In this document: one piece after another, positions 1 through 64,000 of the stretch
Position numbering within the stretch: position 1 is the stretch's first letter
Layout of the letters: each line of letters starts with the position of its first letter
Sequence record: SRR31156797_1217
Direction: 5' to 3' (one strand)
DNA: 64,000 nucleotides
Program-made: the position numbers and the translations under genes
Notes under the pieces: generated by a model
Told to the model about the DNA's origin: nothing
The model's input: only the letters and a program-made list of their open reading frames with translations
Database searches by the model: none

Positions 1-1
1 C

Positions 2-322
<321 letters not shown>

Positions 323-332
323 AAATGCATGT

Positions 333-373
333 TATATTGCCTCACCTGAAAGCAATCCAGGTGAGGCAATATA
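333..373. terminator. Hairpin terminator between convergent genes
   Basis: Perfect 16-bp inverted repeat tatattgcctcacctg / caggtgaggcaatata. Confidence 0.75.
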
Positions 374-436
374 TCCCATATGTTTCATGAACTTTATATC
401 AATTTGTCATGGGAACCATGAGGATGTTCACCCTGA

Positions 437-787
437 TTAAAAATTGAAGACCTTTGCTTCGGCTGCCATATCTATCAAATGAGGCCCCCCATCCAGAAGC
501 ATATTGGAATGAAAATTTGCTTCATCAAGGTTTCTGTTTTTGGCACAGGGGGTACAAACCCCGCCCTCAACTTCTTTTTCAATAAGATACGGAAGATAGT
601 CATTGGGACAGTCTCCGGTATCAGTCTTGATGCTTCCATCTTGGGCCTTCATTGCCCAATCCACCCCGCTGTCAATTAGAAACAGATTAACCTTATGCCC
701 CTTTGAGTGGGCAATCTTGGCGAACTGAAAGCAACGGGTTGCCTTTTCGTTGTCATTGTGCCGCAGCACAAATAAAAAATTAGCCAT
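437..787 (-). CDS. DsrE family sulfur-relay protein
   Basis: MANFLFVL...KVNLFLIDSGVDWA...VCTPCAKNR...KVFNF; GGAGG RBS upstream of ATG at 787. Confidence 0.8.
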   Translation of the reverse strand: MANFLFVLRHNDNEKATRCFQFAKIAHSKGHKVNLFLIDSGVDWAMKAQDGSIKTDTGDCPNDYLPYLIEKEVEGGVCTPCAKNRNLDEANFHSNMLLDGGPHLIDMAAEAKVFNF

Positions 788-890
788 GCTATCCTCCAGA
801 AAAAAATACATTGTCGACATAAGGTAAGTCACTCAACTTACCTGTTAAATCAGCAGTAACGGACTCTTTGATACCAATATCCGAAAAAGC

Positions 891-908
891 TGACAATATT
901 TATTGTCA
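891..908. promoter_or_regulatory. Palindromic operator candidate upstream of the DsrE gene
   Basis: TGACAATA-tt-TATTGTCA perfect 8-2-8 palindrome. Confidence 0.4.
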
Positions 909-951
909 AACAAATCGATATTAAAAATACCGAAAAAGGAGGTAACGCTGA

Positions 952-1860
952 CTATCGGTTGCATCCACCACAATCTTCCTTACCACAGTCATCAAAGTTG
1001 CAGGGTTCGACATGAATGGTGATATCTGCTCCCTGAACCGTTTTAGCAATTTCTTGTTCCAGTTCATCAGTGAGTTGATGCGCTTTGTCCACGGTAAGAT
1101 ATTTACAGACTGTTAGATGAAAATCGATCAGTTTATGTGATCCTGCTTTTCGGGTACGGAGATTATGAAAATTGTATTTCTTCCCACAATGCTGCTTGAT
1201 AATAGACTCGACCTGCTTGCGTAGCGGCTCAGGCAACTGCTCATCAAGAACCTCCTTGAGACTAAGCCTGATCAATTTCGAAGCCTCATACAATATGTAA
1301 CAGGCCACTAACATGGAAAGCACAGCATCAATCCAGTACAGTCGGAAAAAGACCATCGCTGTTACCCCAGCCAGTAAGGCCAGGTTGGTATACACATCCA
1401 TGGAAAAATGCAGCGAATCTGCTGCCAGGGCAGAGGAATCAGTCTCTTTAGCAACTTTCACAAGATACTTGCTGATCGCCCAGGAAGCGACCACACTAAG
1501 AGCAAGCACTGCAATTCCGCTGCCTAAGCCAGTGGGAGCAGCTCCGGCTGCCAAGCGCCGGATGGATTCAATAAAAATCCATACACCCGACCCGCCGATA
1601 ACAAGTGATTGAACCAAAGTAGCCATGGTCTCAAATTTACCGTGACCATAAGGATGGTTTTCATCTGCCGGCTGCTCTGCCTGACGAATAGCCAAAAAAT
1701 TAACTCCGGACATAAGGATATCAAGCATGGAATCAATGGCTGATGACAAAACAGCCATGGACCCGGTAAGGATTCCCACGGTAAATTTCATAGCAGCCAA
1801 ACTCACTGCCGTTCCAATGGATAATTTAGCTGCCCTAATCTTTTTCCCAGAATTTTTCAT
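952..1860 (-). CDS. Cation diffusion facilitator (FieF-like) metal transporter
   Basis: SSAIDSMLD, PADENHPYGHGKFE, ADSLHFSMD motifs; C-terminal HVEP plus Cys-rich tail. Confidence 0.92.
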   Translation of the reverse strand: MKNSGKKIRAAKLSIGTAVSLAAMKFTVGILTGSMAVLSSAIDSMLDILMSGVNFLAIRQAEQPADENHPYGHGKFETMATLVQSLVIGGSGVWIFIESIRRLAAGAAPTGLGSGIAVLALSVVASWAISKYLVKVAKETDSSALAADSLHFSMDVYTNLALLAGVTAMVFFRLYWIDAVLSMLVACYILYEASKLIRLSLKEVLDEQLPEPLRKQVESIIKQHCGKKYNFHNLRTRKAGSHKLIDFHLTVCKYLTVDKAHQLTDELEQEIAKTVQGADITIHVEPCNFDDCGKEDCGGCNR

Positions 1861-2062
1861 CTTATTCGCCGTCCATTTTTACCATACATGCCCCTTGTCG
1901 GTGCACCCGCATACTCGCCCTTGATTATATCTTTTTTCTTGCTCAGCACCAGAAAGATAATTAATTTTGTATTATTTATTTGCTGAGTTACACCTTCCCT
2001 GCCGCTGCAACCTCTTGAATAAAGGCAGGCACCTACCCTCTCTCCAACAGGAAGCAAACGGT

Positions 2063-3838
2063 ATGGATATCTGGATCACCACCATTATTCTCCTGGCTAC
2101 CCTTTACCTGCTCGTTACTGAAAAAATATCCGTCGCCCTAACCGCCATTGGCATTATCGTACTACTGGTGGTCACCAACATCCTCTCACCCAAAGAAGCG
2201 GTGGCAGGTTTCTCCAATCCAGCGGTTATCACCGTGGGTGCGATGTTTGTGGTAAGCAAGGGCATGATGCGCACCGGCGGGGTAGAGTTTATCAGCCGAA
2301 GGGTGATTACCCTTGCCCGAGGCAGCTTTACAGTCGCCCTGGCAATTATGTTATTTCTGGTTGCAGTGGCATCAGCATTCATCAACAATACGCCGGTGGT
2401 TATTCTGTTTATCCCGGTCGTCATGACCATGTGCTGCGAATATGGCCTTAGTCCTTCAAAATTTTTAATCCCTATTTCTTACGCGTCCATCCTTGCCGGT
2501 ACCTGTACCCTGATAGGCACATCTACCAATATTATCATCAGTGACCTGAGCGCAGCATATGGATACGATCCGCTGTCCATGTTTGAATTATCCATTATCG
2601 GTGTCCCAATAGCCATGGTAGGTATCCTCTTTCTTCTTATTGCCGCCCCAAGAACGCTGCCAGCTCTTGCAAATCCAGTATGCCAGCTCCAAAATACTGA
2701 ACACCGTAAATACCTTGCCGAGCTGCTAGTGCCAGAAAGCAGCTCGCTTATCGGCAGATCACCTGCAAATATTTTCAAACGTAACTACTCGTCGCTCAAT
2801 GTACTGGAGCTTATTTCTCGTTCTCACATTTACCACCCTGAACGGGACCAGAAGGTTATCTCCGCAGGTGATATCTTACTGGTGAAAGGGTCGCTAAACG
2901 ACTTGGTCGACATTCTTCATAGAGAAGAGGTGGAACTGCCAACAACAGAAAAAGGATTAACCCTTGGCGCACAAAAAGACGCCCCAATTGTGGTTGAACT
3001 GATAATACCACCCCATTCTCCCCTCTGTAACCAGCGGCTGCACAATACTGATCTGGCCGGTGATTCTGGAGTGAATATCATTGCCGTGAAAAGGAGCAAT
3101 CTTCACATAAGCGAGCATCAAATTCAGGATGTGCTCCTCAAAACCGGGGATGTGCTCCTCATCTGGTGCAATGACAGCAAACTCGCCACTATCCGTACCA
3201 ACACCGATTTCCTGGTTATTGAAGATGTCTACGAAGAGCTTATTCACAAGCGAAAGGCAGCATGGTCAATTATCAATTTTATAGGTATGGTGGGGACTGC
3301 CACCCTAGGGCTAGCCGATATAATGACCTGCGCCCTGACAGCTGCCTTTCTCATGATCGTCACCGGCTGCCTGCAAATGCGGGACGCCTACAAAGCATTG
3401 CAAGGTGAAGTACTCCTGTTAATTGCAGGCACCATTGCCCTAGGGGCTGCCATGCAGAAGACAGGTACCAGTCAGCTCTATGCAGAGGCATTTCTGGGTC
3501 TTTTTGCAAACTTCTCCCCTGTTGTAGTGCTTGGAGCAATTATCCTGCTTACCTCCATCAGCACCCAGATTCTCAGTAATAATGCCACTGCTGTCCTGCT
3601 CTTGCCTATCGCCATTTCCACTGCTCTTGGTATTGGAGTTGACCCAAAACCATTTATTATCGGCGTCTGTTTTGGAGCAAGCGCCTGCTTTGCGACCCCT
3701 GTGGGCTACCAGACCAACTTGCTGGTCTACGGCCCAGGTGGCTACAGTTTCAAGGATTATCTAAAGCTCGGCATCCCGCTAAATATTTTTGTGGTCATGG
3801 CAGGCATGTGTACGATTCCTTTTTTCTGGCCCTTTTAA
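2063..3838 (+). CDS. SLC13/DASS family permease with TrkA-C (RCK_C) domains
   Basis: GFSNPAVIT, SAFINNTPVV, GTCTLIGTSTN, LSNNATA, FATPVGYQTN...GPGGY; central soluble domains; start set to ATG 2063. Confidence 0.9.
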   Translation: MDIWITTIILLATLYLLVTEKISVALTAIGIIVLLVVTNILSPKEAVAGFSNPAVITVGAMFVVSKGMMRTGGVEFISRRVITLARGSFTVALAIMLFLVAVASAFINNTPVVILFIPVVMTMCCEYGLSPSKFLIPISYASILAGTCTLIGTSTNIIISDLSAAYGYDPLSMFELSIIGVPIAMVGILFLLIAAPRTLPALANPVCQLQNTEHRKYLAELLVPESSSLIGRSPANIFKRNYSSLNVLELISRSHIYHPERDQKVISAGDILLVKGSLNDLVDILHREEVELPTTEKGLTLGAQKDAPIVVELIIPPHSPLCNQRLHNTDLAGDSGVNIIAVKRSNLHISEHQIQDVLLKTGDVLLIWCNDSKLATIRTNTDFLVIEDVYEELIHKRKAAWSIINFIGMVGTATLGLADIMTCALTAAFLMIVTGCLQMRDAYKALQGEVLLLIAGTIALGAAMQKTGTSQLYAEAFLGLFANFSPVVVLGAIILLTSISTQILSNNATAVLLLPIAISTALGIGVDPKPFIIGVCFGASACFATPVGYQTNLLVYGPGGYSFKDYLKLGIPLNIFVVMAGMCTIPFFWPF

Positions 3839-3957
3839 AAAGAGAATTTTTTATACTGGAAAAGCTTGCATAAAATATGTTAGCTGCCCTGAAAAATGAT
3901 ATGATACAGAACTTTTTTTACGTTCCCCTTAACAATATACGCAGAGAACAACATATT

Positions 3958-4578
3958 ATGATTCCTGTACTTGATATCTATTCAGACTACATCTGACCCT
4001 GGTGTTATTTCATTACCGGGTGTATTGAAAAACTGACACAAGAATATGCGCTCACCGTTCGCTGGCGTCCCTTCCCCCTCCATCCTGACACTCCAACAGA
4101 GGGCATGGCCCTTGAGCAGCTCTTTGCCAGCTCCAGCGCTGCTATCAAAGCGATGGTCCAACAACAACGCCAGACAGCACGTGAACTTGGTCTACCTTTT
4201 GGAGACCGAACCATGACCTTTAACAGCCGCCTGGCACAAGAGACAGGACTATGGGCAGAGGCGCAAGGTAAAGGGTCTCCCTTTCACAAGGCCGCTTTTC
4301 TTGCTTACTTCAGAGACGGCCAGAACCTGGCACGGCCAGATATCCTCATCAAACTTGCAGCTGAAAGTGGACTGCCGGCCCATGATACAGGTAAGGTTAT
4401 AGAAACAAGAACGTACGCTAAAGCGGTTGAGAATGACTGGCAGGAATCAAGATTGCTCGGTATAACGGCTGTACCGACGTTGGTCTTTGCAGGTCAACGC
4501 CTTACCGGTTACCAGAGCTACGACCGTCTTGAGCACTTAGTAAGCTCCAAGGGAGCAGCAAAACGAAACAACAGGTAA
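3958..4578 (+). CDS. DsbA/FrnE family thiol oxidoreductase, selenoprotein (UPWC; Sec at TGA 3994-3996), 206 aa
   Basis: ATG 3958 is in frame with ORF 4105-4578: MIPVLDIYSDYI-U-PWCYF...WRPFPLHP...GITAVPT; TGA sits at the first Cys of CPWC. Confidence 0.88.
4008..4030 (+). promoter_or_regulatory. Bacterial SECIS-like hairpin
   Basis: UUUCAUUAC-[CGGGU]-GUAUUGAAA starting after an 11-nt spacer from the UGA; G at loop position 2. Confidence 0.65.
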
Positions 4579-4630
4579 ACTTCAATACCAAAAATATGCC
4601 GACGATTGCCCGCATGCGCCCCAGTAAATC

Positions 4631-5809
4631 ATGACCGAAAAAATACATATCGCCACTCGACTGATCAAAGAAGAAGAACGCTTTGACACTGTAGGTGGTA
4701 AAGCAACCAAGACAATAAACCCCGCAATGTACACAGGATCGACAGTCCTGTTTGACAATTGCGAAGATCTGACCCTTGCCAATGCAGGAGAGTACCCCGG
4801 CATCGTCTATGGTACCGACCGATTACCGCCCCAACGCTCCTTTGAAAAAAAAATGCAGGAACTGGAAGGCAGTACCCTGACCAGAGCCTTTCCATCCGGC
4901 ATCAGCGCTATTATTAACACCCTGCTTACCTTTACCTCCAGCGGGGACCATGTACTGATCTGCGACAATGTTTATGGACCAACAGCCAGTTTCTGCAACA
5001 AAATCCTTAGCAAATACGATGTTGCGATTGGTTTTATTCCGCCTGACATCGGCAACAACATCGTAGAGTATCTCCAACCCAACACCCGACTCATCTACCT
5101 TGAATCACCTGGCTCAAATACCTTTGAACTGCAGGACATTCCTGCAATCACAAAAGAAGCCACCAAAAGAGACATTATAACAGTACTGGACAACACTTGG
5201 GCCACGCCGCTTTTCCTCGATCCCTTTGCCCTTGGCGTGGATATTATAATTCAATCTGTTACCAAATACCTCAGCGGTCATTCTGATGTTCTTTTGGGTA
5301 CAGTGAGCGTCAACCAGCGCTATGCAGAAGAATTTGACTCCTTCTATCAGGCAATGGAGACATTTGCACCACCCCAGGATTGCTACCTGGCTCTGCGCGG
5401 GCTGAAAACCCTGCCTGTTCGTCTGGCACATCACCACCAGGCCGCATTGATGATTGCCAAATGGCTTGAACAACAGCCTTTTGTAGAAAGTGTGCTCCAC
5501 CCAGCCTTGCCAAGTCATCCGCAGCATCACCTGTGGCAAAGAGATTTCAGCGGCTCGTCGGGTCTATTTGCTTTTCTGGTCAACAGAGAATGGGAAGGCC
5601 CTCTGCTGCCCCAATTCGTTGACAGTCTGGATTTATTTGGGATTGGCTACAGCTGGGGAGGATACAAAAGCCTGGTTACCATTGGCTGCAGCAAGCGGCG
5701 CAAACAATGCGACTATACAGACCGTACTGTTATCCGTCTCAATGTCGGCTTGGAAGATCCTGGAGATTTAATCAATGACCTGAAAAAAGGGTTCAGGATT
5801 TTTCATTAA
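4631..5809 (+). CDS. metC: Cystathionine beta-lyase (PLP trans-sulfuration family)
   Basis: YLESPGSNTFE, DNTWATP, SVTKYLSGHSD (PLP Lys), GYSWGGY. Confidence 0.88.
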   Translation: MTEKIHIATRLIKEEERFDTVGGKATKTINPAMYTGSTVLFDNCEDLTLANAGEYPGIVYGTDRLPPQRSFEKKMQELEGSTLTRAFPSGISAIINTLLTFTSSGDHVLICDNVYGPTASFCNKILSKYDVAIGFIPPDIGNNIVEYLQPNTRLIYLESPGSNTFELQDIPAITKEATKRDIITVLDNTWATPLFLDPFALGVDIIIQSVTKYLSGHSDVLLGTVSVNQRYAEEFDSFYQAMETFAPPQDCYLALRGLKTLPVRLAHHHQAALMIAKWLEQQPFVESVLHPALPSHPQHHLWQRDFSGSSGLFAFLVNREWEGPLLPQFVDSLDLFGIGYSWGGYKSLVTIGCSKRRKQCDYTDRTVIRLNVGLEDPGDLINDLKKGFRIFH

Positions 5810-5913
5810 GTATGTTATAGAGATATGTGCTGAACGCTTTGCTTTTTTAGATTATTGATTTATAGTGTTGCGTACTACAAAGCTTTGTTTTTCAATTTAT
5901 TAAGGAGGAAACA

Positions 5914-6087
5914 ATGTCACAGGAAACCAAGAAATCTGTATGTCCCACCTGCCAGGGAAAAGGTGTAATTGATGGTGTATGTGAAACCAGCGGAGAATGG
6001 CAAGGTAATGATACCGCTGACGGTCAGGTATGTACCCCTGATCAGAAATGTCCTACCTGCAACGGAACAGGGTATGTAGAAGAATAA
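5914..6087 (+). CDS. Small 57-aa protein with two DnaJ-type CxxCxGxG zinc-finger motifs (below ORF-track cutoff)
   Basis: AAGGAGG RBS; MSQETKKSVCPTCQGKGVIDGVCETSGEWQGNDTADGQVCTPDQKCPTCNGTGYVEE*. Confidence 0.85.
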   Translation: MSQETKKSVCPTCQGKGVIDGVCETSGEWQGNDTADGQVCTPDQKCPTCNGTGYVEE

Positions 6088-6242
6088 CTGTTTTTATTGA
6101 ACGGCTCTTGCGTACCAGCACCGCGAATGGGGCTTGGGGGCAGGAAGCAACAGACCGGATTACCAAGTACTATTACAGCACAGGCAATCCGGTTTTTATT
6201 TTATCCCGTCCGCATTTCATTGCATTCCCTGATCAATCAGGA

Positions 6243-7247
6243 TTAAATAATTTTTGATTGCTCCATGTGCAGTACCAAATCCAGCATACGGTTGGAATAC
6301 CCCCACTCGTTATCATACCAGCTCATTATCTTCACACTCTTACCAAGGACACGGGTGCACAGACCATCCACTATTGAAGAATGTGGATCACCTTGAAAGT
6401 CAATGGATACCAGCGGATCCTCGGTATATCGCAGATACCTGTTTGCCGCAGTTGCCAAGGCATTGTTGACTTCGGGCACCGTCACTTCGCGCTCCACCTC
6501 AATGACCACATCCACAAGTGACACATCCGGTGTGGGAACCCTCACTGCAAGACCGTCAAACTTATTTTTTAATTCTGGAATAACCAGAGAAACCGCAGCA
6601 GCCGCTCCTGTTTTGGTCGGCACCATAGACATGCCAGCTGCACGTGCTCGTCGTAGATCGGAATGGGGTGAGTCCAGCAATCGCTGATCTCCTGTATAGG
6701 CATGCACGGTTGTCATCAGCCCTCGATGAATGCCGAAATTATCAAGGATAACCTGGGCTACAGGAGCCAAACAGTTCGTGGTGCAGGACGCATTTGAGAC
6801 CACATGGTGCAAGGTGGTATCATATTCATCTTCGTTGACTCCCATGACAAGAGTTTTAACCTTTCCTTTTGCAGGGGCAGAAATGATAACCTTGGCGGCC
6901 CCACCGTCAATATGTGCTGCTGCAGAGTCGTAGTCACGAAACAGCCCAGTACATTCGAGAACATATTCAGTTCCGTACTCGCCCCATGGTATGTCCTTGG
7001 GAGACCTGTGCCCGGTTACAGGAATAGAGCGGCCATCGACCACAATACTGTTTTCAGCAGCCTTAACCTCTTTCTCATAGACCCCCATGACTGAGTCATA
7101 CTTTATAAGGTGTGCGAGGGTCTTTACATCAGTCAAATCATTTATGCCGACAACCTCAATATCAGCAAATAATCCATCTTTACTGAGCGCTCGAAAGATA
7201 TTACGCCCGATCCTGCCAAACCCGTTAATCCCGATCTTAATGCTCAT
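6243..7247 (-). CDS. gap: Glyceraldehyde-3-phosphate dehydrogenase, type I
   Basis: GINGFGRIGR, SNASCTTNCLAP, WYDNEWGYS. Confidence 0.97.
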   Translation of the reverse strand: MSIKIGINGFGRIGRNIFRALSKDGLFADIEVVGINDLTDVKTLAHLIKYDSVMGVYEKEVKAAENSIVVDGRSIPVTGHRSPKDIPWGEYGTEYVLECTGLFRDYDSAAAHIDGGAAKVIISAPAKGKVKTLVMGVNEDEYDTTLHHVVSNASCTTNCLAPVAQVILDNFGIHRGLMTTVHAYTGDQRLLDSPHSDLRRARAAGMSMVPTKTGAAAAVSLVIPELKNKFDGLAVRVPTPDVSLVDVVIEVEREVTVPEVNNALATAANRYLRYTEDPLVSIDFQGDPHSSIVDGLCTRVLGKSVKIMSWYDNEWGYSNRMLDLVLHMEQSKII

Positions 7248-7369
7248 CTTTTTTCTCCTTTGTAGCCAAGCAATACTCTGCTCATTATCCGGTATAAAAA
7301 GCTACCGACAACCATCTTGTTTCAATGGAAATTAAACAAAGTTACTAAAGAGGTAATCAATTCCCCTGA

Positions 7370-8284
7370 CTATTGGGCACTCTTGCCAAATTGCTCATCA
7401 ATTTCACTTATAATAGCTTCAAGCTGTATCAATTTAATAGTAGCTTCCTGACATTGCTTGTCAATTTGCAAGGCACGTCTAAATATTGCCTGTGATTGAT
7501 GATACCATTGACTCCTGAAATAACTATTGGCAGCAGTGCAGAAACCATAAGACGCATTACCGCAAAACATATCATCAAAAATAGACTCTAGTGATTCTCC
7601 CCATATTTCGCTGACGACTTCCTCTTTTTCAATAAGAAGCCTGACAACGAGTTCATTCTCTGCAAATGATGGCATCATAAGCCGTAGAAGGTAAATAGCC
7701 CTCCCAAACGACAGGGCTATTCGCTCCACCTGCTGCTCGGTATCGACGGCTATCCTCCTGAACACCTCAGGGGTATCTATCACCTTAGACAAAAGGAAAG
7801 ACTGGGTACCATAAGCCATTCTTTCCGAGCCTGTATCCTGGTCAGCAGGAAAAACAGACGGCCCGTAATTGTTCAGCAGATAAAGATTTTCTTTCAGCTT
7901 CATCGCTTCGTGAAAGAGAGAGCCGATAAGCCAGTCAACCAGAGAGCCAAGGACATTTTTCTGCCTTTCACTCTCCGGCCAAACAGTATGACAGAGATCT
8001 TTGAGCCTCCATAAAAGCCCCCTGCAGGTTTCTGCGCCCAGCATGGTTGTCAGCTGTTCGAGAAGCCGAGTCCGAAGAGCAATGGTTGTTGTCTGCGACA
8101 GATCTTTTGTCTCCAAAGATGCAAAATGATAGCTGTGGCAAAAATCCTGATAGAGATCATAATACAGTCCATATGCCTGGAAAAATTCGCTGATAACCTG
8201 ACGAATGAAAAACTTGCGACGCTTTTCCAGCCACGGTGTCCGTAATTGAGATGCGGAGGTCTCTGCGGCATATTGGAGATTCAC
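7370..8284 (-). CDS. Hypothetical protein with C-terminal TPR-like helix pair
   Basis: 304-aa ORF overlapping the glgA stop (GTGA); LWRLKDLCH, IGSLFHEAMKLKENLY. Confidence 0.75.
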   Translation of the reverse strand: MNLQYAAETSASQLRTPWLEKRRKFFIRQVISEFFQAYGLYYDLYQDFCHSYHFASLETKDLSQTTTIALRTRLLEQLTTMLGAETCRGLLWRLKDLCHTVWPESERQKNVLGSLVDWLIGSLFHEAMKLKENLYLLNNYGPSVFPADQDTGSERMAYGTQSFLLSKVIDTPEVFRRIAVDTEQQVERIALSFGRAIYLLRLMMPSFAENELVVRLLIEKEEVVSEIWGESLESIFDDMFCGNASYGFCTAANSYFRSQWYHQSQAIFRRALQIDKQCQEATIKLIQLEAIISEIDEQFGKSAQ

Positions 8285-9972
8285 TGTCCAGTCCCCACCG
8301 TTAGTCCTTGGGCCTGCTCATAGAGCAAAATATATTCACTCATCACATCCTGCCAGGTATGACAGGCATAAATATTCTTCACTGCTGCCTGTTGCATGCG
8401 TAAATGCTTTCCAGGTTGATCGTAGACCGTGAGTGCTCTTTCCATGGCGTTAATTAACCCCTGGGAACTATTTTTCTGGTAAGCAAAGCCTGTTTCACCG
8501 TCAAGAACCTTCACCAGCCCACCTACATGGTGAACAATGGGCAGATTCCCCAACAGTTGAGCAATATAATCGGTTAATCCACACGGCTCGTACAATGATG
8601 GAATAAGAAAAAAATCTCCGGCTGCATAGATCTTCGTGGCCAGAGCCGAATCAAACCCTTTTAAGAAACAAAACCGGCCCGTTACGCCTGAACGTTCAGC
8701 AAGTGACTGAAGTTCTTCCTCCACCTGGCTCTCCCCGGAGCCTAAAATAAGCAGTTGTGCCTCTTCTCGTTTGTCCCAAAACCATGGGATGCAATCCAAG
8801 ACAATATCGATTCCCTTCTGCCCGGTAAGGCGTCCGATAAAGGTAAAAAGCGGAACCTTCGGAGCAGGAGCAAGATGACCAAACTGCTCTACATACTCCC
8901 ATTGCCTCAATTGACTAGTTTGTGACAACAGGTCATTTTTACACGCCAACTTCCCTGCAAGATCACCCCGGAGTACATCAAAGGAGGCGGCCAGTCCTAG
9001 CTTTTGCGGATTAACGGGGTCAAAAGTTGCCGGATCTATTCCATTGGTAACGCCTCTCAGCTCGACCTTTCTGTCTTTCAATGCGTGACCGAGCCACCCC
9101 GTACGAGCATCTTCTGTCGTCTCCTGAAGCTCACGTCCATAGTTCTCACTGACAGTATTGAGGACAGCATAATCAGCAGCCACTAAAAAGGGATCAAGGC
9201 ACTTACCAAGCAGATTCTCCTGGATAATATTTTCCGGCAGCCCGGTTACAGCCCTGGCAAAATCGAGGTCTTCTATCTCCTGGTGATAACCAAGACCTGC
9301 ATTATGTACAGTTACAACTGCACCTGTATGGCGAAAGAAATGCCTGTAACCGCTATTTTCTCGCATCATAGCCGGCAGAATTGCAGCATGTCCATCCTGA
9401 CAATGGACCACCCATGGAGCATCGTTGCTGAGGATCATCATTTCAAGGGATGCCTTTTGGAGCAGTATATTCATGGCAAAATAATCGTAATGCCCACTCC
9501 CCTGCTTCTGCCAGGATACGTCCTGTTGTTCCTCGTTGGTATATGTATAGACTCCCAGTTTTTCTCCAAACCGTTCAGCCTCAACCAGATAGACGCTCAC
9601 ACCGTTTATCACCTGCAACCAGATAGCTACCATTTCCCGGCGTTCCTGCCCCGGATAATCCATGTCCACAGTAAAACAGCTCTCAAACCGTCGCCCACAA
9701 ATAACTCCACCTTTGGTTCCAGAGATAGTAAGCGGGCTGAAACCAAACTGCTCAGGGTCCATGAAACCGTACCTGGGCAACATCACTCGAACCGGATAGC
9801 CCCCTTCTCCTGCAAGGAATTCTGCCAACTGGCGGCAGACATCTTTGACTCCGCCTGCTCCGGCGAGGCCGTCGTATTCTCGACTCACCATCCAAATGGT
9901 GGCGTCAGTGTGTATGTTCTGTTCAATCTTCACAGGTATACTCGATCGCGTATTTTCAACATTTGTTTTCAC
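8281..9972 (-). CDS. glgA: Glycogen/starch synthase (GT5)
   Basis: AGGVKDV, HCQDGHAA, NTVS, NGID, GRLTGQKG, PSLYEPCGLT, VGGL. Confidence 0.88.
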   Translation of the reverse strand: MKTNVENTRSSIPVKIEQNIHTDATIWMVSREYDGLAGAGGVKDVCRQLAEFLAGEGGYPVRVMLPRYGFMDPEQFGFSPLTISGTKGGVICGRRFESCFTVDMDYPGQERREMVAIWLQVINGVSVYLVEAERFGEKLGVYTYTNEEQQDVSWQKQGSGHYDYFAMNILLQKASLEMMILSNDAPWVVHCQDGHAAILPAMMRENSGYRHFFRHTGAVVTVHNAGLGYHQEIEDLDFARAVTGLPENIIQENLLGKCLDPFLVAADYAVLNTVSENYGRELQETTEDARTGWLGHALKDRKVELRGVTNGIDPATFDPVNPQKLGLAASFDVLRGDLAGKLACKNDLLSQTSQLRQWEYVEQFGHLAPAPKVPLFTFIGRLTGQKGIDIVLDCIPWFWDKREEAQLLILGSGESQVEEELQSLAERSGVTGRFCFLKGFDSALATKIYAAGDFFLIPSLYEPCGLTDYIAQLLGNLPIVHHVGGLVKVLDGETGFAYQKNSSQGLINAMERALTVYDQPGKHLRMQQAAVKNIYACHTWQDVMSEYILLYEQAQGLTVGTGQ

Positions 9973-10012
9973 TGTTTAATCGGCAAGGATATTACCCAAA
10001 AGGCAGCCGAAA

Positions 10013-10558
10013 TCATTCTGGCACCTCATGAAGACCGGCTATAACCTGCTCCACAAGCTCTTCGGGTGTCTTAGTTGCGGTATCAAGAGCCATGTCTGAA
10101 CCGGATTGATATAAAGGTGAGCGCCGGTTAAGCACCTCAGCTACTTCATCCTGGATGTTTTTCGATGTCAAAGCAGGGCGCTGCTTACTGCTCGTATTAT
10201 CTGCTCCCATTCGGTTGAGAATAGTCTCCTTGTCCGCCTGAAGCCAAACAATAAAATATCCTGATCTCAAAAGCGGCCAAATATCCTCATGCTCAATGGC
10301 GCCGCCGCCTACCGCAAGCACTGTTTTTTTTTGTCCAGCCATTTCCCGCAGCAAGGCTCGCTCAACCATCCTGAATCCCTGCCACCCACGCTCTGCAACA
10401 ATTTCCTCCACCGTTTGTTGATTACGCCTGCATAATTCATGATCAGTATCGATGAAGTGATACCCCAGTCGCTCGGCAAGGAGCTTTCCAACCAACGACT
10501 TACCGGTAGCTCGAAATCCGGTTAAAAGAATACTGTGCATTGTCTTTTCCATAATCAC
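10013..10558 (-). CDS. aroK: Shikimate kinase
   Basis: GFRATGKS P-loop, DTD, FR..E, GGGA, RPAL, R..LY; start uncertain (10558/10552/10540). Confidence 0.9.
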   Translation of the reverse strand: MIMEKTMHSILLTGFRATGKSLVGKLLAERLGYHFIDTDHELCRRNQQTVEEIVAERGWQGFRMVERALLREMAGQKKTVLAVGGGAIEHEDIWPLLRSGYFIVWLQADKETILNRMGADNTSSKQRPALTSKNIQDEVAEVLNRRSPLYQSGSDMALDTATKTPEELVEQVIAGLHEVPE

Positions 10559-10687
10559 TTTCAGTGTAAAAGAAAGCAGAGAGAGTCTTCAACAGCAAAA
10601 TGCTGCCATTTTTTTCTTTTCTTTTTCAATAGGTACTCTTAGTGTATTGTTAACTGAGATTTTTTCAAGATTCAAATAAGATAGCTT

Positions 10688-11638
10688 ATGGAATACAAAG
10701 ATTATTACCAAATACTGGAAGTCTCTCGAGATGCAACCCAGGCGCAAATCAAGCAGGCTTACAGGAAAGGTGCGCGGAAATTCCATCCTGATGTTAACAA
10801 GTCACCCGAAGCCGAAAAAAAATTCAAAGAACTCGGGGAGGCGTATGAGGTACTTAAAGATCCAGAAAAACGAACCGCGTACGATAAATTCGGCAGTAAC
10901 TGGGAAAACGGCCAGGATTTTGAGCCGCCGCCCAATTGGGATGCAGGCTTTCAATTTGGAGGTACAGGCTACACAGGAGCAGATCCTACAGGATTCAGTG
11001 ACTTTTTCGAAACCCTGTTTGGCCGCAGTCAATTTGGCGGCAGGCAAAGAGATCACACAACTTTTCGTATGAAAGGGGAGGACCAGCATGCCAAGGTTAT
11101 ACTGCACCTTCGAGACGCCTTTCATGGTGCTAAACAAACTTTGACTCTAAACCGGCCCATTGTTGATAATCAGGGGCATGTGATAACAACCCCGCACACC
11201 CTCCATGTCGCCATCCCCAAAGGTATAATTGAAGGGCAGCGTATTCGGCTTGAAGGCCAAGGCCTTCCCGGAACCGGTGGGAGTCCCGCCGGGGATCTTT
11301 ATCTTGAGATTGCCTTCCAGGAAGACAACCTTTTTCACGCAGAAAAACGAGATATTCACATGACCCTGCCCATTACCCCTTGGGAGGCCGCCTTAGGTGC
11401 ATCGGTAACGGTACCTACTCTTGCAGGTAATGTAACCCTCAAAATTCCGCAAGGCTCACAAGGTGGAAAAAAATTACGCCTCAAGGGTAAAGGGCTCTCC
11501 ACCAAACGCCAAAAAGGCGATCAAATAGTCACCTTAAGAGTGGTGATTCCTGAAGCTGTGACAGATGAACAAAAAAAACTCTACGCTACCATGGCCGAAA
11601 TCATGCCCGTAAATCCTCGTCAAAAAATGGGAGCTTGA
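10688..11638 (+). CDS. cbpA: Curved DNA-binding DnaJ-class co-chaperone
   Basis: J domain with HPD, G/F region, DnaJ C-terminal domain, no zinc finger; followed by cbpM. Confidence 0.92.
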   Translation: MEYKDYYQILEVSRDATQAQIKQAYRKGARKFHPDVNKSPEAEKKFKELGEAYEVLKDPEKRTAYDKFGSNWENGQDFEPPPNWDAGFQFGGTGYTGADPTGFSDFFETLFGRSQFGGRQRDHTTFRMKGEDQHAKVILHLRDAFHGAKQTLTLNRPIVDNQGHVITTPHTLHVAIPKGIIEGQRIRLEGQGLPGTGGSPAGDLYLEIAFQEDNLFHAEKRDIHMTLPITPWEAALGASVTVPTLAGNVTLKIPQGSQGGKKLRLKGKGLSTKRQKGDQIVTLRVVIPEAVTDEQKKLYATMAEIMPVNPRQKMGA

Positions 11639-11639
11639 C

Positions 11640-11945
11640 ATGGGAGACATCCAATATTTACAGGGCACCGTACTAAACGAAGAGATACAGTGCTCCCTGG
11701 CTGAAATCTGTCGATTCTGCGGAGTAACAGCAGAACACATCCATGAAATGGTGGAGGAGGGGATTATTTCACCCCATGGTTTATCCCCCCGGGAATGGCA
11801 TTTTACTACCATTGAAATCAGACGGGTACAAACTGCGGTTCGGCTGCAAAATGATTTGCAAGTCAACCTGCCTGGGTGCGCACTGGTACTTGACCTGATT
11901 GAAGAGCTTGAAGAGTTGCGCCGACTGAGTCGTAGGCGTACTTGA
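11640..11945 (+). CDS. cbpM: Chaperone modulator CbpM
   Basis: MerR-like; EMVEEGII, RLQNDLQVNLPGCALVLDL. Confidence 0.9.
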   Translation: MGDIQYLQGTVLNEEIQCSLAEICRFCGVTAEHIHEMVEEGIISPHGLSPREWHFTTIEIRRVQTAVRLQNDLQVNLPGCALVLDLIEELEELRRLSRRRT

Positions 11946-13333
11946 CAATACCTGAAACACCTTTTTTTATTTCGCCAGTGTCCCAAATTCAATATTTTTT
12001 CCAACAGCTCGACCCTGTCGCCATTAGCCTGGGCCTCGGGTGTGGTCTGCTCCTCACCCCTTTTCTTGTACTACTTTTTCTAGGTAAAGTGCGCAGGCAA
12101 CTCCTGGTCACGCAAATCCGATCTGAAAGGCTTGATCAAGACAGGGAACAACAGCAAACAATCATTGACAGATTACGCCAAGAGCGTGATATCCTTCGCC
12201 AGGAGTATGAAGCACTTGGCCGTGACAATGCCGGACTCCGAGCAAGGTGCTCTGGCATGGAAAATCAGCTAGAAGAAAGGGAACTGCTGCTGGAAGCGAC
12301 TCAAACCCAAGTTGAACAAAGATTTGAGCTCCTGGCGAGTGAAATTCTGACCGAAAAAAGTTCACTTATCAATCATCAGCACGAATCGACCCTCAAGCTG
12401 CTCCTCTCCCCCTTCCACAAACAACTCCAGGAGTTCCAACACAAAGTTGACGATGTGTATGACCGTGAGGCAAGGGACCGAGTGGCAATTACCACCGAAA
12501 TACAACACCTCCGCCAGCTTAACGAACGGCTCAGTAACGATGCCGTTAACCTAACCGAGGCGCTTCAGGGGAAAAATAAGCTGCAGGGCCAATGGGGTGA
12601 AATGGTCCTTGAAAAAATTCTTGAAGAATCAGGCCTCCGTAAAGGATTGGAGTATACAACCCAGGTCAGCCTGCTGTCTGAATCAGGGGCTAGGCGCCAA
12701 CCCGATGTGATCGTCCATCTCCCAGGAAAAAGAGACGTTATCATAGACGCCAAGGTTTCCCTGAAGGCCTTTACCCAAGCCCATGGTGAAAACGATGAAA
12801 AACGACGCCAAAAATACAATGTGAGACATCTTGATTCTATCAAACGACATGTCACCTCCCTCGCATCAAAACAATATCATCAGCTAGAAGGTGTCAGCAG
12901 CATGGATTTTGTCCTGCTCTTCATCCCAGTTGAGGCAGCATTTCAAAAAACACTGGAAAACGATCCGGAAATCCTGTCCAGATCCATGCGTAAACAAGTC
13001 GTTTTGTGCAGCCCCTCCACGTTACTGGCTATCCTCCGGACCATACAACACCTGTGGCGCCTTGATGAACAAAACCGAAACGGTTTAATCATTGCCAAAC
13101 AGGCAGGGAATCTTTATGATAAATTTGTAGGCTTTATTGAGACCTTTGAAGAAGTTGGGACACGTTTACACCAGTCGCAGCAAGCATGGCACCTAGCTAA
13201 AAAAAGGCTGAGCAGCGGCAGAGGCAATCTGATAAAAAGAGCTGAGCACCTCAAGGAACTGGGAGTGCAAACTGATCGAGAGCTAACAAACGCTTTCAAA
13301 GAATCAACGAACTCACAAGGAGAAATATTATGA
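11942..13333 (+). CDS. rmuC: DNA recombination protein RmuC
   Basis: N-terminal TM and coiled coil; QGQWGEMVLE, PDVIVHLP, IDAKVSL, LYDKFVGF. Confidence 0.93.
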   Translation: MTIPETPFFISPVSQIQYFFQQLDPVAISLGLGCGLLLTPFLVLLFLGKVRRQLLVTQIRSERLDQDREQQQTIIDRLRQERDILRQEYEALGRDNAGLRARCSGMENQLEERELLLEATQTQVEQRFELLASEILTEKSSLINHQHESTLKLLLSPFHKQLQEFQHKVDDVYDREARDRVAITTEIQHLRQLNERLSNDAVNLTEALQGKNKLQGQWGEMVLEKILEESGLRKGLEYTTQVSLLSESGARRQPDVIVHLPGKRDVIIDAKVSLKAFTQAHGENDEKRRQKYNVRHLDSIKRHVTSLASKQYHQLEGVSSMDFVLLFIPVEAAFQKTLENDPEILSRSMRKQVVLCSPSTLLAILRTIQHLWRLDEQNRNGLIIAKQAGNLYDKFVGFIETFEEVGTRLHQSQQAWHLAKKRLSSGRGNLIKRAEHLKELGVQTDRELTNAFKESTNSQGEIL

Positions 13334-13773
13334 AATATATCATTATTAGTACAATTGTCATGATGGCACTGCTATCAGGTTGTGCAAATATGAACAAAGC
13401 CCAGACCGGGGCTGTAGGTGGTGCAGCTGGCGGCGCGCTCATTGGGCAGATGATCGGTCATAACACCGAGGCCACATTGATTGGTGCAGCTGTCGGTACC
13501 ATGCTTGGTTACATTGTTGGTAATGAAATGGATAAGTACGACAAACAGCAATTAAACCATGTTTATGAACGCGGAGTTTCCAACCAACGTTCAGCTTGGG
13601 TTAACCCTGACAGCGGCAACCAGTATGCAGTTACGCCGCAACCTGCTTTCCAGAACCCGACAACTAACCAAGTCTGCAGGAAAGCAGAAATAAATGCAGT
13701 TATTGACGGTAAAAATCAAAAGACCTATACCACAGCCTGTCGTGACGGCAACGGTCAGTGGCAGCTGCAATAA
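13330..13773 (+). CDS. Glycine-zipper surface lipoprotein (17-kDa antigen-like)
   Basis: Lipobox LSGC, GAVGGAAGGALIG zipper, WVNPDSG, TACRDGNGQW. Confidence 0.88.
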   Translation: MKYIIISTIVMMALLSGCANMNKAQTGAVGGAAGGALIGQMIGHNTEATLIGAAVGTMLGYIVGNEMDKYDKQQLNHVYERGVSNQRSAWVNPDSGNQYAVTPQPAFQNPTTNQVCRKAEINAVIDGKNQKTYTTACRDGNGQWQLQ

Positions 13774-13832
13774 CAACGAGACAATATCGCCATATGCTAT
13801 CCGGAGAATTGGGTGTGGGTACATCCTCACCC

Positions 13833-14195
13833 ATGGAACTTATCGATGTCACCAGCCAATTGCAGGACATCGTCGCCAAGAACGACATTACCCAGGGTTT
13901 ATGTACCATCTTTAACCCCCATACTACTGCCGGAGTCACCATCAACGAAGGAGCCGATCCTGATGTGCAGGACGACATCATTGGTGCAATGCGTCGAATT
14001 GTCCCCTCTGACTATCCGTATAAACACAGGGAGGGAAACTCTCCCTCCCATATTATGGCAACCCTGACAGGCAGCTCAGTGTCGTTTTTCATTGCCCAAG
14101 GGCAAGTGCAGCTCGGTACCTGGCAACGCATTTTTTTCTGTGAATTCGACGGCCCTCGTCAACGGAAACTCACCTGGCAAATTCTGTCAGGCTGA
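13833..14195 (+). CDS. yjbQ: YjbQ/UPF0047 family protein
   Basis: HTTAGVTINE.ADPDV, H.EGNSPSH, LGTWQRIFFCEFDGPR. Confidence 0.9.
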   Translation: MELIDVTSQLQDIVAKNDITQGLCTIFNPHTTAGVTINEGADPDVQDDIIGAMRRIVPSDYPYKHREGNSPSHIMATLTGSSVSFFIAQGQVQLGTWQRIFFCEFDGPRQRKLTWQILSG

Positions 14196-14227
14196 TACTG
14201 CCGCTCCCACTACCTCCAAGGTTACCT

Positions 14228-14443
14228 ATGCTGTTTGGTCTCAACCGTGCTACAGATGAAAAATCCATCCAGGAATTACTGGAACATTTTTCAAAACGAA
14301 AACTCACCGATGTGCTTGTCCCTCGCATGACCGATGATGAAATTAACCAACTTGTCGAACAGATCATGGGGATAATGCGCAATCATCTCTCTGATGAAGA
14401 ATACCACAGCCTTTTGCTCGACGATCCCCATCATCGTCATTAA
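14228..14443 (+). CDS. Small hypothetical protein
   Basis: 71-aa ORF filling the operon gap; FGLNRATDE...LVPRMTDDEI...HLSDEEYHSLLL. Confidence 0.7.
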   Translation: MLFGLNRATDEKSIQELLEHFSKRKLTDVLVPRMTDDEINQLVEQIMGIMRNHLSDEEYHSLLLDDPHHRH

Positions 14444-14480
14444 TTGCTGACAAAAATAACCCTTACCTTGCTGATGCCCC

Positions 14481-16253
14481 ATGCCGCAGATACTTAACCT
14501 TCGTGCCTTTCTTGATATCCTTCGTAAAAATGATCAATTACTCATCATTGAATCCGAAGTTGATCCCTACCTGGAAATAGCTGAAATCCACCGCAGAGTT
14601 ATTGCCAGGCAAGGGCCGGCACTGTTATTTACCAATGTCAAAGGTTCATCCTTTCCGGTCGTAACAAACCTCTTTGGCACTAACCTCCGCCTTGAATTGG
14701 CATTTGGTAAAAAACCCGTCGAGTTTGTTCAACGTCTGGTTACCTTTATAGAAACGGAAATGCCTCCCACCCTGTCTTCACTCTGGTCGGCCCGTTCCAT
14801 TATCGGACAAGGGATGAAAATCGGACTAAAGCCGATCAAGCAAGCCCCTGTTCTTGAAAACTGCATGCAACCAGCCAGGCTTACAGAACTCCCCATGCTG
14901 ACTTCCTGGCATTCGGACGGCGGGCCTTTTGTCACCCTGCCCCTGGTGTATACCGAACATCCTGATGGACTCGGGCATAACCTGGGGATGTACAGAATTC
15001 AACGTTACAATGACACCACAACCGGTATCCACTGGCAAATCCATAAAGGCGGCGGCTTCCATTATTACGAAGCCGAGCGACAAAATCGAGCTCTGCCGGT
15101 AACATTGTTTATAGGTGGACCACCTGCCCTCATGCTGGCCGCCATAGCGCCACTTCCGGAAAACATCCCAGAACTACTGCTTGCCTCACTCCTGCAGGGC
15201 AAGAAATTAGATATGGCGGTTGACCCCAAGGGGGGACATCAACTTGTCGCTGAGGCCGAATTTGCCGTAAAAGGCATGGTACAACCAGAGCTGCGAAAAC
15301 CGGAAGGCCCTTTTGGAGACCACTACGGGTACAATTCCCTGCAGCATGACTATCCCGTTTTTCAGACAACCCACCTATACCACCGAAAAGACGCTATCTA
15401 CCCAGCAACAGTGGTTGGTCGGCCTCGCCAGGAAGATTTCTTTATTGGTGACTTTCTTCAAGACCTTCTCTCTCCCTTATTCCCTCTGGTCATGAAAGGA
15501 GTCCAACAGCTGAAAACATTTGGTGAAACAGGTTTCCATTGCCTGGCTGCAGCAAGGGTCAGTGAACGTTATCCCAAGGAGGCTTTTGCAGCAGGGTTAC
15601 GCATCCTTGGAGAAGGGCAGTTAAGCCTGACAAAATTCCTGCTAGCCACTGATGGTTCAATCGATGTTGGTGATTTTCCAAAACTGTGGACCCATATCCT
15701 GGAGCGCATTCAATGGAATCAAGATCTTTTTGTTTTCGCCAACGTCTCCCAGGACACCCTTGACTATACAGGGCCTTCGGTTAACAAAGGTTCTAAAGCC
15801 ATGATGCTTGGCCTTGGAAAAGAAAAAAAGCGTGAATTACCCACCGAGTTTTCAGGCTCCTTACCCGCAGGCTGCAGCAGGCCACATGCATATCTCCCAG
15901 GCACCCTGGTTGTCCAAGGCGTTTCCTATGAAGAAATACCGGAGCTAGGCAAACAACTCGCAGTTCATTCCGGTATTAAAAACTGGCCGGTTCTCATACT
16001 GGTTGATTCAACCAGCGAAGCGACCATCAGTCTACAAGAATTTTTGTGGACCGTGTTTACCCGATTTGAACCAGCGGCAGATATCCATGGAGCCGGCCAA
16101 ACAGTACAACGCTTTCACGTCGGTCTAGAAGCACCTGTTGTTTTTGACTGCAGGATGAAGCCTTGGTATACAGATGTGCTCGAGGTTGACCCAGCCACAA
16201 AGGCTCTGGTTGACGAAAAAATCTCGTCTATGATACCTGCAGCTTACAGATAG
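14481..16253 (+). CDS. UbiD family decarboxylase (possibly menaquinone/futalosine pathway)
   Basis: LEIAEIHRR, NLGMYR, HWQIHK, EGPFGDHYGY, DTLDYTG. Confidence 0.9.
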   Translation: MPQILNLRAFLDILRKNDQLLIIESEVDPYLEIAEIHRRVIARQGPALLFTNVKGSSFPVVTNLFGTNLRLELAFGKKPVEFVQRLVTFIETEMPPTLSSLWSARSIIGQGMKIGLKPIKQAPVLENCMQPARLTELPMLTSWHSDGGPFVTLPLVYTEHPDGLGHNLGMYRIQRYNDTTTGIHWQIHKGGGFHYYEAERQNRALPVTLFIGGPPALMLAAIAPLPENIPELLLASLLQGKKLDMAVDPKGGHQLVAEAEFAVKGMVQPELRKPEGPFGDHYGYNSLQHDYPVFQTTHLYHRKDAIYPATVVGRPRQEDFFIGDFLQDLLSPLFPLVMKGVQQLKTFGETGFHCLAAARVSERYPKEAFAAGLRILGEGQLSLTKFLLATDGSIDVGDFPKLWTHILERIQWNQDLFVFANVSQDTLDYTGPSVNKGSKAMMLGLGKEKKRELPTEFSGSLPAGCSRPHAYLPGTLVVQGVSYEEIPELGKQLAVHSGIKNWPVLILVDSTSEATISLQEFLWTVFTRFEPAADIHGAGQTVQRFHVGLEAPVVFDCRMKPWYTDVLEVDPATKALVDEKISSMIPAAYR

Positions 16254-16359
16254 CACCTTACAATTCAGCATTATACCCATTTTCGTGCTAACAACATTCC
16301 CTTGGTCATGTCCTGCTCGACCGTGGATAATGGCTGCTTACAAATAAACGCACCATCTT

Positions 16360-17100
16360 ATGGAACGACTCCAAAAAATCATAGCCCAGGCGGGTATCGC
16401 CTCCCGGAGAGGTGCTGAACAACTTATCAGCCAGGGCCGGGTCAAAGTCAATGACCAGGTTGTGACTCAAATGGGCCAGAAGGTTGACCCGACAAAAGAT
16501 CGTATCACTTTTGACGGCAGCCCCATCAACCTGGAGAAAAAAATCTATTTACTGCTGAACAAACCAACAGGGTATGTAACGACCCTGTCCGATCCTCAGG
16601 GTCGCCCCATTGTCACTGACCTTCTTCCCGAGGTTGATGTGCGGCTCTTTCCCGTCGGCCGGCTTGATCTAGAAACGGAAGGCGCTCTGTTAATGACAAA
16701 TGACGGTGCCCTTGGCAACTACGTTCTTCATCCGCGCTATGAAATCAACAAAACTTACGAAGCAACTGTTAAAGGCATACCATCTCCGGCCAGCATACAG
16801 CGCTTGGCCAAGGGGATAATTATTGAGGGGCAGAAAACCTATCCTGCACAACTGCGTTTTCTTGACAAATCAAGAGCACACTCCAAAATAGAGATTATAA
16901 TTCATGAAGGTAAAAAACGGCAAGTCCGTAAAATGTTTCAGGCAATAGGACACCCAGTGGTTCATCTGAAACGAACGGCCTATGGAAATCTTAAATTAGG
17001 GAGACTTTCCAGCGGAAAATATCGTACTTTAACTAAAAATGACCTAAAAAATCTATTTTTAGGAAAAATTCCCTTTACAATCAAAAACATACCTGCTTAA
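16360..17100 (+). CDS. rluB: rRNA pseudouridine synthase (RluB/RsuA family)
   Basis: S4 domain ERLQKIIAQAGIASRR; VGRLD; EGKKRQVRKM. Confidence 0.9.
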   Translation: MERLQKIIAQAGIASRRGAEQLISQGRVKVNDQVVTQMGQKVDPTKDRITFDGSPINLEKKIYLLLNKPTGYVTTLSDPQGRPIVTDLLPEVDVRLFPVGRLDLETEGALLMTNDGALGNYVLHPRYEINKTYEATVKGIPSPASIQRLAKGIIIEGQKTYPAQLRFLDKSRAHSKIEIIIHEGKKRQVRKMFQAIGHPVVHLKRTAYGNLKLGRLSSGKYRTLTKNDLKNLFLGKIPFTIKNIPA

Positions 17101-17207
17101 GTTTTTTATAGTTGTTTAGTAGTAGTTCCTGTTTTACATTTTCCTCCCAAGCATTTGAGTAGGGAGACTTTTTCTGGATACGTTACTGATAGACTGGGGA
17201 AACAGAA

Positions 17208-17492
17208 ATGAATAAATCCGAACTGATCGAAGCATTGGCAGAAGAAATGGATATTCCTATCCGCGAAGCTGCTTCCATTACCAATACTATCATTGATACC
17301 ATGAGCGACGCCCTTGCCCGTGGCGAATCCATAGAAATCCGTGGGTTTGGCAGTTTTGTTGTAAAAGAGTACGAATCCTATACAGGAAGGAATCCCAAAA
17401 CTGGAGAAAAGATAAAAGTCTCCCCTAAAAAGCTGCCTTTTTTTAAGGTTGGTAAGGACTTGAGAGAACAAGTCAACAAAGAGACAGACTAG
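17208..17492 (+). CDS. ihfB: Integration host factor beta / HU family protein
   Basis: MNKSELI, IEIRGFGSF, GRNPKTG, PFFKVGKDLRE. Confidence 0.88.
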   Translation: MNKSELIEALAEEMDIPIREAASITNTIIDTMSDALARGESIEIRGFGSFVVKEYESYTGRNPKTGEKIKVSPKKLPFFKVGKDLREQVNKETD

Positions 17493-17516
17493 CTTCTGGG
17501 GGCGACGTAAAACTAT

Positions 17517-18866
17517 CTACTCCATCGATTCGACTGGTACAACTTCACCAACCAAGTCGTAGGTGTGTGCTTCGCTAATACTGACTGATACAATATCGCC
17601 TGGATTTACCTGGCCACTGGTTATATAGACGCAACCATCAATATCTGGTGCCTGATACCTTGTGCGCCCTTCCAGCAGCAAGTCACTCTCACGACTTACT
17701 CCTTCAATTAAAACTGGCTCTATTCTGCCCACAAAGCGCTGCTGACGTTCTTGGTTTATAGTTGCCTGTAGAGTCATTACCTGGGAATACCGGTTTCCCT
17801 TTTCCTCTTCAGGCACCTTTTCCACAAATTCGGCAGCAGTACTGCCTTGTTCGTCTTGATACTGGAACACCCCCACATGGTCCAACTGCCACCTCTCCAG
17901 AGCCTGGGTTAAGATTTCCATATCCTCCTCTGTCTCACCGGGAAAACCAACCATGACAGTGGTACGCAATGCGCATTCAGGAACAATGGAACGTACCCGG
18001 GTGACGAGATCATCAAGTTCCGCCAAACCGTAGCGCCTGTTCATCCGCTTCAGGACACTGTCGCTCACATGCTGAAAAGGTATATCAAGATAAGGGACAA
18101 TACGCGGTTGTTCTGCCATCAATTGAAGAAGAGATGTCTCAACTGACGAGGGATAAAGGTAAAGTAACCGAAACCAGGCAATTTGAGTATTCTCGACCAG
18201 TGATTGCAAAAGAGAGACCAAGTTAGTCTGGCTATCTTCCAGGTCACTTCCATAAGCTGTAAGGTCCTGGGCAATAAGCGTTAACTCCTTAACACCCTGG
18301 CCTTCGAGCAACTGAGCCTCGGCAACAAGATCCTCAATAGTTCGGCTCCTTAATTTTCCGCGAATTGAGGGAATCATACAATAAGTGCAATGATTGTCAC
18401 ACCCTTCGGTAATCTTGAGATATGTTCTGAAAAAGGGAGTAGAAATCTTACGCGGGACAGAAGAGTTCATGAGATACAGGGACTCTTCTCCCACTGCAAT
18501 CGCACGTTCCCCTTGCCGCTTATTTTCAATTAAGTTGACTATTTGGGGAAATTCATCAACCCCGAGGAATATATCAACCTCTGGCAGTTCATTGACAAGT
18601 TCTGCACCATACCTCTGCACCATGCACCCGGTAACCACAAGCACTATTTCGGTATTATTCTCCTTATACTCAGCAAGGCGGAGGATTTCATCTACAGCCT
18701 CCTCTACTGCTGGTTGGATAAAGCCGCAGGTGTTGACAAGCAGCACGTCTGCCTGCTCAGGCTCTTCAACCACTTGATACCCAGCGTTTTCAAGCAGAGC
18801 AAGCATGACTTCCGTATCCACGAGGTTCTTCGGGCACCCCAGACTAACAATATGTATGTTTTTCAT
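17517..18866 (-). CDS. rimO: Ribosomal protein S12 methylthiotransferase
   Basis: SLGCPKNLVD, NTCGFI, EGCDNHCTYCMIP, QAPDIDG TRAM domain. Confidence 0.96.
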   Translation of the reverse strand: MKNIHIVSLGCPKNLVDTEVMLALLENAGYQVVEEPEQADVLLVNTCGFIQPAVEEAVDEILRLAEYKENNTEIVLVVTGCMVQRYGAELVNELPEVDIFLGVDEFPQIVNLIENKRQGERAIAVGEESLYLMNSSVPRKISTPFFRTYLKITEGCDNHCTYCMIPSIRGKLRSRTIEDLVAEAQLLEGQGVKELTLIAQDLTAYGSDLEDSQTNLVSLLQSLVENTQIAWFRLLYLYPSSVETSLLQLMAEQPRIVPYLDIPFQHVSDSVLKRMNRRYGLAELDDLVTRVRSIVPECALRTTVMVGFPGETEEDMEILTQALERWQLDHVGVFQYQDEQGSTAAEFVEKVPEEEKGNRYSQVMTLQATINQERQQRFVGRIEPVLIEGVSRESDLLLEGRTRYQAPDIDGCVYITSGQVNPGDIVSVSISEAHTYDLVGEVVPVESME

Positions 18867-19588
18867 AACCCTTGAATTCCTCCTGAATCCACTTCCCGAC
18901 AGAGATCTGCCAACAATTGCTTGGTTTTAAGACGAAATTTTTTCCAATTAAACTGCGGCCGCCATTTTTCATGATACAATTCATCTGAGACCAACATGAC
19001 TGCAGCAAGGCTGATACCGCGAAAGCCTGCAATCGCATTCAATGCCGTATATTCCATATCAACACCATACACACCCTGGTTTCCAAAATGGTGCACCTTC
19101 GCCTTGGTTTCACGATATACAGCATCAGTGGTCCATACAGGACCATGCTTGGTACTATACCCGGCTTGCTTGAGCACTCCGTCAACTTTATTCATTAGCA
19201 TGACATCTGGGACGAAATTCCCAGCACCGGGATAATGGCAGCTTGTCCCCTCCTCACTCAATCCACTAGTGGGCAGCAATATATCTCCGGCTGTCAAAAC
19301 ATTACAAACAGCGCCACACCATCCATACACAATGACATATTGGGCACCAAGGGCAATACATTTTTCAAGACACATTGCTGCCATGGGGGCACCAACTGCT
19401 GGACCAGCAAGAAAAAAACGGTCTGAGGAATACAGTTTCGAATGAAAAAGAAAATGTTGCCGCAAGCCATATGTTTTGGCGAGAGCAGGGAAACTGGCAG
19501 AATCTGTCGGGTTGACGGCAAAGATGCCAATGGGAGGCAGCTCAGGATCACGTTTTTCCCGAACCGGGTTTATAATACATTTTTCCAT
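18863..19588 (-). CDS. Nucleoside phosphorylase (PNP_UDP family)
   Basis: GAPMAA, GWCG, SEEGTS, WTTDAVYRET, VDME, VSD. Confidence 0.88.
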   Translation of the reverse strand: MEKCIINPVREKRDPELPPIGIFAVNPTDSASFPALAKTYGLRQHFLFHSKLYSSDRFFLAGPAVGAPMAAMCLEKCIALGAQYVIVYGWCGAVCNVLTAGDILLPTSGLSEEGTSCHYPGAGNFVPDVMLMNKVDGVLKQAGYSTKHGPVWTTDAVYRETKAKVHHFGNQGVYGVDMEYTALNAIAGFRGISLAAVMLVSDELYHEKWRPQFNWKKFRLKTKQLLADLCREVDSGGIQGL

Positions 19589-19597
19589 GGGGTAAAC

Positions 19598-19629
19598 AAA
19601 AAAAGCTGCGGCCTATAGCCGCAGCTTTT
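19598..19629 (-). terminator. Intrinsic terminator after atpE
   Basis: aaaagctgcggc-ctata-gccgcagctttt with U-tract on the minus strand. Confidence 0.8.
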
Positions 19630-19657
19630 AACTACTTTATTCGCTTGAACTGTAGAA

Positions 19658-19915
19658 TTACATTCCAAGAGCTGCTTTGAAAGGATTTGCATAAAGCAGG
19701 ATAAAGGCAATAACAAGGCCGTAAATCGCAATAGATTCACAAAGAGCCATACCAAGAATCATTGTAGTGGTGATAGCACCTTTTGCTTCTGGGTTACGAG
19801 CAACACCATCACAAGCACCACGCAGACCATTACCCATACCAACACCAGCACCGTGTCCTGCCAAACCAATACTCAAAGCAGCACCTATACAAATCAAAGC
19901 AATAGCAATTTCCAT
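19658..19915 (-). CDS. atpE: F0 ATP synthase subunit c
   Basis: GxGxGxG motif, ARNPE loop, ESIAIY; GGAGG RBS 9 nt before ATG 19915. Confidence 0.96.
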   Translation of the reverse strand: MEIAIALICIGAALSIGLAGHGAGVGMGNGLRGACDGVARNPEAKGAITTTMILGMALCESIAIYGLVIAFILLYANPFKAALGM

Positions 19916-19986
19916 TTTCAACATCCTCCATTAAATAATAATATATGATTGGCCTTCTTCGTTACTCAATAAAATAGACTTCAGGA

Positions 19987-20709
19987 TCAATGTGCGTGTT
20001 CCAGAGAACCTGCACAGTACAGTACTGCCAGAAGTACAAATACGACAGCCTGGATAACACTTACCAATACACCAAGACAGAGAATCGGCAGTGGGGCAAA
20101 AAAAGCACCTGCAAGCATGAACAACACGGCAAGTAATACTTCTTTGGCAAAAATATTTCCAAAAAGACGCATGGAAAGTGAAATCAACCGTGCAAAGTTA
20201 CTGATGATTTCAAGGATAAACATGAAGGGAGCAAGCGCCTTGCTCGGCCCCATGAAATGTTTGTAGTAGCTGAGCCCATGGGTTTTAAATCCAAGTACAT
20301 GGTGTGTTACCCATACAATAAGGGTCATACCGAGCGTAATATTCAGATTTGAGGTCGGCGACATGAAACCTGGAATCAAACCGATCATGTTAGCGAGAAT
20401 GATGTAGAAGAAAAAGGTGGCCATCATGGGAAATAACAATTTTGCCCCGGCTTCCCCCAAGTTCTCTGTGAAAAAATCCATCAGACCGCCGACCATAACT
20501 TCCCAAAAATTCTGACCGCTGCCCGGTACCATTTCCAATTTTCCCATGGTCAGCTTAGGCACAACAATAAGAAAAGCCATGACCAACCAAGTATAGGTCA
20601 TATACGGTGTACAGAGCTGTTCCAGCAAGCCGTGTCCGGTTATCGTATGCGGGACCGGAAGCCCAAGCATTTCCAGAATGATCGAAATAAATAATATTGG
20701 ATGTTCCAT
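19987..20709 (-). CDS. atpB: F0 ATP synthase subunit a
   Basis: SPTSNLN, SLSMRLFGN, IQAVVF. Confidence 0.96.
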   Translation of the reverse strand: MEHPILFISIILEMLGLPVPHTITGHGLLEQLCTPYMTYTWLVMAFLIVVPKLTMGKLEMVPGSGQNFWEVMVGGLMDFFTENLGEAGAKLLFPMMATFFFYIILANMIGLIPGFMSPTSNLNITLGMTLIVWVTHHVLGFKTHGLSYYKHFMGPSKALAPFMFILEIISNFARLISLSMRLFGNIFAKEVLLAVLFMLAGAFFAPLPILCLGVLVSVIQAVVFVLLAVLYCAGSLEHAH

Positions 20710-20712
20710 AAC

Positions 20713-21156
20713 CTATACGCTCCTCAAACCTTGCTCGGAATAAAATATTTTGCCTCTGCTCAGGACAACAAGGATTACACTGAGCATGACTGTAGCCAGG
20801 CCAAGACTTAAACCGATCATATTGATAGGAAGTTTGGCAACCAGCACAATTAACAATAAACCCAACACTACCAGACGGGCATAAAACTTAATAAAAAACC
20901 GAATTTTTTCGGCTTGCGAAACTGCATCCGCAGACCTACCGGCTTGACTGACTTTATTGAGTAGTTGGGTAAGATCCTTTTTCAACAAAAAAAAACTCAC
21001 ATTCACCAAAACGCCCCCAATCAAAACAGATACGGCGAATTGATGGCTATATACCAGCCAACTTCCAGCAGTAAACACAACCAGCAATAACCAGCTAAAC
21101 CCGGTTATGTAGCGTAACAATGCTGCGTCGGAGTCTTTTTTAATCTGTTTGTTCAT
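20713..21156 (-). CDS. atpI: ATP synthase protein I
   Basis: Four TM segments, directly upstream of atpB. Confidence 0.8.
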   Translation of the reverse strand: MNKQIKKDSDAALLRYITGFSWLLLVVFTAGSWLVYSHQFAVSVLIGGVLVNVSFFLLKKDLTQLLNKVSQAGRSADAVSQAEKIRFFIKFYARLVVLGLLLIVLVAKLPINMIGLSLGLATVMLSVILVVLSRGKIFYSEQGLRSV

Positions 21157-21157
21157 G

Positions 21158-21391
21158 TCACTTCTTTTCATCCGATATTTTTTTGGTCAGGTCCCACAGG
21201 TTCTTAAAACCGGCTGCGATCCCAAATCCAAGAAAAATAAAGGTCAGATACGGTGTCGTTTTTCCATCAAAGGCTTTATTGTCCAGAAACCAGCCTATAC
21301 CAAATCCGATAATTATGGAAAAAACAAAGGTCATGCCAATGTGGCTGTATTCGGCAAGCTGCCGGAACATTTCTCTTCGATCTTCAGACAT
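21158..21391 (-). CDS. atpZ: AtpZ/AtpI family protein
   Basis: Two TM; IGWFLD...TPY...GFGIAAGFKN; first gene of the F0 block. Confidence 0.85.
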   Translation of the reverse strand: MSEDRREMFRQLAEYSHIGMTFVFSIIIGFGIGWFLDNKAFDGKTTPYLTFIFLGFGIAAGFKNLWDLTKKISDEKK

Positions 21392-21474
21392 CAATCGAAA
21401 CTCCCATATCCAACAGGTTCAATAGTTCGTGCTAGAGGTATCATGCACAACAACCAAACGCAATATTTTTTTAT

Positions 21475-22764
21475 CTAATTCATCAATTTTTTGAATGACG
21501 ACTCAATCAGATTCAGTGCTTTTTCCAAATGAATACGATCATGTGCAGCAGATATAAATGTTGCCTCAAACTGAGAAGGTGCAAGCCACACACCACTCTC
21601 CAGCATATTTCTGTAATGTTTTCCATACATTTCAGTATCTGCCTTCATGGCGGATTCAAAATCAGTTACCGGCTCATCGGTGAAAAAGCAGGTCATCATG
21701 GAACCGATACGATTAAGTACGGTAGGCACAGCAGCCGCATCGGCTATTCGTTGCAACTCAGTGGCGAACCAATCAGATTTTTGCTCAAGATTTTTATAAA
21801 AGTCTGGCTTCCTGACCAGTTGCAGCATGGCAAGACCTGCACTCATTGCCAAGGGATTGCCGGAAAGAGTGCCAGCCTGATAGACGGGCCCATCTGGTGC
21901 AATATTATTCATAATTGCAGCCTTGCCACCATAGGCGCCAACTGGAAGCCCACCACCGATAATCTTGCCCAGACAGGTAAGGTCAGGGGTAATACCGAAC
22001 CGTTCCTGTGCTCCACCAAGGGACAGCCTGAATCCGGTGATCACCTCATCAAAAATGAGCACAATGCCCAGCTCACTTGTTAACGCCCGCAATTTTTTGA
22101 TAAAACTCATTTCAGGAACGACCACCCCCATATTCCCCGCAACCGGTTCTACAATGACGCAGGCGATATCAAGATTTTCGTCACGCAAGGTCCGCTCGAG
22201 TACTTCCTCATTATTATATGGGATGGAAAGCGTATTTTTGACTATATCGTCAGGAACTCCCGGACTGCCGGGTATTCCCAAGGTAATGAGCCCTGACCCG
22301 GCCTTAACCAAAAAGGAATCTGAATGACCATGATAACAACCATCAAATTTAACCACCATATTCTTTCCGGTGCAGCCTCTTGCAAGGCGAACGGCACTCA
22401 TGGTTGCTTCAGTTCCTGAATTAACGAACCGAACTTTTTCGATGGAAGGGACACACTCACACACCAACTCTGCCAGCTCAACCTCAACGGAAGTCGGGGC
22501 TCCAAAGCTTGTCCCATTGACAGCCGCCTTTTGTATCGCATCGACAACCTCAGGTTGTGCATGCCCAGCAATCATAGGCCCCCATGAACTGACAAAATCT
22601 ATAAATTCATTTCCATCGACATCTGTAACGGTACATCCCGATGCTTTTTGAATAAACAGCGGATCACACCCGACAGATCGACAAGCACGGACAGGAGAAT
22701 TTACGCCTCCGGGGATAACGGCTTGAGCTTTCGGAAACAGAGAAACAGAACGATTAGTTAGCAT
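21475..22764 (-). CDS. hemL: Glutamate-1-semialdehyde 2,1-aminomutase
   Basis: PGGVNSPVRA, SGTEATMSA, FDEVITGFR, GKIIGGGLPVG, YQAGTLSGNP. Confidence 0.97.
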   Translation of the reverse strand: MLTNRSVSLFPKAQAVIPGGVNSPVRACRSVGCDPLFIQKASGCTVTDVDGNEFIDFVSSWGPMIAGHAQPEVVDAIQKAAVNGTSFGAPTSVEVELAELVCECVPSIEKVRFVNSGTEATMSAVRLARGCTGKNMVVKFDGCYHGHSDSFLVKAGSGLITLGIPGSPGVPDDIVKNTLSIPYNNEEVLERTLRDENLDIACVIVEPVAGNMGVVVPEMSFIKKLRALTSELGIVLIFDEVITGFRLSLGGAQERFGITPDLTCLGKIIGGGLPVGAYGGKAAIMNNIAPDGPVYQAGTLSGNPLAMSAGLAMLQLVRKPDFYKNLEQKSDWFATELQRIADAAAVPTVLNRIGSMMTCFFTDEPVTDFESAMKADTEMYGKHYRNMLESGVWLAPSQFEATFISAAHDRIHLEKALNLIESSFKKLMN

Positions 22765-23040
22765 AAGCCCACAACTCCTGAATTTGGGTAATAATTATTA
22801 GACGACTTGCTTTTCACAAATCTCTTAGTATACCACCGAGTCTTTTATGATGTCAAAATGAAAACGAAATCAAGTTACACGACTTGACAGAAAGCTAAAG
22901 ATGCTAAATTTCTCTTGTCACGTTTAATAGCTCAAGGTAGAATACCCAGTTATGCTGCCAAAACATACATAACTAATGAGAATTTAGATATTTTTTTTGC
23001 AATAAAAATTTCTTAACGGACGCAACAAGGAGAAAACAAG

Positions 23041-23370
23041 ATGGCAAGTGACAAGGTAATGCACGTATCAGACAGTGAATTTGACGAGAAAGTTATCGGC
23101 AACGACCTCCCCTGCTTGGTTGACTTCTGGGCTCCCTGGTGCGGCCCATGCAAGGCAATTGGCCCGGTAATTGATGACCTTGCCGATGAATTTGACGGTA
23201 AAGTCCTCATTGCAAAAATGAATGTGGACGATAATCCTGCTACACCTGGAAAATTTGGTATCCGTGCTATCCCCACACTCATTTTATTTAAGGGCGGAGA
23301 GGTTGTCGACCAAATTACCGGTGCGGTAGGCAAAAGCCAACTTCAGGATTTAATGAATAAAGCTGTTTAA
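23041..23370 (+). CDS. trxA: Thioredoxin
   Basis: DFWAPWCGPCK, IPTL. Confidence 0.97.
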   Translation: MASDKVMHVSDSEFDEKVIGNDLPCLVDFWAPWCGPCKAIGPVIDDLADEFDGKVLIAKMNVDDNPATPGKFGIRAIPTLILFKGGEVVDQITGAVGKSQLQDLMNKAV

Positions 23371-23380
23371 TTTTTGCCGT

Positions 23381-23419
23381 AAACGGTTCTCTGCTGCAAA
23401 TGGTAGAGAACCGTTTTTT
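23381..23419 (+). terminator. Intrinsic terminator after trxA
   Basis: aaacggttctct...agagaaccgttt followed by T-run. Confidence 0.75.
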
Positions 23420-23571
23420 ATTTCTGGATAACAAGTTACAGGCTTTGCACTAACCCACTCGCTGCTTGAAGGGAGCTGTTTAACCTCCCACCGCAAACAG
23501 CGAATTCCTAATTGATGAAATCCCAGTACTCGGTGCTCGAACTTTTTACCTCTGCACCCTCAGGAGGCATT

Positions 23572-24369
23572 ATGACTTTTTCCCCCAACCGTACCAACAT
23601 GACTGCGGCGCTGCTGCTCCTGCTGCTGTTTTGTCTTTCAGGGTGCGGTGCCTTTCAAGGTATGTTTGACAGCGTCACGTTTGGAGAACAAGAAGAGGTA
23701 CAGGGGTCTCCCGAAGTTTTGATTACTCAAGGCATGGATGAATATAATGTGGGAAACTATGCGGGTGCCATCAGAGCATTTGAAAAAATCCTCAACGAAT
23801 ACCCCTTCAGCCAGCAGGCAATGCTAGCTGAACTCAAAGCTGCAGACGCAAACTACTACAATAAATCTTACCTGGAGGCAAAACTGCTCTACCAGGAATT
23901 TGAAGAACGCCATCCCACCAACGAAGCTATTCCGTATGTCATTTTTCAAATCGGCATGTGTGATTTTACCCGCTCCGATAGAATTGATCGCGACGTTACC
24001 GGTGCCCAAGATGCTATCAAGTCATTTTCCAGGTTGCTGCGTACTTATCCCACCTCTCCGTATACCAAAGAGGCAAAGGCAAGAATTCACGCCGCTCGTG
24101 ATTTCCTGGTCAACCATGAATACTTTGTCGCCGTTTTTTATGTCAAAACAGAAAAATATGACCAAGCCATTCACCGGTTAAGATATTTACTGACCATGTA
24201 TCCCAGGTCCACCATAGCCCCAAAAGCACAAGCGCTTCTGCAAAAGTTGGAAGCAGGAGATCCACCACGATGGGGAATCAATAAATGGCTGCCTGAATTC
24301 TCAATGCCCACCTGGACGCTATGGGAATCGGATGATGAGGACAAGAGCACACCAAAAGCAACGCCGTAA
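23572..24369 (+). CDS. bamD: Outer membrane protein assembly factor BamD (lipoprotein)
   Basis: AGGAGG RBS, lipobox LSGC, YPFS, HPTNE, DRD, HEYFVAVFY TPR pattern. Confidence 0.9.
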   Translation: MTFSPNRTNMTAALLLLLLFCLSGCGAFQGMFDSVTFGEQEEVQGSPEVLITQGMDEYNVGNYAGAIRAFEKILNEYPFSQQAMLAELKAADANYYNKSYLEAKLLYQEFEERHPTNEAIPYVIFQIGMCDFTRSDRIDRDVTGAQDAIKSFSRLLRTYPTSPYTKEAKARIHAARDFLVNHEYFVAVFYVKTEKYDQAIHRLRYLLTMYPRSTIAPKAQALLQKLEAGDPPRWGINKWLPEFSMPTWTLWESDDEDKSTPKATP

Positions 24370-24482
24370 AATAGTAGCCGGTATCGTCGGGCGTATCTTT
24401 CACGGGGTAAAGACAAAATGATGCAGAAGCGATACTCCTCACCAAGGAAGTTGCCCGGCAATAACTTGAACACCTCGCAGCC

Positions 24483-24589
24483 CATATTCAGGTCATCTTT
24501 GGCTTATCTATAACCACAAAGTCCTCGACGCAACATAACTACGCCTACGGCTTTATTGACTTAGATCACCCAAATCTAACCTGAACATG
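24483..24589. mobile_element. Degenerate MITE/REP-like long inverted-repeat element
   Basis: catattcaggtcatctttgg (24483-24502) vs ccaaatctaacctgaacatg (24570-24589): 16/20 inverted match, plus inner pairing atcta/tagat and aaag/cttt. Confidence 0.5.
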
Positions 24590-24611
24590 AACGCTCTATT
24601 GCCCAACTTAT

Positions 24612-25178
24612 TTACGGACAGCTCCTAAGCAGTTTCTCCACCTTTTTTAACAGTGCAGAAAGTTCTTGTTCCGTATCAAAGCGAATCAGGCTCCCCGCAG
24701 TGCCGATTGCAGGGTCTGTAAAAGAATCCAGCTGATGTTGATATATCTCCCACCTGCCATCAGATACCGCCATTTCATCAGCTGCCCTTTTTGCCAGACG
24801 ACGCCTAACTTCATCTGCCGAGCAAGTGCAATAAACAAAGACGGGTACGGCACCGTACTGTCCCGCCATTTCTACAACAGCTGTCCGTTCTTCCAAACTA
24901 CTGTATGAACCATCCAGCAATATAACAGGCTCCCCCAGTTCCATATCAGCGGCAGCCTGCGCAAGCATTGCCGCATAGGTTCTTTGAGTAAACTCTGCAC
25001 TGTATATACCCTGACCAACAGCATCTGGACGTTTATCAGTGGGTGACAATCCGGCAAGAGTCTTCCGCATCCGGTCGGTATTGTAATATGGGATAGTGTT
25101 GACCGCTGCATAGGCGCTGGCAAGAGTCGACTTTCCAGAAGCTGTCATACCAAAAAACACAATTATTTTCTTCTGCAC
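24612..25178 (-). CDS. P-loop kinase (AAA_33 / gluconate-kinase-like)
   Basis: GMTASGKST, TDRMRK, GIYS, LLDGSY, SDGRWEIY; GGAGG RBS before GTG. Confidence 0.85.
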   Translation of the reverse strand: MQKKIIVFFGMTASGKSTLASAYAAVNTIPYYNTDRMRKTLAGLSPTDKRPDAVGQGIYSAEFTQRTYAAMLAQAAADMELGEPVILLDGSYSSLEERTAVVEMAGQYGAVPVFVYCTCSADEVRRRLAKRAADEMAVSDGRWEIYQHQLDSFTDPAIGTAGSLIRFDTEQELSALLKKVEKLLRSCP

Positions 25179-25220
25179 GCCTGTCCTCCATTACTGCTGC
25201 CAACCATATTGCACCTATTC

Positions 25221-26237
25221 TCAATTTTGGGCATACTGATGAGCCAGTTCGAAATATTTAGCAGCACTTTTCAGACTGTCTGCCCGTACGCCTGCATCAA
25301 CGATAGGATCAGCAGCAGTAAAAAGACCGATTTTACCACGGACAAACGCCCGATAGCACTTATAAAAATCGAGCATATTCACCAGTCCCGGATCTTTTGC
25401 TGCCTGGCAGAAACGATCAATGAAAAGTTGGGATAAATCTGCTAATCCATAATAGTCGAGATCCATTGCAAGAAAGGCGACATCACATGCAACATCGTGA
25501 AAACGAAAGCGTTCGTTAAACTCAATGCAGTCATATATATATGCATGCCCTTCTGTCAGGCAGATATTCACAGAATGAAGATCGCCGTGACAATCACGGA
25601 TATGGCCGCCGGCAATACGCCGTGCGAAACGCTCCGTCTGGCCAAGTATATCCTTGGCATAGCTACTGATATCTGTAAACTGCTGCTGAGTTAATGCTCC
25701 CTGGTCGATAAAATTTTTAGTTTGTTCAAAATTTTCCAACACATTTGTTGCGACAGCATCGGCCGTCCCAAACTGTTCGATTTCATCACTTGTGGCAGCA
25801 TTTTTATAAAAAGGAACCAATGTATCGACGATGTTGTCCAAATGCTGTTCATTGATTTTTCCGGCCTGCATGACATTGCCCATCATTCCCTCTTCCGGCA
25901 TGCGGACCATTTTCACCCCATACTCAACAATCTCTCCAGGCCCATCAATTGAGTACTTCTCTCCATCAAGGTTGATTTTTACCAAATCAAGATAAATATC
26001 AGGACAGAGGCGCCTGTTCAAGGTAAGTTCCTGGCCACAATAAAAGTGCCGCTTGTCAAAATCTGAAAAATCGAGGAATCCAAAATTTACAGGTTTTTTG
26101 AATTTATAGACAAAATCTCCGGCTAAGAGCACATAGGAGATATGGGTCTGCACCAGCTTGACATTATCAACCGGATGCGAATAGAGTGCAGGTTGCAGCA
26201 GGGCTTGAATAAATGCGGGGAGCGTTTCTTCAGTCAT
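25221..26237 (-). CDS. Aminoglycoside-phosphotransferase-like kinase (N-half of the usual APH+AAA fusion)
   Basis: QTHISYV, YKFKKPV.FGFLDF, RDCHGDLH, DCIEFN, DVAFLAMDL. Confidence 0.88.
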   Translation of the reverse strand: MTEETLPAFIQALLQPALYSHPVDNVKLVQTHISYVLLAGDFVYKFKKPVNFGFLDFSDFDKRHFYCGQELTLNRRLCPDIYLDLVKINLDGEKYSIDGPGEIVEYGVKMVRMPEEGMMGNVMQAGKINEQHLDNIVDTLVPFYKNAATSDEIEQFGTADAVATNVLENFEQTKNFIDQGALTQQQFTDISSYAKDILGQTERFARRIAGGHIRDCHGDLHSVNICLTEGHAYIYDCIEFNERFRFHDVACDVAFLAMDLDYYGLADLSQLFIDRFCQAAKDPGLVNMLDFYKCYRAFVRGKIGLFTAADPIVDAGVRADSLKSAAKYFELAHQYAQN

Positions 26238-26379
26238 TGAGAGATGCCTCGTAAGTTATTTTGACATAGACGAAATCATTGCAAAATAGTCACTTTACCA
26301 AACCAGCGGTAAAGCGTAAACGGTTTACCCGATTTTTCAAAGCTGTAATCATCCGCAGCATACCAGACACAGACGAGAC

Positions 26380-27132
26380 ATGAACGAAGCATACCTTAAG
26401 AACCTGCTCACTCAACTTCAGCAGGGAAACCTGGACATTAGCCAGACCGTTGACAAACTCCGACATTTACCAGGTGAATCGTTTTCCGAGGTCCAACTGG
26501 ACCATCACCGCATGCTGCGCACAGGCATCCCTGAAGTGGTCTTTGGTGAAAATAAAACATCGGACCAGCTCGTTACCATTCTTGACAGGATGCTACCGCT
26601 CCCACATGTCGTGCTGGCAACGCGGGTTTCTGAAGAAAAGGCTGCGCAAGTCTGTGAACGTATTCCAGATATAACATATCACCCGGTCCCTCGCATGTTG
26701 ACTGGCAACCGGCGGCATATCGCCACAGACTGTTCCCGCGGTACAGTGGTTATCACCACTGCCGGGTCATCGGATTTACCAGTTGCCGAGGAGGCGAAGC
26801 TGACCCTTGAATATTTCGGCCATCCTGTTGAGACAATCTATGATGCGGGGGTGGCAGGAATTCACAGAATACTGAACAGAGTTCCCTCCCTGCAAAAAGC
26901 CACCGCGGTTATTGTTATCGCCGGGATGGAAGGAGCCCTTCCTTCCGTAGTTGCAGGCGTTACCGGCGCACCGGTTATCGGTGTTCCTACCAGTGTCGGC
27001 TATGGGACAGGGGCTGGGGGTTACTCTGCACTGCTTGGCATGCTCAACAGTTGCTCCCCGGGTCTTGCAGTTGTGAACATAGATAATGGATTTGGAGCGG
27101 CCTGCATGGCAGATGCTATCAACAGGAAGTAA
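26380..27132 (+). CDS. larB: LarB / PurE-like nickel-pincer cofactor biosynthesis protein
   Basis: DHHR..RTG.PEVVFGE.K, AGMEGALPSVV, VPTSVGYG, MLNSCSPG, NIDNGFGA. Confidence 0.92.
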   Translation: MNEAYLKNLLTQLQQGNLDISQTVDKLRHLPGESFSEVQLDHHRMLRTGIPEVVFGENKTSDQLVTILDRMLPLPHVVLATRVSEEKAAQVCERIPDITYHPVPRMLTGNRRHIATDCSRGTVVITTAGSSDLPVAEEAKLTLEYFGHPVETIYDAGVAGIHRILNRVPSLQKATAVIVIAGMEGALPSVVAGVTGAPVIGVPTSVGYGTGAGGYSALLGMLNSCSPGLAVVNIDNGFGAACMADAINRK

Positions 27133-27176
27133 TAACTCCGCATCCCCCTTATTTTGCTGAAAATGCAATCTCCCCA

Positions 27177-27205
27177 TTGCATGATCACGGCTATCATCGT
27201 ATAAT
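27177..27205 (+). promoter_or_regulatory. Sigma-70 promoter of secDF
   Basis: TTGCAT-N17-TATAAT. Confidence 0.6.
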
Positions 27206-27266
27206 CGTTTTTTTTTACGTTCAGAGTCTTTTCTTTTTCACTTTACTCATATAAGGCATACTTGCA

Positions 27267-29825
27267 ATGAACACCTCTCTGAAGCTGAAAATCGGGTTAC
27301 TTTTCACCGTGATACTATTTTCCCTGATGACGCTGGCTCCGTCTTTTTACCCTGATACTCCGCAGTGGTGGAAAAAATATCTGGCCCCAGAGGGACTCAA
27401 ACTTGGGTTGGACCTTCAAGGTGGTATGCACTTGGTACTTCAAGTAGACCTTGAAAAGGCTATTGAGAACTCACTCGACCTTGCCGCTGCAGACCTGAAG
27501 GACGGACTTGCTGAGAAACAGATCACTGCTGTACGGATGCGCTCAGAGGACCCTTCCAAAGTTATCTTTACCCTCCCTAATACAGGAGCAATAGATACCG
27601 TACGTACTACGCTTGCAAGTGACTTCCCTAATCTCGACGTTCAAGTTGACGCCGAGGCAGGGAGTTTCCCCCTGATTACCCTGAAGCTCAAGCAAGAAGA
27701 AATAGAATTTATCCGTAAAAATGCAGTTAACCAATCTCTGGAAATCATCAGAAACCGCATTGACCAGTTCGGGGTTGCTGAACCGACAATTCTCCGCCAG
27801 GGCGAAAATGAAATTGTTGTCCAGCTGCCAGGTGTAAAAGATCCCGACCGTGCCATGGGACTCATCGGGCAAACGGCCCAACTCGAATTCAAGCTAGTAG
27901 CTGAGGAACAGGGACTCAACCTTGCTCAACTGCTGGCTGATGTCCAGTCAACAGGCCAATGGGAGCCGGGAAAAAGCAGAAAACAGCTCAACCTTGCGCT
28001 TCAAGGACGACTTCCACAAGGCACAGAAATTTATTTCGAAAAGGTCATCGATAAACAGACCAAGGCTGAAAGCCAAGTACCTATGCTGCTGGAAAGCCAA
28101 GTACTCATGACCGGGGAAATGGTCAAAAATGCTCAGGTTCGAATCGGCGGCAGCTTCAATGAGCCTTACGTCAGTCTTGATCTCACTGGTAGGGGAGGCA
28201 AAGTCTTTGCCCATATCACTGAAAAAAGTGTCAACAGACGACTGGCCATTGTGCTTGACGAAGTTGTTCGTTCAGCACCTGTCATTCGAGAACGTATTCT
28301 AGGAGGAAGTGCACAGATATCGGGAAGTTTTACCCACGAAGATGCAACTGACCTGGCAATCGTTCTTCGGGTTGGTGCCTTGCCCGCACCTGTTGAAATT
28401 ATACAGAACCTGACCGTTGGCGCGAGCCTGGGCCAAGACTCAATCAATAAAGGCCTTAGCTCAGGATTATTTGGCGCGCTCATCGTCCTTCTTTTCATGG
28501 TCATCTACTATCGACTTTCAGGAATTATAGCGGATTTCGCTTTAGTACTAAATATTCTGTTCCTCTTTGTCGGATTAGCCATGCTTGGTGCCACCCTCAC
28601 CCTGCCCGGCATTGCAGGTATCATCCTCTCCATAGGGATGGCGGTTGATGCCAATGTTCTTATTTTTGAACGAATGCGTGAAGAATTCGCGCTAGGAAAA
28701 TCGATAAAGTCCGGCGTTGATTCCGGGTTTAGCAAGGCTTTCTGGAGTATTGTCGACTCTCAAGTTACTACTTTGATCACGGCCTTGGCCCTGTTCTTAT
28801 TTGGTACAGGCCCGATCAAAGGCTTTGCAGTGACCCTCTCGCTAGGCATCATTTTCAACCTGTTTGCAGTTCTTTTCTGCACCAGACTTATCTATGACAG
28901 CTTGTATGCGACACGTACCCTGAAGCGCTTAAACTTTATGCGGCTTATCCATAAACCCAGCTTTGATTTTATGAAAGCCCGCAAATTTGCTTTTGCCATC
29001 TCAGGCGTTCTTGTTATCGTCGGTACTATCGCTTTTGTGCAGATTCTACGCGGCCAGGCAAATCTTGGGGTAGATTTTTCAGGTGGCTCTCTGCTGCAGT
29101 ACCACGCAGACCAGCCCTTTGCCCTTGAAGATGTACGCTCCGCACTTAACAAAAATGGCTACCCGGATATTGACCTCCAGGAGGTTACTGGAGAGAACCG
29201 ACTTATTGTCAAATTAAAGAAGTCCGAGCAAACCGTTGGCCATTTCGGTGACGAGATAAGTACTGTTCTAGCCCAAGAACTCACTGACCACAAATTCCTG
29301 CTTGAGAGCGAGTCGGAGATAGGTTCGTCAATTTCTGCAGTATTACGAAATAAAGCCATACAGGCAATCGCCATTTCACTGATGGGGGTTTTAATATACC
29401 TTGCTCTTCGCTTTGACTTCAGTTTTGGACTAGCTGCGGCAACAGCTACCTTTCATGATGTCCTTGTAGTTCTTGGTATTTGCTGGGCCATGAATATGGA
29501 AATATCTCTTCTTGTAGTAACAGCACTGCTCACCCTGGCAGGATATTCACTCAATGACTCGGTGGTAGTTTTTGACCGAATTCGTGAAAATATGAAAAAG
29601 GAAGAAGGCGAAAAATTTTATCAGATTATCAACAGTAGTATCAACCAGATACTCGGTAGATCTATTGTCACTTCCCTTACTACCGGCCTGGTCCTGGTGT
29701 CCCTCTTTGTATTGGGAGGATCTTCCATTCATGATTTTGCATTGACCCTTTTGATAGGTGTTCTCGTCGGGACCTATTCCTCCATCTTTATAGCAAGCCC
29801 CATTCTTTCACTCAAAAAGAGGTAA
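27267..29825 (+). CDS. secDF: Fused protein translocase subunit SecDF
   Basis: LGLDLQGG, RIDQFGVAEP, GMAVDANVLIFER (SecD); LGVDFSGG, GYSLNDSVVVFDRIRE (SecF). Confidence 0.96.
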   Translation: MNTSLKLKIGLLFTVILFSLMTLAPSFYPDTPQWWKKYLAPEGLKLGLDLQGGMHLVLQVDLEKAIENSLDLAAADLKDGLAEKQITAVRMRSEDPSKVIFTLPNTGAIDTVRTTLASDFPNLDVQVDAEAGSFPLITLKLKQEEIEFIRKNAVNQSLEIIRNRIDQFGVAEPTILRQGENEIVVQLPGVKDPDRAMGLIGQTAQLEFKLVAEEQGLNLAQLLADVQSTGQWEPGKSRKQLNLALQGRLPQGTEIYFEKVIDKQTKAESQVPMLLESQVLMTGEMVKNAQVRIGGSFNEPYVSLDLTGRGGKVFAHITEKSVNRRLAIVLDEVVRSAPVIRERILGGSAQISGSFTHEDATDLAIVLRVGALPAPVEIIQNLTVGASLGQDSINKGLSSGLFGALIVLLFMVIYYRLSGIIADFALVLNILFLFVGLAMLGATLTLPGIAGIILSIGMAVDANVLIFERMREEFALGKSIKSGVDSGFSKAFWSIVDSQVTTLITALALFLFGTGPIKGFAVTLSLGIIFNLFAVLFCTRLIYDSLYATRTLKRLNFMRLIHKPSFDFMKARKFAFAISGVLVIVGTIAFVQILRGQANLGVDFSGGSLLQYHADQPFALEDVRSALNKNGYPDIDLQEVTGENRLIVKLKKSEQTVGHFGDEISTVLAQELTDHKFLLESESEIGSSISAVLRNKAIQAIAISLMGVLIYLALRFDFSFGLAAATATFHDVLVVLGICWAMNMEISLLVVTALLTLAGYSLNDSVVVFDRIRENMKKEEGEKFYQIINSSINQILGRSIVTSLTTGLVLVSLFVLGGSSIHDFALTLLIGVLVGTYSSIFIASPILSLKKR

Positions 29826-29833
29826 TACAACCC

Positions 29834-30568
29834 GTGAGCGACGTACTGCCAAAAAATTTTAACAGTATTAACCCAGAACAAGACTTCTGCTTTGACTGTC
29901 ACCCTGATGTTCCCTGCTTTACCGAGTGCTGCAGGGAGCTTGACCTAGCCTTAACACCCTATGACGTCCTAAGGCTTAAGAATCAATTAAAACTCCACTC
30001 CGGGGCTTTCCTGGAGCAGTATGTGATTGTCGAATGGGATGAACAGCAGCTCTTTCCAATTTGCTACCTCACAATGGTTGATGATGGAAGGGCAAGCTGC
30101 GTGTTTGTCGATAAGAATGGATGCAAGGTTTATAACAATCGACCAGGAAGCTGTCGTGCCTACCCTGTTGGCAGAGGTACAGCACGAAAAGCCGATGGTA
30201 CAGTTGAGGAATCCTTTGTCTTGGTTAAAGAGGATCACTGCAAAGGTTTCGCCGAATCAAAAAAGCAGGATGTAAACACCTATTTCAGCGACCAAGAGCT
30301 AGAGACCTACAACCATTTCAACGATAAACTGCTGGAACTGTATCAGCATGATAAGATTCGAGCAGGGTTCAGGCCCACCAGGGAACAACTCGACCAATAC
30401 ATGCTCGCTCTTTACAACTTGGATAGCTTTAGTCAGGAAATGGCAAATGACAGAATTTCCATGAAACGTCCGTTGACACCAATGGAACTCCAAGGTCTTG
30501 CAGGCGATGACGAAAAGCTGCTGTTACTTGCTATCTCCTGGCTGAAACAGGAATTTTTCGGGGAATAA
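29834..30568 (+). CDS. YkgJ family cysteine-cluster protein
   Basis: C..CFTECC, LTPYD, CVF...GCKVY..RP..CRAYP, HCKG. Confidence 0.88.
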   Translation: MSDVLPKNFNSINPEQDFCFDCHPDVPCFTECCRELDLALTPYDVLRLKNQLKLHSGAFLEQYVIVEWDEQQLFPICYLTMVDDGRASCVFVDKNGCKVYNNRPGSCRAYPVGRGTARKADGTVEESFVLVKEDHCKGFAESKKQDVNTYFSDQELETYNHFNDKLLELYQHDKIRAGFRPTREQLDQYMLALYNLDSFSQEMANDRISMKRPLTPMELQGLAGDDEKLLLLAISWLKQEFFGE

Positions 30569-30653
30569 AAATCTGAAGACGTGTGTACACCCATTAAGGG
30601 ATCCCGGTAAGCCTTGTTTTACAAAAATCCGTGCAATCAGTGGCCGCTATTGT

Positions 30654-31265
30654 TTGCTTGAAGGCGGATCCCACGGTCCCGACCATAGCGAACGCGTGTT
30701 TCAAATGGCGATCGCAATCGGCAAAAAGATGCAGGCAAATTTGCCCATTCTTGGGACCGCTGCACTGCTGCATGATATTGGCCGAAAGGCAGAAACAGAA
30801 AGCAAAGGTACCATTTGTCACGCTGAACACAGCGCCGAACTCGCCCGTCTCGAATTATCACTGCTCGGATACGGCGAGGATGATATAAACCATATTTGTC
30901 ACTGCATCAGAAGCCACCGGTTCCGCAAGGGTATAACCCCCCAATCAATAGAAGCAAAAATCCTTTTTGACGCTGACAAGCTTGATTCAATTGGCGCAAT
31001 TGGCATTGGACGAGCGTTTTTGTTTGCTGGGCAAATAGGTGCACAGCTTCACAACCCCGAAAAGGACCCTGAGGATACCGAAGCATACTCCATTGAAGAC
31101 ACTGCCTACCGCGAATTTCAGGTAAAGATGTCAAAGGTCAAAGACCAGATGCTGACTCCAATTGGCAGACACATTGCCAAACGGCGACATAGTTTCATGG
31201 AAAGTTTTTTTGATGAACTTCACTGCGAAATATACGGTACTGAAGATAGTACCCAAGAAATCTAA
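30654..31265 (+). CDS. HD-domain phosphohydrolase
   Basis: HGPDHSERV, LLHDIGR, HRFR, DADKLDSIGAIG; start uncertain, frame is open further upstream. Confidence 0.88.
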   Translation: MLEGGSHGPDHSERVFQMAIAIGKKMQANLPILGTAALLHDIGRKAETESKGTICHAEHSAELARLELSLLGYGEDDINHICHCIRSHRFRKGITPQSIEAKILFDADKLDSIGAIGIGRAFLFAGQIGAQLHNPEKDPEDTEAYSIEDTAYREFQVKMSKVKDQMLTPIGRHIAKRRHSFMESFFDELHCEIYGTEDSTQEI

Positions 31266-31276
31266 GGAAAAAGTAC

Positions 31277-31918
31277 ATGCTTAAGCTGGTGGTTTTTGAC
31301 TGTGACGGTGTCATGTTCAGCTCCCTGGAGACAAACAGGATTTATTACAATCACCTGTTAGAGGCCTTTCAATGCCCGCAGATGACCCCGTCGGAACTTG
31401 AATATGTCCATATCCACAATGTCACTAACTCCATGAAGCACATTTTCCGTAACCATACTCACATTGATATTGAGAAAGTTACATCTTATTGTCAGGGCCT
31501 GGATTACAGACCATTTCTTGAGCACATGATAATGGAGCCGGACCTTCTCGACTTTCTAAAACAGATCAAACCAGTCTATCACACTGCTATATCGACCAAC
31601 AGAACGAATACAATGGATATGGTACTTGATACATTTCAGCTTCGCTCCTGGTTTGACATGGTGGTCACCGCCAGTGATGTTGATCGACCTAAACCTGCGC
31701 CCGATGGTTTATTGATGATCCTTGATCGTTTTCAAGTCCAGCCGGACGAAGTAATTTATATTGGAGATTCAACGGTCGACAGGGATCATTGTGCCAGTGT
31801 CGGCATTGATCTAATTGCCTTTAAAAATAACAATCTCGAAGCAAAATACCACGTTGAAAACTTCACAGCTATTGCCAGCCTTCCACCTTTTCATGATGCT
31901 GACAAAAAGCACGACTAG
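31277..31918 (+). CDS. HAD family hydrolase
   Basis: FDCDGV, STNR, KPAPD, YIGDS..D. Confidence 0.9.
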   Translation: MLKLVVFDCDGVMFSSLETNRIYYNHLLEAFQCPQMTPSELEYVHIHNVTNSMKHIFRNHTHIDIEKVTSYCQGLDYRPFLEHMIMEPDLLDFLKQIKPVYHTAISTNRTNTMDMVLDTFQLRSWFDMVVTASDVDRPKPAPDGLLMILDRFQVQPDEVIYIGDSTVDRDHCASVGIDLIAFKNNNLEAKYHVENFTAIASLPPFHDADKKHD

Positions 31919-32535
31919 TCATCTTCATCCATTCGCTTCAACCCTTCCATCAAGATCATCATAAAATCACCAATCTCCCGCGCCTGCATTAAAGATTCAG
32001 GTAACCCGGGAACAAAATGAAAGTGCCCTTCTTTTTCAGAAAGAATAGCGTATACAGCCTCATGGTTGTCAAGATCTTCGAAACGAGCCGCCAAGAGGCC
32101 GCCTTCACGAAAAGTTACCCTTGCCGCTTTACCTGCCAAGTCCATGACCAAGCGACCAGTCTTCTGGTGCATATGAAAAACTTGAAGGAGCTCTGCAGGT
32201 AAAATTGCTTCAATTTTACCACTCATGACCGCCTGGGGATCATATTTGTGTTCAGCAGAATCATTGACAAGAGGCACCTCTGCCAATTGGAATTTAATGA
32301 GTCCGGTGCAACCGCCGCAAGTAAAAGTTTCATCTTTGTAATCTGCAAATTCCGTAGCCGCATAAGGTAGCAGTTGAACAAGCAGGCCTGTCAACTCGCG
32401 AATGAGGATAAGGCAAGACGGTTTCCGAGGAACGAATTCCACCGATTGATGGGTGAGAACAAACCCGTTATCATGGTTGTATAAAGGACAATTGCGCGCC
32501 TCAACAACTCTAAATTGTGCACAGAAATCAGACAT
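31915..32535 (-). CDS. DUF4388 domain protein with N-terminal Cys-rich domain
   Basis: C-terminal MSGKIE...ELLQ...QKTGRL...F.EG...EGHFHF...MEGLKRMDE; N-terminal CPLY..C..CGGC. Confidence 0.8.
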   Translation of the reverse strand: MSDFCAQFRVVEARNCPLYNHDNGFVLTHQSVEFVPRKPSCLILIRELTGLLVQLLPYAATEFADYKDETFTCGGCTGLIKFQLAEVPLVNDSAEHKYDPQAVMSGKIEAILPAELLQVFHMHQKTGRLVMDLAGKAARVTFREGGLLAARFEDLDNHEAVYAILSEKEGHFHFVPGLPESLMQAREIGDFMMILMEGLKRMDEDD

Positions 32536-32772
32536 ATTTTTTTTAAGCTAATAGTAGGTTCACTCCCTATTGTACACAGATTACAAATTCGCTCAAATAA
32601 AAGTTACCAGTTATACATATCCCTCCTCTCCCTTTTTAGTACTTTACACCCAATGTGGCTTGTTTCGTTGACTTAAATAATATAGTATACGAGATAGTGT
32701 AGGGTATGGCCCTAATTAGGCTACGGGAGTGTTTAACTCTTTCTCTCAACTTAATAATTAGCAGGTTATTTC

Positions 32773-35169
32773 ATGGCTACGGGCTCTCAACAGCTTGTCG
32801 ACGATTTCGAACAACTTCAAAGTTCTCTTGAACTTTACCCAAAGGTCAACATTGTCAAAGCTGATGGACAGCCACCTGATAATTACGAGATTGCATTCAC
32901 GCTCCGCGGCTATGTAAAAGAAGCTGATGGCACAATCTCAATAGGTAACAACCATTGCGTTCAAATAAGTCTTCCATTTGGGTACCCTCACTTTGCCCCC
33001 ACGGTAAAGCCCCTCACTCATATTTTCCATCCCGATGTGGATCCGGCCGCTGTCCGAATTGCTGATCGTTGGCAGCAGAATCCTTCCTTGGCCGATCTCG
33101 TCCTCTACATTGGAGAGATGATTTGCGGGCATACTTACAGTCTCAACGACCCTTTTAACCAAGAGGCAGCAGATTGGTACAGAGAGCACCAAGGCAATCT
33201 CCCGCTTGATTCGCTTAGTATTGCCACCATTGAAGAATCATCTCAGGACATTGACAGCCTGGTTGATGACACCTTTGCTTCGCTTGGCCTGGAAACAGAC
33301 GATTTTCTTGAGCCTGTGAAAGAATTTGGAGCTGCTGATGTAGAGCATATAGAGATGCTCATTGAGCAAAAGCAGCTTTTCGCTGCCAATAAATCGTTAG
33401 TAGAAATAAGCGATCAATTCCCAGATCGCGCAGTTATCGAAGAGAACATCAACAAAGGCCTCAAAAAAGCTGAACAACTTTTCACATTAGCTGAACAACT
33501 TGAAGATCTCGGCAAATTCGATGAAGCTATCGAAGTGATTGATAACCTTTTTGATATTTGCGTTGATATGCCGGGAAGTGAAGCCCTACGCTCCCGACTG
33601 CGGCAAGAATTTTCTTTAACCCTCCGGTCTGCTGAAAATAATATTGAAGAGCAGGTCGATGTCAGTCTGGTTGCAGCCAAGAAGGACAAGCCTGCCAAAA
33701 GCTCCCCATCCAAGAAAAGGGGAAACCAAATATCCTCCCCATCAAGAGTTAAGTTTAAGTTCAGGATTCCACTTCAGATTATCCTCTCAGCTACCGTACT
33801 GTTAGCCATTTGCATAGGTGCAATCAGCTTCTATTTTAAAGACCAGAATATCTTGAGCCGCTCTCAAGCAAACATTTTAAAAAGCCAACTCCTCATAAAC
33901 AAGAACCAATTTGAAGCCGCCCAGGAGACGCTTTATCAAGCCAAAAAATCGTTGTCAGGACTTACAGTACTTCGTTTTAAAAAGGGTGGAATGGATAAGG
34001 AAATAGAATCACTTCTCACCTCGAAAGAACTTCACGAGGGGTTAAAGGGGCACGTTCTTTATCAAGGTAAATATATCCCATCAGCCTCAGCCCAGTCGCT
34101 CAGAGAACTAGCAACATTGACAGAGCAGGCCAAATCTCTGGTCGATCAAAATAACCCTACCGACGCGCTTACGCTTTACCGGCAGGCTTTTTTCTATGCC
34201 CAGCAACATAAACTCAGTGACAAGGTTGTTGAGCTGGAAATGATAATTAAATCGCTAGAGCTCCAGCAAACTCTCACCCTTGCAGAGCAGGCTGAACTTG
34301 GGAAAAACTGGCAAGGTGCCGCAGAAACCTACCGTAAAGCACTTGAACTCTCCAGCAGCCTCTCAGACCCTAAGACTGCAACGGCCATCACCTCCCGGCT
34401 CACTGCGGCAACTTTTCGCCATGAGCTGAACCTGTCCAAGAAAACATTTACCCAGGAACAATGGCAAGAAACCATTGTAAAACTTGAACACGCTCAGCGT
34501 CTAATAGACTCTAATCCAGATATTGTTTCGGTGAAGGAGCGAAGAGATCTGCACCGATTACTTGTTAATGCAAGACTTTACGGCATCCTCTCGTCCGCGA
34601 GGGAGGCCTACAATCAAAAAAACTGGGCGAACGCTATAAATGAATATCGCAAGGCGGTAGGCCTGCTTGAAGAGGAACGAGATAATTTTGAAGGGCACTT
34701 GGATGAGTCTATTCGTAAAATCAATAAAACTGTATTGATGGTTCAAGTAGCGATGATCCAGGAAAAAGTACTGCTTGCAGAAAATCAAAGCAATCTTGAC
34801 GAGGCCCTGCATCACTCTAAGGCTATTTTGCGCCGTATTAAAAAGAGCCCTTTTAAAAATGATCCTTCAGTAGTGGATGTGCAGCGAAGAATTACCCAAC
34901 AAATCACAGCTAAAGAAGAACAAATTGCACATAATAAAAAGATTGTGTGGCTTGAAGAACACTTCGAAGAAATTTTCAGATCCAATTACCCCACCTTTAG
35001 AGGCTCACAGCTTCACTCACCCAACGCCGCATTACTGAGGAAGGTAGGTAATAAATCCATTTTCATAATCACCTGTACAGAAAAAAGTCAAGGTGCCTCC
35101 TCCCGACTGGAACTCAACTATGTATATGATGGAGAAAGTGGTACGTGGTCGGTCTACTCTGGAGAATAA
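32773..35169 (+). CDS. UBC/E2-fold domain (apparently inactive) + TM helix + TPR-like repeats
   Basis: PPDNYEI, LPFGYPHFAP..KPLTHIFHPDV, W.....LADLV, PFNQEAADWY; hydrophobic aa ~332-355; helical repeats. Confidence 0.8.
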   Translation: MATGSQQLVDDFEQLQSSLELYPKVNIVKADGQPPDNYEIAFTLRGYVKEADGTISIGNNHCVQISLPFGYPHFAPTVKPLTHIFHPDVDPAAVRIADRWQQNPSLADLVLYIGEMICGHTYSLNDPFNQEAADWYREHQGNLPLDSLSIATIEESSQDIDSLVDDTFASLGLETDDFLEPVKEFGAADVEHIEMLIEQKQLFAANKSLVEISDQFPDRAVIEENINKGLKKAEQLFTLAEQLEDLGKFDEAIEVIDNLFDICVDMPGSEALRSRLRQEFSLTLRSAENNIEEQVDVSLVAAKKDKPAKSSPSKKRGNQISSPSRVKFKFRIPLQIILSATVLLAICIGAISFYFKDQNILSRSQANILKSQLLINKNQFEAAQETLYQAKKSLSGLTVLRFKKGGMDKEIESLLTSKELHEGLKGHVLYQGKYIPSASAQSLRELATLTEQAKSLVDQNNPTDALTLYRQAFFYAQQHKLSDKVVELEMIIKSLELQQTLTLAEQAELGKNWQGAAETYRKALELSSSLSDPKTATAITSRLTAATFRHELNLSKKTFTQEQWQETIVKLEHAQRLIDSNPDIVSVKERRDLHRLLVNARLYGILSSAREAYNQKNWANAINEYRKAVGLLEEERDNFEGHLDESIRKINKTVLMVQVAMIQEKVLLAENQSNLDEALHHSKAILRRIKKSPFKNDPSVVDVQRRITQQITAKEEQIAHNKKIVWLEEHFEEIFRSNYPTFRGSQLHSPNAALLRKVGNKSIFIITCTEKSQGASSRLELNYVYDGESGTWSVYSGE

Positions 35170-35203
35170 AGTAAAATAGTTGGATATGCACCATGCAGGC
35201 TAC

Positions 35204-36178
35204 TTAGATCAAAAATCTAAATTCGCCTTTACCAAGTAAATCATGGAGATGAAGAATTCCTTCGAGGGTACCGTCAGCGCCAACTACTGCTAATACAGTT
35301 ATCTCTCTACTTTGCATAAGACTAAGGGCATCGGCAGCCATAGTATCTCCGCTTATAGTGACAGGACTGGTCGTCATGATATCTTCGACAACCACTGCTC
35401 CCGGTACCTTCCCGCCAGTTAACAATCTCCTGATATCGCCATCGGTAACAATGCCAACCAAACGGCCATTTCCGCTTTGAACCATCACTGCACCAATATT
35501 CTTACAATCTATCTCCGAGATCGCGTCCTGAAGGCTGACCCCTTCTTTAACTACCGGTACCTGTTCTCCAGAAAGCATCACCTCCTTAACAGCCACTTTG
35601 AGTCGTTCCCCTAGACTCCCTCCAGGATGATTCCGTCGAAAATCTTCTTCCCGAAACTGATTCTTCTTCAGCAAAGTAACAGCAAGGGCATCGCCAAGTG
35701 CAAGTGTAGCTGTGGTTGATGAGGTAGGTGCCAAACCGAGCGGGCAAGCCTCTCTGGGCACACAAATATCCAATGTAATTGCAGCATATTTAGACAGAGT
35801 TGAATCTAAATTACCTGTCATGGCAATTATACACACATTACGCTCCCGTAGGCTGCCTAGCAATGCGTTAAGTTCAGTCGTTTCACCAGAGTAGGAAATA
35901 GCAAGCACTACGTCTGTAGCCGTCACCATACCTAAATCACCATGCATTGCCTCCACAGGATGTAAAAAGAAAGAGGACGTACCAGTTGAGTTTAGGGTAG
36001 CGGATATTTTTTGTCCGATTACACCAGACTTGCCGATTCCAGTAACAACCAGCCTACTCGGACATGCTGCTACTATTTCAACAGCCTTTTCAAAGGACGC
36101 ATCAAGCCTGTCTCTTACAGCACTAATCCCTTCACATTCAATGGCGAGGACTTCTTTGGCCTGTTCTACAATATTCAC
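35204..36178 (-). CDS. kdsD: Arabinose-5-phosphate isomerase (KpsF/GutQ)
   Basis: TGIGKSG, HPVEAMHGDLG, EACPLGLAPTSST, HPGGSLG, CBS pair. Confidence 0.95.
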   Translation of the reverse strand: MNIVEQAKEVLAIECEGISAVRDRLDASFEKAVEIVAACPSRLVVTGIGKSGVIGQKISATLNSTGTSSFFLHPVEAMHGDLGMVTATDVVLAISYSGETTELNALLGSLRERNVCIIAMTGNLDSTLSKYAAITLDICVPREACPLGLAPTSSTTATLALGDALAVTLLKKNQFREEDFRRNHPGGSLGERLKVAVKEVMLSGEQVPVVKEGVSLQDAISEIDCKNIGAVMVQSGNGRLVGIVTDGDIRRLLTGGKVPGAVVVEDIMTTSPVTISGDTMAADALSLMQSREITVLAVVGADGTLEGILHLHDLLGKGEFRFLI

Positions 36179-36259
36179 ACTACCTCCTGCTTAATAACAC
36201 TTAATCGTCCATTACAAATAACGACAGAAATCTACATCTGTCCCTGAAACTTCAACAGC

Positions 36260-36988
36260 CTACAGAGGCTTTAGCTGCCCACCAACGACCTGGTGAAAAC
36301 GGCCCTGATTGTCTCTCACCTTATAGCAACCGGTTTCTGCTATTCCGTCACCGGTTCCACGCAAAACCTTACGATCTGCAATATACTCTACTGGGCGCTG
36401 GTAAAGATAATCATAGCATTGCCAATGATCGAGGATATTTTTCGGATCTGAAGACAACTCGTTAATATTATCTAAAATTTGGACAGTGAGTTTATTAAGC
36501 AGTTCTTCTAAATCATATTGTAACTGAGTGTGTTCACGGACCGTTGTCACTATCGATCTTAGCTCAGCAGGGTAATCATCAAGGGTGGTATTAATGTTAA
36601 GGCCGACACCAATTATTACATATGGTGAATGATTGTTATCAACAATTTCTGATTCGCAAAGAATTCCACCAAGCTTTTTATCAGCAACGTAGATATCATT
36701 GGGCCATTTGAGTGCTATCTGCAAGCCAGTTTCAGCCATCAAGCAGCTGGCACAAGCCACGCCGGTCGCCAATGTTATGAGAGGAATATATTTGGTTTGC
36801 AATAAAGGTTGAAAAAGAATTGTGAAATAGATCCCCCCTCTTGGCGAACTAAAGACCCTTCCATATTGGCCTTTTCCCCCTGATTGCTGTTGAGCAAGGA
36901 TTAGTAATGGCTCTTCGGGTGCTGAACTGATCAGCTGTTTTGCATAGCTATTGGTAGATGCGATATCATCGACGTGAAAAATCTTCAT
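36260..36988 (-). CDS. birA: Biotin-[acetyl-CoA carboxylase] ligase (no HTH)
   Basis: STN, QSGGKGQ.GR, KWPNDI, KLGGILCE, GVGLN. Confidence 0.92.
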   Translation of the reverse strand: MKIFHVDDIASTNSYAKQLISSAPEEPLLILAQQQSGGKGQYGRVFSSPRGGIYFTILFQPLLQTKYIPLITLATGVACASCLMAETGLQIALKWPNDIYVADKKLGGILCESEIVDNNHSPYVIIGVGLNINTTLDDYPAELRSIVTTVREHTQLQYDLEELLNKLTVQILDNINELSSDPKNILDHWQCYDYLYQRPVEYIADRKVLRGTGDGIAETGCYKVRDNQGRFHQVVGGQLKPL

Positions 36989-37021
36989 TCGAATAAAATA
37001 TGGTAATCAAATCTGATTATC

Positions 37022-37058
37022 AAAAAAAAAAGCAGAGCCTTGAAGGCTCCGCTTTTTT
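37022..37058 (-). terminator. Terminator downstream of dsrD
   Basis: A-run, gcagagcc-ttgaa-ggctccgc, T-run. Confidence 0.75.
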
Positions 37059-37082
37059 CACTGACAGCTGGAAAGAGGAAGG

Positions 37083-37328
37083 TTAATTGATACCTTCTTC
37101 CCCCTCTTCATTTTTAATACGGTCTGGACGAGCGTACATGGTGGTTGATCCTGAAGACCAGAACATCAACTCACCTTTTTTTACCAAATCATTAGCAACA
37201 TTCTTGATTTGCCGAGGTTTCGAATCAGGATCACATTTATAGAAATCCTTGATATATAACTGTGGCTTAGGCGATTTGGTTGCCTTTTCAATAATTGCAG
37301 CTTCCAGTTCTTCTAAACTGAGTGCCAT
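37083..37328 (-). CDS. dsrD: Dissimilatory sulfite reductase protein D
   Basis: K.QLYIKDF, LVKKGELMFWSSGSTTMY; follows dsrB. Confidence 0.95.
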   Translation of the reverse strand: MALSLEELEAAIIEKATKSPKPQLYIKDFYKCDPDSKPRQIKNVANDLVKKGELMFWSSGSTTMYARPDRIKNEEGEEGIN

Positions 37329-37357
37329 GATAGACTCCTTACCTAAATAAAAAGGTC

Positions 37358-37394
37358 AAAAAAAACGATCGGCTCTGAATTTCAGAGCCGATCG
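37358..37394 (-). terminator. Intrinsic terminator between dsrB and dsrD
   Basis: cgatcggctctgaa-t-ttcagagccgatcg (14-bp inverted repeat) followed by an 8-U tract on the minus strand. Confidence 0.75.
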
Positions 37395-37402
37395 CGTAAG
37401 CT

Positions 37403-38542
37403 TTACTTGGTGTACGCAGCGGTATGGCTGGTGTACTTGAACTGAGTGGTTGTTCTCCAAGTATCGTATGCCAACCGATAATCATCTACAGATTTATCGG
37501 TGAATGGAATACCTGTTTTCTCAAAGAATTTTTCCCAACCAATTCTTTCAGCCCACTCACCAACACGTTCGTATTTCTTGGCATCTTTTGCGTATGCTTC
37601 AAGAATGTCACGAACGACCTTAACGGTTTCAGGCCAGCGAGGAGTTGTGTTCGGCAGGAATGGTACAACCAGCTTGGAGAATTTCGGTGCGGATTTTGCG
37701 TTGGAAACCTTACCACCAACAAGAATCGCGATACCGTCACCTTCCGGATCAGCAAGAGGCATTGCAGGACACATGGTGTAACAGTTACCACAGAACATAC
37801 AACGTTCGTTGTTAACCTTAACTGTTTTAATCTCTTCGCCGTTTACTTCTGCTTTAGCAGGCTTAACAGCTCCAAGGGGACAAGAAGCGATAGCCAGTGG
37901 AATTTCACATACACCGGAGATGCGCTCATGATCGATCATTGGTGGCGTACGGTGGATACCGAGAATAGCGATATCAGAAGCATGTACAGCACCACACATG
38001 TTCAGACAACATGCCAACGCGATACGTACCTGCGCTGGAAGAGTCATGGAACCAAAGTACTCAAACAGATCATCCATAACGGCCTTAACAGGACCGGATG
38101 CATCGGTTGCAGGTGTATGACAGTGAATCCAACCCTGGGTATGAACGATGTTGGTTACACAAGCACCGGTACCACCGATTGGAAACTTGTTGCCATAGCT
38201 GGCAATGGTTTCCTTCAGAGCTGCAACCTTATCTTCAGAGTCAACCATGAACTCCACATTGTTACGAGTGGTGAAGCGACAAAAACCGTCACAATGCTTA
38301 TCAGCGATATCACAGATGTCGCGAACATAGTTTACAGTCACCAAACGTGGGCTACCACAACGTACTGTAAATACTTTGTCACCAGTTTCACTTACGTGAA
38401 CCAGCACACCAGGCTCTAAAATCTCGTGATAAAGCCACTTGCCCTTATTGTTCTTAATTACCGGAGCTAGCATATCTCCGTAGTATTTCGGTCCTAAGTC
38501 GGTAATGCGACCTTCCATAGGATTATTCGGATCGTAACCCAT
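37403..38542 (-). CDS. dsrB: Dissimilatory sulfite reductase beta subunit
   Basis: [49 protein letters not shown]. Confidence 0.99.
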
Positions 38543-38600
38543 TGTATTGTCTCCTTATTATATACGTCTCAATTCGGTTATAGGCTCAGTTGGGACTCAA

Positions 38601-39887
38601 TTACATAGCGTGACGCTTTCTGAATTCTTTAATGTCACGATCCCAACCGCCTGGTACTTCTTCTTCCTTCCAGAAGACATACGGATTGGAACGAGGCTCT
38701 TTCACGTGCTGCGGCAGAGGCTCTATTTCCATAACGCTGAGGAATGTAGGCAGACCGACACGCTGCATGGTTTCACCAACACGCTCACGGTTTTTACCAA
38801 CTTCCATCCACCAGTCCCATACCTTTTCGATAACATCAATGATGTCTTCGAAATCATTTTCCTTATTGATTTCGATAAATGGGATAACCAAAGTGGAGAA
38901 CTGTGCACCATCAAGAATCGGAGCTTTTGCACCGATGAGAATGGATGCACCTTGCTCTGCACCCGGGCGCAGTGCACGAGGCATAACATTGATGCAATGC
39001 ATACAACGGGTACACTCAGCATCATCAATCTTCAGCTCATCGCCTTCCATCCACATACAATCGGTTGGACACAGATCGATAACTTCTTTTTGAATGTCAA
39101 AAGCACCCCAGTCGCCGCCTTTATGGGCCCCACCGTTTGATGGAAATCCTTCAGCACCTGCAACATAATTCTTAACAGCATCCTGATCAATGCGGATGTT
39201 GTCTTTCCAGGTTCCAACAACGGAGAAGTCAGAACGGGCAACAGCTGCAACACAGTCGTTTGCACACGCGGAAAACTTAAACTTAAATTTGTAAGGAAAT
39301 GCAGGACGGTGAATCTCATCCTGATAATGCTGGGTCAGGTGGTTACAAAGTTCCTGAGCATCATAACAAGCCCACTCACAGCGAGACTCACCAAGACAGC
39401 ATGCAGGAGTACGCAGGTTAGATCCGGAACCACCAAGATCCTGTCCAAGATCATGTGTCAGGTCCCAGAACAGTGGCTCAAGATTTTCGGTACGGGTACC
39501 AAGGAAAACCATGTCACCAGTGGAGCCGTGCATGTTGGTCACACCAGAACCATATTTTTCCCACAGGTCCATCAAAGCACGAAGGTTTTCTGTGGTGTAG
39601 TAGAGGCCAGATGGCTGAGCAATACGAACGGTGTGAAAATGTTCAACACCAGGAAACTGTGCAGGAACGTCGGAGTAACGTCCAACGATACCACCGCCGT
39701 ACCCGAAAACACCTACGATTCCACCGTGTTTCCAGTGAGTAATCCTGTCTTTGTATGAAAGCTCAAGCTGACCAAGAATGTCCCAGACTTCTGGCTTTGT
39801 TTCAGCCTGCTGCTTGAGGTCGGTGACGAAACTCGGCCATGGACCAGTTTCCAGTTCGTCCAGTAGAGGCGTTTCATGCTTTGCCAT
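38601..39887 (-). CDS. dsrA: Dissimilatory sulfite reductase alpha subunit
   Basis: GPWPSFV, THWKHGG, HGSTGD, FPYKFKFKFSACANDC, CTRCMHCIN. Confidence 0.99.
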   Translation of the reverse strand: MAKHETPLLDELETGPWPSFVTDLKQQAETKPEVWDILGQLELSYKDRITHWKHGGIVGVFGYGGGIVGRYSDVPAQFPGVEHFHTVRIAQPSGLYYTTENLRALMDLWEKYGSGVTNMHGSTGDMVFLGTRTENLEPLFWDLTHDLGQDLGGSGSNLRTPACCLGESRCEWACYDAQELCNHLTQHYQDEIHRPAFPYKFKFKFSACANDCVAAVARSDFSVVGTWKDNIRIDQDAVKNYVAGAEGFPSNGGAHKGGDWGAFDIQKEVIDLCPTDCMWMEGDELKIDDAECTRCMHCINVMPRALRPGAEQGASILIGAKAPILDGAQFSTLVIPFIEINKENDFEDIIDVIEKVWDWWMEVGKNRERVGETMQRVGLPTFLSVMEIEPLPQHVKEPRSNPYVFWKEEEVPGGWDRDIKEFRKRHAM

Positions 39888-40013
39888 CAGTGTTCCTCCT
39901 AGAATTGTGTGGTTATATTACAACCGGTAAAAAGTAATAAACTGATCAACAGTTCAGTGTTGATACGGGATAAGAGCGGACAATACAGCATTGAATGCTC
40001 ATTCATCTGAGCG

Positions 40014-40042
40014 ACAATAAACGGACGACAGATCTTTGTCAA
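40014..40042 (-). promoter_or_regulatory. Sigma-70 promoter of dsrAB
   Basis: Minus strand TTGACA-N17-TATTGT about 125 nt upstream of dsrA. Confidence 0.6.
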
Positions 40043-40098
40043 CAAAAAACCTAACCCGCTGTAGCACCATTAAAATAACGACAATTATTACCAAGTGC

Positions 40099-41709
40099 TT
40101 ATAACATTCCTGCTACTTTTAACAGGGTGAATTCCACAGTGTCTTCATCATACTTCACCTGATCTCCAGTATTTTGCGACGCTATTTGTGTCAATAATTT
40201 TTCTGCCAGAACCTTGCCCAGCTGCACCCCTTCCTGATCAAAGGAATTAATGTTCCAACAAAATCCTTGATACACAATTTTAGCTTCATAAATCGCGAGC
40301 AGGCTACCCATAATTTCCGGGGTCAACCTGTCTGCCAATAAAATTGAGCCAGGTCTGTTTCCCTGAAACTTTCTGGCCGGATTTTCATTATCCCTACCAG
40401 TTGCCATTGCCAAAAACTGGGCCAACATATTTGCGACCAATTTCTGCTGAGAAGTTGTCCCGGCAACCGATATATCTTCACCGTACTGGCAGGAACGAAA
40501 ACCGATAAATTCAACTGGCACTATTTCCGTTCCCTGATGGAGCAATTGATAAAAAGCATGCTGTCCATTGGTACCAGGTTCTCCCCAGACAATAGGTCCT
40601 GTTTTCCATTGCACTTTTGTTCCCATCCTGGTCACGGATTTACCGTTGCTCTCCATGTCGCACTGCTGCAGATGGGCTGCAAACCTCGACAATGCCTGAC
40701 TATAGGAAAGAACAGCAACTGTCGGATACCCCAAAAAATTCCTGTTCCATATACCCAGCATGGCCATTAGCAGCGGTATGTTGTGCCTTACATTACGTTG
40801 TTCCGCTGCACCATCTACTCCATTTGCTCCACGCAACATTTCAACAAGCCCTTCATACCCCAAAACAAACCCAAGGGTCACGCCGCCAACCATTGAGGTA
40901 GCAGAATATCTTCCCCCGACATAATCATACATGTAAAAAGAAGCGAGATACTTATCCGGATCATCCATTGGACTGCCCTTTCCTGTCACAGAAAGCACAT
41001 GAAGAGCAGGATCGAGACCTGCATTTCGTAAAGCTTGACGAACCAACCTTTCATTGGTGAGTGTTTCAAGGGTAGTCCCACTTTTCGACACCACATTTAT
41101 CAATGTACGTGACAAATCAACCCCACCCAGCACTTCTGCAGCGTCATCAGGATCAACATTGGCTATAAACTGTGCTGTCCTTCCCTGAAGACGATATGGC
41201 TTTAATGCCAAATACAGAGCCCTTGGACCAAGATCAGAACCACCTATACCCACTTGAACCATGGTGGTAAATTTCTCGCCTTTTGCATTGACAATGTTTC
41301 CACTGTCAACAGCTTCCAGAAATCGCCTCAGTTTAAGTAATTCCTGTTCAGCCTCGCTTGATGCCTGTTCAGCGTGACGAGGGTCTGTAAAAATATCGCG
41401 ACAAGCAGTGTGCAGCACCTGCCGGTCCTCACTTTGATATCCTTTGATGGTATTAATAACCTCGCCACTCTTCATGGCAAGAAACTGGTCCACCAAACCG
41501 GCTTGATCGGCCAGGTCCTGCAGTGCATCAATCACCTTGTCATCAATACGCTGACCAGCATATAAATATTCAAATCCATTTGCCGAACAACGATACCCTT
41601 GAATACGTTCAACAGATAAACCCTCTGGACCACTCAAGTCATGAGGATCTGCAGCCAATGCTGACAAAGTTGCAACAGCAGGCAGTTGATTGAAATCGTG
41701 ATACTTCAT
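40099..41709 (-). CDS. pgi: Glucose-6-phosphate isomerase
   Basis: GIGGSDLGP, SKSGTTLET, GGRYS, MESNGK, GTNGQHAFYQL, FDQEGVQLGK. Confidence 0.96.
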   Translation of the reverse strand: MKYHDFNQLPAVATLSALAADPHDLSGPEGLSVERIQGYRCSANGFEYLYAGQRIDDKVIDALQDLADQAGLVDQFLAMKSGEVINTIKGYQSEDRQVLHTACRDIFTDPRHAEQASSEAEQELLKLRRFLEAVDSGNIVNAKGEKFTTMVQVGIGGSDLGPRALYLALKPYRLQGRTAQFIANVDPDDAAEVLGGVDLSRTLINVVSKSGTTLETLTNERLVRQALRNAGLDPALHVLSVTGKGSPMDDPDKYLASFYMYDYVGGRYSATSMVGGVTLGFVLGYEGLVEMLRGANGVDGAAEQRNVRHNIPLLMAMLGIWNRNFLGYPTVAVLSYSQALSRFAAHLQQCDMESNGKSVTRMGTKVQWKTGPIVWGEPGTNGQHAFYQLLHQGTEIVPVEFIGFRSCQYGEDISVAGTTSQQKLVANMLAQFLAMATGRDNENPARKFQGNRPGSILLADRLTPEIMGSLLAIYEAKIVYQGFCWNINSFDQEGVQLGKVLAEKLLTQIASQNTGDQVKYDEDTVEFTLLKVAGML

Positions 41710-41721
41710 TGGTTCTCCCCT

Positions 41722-42393
41722 TCAGCTATGGTGAGAGGTTGCCAGCAGTCGTAACTCATCTATAACTGCACCGTAGTTGTCCGCCCCATAAACTGCTGAA
41801 CCTGCGACAAAAATATTTGCTCCAGCCGCTGCTATTCGCTCGATAGTAGTCGGACTGACACCACCATCAACCTCGATTCCCGCATCCGGGTTGACCCGAT
41901 CAAATGCTGCTCGAAGGTCGGAAATTTTCTCGACGCTCGACTCGATAAACGATTGGCCGCCAAACCCTGGGTTAACACTCATTAGCATCACCAGGTCAAC
42001 CTCTTCCAGGACATAATCCAAGGTAGCCAATGATGTGGCGGGGTTAAGTACTGCTCCCGCCTTTTTCCCTAACGCTTTAATTGCGCCGATGGTTCGATGC
42101 AGGTGCGTGCATGCCTCCACATGAACGGTTATCCAATCTGCACCAGCATCGCTAAAAGATTCTATATACTGATCAGGATTACTTATCATAAGGTGCACAT
42201 CTACAGGAAGACTGGTCACCTTACGAACGGCTTTCACCACCATTGGCCCCATGGTGATGTTGGGAACAAAATGACCATCCATGACATCAACGTGAATAAC
42301 ATCAGCACCGGCCTGTTCAACCGCCCTGATTTCGTCGCCAAGTCTGGTAAAATCGGCAGAAAGAATGGAGGGGGCTATCATTGTTGATCGCAT
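41722..42393 (-). CDS. rpe: Ribulose-phosphate 3-epimerase
   Basis: [36 protein letters not shown]. Confidence 0.97.
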
Positions 42394-42513
42394 TACAGAG
42401 TCCTATAATATAATTTATCCATGAGTTGTGGAGTGAAAACACTCACTCTTAATTAGCATTCAGCCTACTGTAAATAAATTGAAATGAGAAGTAAAACGAC
42501 CTATCAGAAATAC

Positions 42514-43629
42514 CTACACTATTTTTTCGTATTGCTGGCCTGGGAGCTGCCTTACCCAGCCCTTCAGTTCTAACTGCAGGAGCAGCATGTGGATTTCATT
42601 GGTTGATAAACCAGACACCCTGGCGAGGGTATCTATATCCACAGGATAGACATCGAGAAAAGACATCAGCACCTCTTCAGCTTCACTTTCCATGCTCTCC
42701 CTTTCTTGCGGCGAAGTTTCAGTAGAAACAAAATCGCACAGCAGCTGCAATTCTGCCACAATGTCATCAACTCCCTGCACGAGGTGCGCCCCTTGCTGAA
42801 TTAATCTGTGACAACCACTGCTTTTCACAGAATCAATACGGCCTGGCACTGCAAACACATCACGCCCCTGATCAAGTGCCAGACGTGCTGTAATTAAGGA
42901 GCCAGACCTTTCTGTCGCCTCAACAATTATAATGCCAACGGCAAGGCCGCTTATGATTCTATTACGTACAGGAAACCTAAATCCCTCCGGTTTGCTGCCC
43001 AAGGGGTACTCAGAAACGAGCGCGCCATGTTCAGCAATCTCGGCAAACAATTTTTTATTGGACTTAGGATAAGTAACATCGATACCGCACCCAAGGATTG
43101 CTGCTGTTTTCCCACCAACCTGAAGGGCGCCGCAATGTGCTGCAGAATCGACACCGTAAGCTCCACCAGAAACAATGGTCATTCCATGACCGCAAAGCCC
43201 ACGAGCCAAAAGTTCACTTGTCCTTTTACCGTATTCTGTTGCTGCTCGAGACCCGACTATGGCAATGACAGGTTTCTCAAAAATAGAAAATGACCCTTTA
43301 TAATACAGTAGCAATGGCGGTTCTTGGATATTACGAAGCGATGCAGGGTAATCGCTGCAATGGAGTGAGAGAAGAGAGATATTCTTATGAGTCAAAAAAT
43401 TCAACTCATCAACTGCCCGTTTCTTGGCAGCATTGACACAGGAAGTGTCAGAGATTCGGCGACAGAGCTCCGGCCCTACCCCGGCGACCTGCCGCAATTG
43501 ATCGCCAGCAGACAAGACTTCAGCGGGTGAACCAAAATATTGAACAAGTTTGTTTGTAAGAGCACACCCAAGACCGGGTATAAAGCCAAGCGTCAACCAC
43601 TCTTGGGCGAGTGGACAGATTTCCGCCAC
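42514..43629 (-). CDS. dprA: DNA-processing protein DprA
   Basis: AIVGSR, VSGGAYGVD, FPVRNRIISGL, EA.ERSGSLITA, FAVPG. Confidence 0.95.
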   Translation of the reverse strand: MAEICPLAQEWLTLGFIPGLGCALTNKLVQYFGSPAEVLSAGDQLRQVAGVGPELCRRISDTSCVNAAKKRAVDELNFLTHKNISLLSLHCSDYPASLRNIQEPPLLLYYKGSFSIFEKPVIAIVGSRAATEYGKRTSELLARGLCGHGMTIVSGGAYGVDSAAHCGALQVGGKTAAILGCGIDVTYPKSNKKLFAEIAEHGALVSEYPLGSKPEGFRFPVRNRIISGLAVGIIIVEATERSGSLITARLALDQGRDVFAVPGRIDSVKSSGCHRLIQQGAHLVQGVDDIVAELQLLCDFVSTETSPQERESMESEAEEVLMSFLDVYPVDIDTLARVSGLSTNEIHMLLLQLELKGWVRQLPGQQYEKIV

Positions 43630-43633
43630 AACC

Positions 43634-45229
43634 TTAATCGCTCATAAAGGCCTGCAGGTCACCACTTCGTGAAGGGTGACGAAGTTTTTTGATGGCTTGT
43701 GCCTCAATTTGTCGAATACGCTCTCTGGTGACAGAAAAACACTGACCGACCTCCTCCAGAGTGTGATCACATCCTATCTCTATCCCATATCGCATTCGTA
43801 AAACTTTTTCTTCACGGGGGGTGAGTGACCCCATGACAGTACAGAGACAACGTTTCAGGCTTTCGGTAATCGAATTTTCCTGCGGATCCGGATGGGCATG
43901 ATCCTGAATAAAATCACTGAGCATTGCATCTTCTTCGTCACTCACAGGAGCATCAAGGGAAATCGCATCCTTTGCCGTTTTTAAAGCGATGGTGACCTTG
44001 TCGACATCGGTACCTAACTGGTCCGCCATTTCTTCAGGTGTAGGTTCACGGCTTTCCAGCCGCTGAAAATCTTTGGAGAAACGGAGCATCCGGTTGATCG
44101 TTTCGATCATATGAACAGGCAGGCGAATGGTGCGTCCCTGATCAGCAATCCCCCGGGTTACTGACTGCCTGATCCACCAAGTGGCATATGTGGAAAATTT
44201 ATATCCCCGCTTATAGTCGTATTTCTCCACCGCCTTCATCAATCCTATATTACCTTCCTGAATAAGATCGGGCAGCTGCATACCGCGGTTGAGGAATTTT
44301 TTTGAAACAGAGATAACCAGTCGCAAATTACCTCGGACCAATGCTTCCTTGGCTTGCTTCGCGATTTCTCTGCCAAGTTCAATATCCTGCTGTACCTCTG
44401 TAAAAGCAGTCCAACTCACACCAATGGTCTCTGCAAGTTCCAGGGTGACTCGTCGTTCTATTTCTGCAGGAGAGACATTGTTCTTACTCCCAGACTGGGA
44501 CAATTCTCTTCTGGCAGCAAGCAGTTCACGCTGCTGTGCAACCACCCGGACCCGGTTAAATTTCCCGCTTAACTCTTTTACTGCGTCAGCGACGGAAAGC
44601 AATCCTTTTGAACACAGGCGGTACTCACGAAAAAGGTTAGAGATATCCCAACCTGTCTGGATAATATCTGCCAATATCTGTTGCTCTGCTTCTGTACCAC
44701 TTACATTATTTTTGAGCTGAACAAACAGATCCCGTCGCCCTTCATCAATCCCATTGGCCACTTCAACCTGATCAAGAAATGAATTACGAATTTCCTTCAG
44801 CCTTTCAGGGTCATTCTCAGACACGCCCCTGATAACCGTGTTAATCCGCAGACTGCCTCGCAGAATATTTTCGGCTATATCGTTGAGCGCAGTGACACCA
44901 AGGGTTAGACGCAGAACAGCGAACTGAATTTTCGATTCGCCTTCCTCCACCATCTTAGCGAGTTCTATCTCTTCGGCCTGACTCAGAAGACGCTGACTCC
45001 CCATCTCACGGAGGTAAATGTTCATGGGGTCGATACTCGTCCCCTCACCCCGCCGGTCGGTACTCCGTCGCTCCTCACCAGAACGTCTTTCTACCCTCTT
45101 CCGCCGCTCTTTCACCACTTTTTTGGTCACTTTTTTGGTCACTTTTTTGGTCGCCGTTTCTTGATCCTTTTTAGCATTAAGATTGCCCTTTACTGCATCT
45201 TTTTCAACACGAACATGCGTACTATCCAT
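43634..45229 (-). CDS. rpoD: RpoD-like sigma-70 factor (divergent, no acidic region 1.1)
   Basis: Region 1.2 DPMNIYLREMG, DLIQEGNIGLMKAV, FSTYATWWIRQ, TLEEVG..F.VTRERIRQIE; downstream of dnaG. Confidence 0.85.
   Translation of the reverse strand: MDSTHVRVEKDAVKGNLNAKKDQETATKKVTKKVTKKVVKERRKRVERRSGEERRSTDRRGEGTSIDPMNIYLREMGSQRLLSQAEEIELAKMVEEGESKIQFAVLRLTLGVTALNDIAENILRGSLRINTVIRGVSENDPERLKEIRNSFLDQVEVANGIDEGRRDLFVQLKNNVSGTEAEQQILADIIQTGWDISNLFREYRLCSKGLLSVADAVKELSGKFNRVRVVAQQRELLAARRELSQSGSKNNVSPAEIERRVTLELAETIGVSWTAFTEVQQDIELGREIAKQAKEALVRGNLRLVISVSKKFLNRGMQLPDLIQEGNIGLMKAVEKYDYKRGYKFSTYATWWIRQSVTRGIADQGRTIRLPVHMIETINRMLRFSKDFQRLESREPTPEEMADQLGTDVDKVTIALKTAKDAISLDAPVSDEEDAMLSDFIQDHAHPDPQENSITESLKRCLCTVMGSLTPREEKVLRMRYGIEIGCDHTLEEVGQCFSVTRERIRQIEAQAIKKLRHPSRSGDLQAFMSD
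45116..45151. repeat. In-frame 12-bp tandem repeat x3 (TKKV) in the sigma factor N-terminus
   Basis: (cacttttttggt)x3, perfect. Confidence 0.9.
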
Positions 45230-45449
45230 TACCTCACCCCAAGATAACAATCCAAGTTATGAAAAAGAAGCTTTGACCAAGCAGCCCCTGAAAAGGCAAT
45301 AAAAAATGCAACATCAGCCAGTTAGAGGCCCGCAGCCCTTAAGACACGTAACTATCTAATTACACGACATTTTACGAAAAAAAAAACGTATCCTCAAACC
45401 CACACCCAAATAAATACAATTTTGTAAGCTACCAGATTTTCACATTTTT

Positions 45450-47249
45450 TCAACAGGTTATATCAGGACCTCGTCCTTTTTCTCTCAGAATCATTTTTTT
45501 CTTCAAAAGTTCCATCAACAATCCAGTATCTCCCCTTTGCTCAGCATCCCTGATTTGTTCTTGAAGGCGAAGGCCTTCCTCCTGATCTGAGACACTTTTA
45601 AGCCATCGCACTAACTCATGCAGCATACCATGCACCATCTCTTTATTTCTTTCGCTGCCTGCCCCGCCTTCGCTCATGAGCAATTCTGCTACATACTTGC
45701 GTTCCTTCTCTTCCACCAACAATGTCAGCAACTGCTCCGGAGCATTACTTCCCTCTCCCTGCAGCCTCTCGAGCAAAGCGATAATACGCTGCGATATATC
45801 TCCCTTAACGACCATTCGCATGCCAGCTTCCTGCAATTGATCCAAATATTCAGGATAAAGGATAAGAAATTCGATTAACTGTCGTTCCTGCCGTGGCAAG
45901 TTAAGAAACCCTCCTTTTACAGGAATCGACCTCACAGGAGGCGGCTCAACGATCTTTCCGTCCATAAACTGTCCAGGATCAAGCCCCAGTTTCTCGCTAA
46001 AATGGGCAACCATCAGCGCCTTTTGAGAGACATCTGCGGCCTCCTGCAACACAGGTTTCAACTCTTGGATAATCTTGGCTTTTCCATTAAGGTTCAACCC
46101 GTGTTGCTGCACAAGAGTGTCAAAGAAAAACTCTGCCAGGGGACGGGCAGCATCAACGTGTTTCATAATAGCGGCCTGCCCCTTTTCTCTTACCAGGCTA
46201 TCGGGATCCTGCCCCTGGGGTAAAACTGCAATGCGGCAATCGAGCTGTTCTGCAAGAAAAAAAGGAATACTGCGCATCGCCGCCTTCAACCCAGCGGCAT
46301 CAGCATCAAACAGCAAAACAACCTCGCTGCAATAGCCTCTAAGCGTCTTGACATGGTGCTTTGTCAGCGATGTCCCCAGAGGTGCCACGACGTTATCTAC
46401 TCCATGTACAGCCAGCAACAACAGGTCAAAGTTCCCTTCTACAACCAGCGCAGTCCGAGCTTTTCTGATTGCCTCCTTATGTTGATACAGTCCGAAAAGA
46501 AGACGATTTTTTTCAAAAACAAGACTTTCCGGGGAATTCATGTACTTGGGTTTACCTTCACCAATAATACGCCCACCAAAAGCGACCACTCTGCCCGTCA
46601 TATCAAGAAGAGGAAACATGATCCGAGAACGAAACCGATCATAAAAACCTCCCCTCTCTTTCTCGACTGCCAGGCCTGCTTTTTCAATCGCCTTTTGCGA
46701 TAGGGACAGTCTGCGCAGTTTATCTGTCTGATAACTCCACCCTACAACATCCACAGACGGAGCAAATCCAAGCCGGTACTTTTCCACAAAAGTACTAGGA
46801 ACGCCTCTCTGCTCAAGATACTTCCTTGCTGCAGCAGCCCCCTCACCACTGGCGAGGCAACGTTGGTATAGGTCTACAGCTGCCTCATTAACTGTATACA
46901 AAGACTCACGCTCTTGGAGACGTTTTTTGTCCCCCTGGCTCATATTCTTTTCTGGCAAGGCAATCTGATATTTATCGGCCAGAGTTTTCAGCGCTTCCGG
47001 AAATTCCAAATGATGATATTTCATAATAAACGAAAACACATCACCTGATTCACCACAGCCAAAACAATGAAAAAATTGTCGTTGAGGGTTCACGGAAAAA
47101 GAAGGTGTTTTCTCGGAATGAAAAGGGCACAAACCGACAAAACGAGTGCCAGCTTTTTTCAAGGTCACATACTCGTTGATCACTTCAACGATATCTGCCG
47201 ACTCCCGCACTAAACTCTTGATATTATCGCGGATACTATTACTGATCAT
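45450..47249 (-). CDS. dnaG: DNA primase
   Basis: CPFHSEKTPSF..CFGC zinc finger, DRFRSRIMFP, KYMNSPE, TOPRIM EG..D and FDADAAG. Confidence 0.97.
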   Translation of the reverse strand: MISNSIRDNIKSLVRESADIVEVINEYVTLKKAGTRFVGLCPFHSEKTPSFSVNPQRQFFHCFGCGESGDVFSFIMKYHHLEFPEALKTLADKYQIALPEKNMSQGDKKRLQERESLYTVNEAAVDLYQRCLASGEGAAAARKYLEQRGVPSTFVEKYRLGFAPSVDVVGWSYQTDKLRRLSLSQKAIEKAGLAVEKERGGFYDRFRSRIMFPLLDMTGRVVAFGGRIIGEGKPKYMNSPESLVFEKNRLLFGLYQHKEAIRKARTALVVEGNFDLLLLAVHGVDNVVAPLGTSLTKHHVKTLRGYCSEVVLLFDADAAGLKAAMRSIPFFLAEQLDCRIAVLPQGQDPDSLVREKGQAAIMKHVDAARPLAEFFFDTLVQQHGLNLNGKAKIIQELKPVLQEAADVSQKALMVAHFSEKLGLDPGQFMDGKIVEPPPVRSIPVKGGFLNLPRQERQLIEFLILYPEYLDQLQEAGMRMVVKGDISQRIIALLERLQGEGSNAPEQLLTLLVEEKERKYVAELLMSEGGAGSERNKEMVHGMLHELVRWLKSVSDQEEGLRLQEQIRDAEQRGDTGLLMELLKKKMILREKGRGPDITC

Positions 47250-47496
47250 AGCAAAACTGACTACATCCCCTGGCTGCAATGAAAAAAGTCTTCACGGTAC
47301 AGTAGATTTCTTTTAAAATAATGAGTACCTATTAGATACACTTACAGATGCCAAAACGGCTTGACGTTACAGTTCCGGCAGCTAAATTTACACACACAGT
47401 GCCTGATTGATTTTTCTCAAGGCACAGGCCCCCATATATTGACAGCAAACCAGACACGTTCCAAAGCATTTCTTTTTACTTCCATTAACCATTCTC

Positions 47497-48222
47497 ATGA
47501 CTGAACTTGACCAAATCCTTTCCCTGGAATTTAAAAAAGAGATTGCAGATCGTTATTTTGGATTTCGCAAATTAATCGAAGATGACATCCATGCCTATAA
47601 TGAACAACTCCTTGTCTCGTTCCGCCACCTTGAACAAACCATAGGCTTAGACCTTATAAGGCTCTACATCCTTCTCAACCAGCCAAAATTGGTTGAAAAA
47701 TTTTCCGCGATCACCGGTCTTGACGATAACATTTTTTTCGACCCTTACCTGCTGGAATCACCATCCATCAGAAAAAGAGTGTTCTATGGCTATCGGGGCA
47801 AAGGATTGACAAAACGAAGACGATTCACCCGTCTCTTCCTGGAAATCTACAATGAACTCGATCAATACCTGGAAAGCTACGATTTTACCCTACAAAAACT
47901 CATCAGTGAGCAGGAAACCATCACTGAAGAAATCAAATTGTTTTACAGAAACAACGACTTAAGCTCCATTTTGGGATTTTTCAGAAACCTCGACTCCGAG
48001 GGCTTGGCACCATCTCTTGCAGCTTCAGGAGAAATACAAGCTGAAGGCGATGCACGACTCGCCAACAAAATGCGTGTCCAGCAGCCTCAGACGGTTGATA
48101 AAATTCTGCCTGTCATGAAACCACTCAAATCTTTTAAAAGTATTAAGTCACCGCTTATTCAACTCATCCACCAAGCCTTTGACCAACAAGGGCGACCGGA
48201 CACGCAGCTCATCTGCAATTAA
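47497..48222 (+). CDS. Hypothetical protein
   Basis: 241-aa ORF; EFKKEIADRYFGFRKLIEDD, FFDPYLLESP; no family recognised. Confidence 0.75.
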   Translation: MTELDQILSLEFKKEIADRYFGFRKLIEDDIHAYNEQLLVSFRHLEQTIGLDLIRLYILLNQPKLVEKFSAITGLDDNIFFDPYLLESPSIRKRVFYGYRGKGLTKRRRFTRLFLEIYNELDQYLESYDFTLQKLISEQETITEEIKLFYRNNDLSSILGFFRNLDSEGLAPSLAASGEIQAEGDARLANKMRVQQPQTVDKILPVMKPLKSFKSIKSPLIQLIHQAFDQQGRPDTQLICN

Positions 48223-48228
48223 TTTCAT

Positions 48229-49182
48229 ATGGACAATTTTCCATCGCTTTTTTCCGCACTGGGAGCAGTACTTACAGGCCTACTCATGCTCGTTGCGGGG
48301 GGAGAATCTCTTGTGCACGGATCAACCCGGCTTGCGCAACGACTGCAGATGCCTGCCTACCTTATCGGCTTGACAGTGGTTGCCTTCGGCACATCAGTTC
48401 CTGAACTTTTCATAAGCCTGACAGCCTCATTCCAGGGGCATCCCGACATTATGATAGGCAACGTCATTGGCAGCAACATTGCTAATGTGGGGCTCATCAT
48501 GGGATCCTGCGCTCTTCTGGCCCCTCTACAGATGGACCTCAAAGAAGTATGGACAGAACTGTTGATAGTCATTGCAGCCAGCATATTCCTGATTTTTTGC
48601 AGCGGGTACGGAGTGTTTCCACGCATTGTCGGCATCATGTTCATCATTAGCCTGGTAGGATACACCTACTTGACATACGCTAACCATAACAACGGGCTTC
48701 CCCAAGACCATAAACAACAAAACAGAGCATCGTCACGATACGCGCCCCTTTTCATTCTCCTGTTTATCGTTACCGGGCTTGTTTTATTGGCAATTGGTGC
48801 CACAGTTTTTATTGAAGGTGCGGTAAGCGTTGCCAGATTTTTCGGGATAAGTGAACTGGTCATAGGCTTGACTCTGGCAGCAGTGGGAACATCGCTGCCG
48901 GAACTTGCAGCGAGTATTGCAGCGCTTCGCCAAAAGGAAACAGCGCTCCTGCTCGGCAACATTATCGGTTCCAATATGTTCAACCTGCTGATGGTACTGG
49001 GCCTTACAGGCCTGATCAAACCATTTGCCATTGACCAGGCACTTTTACAGCGGGATCTTCCGGTCATGTTTGCCTTTACCATTGTCATCATCCCCATACT
49101 ACTCAAGGACGGCAGAACAAGAAAGTGGCATGGTATTTTGCTCCTCTGCGCTTACACAGGGTACTGCATAAGCCTTCTTTAG
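48229..49182 (+). CDS. Ca2+/Na+ antiporter (YrbG family)
   Basis: Two alpha-repeats: GTSVPE..GNVIGSN and GTSLPE..GNIIGSN. Confidence 0.92.
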   Translation: MDNFPSLFSALGAVLTGLLMLVAGGESLVHGSTRLAQRLQMPAYLIGLTVVAFGTSVPELFISLTASFQGHPDIMIGNVIGSNIANVGLIMGSCALLAPLQMDLKEVWTELLIVIAASIFLIFCSGYGVFPRIVGIMFIISLVGYTYLTYANHNNGLPQDHKQQNRASSRYAPLFILLFIVTGLVLLAIGATVFIEGAVSVARFFGISELVIGLTLAAVGTSLPELAASIAALRQKETALLLGNIIGSNMFNLLMVLGLTGLIKPFAIDQALLQRDLPVMFAFTIVIIPILLKDGRTRKWHGILLLCAYTGYCISLL

Positions 49183-49207
49183 AGCACAGCAGAGGCAAGA
49201 AAAAGGA

Positions 49208-50662
49208 TTAGTGCTTCACCCATTCTTCCATACGCTCAAGGGGAAAAATACAGTTTGTCTGAAAATCAACACTGCATGCTCCCTGCTCTTCAACACCTTG
49301 GTGAATAACAGACACTGGGCGATCTGAAGAGACAACCACAACAATGATATTTGCATGTTCGGCCGTGAAACGCAGCGCCGAGTTATAACGGGCACCTCTG
49401 GCAAGATCCTCACCAGCAAAGGAACGACCGTCCAAAAGACAGGCAAAACCATGAAGATGCTGATCTGCACCAATATGCAGCGCGCCGTCAACCTTTGCCA
49501 GCGACTTCGCCAAATTCAAGGTATGGGGTTTGCGCAAATCCAGTGAGGGAACAATTTTTTGTCCGGAAATATTTATAGGCAGCCGATTGAGATCAAGCAC
49601 AATGGTGCAGCCATGCTTACGAAGCTGAGCATGATGTACGAGACTCACCGCAATTTTAAACAAAAAATAACAATCAGCTTTATCCAGAGTAGACTCAAGC
49701 AGCAGCTCTTCAAGCTGGACCAGCTTCGCCTGAAAGGTGGTTGAACCAAACCGACCACCGGCAAAGCTGCATACTTTATTCTTGTTTACCTTAAGAAAAC
49801 CGTGTCTGCCTTTAAAATCAGCTCGTATCGAAAAAGGCGGCAGGGTTGCATCACAAATACCAAGAATGAAACGACCATCGCTCACCAGTCGCCTACTTGA
49901 GTTATCCACCGAAAGTAATAATTTACACACATGCTTATTATTAGCCAATAGTGGCCGCTCCTTGTCCTCAAACTTGACTAAGAACTGAAGACAATCAACC
50001 ATACTTGGATCGACAAACAATAACTGTCCTTCCGGCCACAGCCCCTCTTCGCGTGTCTCTGAAATTCTAAGGATGGCATCCAAAACCGGATAAATACGGA
50101 TAAGAGAATCCCATCCCAGCAGCATATTCATCTCATCTACAAGGTGATCCCGAACAGCATGAGTGGCGTACTCTCTTAAAAAATACCCGGATATCCCTGT
50201 ATACAGTTCCTTTTCATTCGCCATATCGTGGGAAAAACGCCAAACTGCATGTTCCAGCCAGCGCTCTGTTGGCCCGGTGGAACAAAGGTCTGGATGATGC
50301 TCTGTGAACCAACGCTGAAAAAATAACGCTCCGGAATAGCCTCCATTGGAAAGCAAACCTGCCAGCCCGAGATCCTTAACTGCATGTATTTCTGCAAAGC
50401 GCCTTTTATCAGCAGGAACAATAACGTCATTCCGCCACTGCTGGTCATCGAGATACAGTGCTTTAAAAACAGGCTCATGGCCCTTGAGCAGATTCTGCGG
50501 ATCACATACCATCAAAGGTTCATATGGGCCAAGTGCAAAAATAACAGCTGCTCGACTGACACCGGAAAAATGAGAGAGCCCGTCACTCAACCCATTTAAA
50601 ATATCACTGGCACAGCGCTTCAAAAAAGAATTTGCGATCTCACTCACCATGGGCGATAACAT
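49208..50662 (-). CDS. DisA_N/DAC (diadenylate cyclase-like) domain protein with long N-terminal region
   Basis: C-terminal HGCTIV, VDGALHI, RGARYNSA, VVVSSD; start uncertain. Confidence 0.8.
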   Translation of the reverse strand: MLSPMVSEIANSFLKRCASDILNGLSDGLSHFSGVSRAAVIFALGPYEPLMVCDPQNLLKGHEPVFKALYLDDQQWRNDVIVPADKRRFAEIHAVKDLGLAGLLSNGGYSGALFFQRWFTEHHPDLCSTGPTERWLEHAVWRFSHDMANEKELYTGISGYFLREYATHAVRDHLVDEMNMLLGWDSLIRIYPVLDAILRISETREEGLWPEGQLLFVDPSMVDCLQFLVKFEDKERPLLANNKHVCKLLLSVDNSSRRLVSDGRFILGICDATLPPFSIRADFKGRHGFLKVNKNKVCSFAGGRFGSTTFQAKLVQLEELLLESTLDKADCYFLFKIAVSLVHHAQLRKHGCTIVLDLNRLPINISGQKIVPSLDLRKPHTLNLAKSLAKVDGALHIGADQHLHGFACLLDGRSFAGEDLARGARYNSALRFTAEHANIIVVVVSSDRPVSVIHQGVEEQGACSVDFQTNCIFPLERMEEWVKH

Positions 50663-50945
50663 TCTCCATTTATAACCATTTTCCCCCCTCAAACCACGCA
50701 ACTAAAATCAAGGGTAACAAATCCGCGATTCGCGCGTCAAGGTGATATTTGTCCGCCGACTCAGCCATCCTTTGCGCACGCCTGAAACTGCATACAAAAA
50801 ACGACAACGATAGCTTATTACCCTGCTTTCAGGACGATTAAGAATATGCAGGCTGATTTTTGATGACAGCCAAGAACAAAAAAGACTGGACAAAGTCGGC
50901 AACTCTTCTATGGTAACCAACCAAGAGCATAAAGAACAGTTAACT

Positions 50946-51120
50946 GGGCCCGTCCATAAATAGCCTTTTCACCTAATTTCGGCGTTGTACTCAAAATTTT
51001 ATCCTCGGAGGTAAACGTAGGCTCCGATATCATTTATATGTTTGTGATACAATTTATCACACGCCTCGGAGGCTATGCTTACTTGAACTTAAGCGAAACT
51101 CCTCATTTATGGACAGACAC
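50946..51120. mobile_element. MITE-like non-coding element (175 bp)
   Basis: TIRs gggcccgtccataaat / atttatggacagacac with 10-bp perfect core; internal 9-bp direct repeat cctcggagg. Confidence 0.55.
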
Positions 51121-51162
51121 TAACGACCAACTATTCCATTCATTATCAACTGACCCCGCACA

Positions 51163-51357
51163 ATGGAAAAACATATTGCCAAAGAATTAACAGCGATCCT
51201 TGATTCACAGCAAGAATCTGACTTTGAAAACGCATTTGAACGGGCATTTGAACTCACCAAAGCCTATGCAGGCTCTGCAAATGCCCAAGCATCAGCCATC
51301 CCCGCTGTGTTTGAGAAGCTCTTTGAGCTTTTCCTTACCGGTTCGACAAAGGCATAA
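51163..51357 (+). CDS. Small hypothetical protein (64 aa)
   Basis: Amphipathic helical ORF; AFERAFELTKAY..IPAVFEKLFELF. Confidence 0.6.
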   Translation: MEKHIAKELTAILDSQQESDFENAFERAFELTKAYAGSANAQASAIPAVFEKLFELFLTGSTKA

Positions 51358-51443
51358 TCAGCTGCCTTTTAATTTTTTTTTTACAGTTCCAGAGATGGAA
51401 TAGCTGATGGCCTCAAAAAAGGATGGACGGAGTGTTCTGCCTG

Positions 51444-51887
51444 CTAATTAAGCTTTGAGTCGGTTTCTTTTTTCAGCAGCGGCACTTGCAGCAGCTCAAT
51501 TCCTTCATCCCGCAGCATTTTTTCCTGATCAGCAGTGGTCACACCTCTTATGTTGCGTGGCTCCTCAACCCCATAGTGCATTTTCAACGACTCTTCCGCA
51601 AGCTTGGCTCCAACATCTTCAAAATTTTTTTCAACAAAATCCTGGAATGAACGCAGAAGCTGCAGCGCAGAGGAGTTGTTGCCCTCATCCGAGAGACGAG
51701 GTACTGCATCTGTCGCTTGAGAACTGGAGCGAATCGATACCGGTGACAGGATTTTGTGAATCCTATCACCCCCGCAATCCGGACACAGGAGTTCCCCCTC
51801 GCTCTGTTGTCGGTCAAAATCGATCCGACTGTCAAACCACCCCTCGAATTGGCACCCGCAAATACATTGTAAATCGAAAATGATCAT
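51444..51887 (-). CDS. DUF1178 family protein
   Basis: MIIFDLQC.CG.QFEGWF, CPDCG, FEDVG, MHYG....RNIRG, EGI. Confidence 0.9.
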   Translation of the reverse strand: MIIFDLQCICGCQFEGWFDSRIDFDRQQSEGELLCPDCGGDRIHKILSPVSIRSSSQATDAVPRLSDEGNNSSALQLLRSFQDFVEKNFEDVGAKLAEESLKMHYGVEEPRNIRGVTTADQEKMLRDEGIELLQVPLLKKETDSKLN

Positions 51888-52166
51888 CGCACGAATTCTT
51901 TCCCGAGGAGACTCGCCCCTCCCACTTTTGCCACACCCCAAATATCCTGCGCACAGTTCACCGGAATACCTTGCAAAATTTGTTACTCTGTATTTTCTTA
52001 GCCTGTGATCGGTTTTTCTCTGCCCTCGCTGCCTGCAAGCCAATACAATATTATCTTTTCAGAAGACAGGCAATACTGTTATCCTGCAGCGGTTACCGTC
52101 CGACACCCTTCTGGAGGTCTCGGCCATCCGAAAATCGGTATAGATACCGCACCCCATTGACGACCT

Positions 52167-52934
52167 ATGGATTTAAAACAGCTCCAAACTACATTTTTTG
52201 TCTTTGGTGCCACGGTGCTAAAAAAACAGTGGAATGCTTTAACAGACCTGCTGCCCATAGTCATGGTTATTGCTTTTTTTCAGTTAGTTGTCTTTCGGCA
52301 GCCGCTCCCCCAATTTACAGAAGTCATTGCAGGCTTTTTTTTAGTCGTTGCTGGGTTAAGCCTCTTCATAGAGGGCCTGGAAATGGGACTATTCCCCATA
52401 GGGGAAACCATGGCACACGGCCTGGCCCAAAAAGGAAGCCTGTTCTGGCTTTTATCCTTTGCCTTTTTACTGGGTTTTTCGACCACCATTGCAGAACCAG
52501 CCCTGATTGCCGTTGCAGATGAGGCGGCAGAGATTGCAGGCCTGGGAGGTCTAATTGCCGACGACAGTACCTCTGAAGCGAGGTATGCTCTTGGCTTACG
52601 ACTTTCTGTAGCCCTTTCGGTTGGTTTTGCCATCCTCATAGGAGTGCTGCGAATCATAAAAGGATGGCCTGTGCACTACTTGATAATCGGCGGATATTTA
52701 ATGGTGATGCTCATCACCACCATAGCCCCAAAAGAGATTATCGGCATTGCCTATGACACGGGTGGGGTGACGACTTCCACCATCACCGTTCCCCTGGTTG
52801 CAGCCCTGGGCGTAGGCCTTGCATCTATCATCCGCGGGCGCAAACCGCTCACAGATGGGTTCGGACTTATCGCTTTTGCTTCCCTCATGCCAATGATCTT
52901 CGTCATGGTCTACGGCCTTATACTCTTTCCCTAA
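52167..52934 (+). CDS. DUF1538 membrane protein
   Basis: [40 protein letters not shown]. Confidence 0.9.
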
Positions 52935-52938
52935 TCCC

Positions 52939-53745
52939 ATGGAAACAACGTCCTTACTCCCCCTTATCCAGGTCACCTTTCTCGAAACCTGTCGCGACGT
53001 CATACCGATAATTACCCTTATCACTTTTTTTCAGCTATTTGTACTGCGGCAACCCATCCCTCATTTAAGAAAACTACTCATAGGTGCAATCTATGTGGTC
53101 ATAGGATTGACCCTTTTTCTAGTCGGTCTTGAAAAGGCACTTTTCCCCATTGGCAAAATCATGGCGCAACAGCTTTCCGACCCAAGCTTTATTTATGAAC
53201 CTGATGAACCAGGCCAAATTTTTCACTGGGTGAACTACTTCTGGGTGTACCTTTTTGCCGCGCTCATAGGGTTTTCAACCACCATTGCCGAGCCGTCACT
53301 ACTTGCAGTAGCCATTAAGGCCAACGAAGTTTCAGGCGGCACTATCAAGCAGCGGGGACTAAGAGTTGCGGTGGCTCTTGGGGTTGCAATAGGTTTAAGC
53401 CTGGGCACCTTTAAAATCGTTACAGGAACTCCATTGCACCTCTATATCCTGCCAGGATATCTGGTCGTTATCATCCAGACCTTTTTCGCTCCTAAAAACA
53501 TCATCCCGCTGGCCTATGATTCCGGGGGAGTTACAACGTCTACGGTCACGGTACCAATAGTAACCGCTCTCGGCCTTGGTCTCTCATCTTCCATTCCAGG
53601 TCGCAATCCTGCACTAGACGGGTTTGGCCTTATTGCATTTGCCAGTCTATTCCCCATTATAACGGTCCTTGGCTATGCGCAACATGCCCATTGGTCAGAA
53701 CTGAAAATAAAACGTAAACTAAAAAAGAGGAACAATGGAGTTTAA
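52939..53745 (+). CDS. DUF1538 membrane protein (paralog)
   Basis: [38 protein letters not shown]. Confidence 0.9.
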   Translation: METTSLLPLIQVTFLETCRDVIPIITLITFFQLFVLRQPIPHLRKLLIGAIYVVIGLTLFLVGLEKALFPIGKIMAQQLSDPSFIYEPDEPGQIFHWVNYFWVYLFAALIGFSTTIAEPSLLAVAIKANEVSGGTIKQRGLRVAVALGVAIGLSLGTFKIVTGTPLHLYILPGYLVVIIQTFFAPKNIIPLAYDSGGVTTSTVTVPIVTALGLGLSSSIPGRNPALDGFGLIAFASLFPIITVLGYAQHAHWSELKIKRKLKKRNNGV

Positions 53746-54082
53746 AGCCATTATTGCGTCGGTAAAGCCTAATTACACAGACGAGGTTGTTGACGCAGCA
53801 AAAACAGCAGGAGCGACAGGTGCCACCATTATCCAGGCAAGAGGAACAGGTATCCGTGAGGCGAAATCTTTTTTCGGCCTTTCATTGGAGGCCCAGACCG
53901 ATATCATCCTTTTTTTGACTGAGCAGCATACGGTAAAAAATATCCTTGCGGCTATCAATCATGCCGGAGAGTTTCACAAGCCAGGTACAGGGATTGCCTT
54001 TGTGTTACCGATTGAACAAGCCATCGGCCTCGAAAGCCAAATGGAAAGATTTGAGGAAGAAATAAGCAAGCAGGAACCGTGA
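53735..54082 (+). CDS. P-II family signal protein
   Basis: AGATGATII.ARGTG, PGTGIAFVLPIEQAIGL. Confidence 0.88.
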   Translation: MEFKAIIASVKPNYTDEVVDAAKTAGATGATIIQARGTGIREAKSFFGLSLEAQTDIILFLTEQHTVKNILAAINHAGEFHKPGTGIAFVLPIEQAIGLESQMERFEEEISKQEP

Positions 54083-54194
54083 AAGGAGGAACGCACCCGT
54101 CCCTCCTAAAAGAAGCGTGAGGCGTAGATTGCGCCGTTTGGAACAAAAGAGGTAACAGCTGAGCCCCAAAAAAAGGGACTCAACCGTATCGGGC

Positions 54195-55469
54195 TTAAGC
54201 AGTTTTGCGTACAGAATCCTCTCTACCCGGCAACACCAGGTGCAACAATACGCCCACGATTGCTGACAGGCCAATTCCCTGCACCATGAAGCCTTTGTAG
54301 CCCAAAGCCATATCGCCTATACCAAAAACAAGAATCAAGCTGACAATAACAAGGTTGCGCGGCAGGGCGAGATCTGTCCCCTCACGTACCAGGGTATTCA
54401 TGCCGATCGCAGCAATGGTACCAAACAAGAGCGTCATGATGCCACCCATTACCGGGGTAGGAATAGTTGCCAGCATTGCACCCAAGGTTCCTGAAAAGGA
54501 GAGCAGGATTGCCATACAGGCAGCCCACGTCATAATCGCAGGATTAAAAGCACGCGTTAAAGTTACCGCCCCCGTCACCTCAGAGTACGTAGTATTAGGC
54601 GGGCCTCCCAACATAGATGCCAGAGAGGTTGCAAGACCGTCTCCCAGCAGAGTCCGGTGCAATCCAGGCTCTTCGAGATAATTCTTACCAGTAACGCTGC
54701 TTATGGCAAGCATATCGCCGATATGCTCAATGGCTGGAGCAATGGCTACCGGCACGATGAAAAAAATCGCCTGCCAGTTTAATTCAGGCAGGACAAAATC
54801 AGGCACCGCTAGAAAAGGCGCTTCCAGTACAGGGGCAAAATTCACCATCCCACAAACCATCGCCACAAGGTATCCAGCAGTGATACCAAGCAAAATAGAA
54901 ATCAGCCGGATCATACCTTTGCCTAAAAGGACGGCAAGTACTGTCACCAGCAAAGAAGTCATAGCGACGATAAGCGCTTGGCCCTGTGGGAAAAGAACAG
55001 CAGACCCATCACCGGTTTTACCGAGCGCCATAAAGACGGCAACAGGGGCCAGGTTCAAACCGATCACCATAATAACCGGGCCAACTACAACCGGTGGCAG
55101 TACTTTTTTAACTATGCCCCTGCCGCGAAACCGAATCAACATCGCCAGCAAAATATAAACAATACCTGCGGCCAGCAGCCCACTCATGGTGCCGGCAATA
55201 CCCCATGTCTGGACCCCATAAATTATGGGAGCAATAAAGGCAAAAGACGATGCCAAAAATATAGGCACCTTTCGTTTGGTCACAATCTGGAAAACCAGCG
55301 TTCCCACCCCAGCTGTAAACAATGCGACATTTGAATTTAATCCGGTAAGAATCGGCACAAGGACCAGCGCCCCAAATGCTACAAACAGCATCTGTGTACC
55401 AACAATAATCTGTTTACCAAACCCCATGGTCTTTTTTTCTGTGGTCATGCTTTTCCTCTTCTTTTCCAC
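54195..55469 (-). CDS. uraA: Uracil permease (NAT/NCS2)
   Basis: QMLFVAFGALVLVP, SSFAFI, EHIGD, PNTTYSE; downstream of upp. Confidence 0.93.
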   Translation of the reverse strand: MEKKRKSMTTEKKTMGFGKQIIVGTQMLFVAFGALVLVPILTGLNSNVALFTAGVGTLVFQIVTKRKVPIFLASSFAFIAPIIYGVQTWGIAGTMSGLLAAGIVYILLAMLIRFRGRGIVKKVLPPVVVGPVIMVIGLNLAPVAVFMALGKTGDGSAVLFPQGQALIVAMTSLLVTVLAVLLGKGMIRLISILLGITAGYLVAMVCGMVNFAPVLEAPFLAVPDFVLPELNWQAIFFIVPVAIAPAIEHIGDMLAISSVTGKNYLEEPGLHRTLLGDGLATSLASMLGGPPNTTYSEVTGAVTLTRAFNPAIMTWAACMAILLSFSGTLGAMLATIPTPVMGGIMTLLFGTIAAIGMNTLVREGTDLALPRNLVIVSLILVFGIGDMALGYKGFMVQGIGLSAIVGVLLHLVLPGREDSVRKTA

Positions 55470-55523
55470 ATTACTCTTTCCTTCAGCCAGGCCTATTCAA
55501 TCGGCCCACTTGAACAAAGAAGC

Positions 55524-56150
55524 CTATTTCGTACCAAACAGTTTGTCACCTGCATCGCCAAGGCCCGGTATAATGTACCCATTTTCATCAAGCTTTTCAT
55601 CAACACCGGCAACATAGATATCCACGTCTGGATGGGCAGCCTGCAATTTGGCAATCCCCTCAGGAGCAGCAACCAAAAATATACCAATGAGGTCCTTACA
55701 GCCCGCTTTTTTCAGCATATCTATGGTGGCAATAAGCGTTCCACCGGTGGCAAGCATAGGATCAAGAATCATTGCCTGCCGCTGCTCTATATCTGCCACC
55801 AGTTTTTCGAAGTAGGCCACAGGCTGCAGTGTTTCTTCATCACGATACAGGCCAACAACCGAAACCTTGGCATTAGGTACAGCTTTCAGTACCCCGTCCA
55901 TCATGCCCAACCCAGCCCTGAGAATCGGTACGATTGTGATCTTCTTGCCCTTTATCCTGTCAACATCAACAGGGCCTGACCAGCAATCGATGGTAACTTT
56001 TTCCGCAGGGAGCTGCTTGGTGGCCTCATAGGCAAGCAACATACCTATCTCCGACGCTAAATCCCTAAAATCTTTAGTAGAAATATCTTTTTCACGAAGA
56101 TGACCAAGCTTATGACGTACCAGGGGATGGGTGATTTCATGAACTGCCAT
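55524..56150 (-). CDS. upp: Uracil phosphoribosyltransferase
   Basis: [40 protein letters not shown] at 56150. Confidence 0.97.
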
Positions 56151-56428
56151 ACAGCGCTCCTTAATTAATAAAATGGGATAAGAAAAAATGATTTTGTTTG
56201 TAGCATGGAACAACAGATCTATCCAGCGTAAAAAGATGGAACCATAGGTAAAAGAAACGACTGAACCAGTAATCCCTGTCCCCACTGTCCAGGCTCAGAA
56301 ATGAAAACCATACGTCTACCCAAGATGGTAATTGCAGAATCGCCTTGCAATACCTGCCATTTACTGGAATGATCAAGAAAGATTGAAGGTTTTCCTGCAC
56401 CTTATTGCCAGCGACTTACAGGACTAGC

Positions 56429-59005
56429 ATGTCATCAGTCTCCTCTTCTGACCAACTACGGCTCACCAAGCGCCCACTTTTTTACTGGATCCTTCGTCGA
56501 CACCACGGCTTGCAGCTTATTCTGCTTATCATCATCGTGATCAGTCTTTTTTTCCGAGTCTTTCCCCTGGAAATGCAAAAACGGATAATCAACGAAGCCA
56601 TTTATCTCAAAAAGGTCGACTTACTCTTTCTCTATTGCGGGCTGTATATGGGAGCAATTTTGCTGGCCGGGCTGACCAAGTACGCCATAAATGTGCTGCA
56701 AACTATTATCGGCCAAAAAATCCTGGTAGAACTACGGACCGAACTCTACCACCATGTGCTGCAGCTTCCCCTTCAATTTTACAGAAAGATGCAACCCGGC
56801 ACCGTTATTTCTGCCATGACAGCAGAACTCAATGCCATAGGCTTCTTTCTTGGTGGCGCCGTTGCCATTCCCCTGACCAGCATACTCAGCCTGCTGGTCT
56901 TTCTCGGCTTCATGTTTCACCTCAGCCCGCTGCTTGCCATGCTCTCTGTGGCTGTATACCCGTTTGAGCTCATAGTTATCCCACTTTTACAAAAACGCTA
57001 CAACCAATACAACAAAAAGCGTATCGCCACAACCAGGGCCATGTCCAACGTCGTTAACGAGGCAATCAGCGGCCTCCATGAAGTTCATGCCAACGGCAGT
57101 TACGCGATTGAAGAGAAAAGGCTATCCACCTATATTTATATACTTTATGGACATCTCAAACGATTATTTTTCATAAAATATGGGATTAAATTCGCCAACA
57201 ACCTTTTTCAATCCATTGGTCCCTTTATTCTGTTTCTGGTTGGCGGATATTTGGCCATACATGGAGAATTCACCCTTGGAGCCCTGGTAGCCTTTCTATC
57301 TGCCTATGAAAAAGTTTATGATCCCTGGAAGGAAATGCTTGAATATTATCAATCATTCCAAGATGCCAAAGTGCGTTACAACCAGATCATGAGCATCTTT
57401 GACCACAAAATAGAGCATCCGCTTCTCCCGGACAAACGACCACCCCACCAGCTGCAGGGCAAGATTGACCTGAAAAATGCCGGTTTCTCAGTGGATAACG
57501 GCCTTAAGCTCCTTGACAACATCACCATGAGCATTCAGCCTAACGAACAGGTCGCCCTGGTTGGGTTTTCAGGATCAGGAAAATCCACACTTGCCCTTCT
57601 GATTGCCCAGTTATACAATATAAACCATGGCCTGATCCTCCTTGATGACATGGACATTGCGGCAATGAGCAAATCAGATATAAACCGCAACATAACCATG
57701 ATCGCACAACGCCCTTTTATTTTCACTGGAACCATCCGGGAAAATCTACTTTATGCGGTGCAGGCTGCAGGTGACCAGAAACAAGACACCCCCGCGCGAG
57801 AAGATATTTTACAAATCATTCACGACGTTGGCTTAACAGAAGATATACTCCGATTCGGATTTAATGCCGTTATACCTGAAGAGCGTGTTAAACCTATAAA
57901 AGCCTCTATTTTAAGGATGCGGCAAATTATCAACTCTGAACTGCGAGACCCCTTCTCTAAGGTTGTCGAGCCCTATAATATCAATGCATTCATGTCGTAT
58001 GCCAGCTTAAAGAACAACCTCTTGTTTGGCGAAAGTCTCACCGAAAGATATGCCCTCGATAATTTACCCTACAGCAAAACATTCCGAGCGTTTCTCCTAA
58101 AAAACAACCTTGAAAAGCCCCTCCTCAAGCTTGGTTTGACCGTTGCACAAACAACCGTCGACATCCTGCGGGACTTGGGAGATGATGATTTCTTTTTTCA
58201 AGGCAGCCCCATGGAACCTCATGAACTGGAAGAATTTGCCGCCCTGCTCGAAGCCACCCGGGGGCAAATGCCGCAGAAAAAAAGCGGTCAGGACCGCCTG
58301 CTTCACTTGGTTTTGCGCTTTATACCGGCGAAACATAAAATCACCACCATGAGCGATAGTTTAAAAGATCAAATTCTCACAGCCCGACACGATTTCCTTA
58401 AAAATACAATCCAACTCGACATGGACGCCTGCAGCCGTTCCACCCAACTCCTAAAGCAGGATGGAGCCATAATTGCGCTCCCTACATATGAACACCAGCG
58501 TGACTTCATTCCTTACTGCCCATCGGAATACCTGTACAGCCATTCATTGCGAGACAATATTCTTTTTGGAGCATCCAAGCAGCAACTCCGCGATCATCAA
58601 GATCTCATGGAACTTGCCCTGGAGGCTTTTGATCGTGAAGGGCTGGTCGACGAAGTCCTGGATCTGGGTCTTGACTTTGAAGTCGGCAGCCAAGGGGACC
58701 GGCTGTCAGGGGGGCAAAAGCAAAAACTTGCCATAGCCAGATCCTTTCTTAAAGAATCAACTATCCTGATCATGGACGAGGCAACGGCAAGTCTGGACAA
58801 CACCTCGCAAGCGCAGATTCAAAACCTTCTTGAAACAAAATATAAGGGTAAGAAAACAATCATAGCAGTCATTCACCGCTTGGACCTTACTCCAGGATAC
58901 GATAGAATATTTGTGTTAAAAGGGGGCTCGCTGATCGAACAGGGGACCTATGAAGAACTCATGGCAAAACATGGCACATTCTATGAACTCACCCAAGCAC
59001 ACTAA
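56429..59005 (+). CDS. ABC exporter (TMD+NBD) with a large insertion inside the NBD
   Basis: Multi-TM domain; GFSGSGKST, Q-loop, about 330 aa to LSGGQKQ, ILIMDEAT, H-loop. Confidence 0.88.
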   Translation: MSSVSSSDQLRLTKRPLFYWILRRHHGLQLILLIIIVISLFFRVFPLEMQKRIINEAIYLKKVDLLFLYCGLYMGAILLAGLTKYAINVLQTIIGQKILVELRTELYHHVLQLPLQFYRKMQPGTVISAMTAELNAIGFFLGGAVAIPLTSILSLLVFLGFMFHLSPLLAMLSVAVYPFELIVIPLLQKRYNQYNKKRIATTRAMSNVVNEAISGLHEVHANGSYAIEEKRLSTYIYILYGHLKRLFFIKYGIKFANNLFQSIGPFILFLVGGYLAIHGEFTLGALVAFLSAYEKVYDPWKEMLEYYQSFQDAKVRYNQIMSIFDHKIEHPLLPDKRPPHQLQGKIDLKNAGFSVDNGLKLLDNITMSIQPNEQVALVGFSGSGKSTLALLIAQLYNINHGLILLDDMDIAAMSKSDINRNITMIAQRPFIFTGTIRENLLYAVQAAGDQKQDTPAREDILQIIHDVGLTEDILRFGFNAVIPEERVKPIKASILRMRQIINSELRDPFSKVVEPYNINAFMSYASLKNNLLFGESLTERYALDNLPYSKTFRAFLLKNNLEKPLLKLGLTVAQTTVDILRDLGDDDFFFQGSPMEPHELEEFAALLEATRGQMPQKKSGQDRLLHLVLRFIPAKHKITTMSDSLKDQILTARHDFLKNTIQLDMDACSRSTQLLKQDGAIIALPTYEHQRDFIPYCPSEYLYSHSLRDNILFGASKQQLRDHQDLMELALEAFDREGLVDEVLDLGLDFEVGSQGDRLSGGQKQKLAIARSFLKESTILIMDEATASLDNTSQAQIQNLLETKYKGKKTIIAVIHRLDLTPGYDRIFVLKGGSLIEQGTYEELMAKHGTFYELTQAH

Positions 59006-59516
59006 CGACATCTGCGAAAGCGGAAATTGTCAAATTCAGGAGTCATTGGCCCTCCTGCAAAAGCTCTCTCTGTTTCGGGAAACCCCGCTTGATATACTTA
59101 AACTTTATGCGTATCTTAGTAAAAAAGAAGAGTTTAAAAAAGGTTCTCGCATAGTACAGCAGGGCAAGCGTTTCCAACAGATGTACCTGATAATCAAAGG
59201 TCAGGTATCCATTTACGAAGAGTACAATGGCAAAAATTACAAGTTGCAGCAGCTCGAAGAGGATGGGTTGAATTATTTTGGAGAACTTTCACTGCTTACC
59301 CCCATTGACTCGTTCTTTTCAGCATGGGCAGAAACCGATGTTATTCTGCTAAGCATAACCAGGGAGGCTTTTCAAAAAGTCATGGAACGGTATCCTGAGA
59401 TGTACACAAAAGCGATTGAAAAAATCATCACCCTACGCATTGCTAGGGCCACCGACCAAACAAGGAAACTAATCGAAAAAACCGACCCCAATGCTTGGCG
59501 CGAGAGCGAAATCTAG
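58983..59516 (+). CDS. Stand-alone cyclic nucleotide-binding domain protein
   Basis: LSLFRE, IVQQG..MYLIIKGQV, YFGELSLL, AETDV.LL.ITREAF. Confidence 0.85.
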   Translation: MNSPKHTNDICESGNCQIQESLALLQKLSLFRETPLDILKLYAYLSKKEEFKKGSRIVQQGKRFQQMYLIIKGQVSIYEEYNGKNYKLQQLEEDGLNYFGELSLLTPIDSFFSAWAETDVILLSITREAFQKVMERYPEMYTKAIEKIITLRIARATDQTRKLIEKTDPNAWRESEI

Positions 59517-59574
59517 CAACAAGGGCAGCAATATTGCCTACAAGGTTCATCCTCCTCCATATGGAACTAGCAGC

Positions 59575-60156
59575 ATGAAAATTTTGTTATCTCCCTTACT
59601 TCTCTTTGTACTTTTTTTTCTCACTCCTCCCGAAGGGCACACAGCAATAAAAGCACCCAAAGAGGTTGGCGGCTTTAAACTGGGAACGTCAATAGATGAC
59701 TATGAGTTCATCAGTTACAGAAATTTTCTCAAGCAGGTCGTAGTGGAAAATGTTGGAGCCTTCAGAAAGGGCATCATCGAATACGGCGTATGCGAACGCC
59801 CAGGTAAGATAGTCAGAATAAAATTAAAATATGCTGACCACAGTGAATCATTTTATCGGCAGTTATTGCAAAAATACAAACAACAGCTTGGAGAGCCCTC
59901 AAAATACACAGGGGATTCCTTCGGTATTCTCAAGGCATGGAAATGGTTCTTTAAAGATGACGCAGGAGAACGCATCTCTTTAACGTTGCAGTATAATAAA
60001 AAAAATCTCAATGAAACAGTGGGAAGCATGGTCAAACTTTCAATGCCTGACCGGATTAATGCCGAACGTTTATGCTTTAACGAAGTGTGCAATACTAAAG
60101 AAACAACTTCCCCCGTCGCGGAAGAACAACACTGGGAATCATTTATTCCCCGTTAA
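59575..60156 (+). CDS. Secreted hypothetical protein
   Basis: Signal peptide MKILLSPLLLFVLFF...; APKEVGGFKLG; three Cys. Confidence 0.75.
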   Translation: MKILLSPLLLFVLFFLTPPEGHTAIKAPKEVGGFKLGTSIDDYEFISYRNFLKQVVVENVGAFRKGIIEYGVCERPGKIVRIKLKYADHSESFYRQLLQKYKQQLGEPSKYTGDSFGILKAWKWFFKDDAGERISLTLQYNKKNLNETVGSMVKLSMPDRINAERLCFNEVCNTKETTSPVAEEQHWESFIPR

Positions 60157-60241
60157 CCCTTTACAGCAATCCATGGCGACCATGTACCGATATCACGTTA
60201 CCCCTGGACGGTTTTCTGCATAGACACACTTTTACCCAACA

Positions 60242-61126
60242 ATGTCTGTCACATCATCTAGTTACAAAAAAATAGCCTGGAACGGTATGTCTTTTGACAT
60301 TCCAGGAAACTGGCATGCCACTGTCATATTCAAAAACTATCTTTTTTTTGAAAAAAAGGACGAACCTGTTTTTGATATTAAGTGGCAGCCTGTTCAGGGT
60401 CGTTTTTCGTCATCAGCCATCCTCAAACAGTTAAGCAAAGGAGATAAGGACCTTTCGTTTTCCTCCTGGGAACTACCAGACGCATACACAATGCATCTCA
60501 ATCCATATCAGTCCTCCGGGTTTAAGTGGGATAAGAAAAAACAACATCGAGGCATATTGCTTTACCATGCACCATCTCGCCAAATCATCATTATCCGCTT
60601 CCATTGTTATCAAAACAGTGAGCTGCCCACCTTTATCCACCTCCTGCAGACCTTAACCAACAATACCTGCAGTGAATTGATACCGTGGGCTGTTTTTGAT
60701 ATCCAGGCTTTACTGCCTTCAGATGCGATACTGGAAAATCATGAGTTTTACCCCGGCAAGTATTCTATTGTGTTTTCCCTTGCCCGGCAACGGTTGGTCT
60801 TACTCCGTTTCAAGCCGGCAGCTGAGTTACTGCGGTCAACCACACTCACCGCTTTTGGTGCCCACCTGGCTGGTCAGGCACAACCCGTTACCACCACACC
60901 CCATACCGCTCAGTGGTCATACAGAAGCAGTGGCTGGCAAAAAATGCGTGCATCCCTGGCACGTAAACCAAAATATACAGACCTGCACCTCTCCCACCAC
61001 ATCGATACCAATATAATCCTTGGAGTACTCATAGAAGGAAACAAACCCCTCCCCCATGAAACGACACAAAACATAATTGATAACTACCGACCTTACGCCT
61101 TCAACAATGCCAACAAATCACAATAA
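60242..61126 (+). CDS. Hypothetical protein
   Basis: 294-aa ORF overlapping the PqqD-family gene; IAWNGMSFDIPGNW, WAVFD. Confidence 0.72.
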   Translation: MSVTSSSYKKIAWNGMSFDIPGNWHATVIFKNYLFFEKKDEPVFDIKWQPVQGRFSSSAILKQLSKGDKDLSFSSWELPDAYTMHLNPYQSSGFKWDKKKQHRGILLYHAPSRQIIIIRFHCYQNSELPTFIHLLQTLTNNTCSELIPWAVFDIQALLPSDAILENHEFYPGKYSIVFSLARQRLVLLRFKPAAELLRSTTLTAFGAHLAGQAQPVTTTPHTAQWSYRSSGWQKMRASLARKPKYTDLHLSHHIDTNIILGVLIEGNKPLPHETTQNIIDNYRPYAFNNANKSQ

Positions 61127-61493
61127 CAAGCCGCAGCCACTCAGCAGAAAAGAGGCTCTGGAGTGCATTCCCTTGCAAAATCCAGGCACTGAAGAAGAGG
61201 AAAACCAGGATGGGTTACTCCTTACCTACTCAGTGGAGGTGAAACCCTTTTTCCATACATTGATCAAAAGGGTTACAGGAAAGGACACAAGCAATATACG
61301 CAGAAAAATTCAGCTTGACCAAATGGGAAGTTCTGTATGGCAATTAATTGACGGCCAACGGAGTGTCCGGGACATAGCGACGAATTTCCAACGCCGACAT
61401 CAACTCGACAATCGCGAATCGGAAATTTCAGTCACCAGCTTTCTCAAAGAACTGGGAAAGCGTGGCCTAGTAGCGATGAAGCAAGAAGGTTAG
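61107..61493 (+). CDS. PqqD family / RiPP recognition element (RRE) protein
   Basis: LDQMGSSVWQLIDGQRSVRDIA...VTSFLKELGKRGLV winged-helix pattern. Confidence 0.82.
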   Translation: MPTNHNNKPQPLSRKEALECIPLQNPGTEEEENQDGLLLTYSVEVKPFFHTLIKRVTGKDTSNIRRKIQLDQMGSSVWQLIDGQRSVRDIATNFQRRHQLDNRESEISVTSFLKELGKRGLVAMKQEG

Positions 61494-62347
61494 TCCGATT
61501 TCCTCATCAAAAACCGTTTTTGAATCTGCTGGAGATCGTTCCACGTTGCACGTTTCATCTCTTCATGGGCAAGAAGAAAACGGGGATGGAAAGTGACCAT
61601 CACCTGTACTGGATGTTCTTCGTAGTAGCGATATCGACGGAATGTTCCGCGCAAGCGAACAACGGGTTCGTTTTTGCCAAGAACGGCTTTAGCGCTTAAG
61701 TCCCCCATGGCACAGATAACAGATGGTTGTACAGCTGCAATCTCACGGGCAAGATACGGCAGGCACTGCTGCAGTTGTTCCTCTCCAGGAATATCACCAC
61801 TGTTGCTGCAGCATTTAATGCAGTTTGTGATATAAACTTCTTCCTGTTTCAACCCCAGAGCAACTATCATTTTGGCAAGCATCTCATCTTCTGCCCTGCC
61901 AAACAAGCAAACAGATTTATCCTTACTCGTATTCAAGAGGTAGTCACCGATGATCATGAGGCGCACCTTTTCAGGAAGCCTCGCCGGCAGACTCAATGCC
62001 GAACCGTCGCTTAAGGAGCATTGAGCGCAGTCAGCAATGCGTTGAAAAATATCTTGTACAGCTTTCCCATCCATGCCTTTTTGTGTCGACACAGATGCCT
62101 TGTCAGTAGCAATCGGCTTCTTCACGCTCTTACGTTCGGGTAAAGGAGGCCCGGAAGGAAGGGAACGGTGAGGGCGCAGCGTGGATTGTTGAAGCCCTTC
62201 TAACAGGGGGTAGACCGAAATACCTATCTGCTGCTGAAACAGAAGCAGCCGACGCAGGTCGTTGGCCATTCTGACAATACTATGAGCGTCTGGATGCTGC
62301 CCAGGAGAATTGGACACCTCTCCAAGTTCTTTATTTTTGGCTGACAA
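61490..62347 (-). CDS. Uracil-DNA glycosylase family 4-like protein
   Basis: CAQC.L, LMIIGD, YITNCIKC, CLPYL..EI...QP, TFHPRFLL; start uncertain. Confidence 0.85.
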   Translation of the reverse strand: MSAKNKELGEVSNSPGQHPDAHSIVRMANDLRRLLLFQQQIGISVYPLLEGLQQSTLRPHRSLPSGPPLPERKSVKKPIATDKASVSTQKGMDGKAVQDIFQRIADCAQCSLSDGSALSLPARLPEKVRLMIIGDYLLNTSKDKSVCLFGRAEDEMLAKMIVALGLKQEEVYITNCIKCCSNSGDIPGEEQLQQCLPYLAREIAAVQPSVICAMGDLSAKAVLGKNEPVVRLRGTFRRYRYYEEHPVQVMVTFHPRFLLAHEEMKRATWNDLQQIQKRFLMRKSD

Positions 62348-62507
62348 AGTTCACTCCTGTGTTTACTGTTCCTCTTGAATCGTATCTGTCTGAAGGCTAA
62401 TTTGCCAAGTGGCCACAGTCCCAAAGGGATGCTGTTAGTGCGCACTGACAATGTAAACAGATATCACAGATGCAAGAAACCCCATACATTTCTCCCAGAG
62501 GTAAAAA

Positions 62508-62729
62508 ATGCCTATTTATGAATATGAATGCAAGGACTGCAAACATCAGTTTGAAGTATTGACGACCCAGTCGCAACAGACAGAAAATGTCAAATGCCCA
62601 AAATGTCAAAGTACTGATGTGGTAAAAAACATGTCTGCTTCCAGCGTTCGCATAGGCTCTTCTGCACCAGCCTCGCTTGGTTCGGCGTCACCTGGGTGCT
62701 CGTCAACATCCGGTTTTTCCTGAGCATAA
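62508..62729 (+). CDS. FmdB family zinc-ribbon protein; possible C-terminal Sec (GFS-U-A*), otherwise ends at 62723
   Basis: MPIYEYECKDC...CPKC; TGA GCA TAA followed by a SECIS-like hairpin. Confidence 0.85.
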
Positions 62730-62732
62730 AGA

Positions 62733-62753
62733 TATGGGCCCGTGTGGTCCATA
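62733..62753 (+). promoter_or_regulatory. SECIS-like hairpin (alternatively a terminator)
   Basis: UAUGGGCC-[CGUGU]-GGUCCAUA; 17 nt between UGA and loop; no U-tract on the + strand. Confidence 0.5.
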
Positions 62754-62829
62754 AATTAATAAAGGTGAGTCAGCGAATGCTGCACCGAATCAGCAGCTCT
62801 CGAAATAAACAGGAATGGGGAAGAAATAT

Positions 62830-63156
62830 TTATTTCTTTTTTTTATATCGATTAAAATCGTATACTTCCTCATTTTTCTTCAACATTCCATGTTTTTTCC
62901 TAGCCAAATTCTCAATACTGGTATCATCAGTTTTCAAACGATGTATTTCTTCAGTAAGGATAGCATTGGCATCTTCTAAGCGAACATTTTCCTGGGATAT
63001 GGTTTGTACATTTCGCTGCAGCTTATAGTAGTGCAGGAGCCCTCTTCCCGGCATAAAAAGGAGCAGGAGCAGACCCAACGTAATAACAATGAAAAATACA
63101 CGCCATAGAATCTTCCTGTTACGCTCCACCTGCTGAAGATCTCTACGCTCTGCCAT
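62830..63156 (-). CDS. ftsB: Septum formation initiator (FtsB/DivIC family)
   Basis: TM, coiled coil, IENLARKKHGMLKKNEEVY. Confidence 0.85.
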   Translation of the reverse strand: MAERRDLQQVERNRKILWRVFFIVITLGLLLLLFMPGRGLLHYYKLQRNVQTISQENVRLEDANAILTEEIHRLKTDDTSIENLARKKHGMLKKNEEVYDFNRYKKKK

Positions 63157-63194
63157 ACTTAAACATCCCTACCAGCAATCCTGAAAAAGGTACC

Positions 63195-63614
63195 ATGAAT
63201 AATTACGTTGAAAAATGCCTTGTCAGCGCCTGCCTTACAGGACTCACGACACGATACGACGGAAAAAGCAAAAAAAACCAGTCCTGCATGCATTGCCTGG
63301 AAAATACTCTATGGGTACCGGTATGCCCTGAGCAACTGGGAGGCTTACCAACGCCTAGAGCTGCCGCTTCAATTATTGGCGGCAATGGGTTTGATGTCCT
63401 TAGGGGTACGGCAAAAGTTATGGATCGTGACCATAACGATGTCACCTCAAACTTTATCCACGGAGCAGAGCAGGTTCTTTCCATTGCCCAGTCACAGGAA
63501 ATCAGTATCTGCTACCTGAAATCCCGCAGCCCCTCCTGTGCTATCAATGACAATGCCGGAGTTACGGCGGCCTTACTCATGCAACACGGGATAAAAGTTC
63601 TCGAATTCACTTAA
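63195..63614 (+). CDS. DUF523 / 2-thiouracil desulfidase (TudS) family
   Basis: VSACLTG..RYDG, VCPEQLGGLPTPR, LKSRSPSC. Confidence 0.88.
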   Translation: MNNYVEKCLVSACLTGLTTRYDGKSKKNQSCMHCLENTLWVPVCPEQLGGLPTPRAAASIIGGNGFDVLRGTAKVMDRDHNDVTSNFIHGAEQVLSIAQSQEISICYLKSRSPSCAINDNAGVTAALLMQHGIKVLEFT

Positions 63615-63641
63615 GACCACTTTCAACTCGCCGCCTTTACT

Positions 63642-64000
63642 TTAATTATGTTTTTCCTCTGCGCCCTTTGCTTGCCCAGCTGGCAAAGCGTCACTGCTTT
63701 GTGCTTTCTCCAGCCTGAAAATCCTTATCAGCAGAATTCCAGCTTCATAGAGTAAGTACAACGGGCCACCCATCAAAGCCATATTCACTATATCAGGTGT
63801 AGGGGTAAGCAGTGCTGAAAGAATGGCAATGCCGAGCACTGCAAATCGCCTATTTTTTTCAAATGTCCGGCGAGTAAAGATACCGACCTGAGCACTAAAA
63901 ATCATAAATACAGGCAGCTCAAAAATAACCCCAAATGCCAGAATAAACAATGTGGTAAAATTGACAAATCGACCAATGGATATGACAGCCCGCATATCCT
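63642..64000 (-). CDS. tatC: Twin-arginine translocase TatC, 3' part (truncated by window edge)
   Basis: FGVIFELP, RRFAV, ALLTPTPD, PLYLLYE. Confidence 0.92.
   Translation of the reverse strand, partial: DMRAVISIGRFVNFTTLFILAFGVIFELPVFMIFSAQVGIFTRRTFEKNRRFAVLGIAILSALLTPTPDIVNMALMGGPLYLLYEAGILLIRIFRLEKAQSSDALPAGQAKGAEEKHN

Follow-up and report, generated by a model that had tools for sequence, protein, structure and literature searches.

Gene organization and domain architecture

The DNA examined in this work, referred to below as the window, is a stretch of 64,000 nucleotides from the sequence record SRR31156797_1217, and the gene of interest within it encodes a protein of 798 aa whose reading frame is stop-free on translation. 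The positions of this gene, of the different regions of the protein and of its divergently oriented neighbour are listed in Table 1. The genes located upstream encode SecDF-like, CxxCxxCC, HD, HAD and DUF4388 proteins, and those located downstream encode SIS+CBS (KpsF-like) and BPL_LplA_LipB proteins. The loci share synteny over the block extending from secDF to dprA, in agreement with the housekeeping context assigned to this gene in a preliminary description of the DNA. However, due to the synteny of the whole region, the gene neighbourhood in itself says little.

Table 1. Features of the gene, of the encoded protein and of the adjacent DUF4388 gene (positions in the window)
Feature	Position	Strand	Remarks
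Divergent neighbour, 206 aa; candidate partner	31915..32535	-	Domain with four conserved Cys, then DUF4388 (Pfam DUF4388, 63 bits)
Whole gene	32773..35169	+	798 aa + stop; UBC-fold domain, linker, TPR-like helices, TM helix, periplasmic TPR-like repeats (predicted), beta domain
UBC/E2-fold domain, aa 1-142	32773..33198	+	Mean pairwise identity 0.71 (40 homologues), highest of any region
HPD, aa 86-88, replacing the HPN of E2s	33028..33036	+	Asp in 79/80 related loci
Arg95 at the catalytic-Cys position	33055..33057	+	Gap-free alignment to ...PAAICLGDFW of Cys-bearing orthologues
Acidic linker, aa 143-186	33199..33330	+	Low AF2 confidence; conserved motif LPLD...DSLVDDTFASLGLE.DDF; mean pairwise identity 0.61
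Cytoplasmic helical TPR-like segment, aa 187-291	33331..33645	+	Pfam TPR_2 at aa 233-257, 32.8 bits; AF2 helices
Basic juxtamembrane stretch, aa 292-331	33646..33765	+	Weakly conserved; 7 K/R within final 24 residues
Single TM helix, ~aa 332-355	33766..33837	+	Hydropathy scan; AF2 helix from aa 334
Predicted periplasmic TPR-like helical repeats, aa 356-740	33838..34992	+	Pfam TPR_12, AF2, Foldseek
C-terminal four-stranded beta domain, aa 741-798	34993..35166	+	No assignable family; AF2 strands 746-794; alignment

A hydropathy scan of the protein revealed one hydrophobic segment, starting from about aa 330. The 24 residues preceding the TM helix contain no acidic residue besides their 7 K/R, whereas the 24 residues following it contain 3 K/R and one Asp. 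This excess of K/R before the helix favours an N-in topology, and the C-terminal ~440 aa are predicted to be periplasmic by the positive-inside rule. The TPR_2 match exceeds the Pfam cut-off of 27 bits and thus qualifies as a TPR, and its location in the cytoplasmic part of the protein indicates that TPR-like helices are present on both sides of the membrane; the TPR_12 match (aa 500-549, 29.9 bits) lies slightly below its cut-off of 30.1. Helical pairs are seen in the AF2 model over aa 187-291 and 357-740, and the segment that follows the membrane helix (YFKDQN.LS.SQAN) is conserved among the homologues. The earlier description of a bitopic TPR protein with one TM helix is therefore borne out by the hydropathy scan, the TPR_2 match and the AF2 model. 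Foldseek searches with the full-length model retrieved, with low TM-scores, generic TPR scaffolds only, including BamD and DdvA (a TPR anti-sigma factor), and no analogue at the level of the entire architecture. No usable match in the ESM Atlas was found for aa 695-798, a profile of the C-terminal beta domain run against PDB sequences gave nothing meaningful, its matches being limited to short repeats of designed kelch proteins, and a scan of the protein against NCBIfam gave only noise.

An E2-fold domain without the catalytic cysteine

The cytoplasmic N-terminus of the protein is a UBC/E2-fold domain. It contains the sequence motifs GYPHFAP (aa 70-76), IFHPD (aa 84-88), W100 and NQEAADWY (aa 129-136) characteristic of E2s, and its aa 39-140 are matched by the Pfam model UQ_con (PF00179) with 30.3 bits (E 3.7e-7), which is above the cut-off of 27. 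The AF2 model of aa 1-150, based on an alignment of 44 rows, has a pLDDT of 92.2 and a pTM of 0.86, and it shows the N-terminal helix, beta meander and C-terminal helices of the UBC fold. When this model was used in Foldseek searches, 359 PDB chains were matched at E<=0.001, and the best 50 of these 359 were all E2s or E2-containing complexes. A phmmer search against PDB sequences matched E2 C (8tar_Q) with an E value of 9.6e-6, and in this alignment the Cys of the enzyme is placed opposite a gap or an Arg.

A catalytically competent E2 requires an active-site Cys and the HPN motif, and this domain contains neither of them. The UBC hallmarks, the HPD motif and the Arg residue in place of the Cys, as pointed out in the preliminary description, are all present. 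Further, the possibility that another Cys residue (e.g. that in the sequence EMICG) has taken over the role of the active site finds no support in the alignment of 121 homologues, where no conserved Cys is found within aa 1-160: C118, the Cys in EMICG, is Cys in 72/121 and Ser in 47/121 of them, and the position of C62 is occupied by Arg in 90/121. As Arg is unable to form a thioester or an oxyester, we infer that covalent attachment of a ubiquitin-like protein to the Arg95-type domain no longer takes place. The domain is the most conserved part of the protein, the mean pairwise identity for the other regions being in the range of 0.18-0.61. Its invariant residues are not confined to the core; they cluster in loops at the surface and in the stretch of the former active site (LPFGYPHF.P, FHPD.DP.A.R and W..PSL).

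Distribution of the gene and the Cys/Arg difference between two families

The gene belongs to the core genome of the sulfate-reducing family Desulfobulbaceae, where it is inherited vertically as a single copy and was identified in 69/72 genomes (a single match in 68 of them, and one copy broken by stops). In a sample of the phylum, 9/401 genomes contained it. The GC content of the locus is unremarkable. An orthologue is found in 114/121 genomes of Desulfocapsaceae (Desulfofustis, Desulforhopalus), and it is similar to the window protein in its UBC-TM-TPR architecture of ~800-900 aa, in its genomic position and in being a core gene. However, the Desulfocapsaceae orthologues differ in having retained the Cys, and their divergent neighbour contains an additional cNMP-binding domain. 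The loss of the Cys, whose conservation among homologues was to be examined according to the preliminary description, is thus a consistent feature within one family but not across both: the catalytic position is occupied by Arg in 76/80 Desulfobulbaceae loci and by Cys in all 30 of the 30 Desulfocapsaceae loci checked. Based on the latter observation, the change from Cys to Arg represents a derived, family-wide switch, and the strict retention of Cys in the sister family indicates that this position is functionally important. The ancestral protein may once have been chemically active, or may be so even now, and the replacement of Cys by Arg need not be interpreted as a simple loss of function.

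The divergent neighbour is also present in two forms. A short form of 183-228 aa containing DUF4388 is adjacent to the gene in 60/80 of the Arg-type loci, and a long form, whose alignment covers aa 25-366 and in which a cNMP_binding domain accompanies DUF4388, is adjacent in 20/28 of the Cys-type loci for which the upstream flank is available. The Cys-to-Arg change coincides with the loss of the cyclic-nucleotide sensor in this neighbouring protein.

Relationship to the E2s of bacterial conjugation operons

Beyond the proteins of its own architecture, the nearest sequence relatives of the N-terminal domain are E2s encoded in bacterial operons, for which 943 cluster representatives were identified at E<=0.001. 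One such operon E2 matches positions 32788-33246 of the window with an E value of 6.5e-30 (30% identity over 153 aa). In metagenome contigs, the conserved operon of the relatives that have both HPN and Cys comprises genes for a YukD-like Ubl, a ThiF E1, JAB, FHA, a Zn-ribbon, two Prok-RING_1 proteins and DUF2752. Burroughs, Iyer and Aravind are reported to have described this class of prokaryotic operons with Prok-RING_1 in 2011. The Ubl-E1-JAB-RING-E2 operon is widespread and appears to be complete, and at least 534 relatives of it are present in metagenomes. The operon E2s share with the window domain the motifs of the UBC fold, including the His-to-Cys spacing, which is shorter by one residue in both. 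However, they have kept HPN and Cys, are 210-350 aa in length, carry C-terminal zinc ribbons, mostly lack a TM helix, and adjoin genes for YukD-like Ubl, ThiF, JAB and RING proteins, whereas the window protein, where HPD and Arg are found instead, is a fusion with a TM helix and TPR repeats and lacks such neighbours.

In a tree based on 148 N-terminal domains, the 49 rows of the Arg clade (support 98) group with the 72 rows of the Cys clade (support 94), and an HPN+Cys clade (18 rows, support 99) branches outside of both. At the level of sequence comparison, these results show that the ancestor of the N-terminal domain was the E2 in a conjugation lineage of the bacterial Ubl-E1-JAB-RING-E2 type. 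Since Cys is present in the sister family, and HPN and Cys in the operon relatives, the Arg form should be viewed as having arisen secondarily within an E2 lineage and not as a member of an ancient reader family. The interpretation as an orphan domain outside of standard E1-E2 operons is thereby qualified in two respects, as the sister family keeps the Cys and more distant relatives (30% identity) keep HPN and Cys within such an operon; the locus in the window itself is not embedded in an E2 operon with Ubl, ThiF E1, JAB or Prok-RING genes. A fusion with a TPR gene located downstream of an operon E2 was also considered as a source of the TM-TPR part but was rejected, as phmmer comparisons of the region from aa 150 to the end of the window protein (P0001), P0180 and P0171 with 344 context ORFs detected no similarity.

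Searches for conjugation partners

No gene for E1/ThiF, JAB or Ubl proteins was recognised in the window in the preliminary description, in agreement with our searches, where the best score for ThiF or JAB was an E value of 0.029 over 22 aa, and where the operon Ubl, E1, JAB, FHA, RING and DUF2752 proteins all gave E>=0.04, the E2 alone matching the window. In five related genomes, the YukD family (with working controls) was found in 0/5 and Prok-RING_1 above cut-off in 0/5; ubiquitin (PF00240) was likewise found in 0/5, a result which is uninformative as its control was positive nowhere. The operon Ubl was found in 0/72 genomes in a search lacking a positive control. The Ubl and E1 searches covered known families, and therefore a divergent or unrelated carrier would escape them.

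Proposed role of the protein and alternative interpretations

The reading that we prefer, and to which we give about an even chance, is that the E2 domain serves as a non-catalytic binding head in the cytoplasm on a trans-envelope TPR scaffold, coupling a partner to the envelope. An enzyme domain seems in this case to have turned into a non-catalytic binding module. The protein would be a bitopic inner-membrane protein with its E2-derived head in the cytoplasm, and the head would bind by means of what used to be the active-site cleft, which is conserved and has Arg95, together with the invariant loops, which match the E1/E3-binding loops of E2s. A cytoplasmic partner could in this way be held at the membrane, and its link to some cell-envelope component would be provided by the TM helix along with the TPR-like array in the periplasm and the beta domain at the C-terminus, the protein being either a scaffold or a relay of signals across the envelope. 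It is from sequence conservation that the binding role is deduced, and the reader or scaffold function of the preliminary description is likewise one that we infer. The sole candidate partner suggested by the gene context is the DUF4388 signalling protein.

The periplasmic part could also be the working part of the protein, e.g. in envelope assembly or tethering, with the UBC domain acting as a structural, oligomerising or auto-regulatory plug that has no external partner. About half of the protein consists of periplasmic TPR-like repeats, which have a mean pairwise identity of 0.58 (0.61 for the beta domain), the Foldseek matches of the full-length model are limited to TPR scaffolds such as BamD and DdvA, and a KpsF-like gene adjoins. 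However, this gene is convergent and not co-transcribed, and the higher conservation of the UBC domain, with its invariant residues in the surface loops and former active-site stretch, makes this interpretation unlikely, although it is the strongest of the alternatives. Somewhat less probable again is that the UBC head and the DUF4388 protein constitute a two-gene signalling module, where the pseudo-E2 provides a membrane dock and the switch from Cys to Arg accompanied the disappearance of the sensor domain from the neighbour. The adjacency of the two genes in most loci of both types, and its maintenance while the identity of the UBC protein drops to 26%, are in accordance with such a module. 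However, as the whole block is syntenic, the adjacency may merely be inherited; in 11 loci with sufficient upstream flank, viz. those of the cable bacteria and several others, the two genes are not adjacent, and the neighbour is also missing from 8/28 of the Cys-type loci; DUF4388 paralogues are numerous in these genomes; and both changes of state, being on a single branch, count as one event. A predicted complex of aa 1-295 with the DUF4388 neighbour, modelled without the prepared alignments, scored 0.10 against a mark of 0.34 and speaks neither for nor against such a module.

A more speculative extension, which we consider improbable, is that of a two-state system, where the Cys form in Desulfocapsaceae would be charged with the C-terminus of an unrecognised carrier and the Arg of Desulfobulbaceae (including cable bacteria) would bind the same carboxylate non-covalently, so that a covalent relay would have become a permanent reader signalling across the inner membrane via the TM helix and the TPR array. 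If this is correct, then the Desulfocapsaceae orthologue would represent a bacterial E2 with a housekeeping role that is not part of a defence operon. It is highly improbable that the window protein is itself still a conjugating enzyme, receiving a sulfur-carrier-type Ubl from a housekeeping MoeB/ThiF-type E1 or using another nucleophile. ThiF-family genes, all of them small (matches in open frames of 207-431 aa), do occur in 5/5 related genomes, Cys is strictly retained in the sister family, and Ser occupies the catalytic position in 7/151 representatives of the relatives. However, the number of ThiF genes is the same in Cys-type and Arg-type genomes, a dedicated E1, Ubl, JAB or RING of the known families was found neither in the window nor in the related genomes, and the domain has an ester-incapable Arg, HPD in place of HPN and no conserved Cys. 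Recent acquisition from a eukaryote, e.g. as an effector-like E2 mimic, is suggested by the eukaryotic E2s that are the top PDB sequence matches, but with the gene present as one copy at a syntenic position in both families of these free-living Desulfobulbales, the GC content of its locus ordinary and the bacterial operon E2s closer in sequence, it has hardly any likelihood.

In terms of the preferred reading of a non-catalytic binding head, an E2 domain has departed from its operon, joined a trans-envelope TPR protein and is now a core gene of the order. The order, which is of ecological importance, includes sulfate reducers, sulfur disproportionators and cable bacteria. The clean split between Cys and Arg in the two families provides a natural and testable experiment on the transition from an enzyme to a pseudoenzyme. 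Within the papers covered by our search, we found none linking ubiquitin-conjugating enzymes with Desulfobulbaceae, Desulfobulbus or cable bacteria, and no printed description of the protein, though its domain is automatically annotated in databases.

Comparison with known systems

Pseudo-E2 domains (UEV, RWD and FTS) are known from eukaryotes, where they serve as adaptors. The window domain was initially likened to the UEV domains, but no UEV or RWD model of Pfam is listed for the protein at E<=1, where UQ_con is listed, and its nearest relatives are E2s with HPN and Cys; the resemblance to UEVs is therefore one of functional analogy only. In comparison to the eukaryotic UEV domains (Mms2/Uev1 and Tsg101) and the E2 variant FTS/AKTIP, the window domain is bacterial and membrane-tethered, and in keeping the His-Pro of HPN and E2-like loops it is closer to true E2s.

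Among bacterial proteins, the Cys-less E2/RWD-like domains of the polyUbl operons, which were once predicted to be inactive, presumably correspond to the Bub pathways. As these formerly 'inactive' domains are then Bub E2s, a missing Cys should not be taken as proof of inactivity, although an Arg still cannot form an ester. The domains of the polyUbl operons are bacterial E2-fold domains lacking the conserved Cys, which accompany polyUbl and JAB-E1 proteins (Iyer et al. 2006, PMC1779556), and Bub E2s conjugate via oxyester intermediates (PMC11601596). The window protein differs from these E2s in having Arg at this site and in lacking such an operon.

Bacterial E2s are otherwise known from mobile defence or conjugation operons. 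With the defence E2s (CBASS Cap2 and Bil), the window protein has the E2 superfamily in common. However, neither it nor its DUF4388 neighbour matched any PADLOC model at E<=0.01, and, in contrast to these defence E2s, it occurs in a housekeeping context, where it is vertically inherited and not mobile.

Domain organization and predicted topology

The window protein carries an N-terminal UBC (E2-fold) domain, in which Pfam reports UQ_con (PF00179) at 30.3 bits against a cut-off of 27, and a TPR_2 match (32.8 bits) with weaker TPR matches beyond it. Among PDB sequences, phmmer matches it to E2 C (8tar_Q, 9.6e-6) and to more than 50 further E2 chains; in the E2 C alignment, the Cys of the enzyme lies opposite a gap adjoining Arg95. 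The region boundaries tabulated below are from a full-length predicted model (pLDDT 75.6). The TM-flanking 24 residues contain 7 K/R and no acidic residue before the helix, and 3 K/R and 1 D after it, and from this charge bias the positive-inside rule predicts a cytoplasmic UBC head and a periplasmic location for the last ~440 aa. In the model the acidic linker is disordered, yet it holds a strongly conserved motif (LPLD…DSLVDDTFASLGLE.DDF), possibly a short linear motif or a segment that folds back on the UBC domain.

Features of the window protein, its neighbours and the related operons (L, loci compared; identity, mean pairwise value for 40 homologues)
Feature	Position	Description	Identity
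Open reading frame	window 32773-35169 (+)	798 codons open	
UBC domain	N-terminal	full-length model; UQ_con at aa 39-140	0.71
Acidic linker	aa 143-186; window 33199-33330	low confidence in model	0.61
Helices, predicted cytoplasmic	aa 187-291	full-length model; TPR_2 at aa 233-257	0.54
Basic stretch	aa 288-333	low confidence in model	0.18
Long helix (TM)	from aa 334	contains the sole hydrophobic segment; model and hydropathy	0.52
Helical pairs, predicted periplasmic	up to aa 738	full-length model	0.58
Four-stranded sheet (beta domain)	aa 746-794	full-length model	0.61
Match to L128 operon E2	window 32788-33246	30% identity over 153 aa, E 6.5e-30	
Divergent neighbour	window 31915-32535 (-)	N-terminal domain with four invariant Cys (C16, C41, C73, C76), then DUF4388	
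Divergent neighbour, Desulfocapsaceae form	L078:8721-9833 (-)	~370 aa; cNMP_binding between four-Cys domain and DUF4388	
Putative DsrB and DsrA genes	window 37403-39887 (-)	379 and 428 aa; 76-95% identical across Desulfobulbales loci	
Ubl-E1-JAB-FHA-RING-E2 operon	L104:1580-9244; L128:1363-9205	also in ~15 more metagenome loci (L097-L176)	

Distribution and genomic context of the gene

A word-indexed search identified 222 relatives of similar length (E<=0.001); the 120 matches listed are 633-877 aa long and come from Desulfobulbus, Desulfogranum and metagenomes. In a species-representative genome collection, a relative is encoded on 183 stretches, and the best 80 of these loci, with identity down to 26%, are from Desulfobulbaceae, Candidatus Electrothrix and Electronema among them. 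The gene is present in 69 of the 72 genomes (>=90% complete) from the family of Desulfogranum marinum, with one match each in 68 of them and one copy broken by stops, and it is effectively a single-copy core gene of Desulfobulbaceae. Of 401 genomes sampled evenly across the phylum, only 9 have the gene, one of these being a weak, stop-interrupted match. Within Desulfocapsaceae, to which the Desulfofustis genome belongs, the gene occurs in 114 of 121 genomes. Some Desulfocapsaceae (genomes G470, G488, G500, G505, G512, G515, G521, G524, G529, G532, G540, G545 and G551) also have a shorter second paralogue with open frames of ~530-580 aa, its N-domain being 35-45% identical to the UBC domain of the Desulfofustis locus L080.

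The block around the gene is syntenic in most loci. As labelled by Pfam and by reading of the translations, it contains genes for SecDF, a CxxCxxCC protein, HD, HAD and DUF4388 proteins upstream, and KpsF-like (SIS+CBS), BirA-like, DsrB, DsrA, Pgi, Rpe and DprA proteins downstream; these labels bear out the housekeeping context that the preliminary description had proposed. The DsrB and DsrA genes, read from their translations, probably encode the beta and alpha subunits of dissimilatory sulfite reductase.

Arginine and cysteine at the catalytic position

In the best 80 of the 183 loci, position 95 is occupied by Arg in 76, Cys in two, His in one and Ala in one, and Asp88 of the HPD motif is present in 79. 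The Cys of EMICG (C118), which had been suggested as a possible alternative nucleophile, is excluded, since 72 of the 121 aligned sequences have Cys there and 47 have Ser, and the domain has no further conserved Cys. The two loci with Cys come from a Desulfofustis MAG and a MAG titled "Desulfobulbaceae bacterium SB20", and their gene neighbours are unchanged. By taxonomy, Desulfocapsaceae includes Desulfofustis and Desulforhopalus, and Desulfobulbaceae includes Desulfogranum. All 30 Desulfocapsaceae loci that were examined read FHPDFD..AICIGDFW, i.e. HPD with Cys. Thus, the loss of Cys among homologues holds on the Desulfobulbaceae side (Arg-type loci) but not in Desulfocapsaceae (Cys-type loci), and this distribution indicates that the change from Cys to Arg is derived and shared across a whole family, in a core gene that is orthologous between the two. 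Each state is tightly conserved within its own family, and that Desulfocapsaceae keep Cys so strictly indicates that the catalytic position matters. The ancestral protein, and perhaps also the Desulfocapsaceae protein, may be chemically active. The Cys-less E2-like domains that Iyer et al. 2006 reportedly predicted to be inactive would correspond to those of the Bub pathways, whose E2s work via oxyester intermediates (PMC11601596). The absence of Cys alone is therefore weak evidence of inactivity; Arg, however, cannot form an intermediate of the oxyester type.

Origin of the domain from an operon-type E2 lineage

A phmmer search of aa 1-154 against 1.84 billion cluster representatives yielded 943 matches at E<=0.001, 97 of them at E<=1e-30. 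When the query was compared with its 150 best matches, HPD+Cys was found in 68 of these 151 sequences, HPD+Arg in 40 and HPN+Cys in 19; the other 24 have another pair, with S, K, H, A, G, L, Q, P, D, Y, N, F or a gap (one fragment) at the Cys position. In a FastTree of 148 N-domains, with two trait columns removed and the root assumed on the HPN+Cys rows, a quick tree of 152 columns in which only the starred splits should therefore be trusted, the sequences group into HPN+Cys (18 rows, support 99), Arg together with the query (49 rows, of which 39 have Arg; support 98) and Cys (72 rows, of which 63 have HPD+Cys; support 94) clades; the residue at the Cys position requires at least 20 changes on this tree. 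Proteins P0171, P0181 and P0226 form a small clade (960-990 aa) with Lys at this position (…PSAIKIA…); in experiments, a Cys-to-Lys change in E2s serves to hold ubiquitin on the E2 through a stable isopeptide bond. In loci L087 and L088 (genomes G032 and G071, same phylum), open frames of ~1060 aa have an N-terminal UBC domain with HPN and a deletion without Cys (FHPNIGEIVDVGSVW), apparently followed directly by TPR-like helices; these look like a third, independent Cys-less form.

When the HPN+Cys alignment was used as query, 80 metagenome loci were taken from a set of at least 534 related ones and the 42 with useful flanks were analysed, and the gene order around their E2 genes is conserved. 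Based on domains assigned in L104 and L128, the operon encodes, in order, a YukD-like Ubl of ~90 aa ending in ...LRLQPEITAG plus a short tail (YukD, 32.5 bits versus a cut-off of 27), a ThiF E1 (185.6 bits), a JAB peptidase, an FHA protein, a zinc-ribbon protein, a Prok-RING_1 protein, a Prok-RING_1 + DUF4190 + Trypsin_2 protein, a UQ_con E2 with a zinc ribbon, and a DUF2752 protein. Prok-RING_1 was reportedly defined by Burroughs et al. 2011. Among the 18 loci whose upstream flank reaches 7 kb or more, 12 have the E1 cluster, 14 the JAB, 14 the FHA and 15 the zinc/RING cluster, and the operon is apparently a conserved, complete ubiquitination-like gene set. The L128 E2 matches the window (see table) and the other operon proteins have no match in it (all E>=0.04); these comparisons place the UBC domain in a bacterial E2 lineage that appears to work elsewhere in a complete Ubl conjugation operon.

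Orphan status and the divergent neighbour

Partners were searched for in five related genomes (two Arg-type, three Cys-type). ThiF-family matches number 2-5 per genome, with open frames all of 207-431 aa and no difference in count between the two types, and the operon E1 gave only partial matches in related genomes (27-43% identity). YukD was found in none of the five genomes (controls were positive in B. subtilis and C. glutamicum), and Prok-RING_1 above the cut-off likewise in none. Prok-JAB exceeded its cut-off solely in the Electrothrix genome, where it adjoins a ThiF gene on a contig other than that of the UBC gene. The operon Ubl was found in 0 of 72 and 0 of 4 genomes, both searches being without a positive control, and no PADLOC defence model matched the window protein. 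In these relatives of the window's genome, the cognate conjugation machinery is absent as far as detectable.

The sole candidate partner from genomic context is the divergent DUF4388 gene. Its short form (183-228 aa) adjoins 60 of 80 Arg-type loci, and a long form with a cNMP-binding domain adjoins 20 of the 28 Cys-type loci having upstream flank. No such adjacency is seen in cable bacteria or in some further loci, and because the region is syntenic throughout, this pairing should be regarded as a rival explanation and not as a finding. The four-Cys domain of the neighbour matched no Pfam family, the Desulfobulbaceae form is ~206 aa without cNMP_binding, and several paralogues occur per genome.

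Proposed function and comparison with known systems

The UBC domain is the most conserved region among the 40 homologues, and the sequences of the family indicate strong purifying selection. The invariant residues of this UBC fold, which descends from an E2 lineage and has lost its nucleophile, include LPFGYPHF.P, FHPD.DP.A, W..PSL and PF..AA.WY. From the E2 C alignment and E2 structure, we take LPFGYPHF.P and W..PSL to be the loops binding E1 and RING/HECT E3s, and FHPD.DP.A to be the active-site stretch. The head would then be a non-catalytic binding module, holding a cytoplasmic partner at the membrane through the invariant loops and the former active-site surface, where Arg95 might interact with an acidic group or with the carboxylate of a C-terminus. 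Its connection to the envelope would be made by the TM helix, the periplasmic TPR-like array and the beta domain.

The assignment of the UBC/E2 domain is itself not new, as several relatives are already named "ubiquitin-conjugating enzyme E2" or "ubiquitin-protein ligase" in their sources. In the literature on Desulfobulbaceae, Desulfobulbus and cable bacteria we found no account of the protein, and an earlier mention, e.g. by Burroughs and colleagues, is possible. Operons of this general kind have been predicted bioinformatically (PMC3417536, PMC11601603), and a review mentions only single instances of bacterial homologues of human E2 catalytic domains (PMC11354881). The HPN+Cys proteins (UBC with zinc ribbons; UBC-FHA-protein kinase; trypsin-like peptidase-UBC) mostly lack a TM helix, whereas the window protein is TM-anchored, and its new aspect is that of a pseudo-E2 which combines occurrence in bacteria, a membrane anchor and the status of a core gene.
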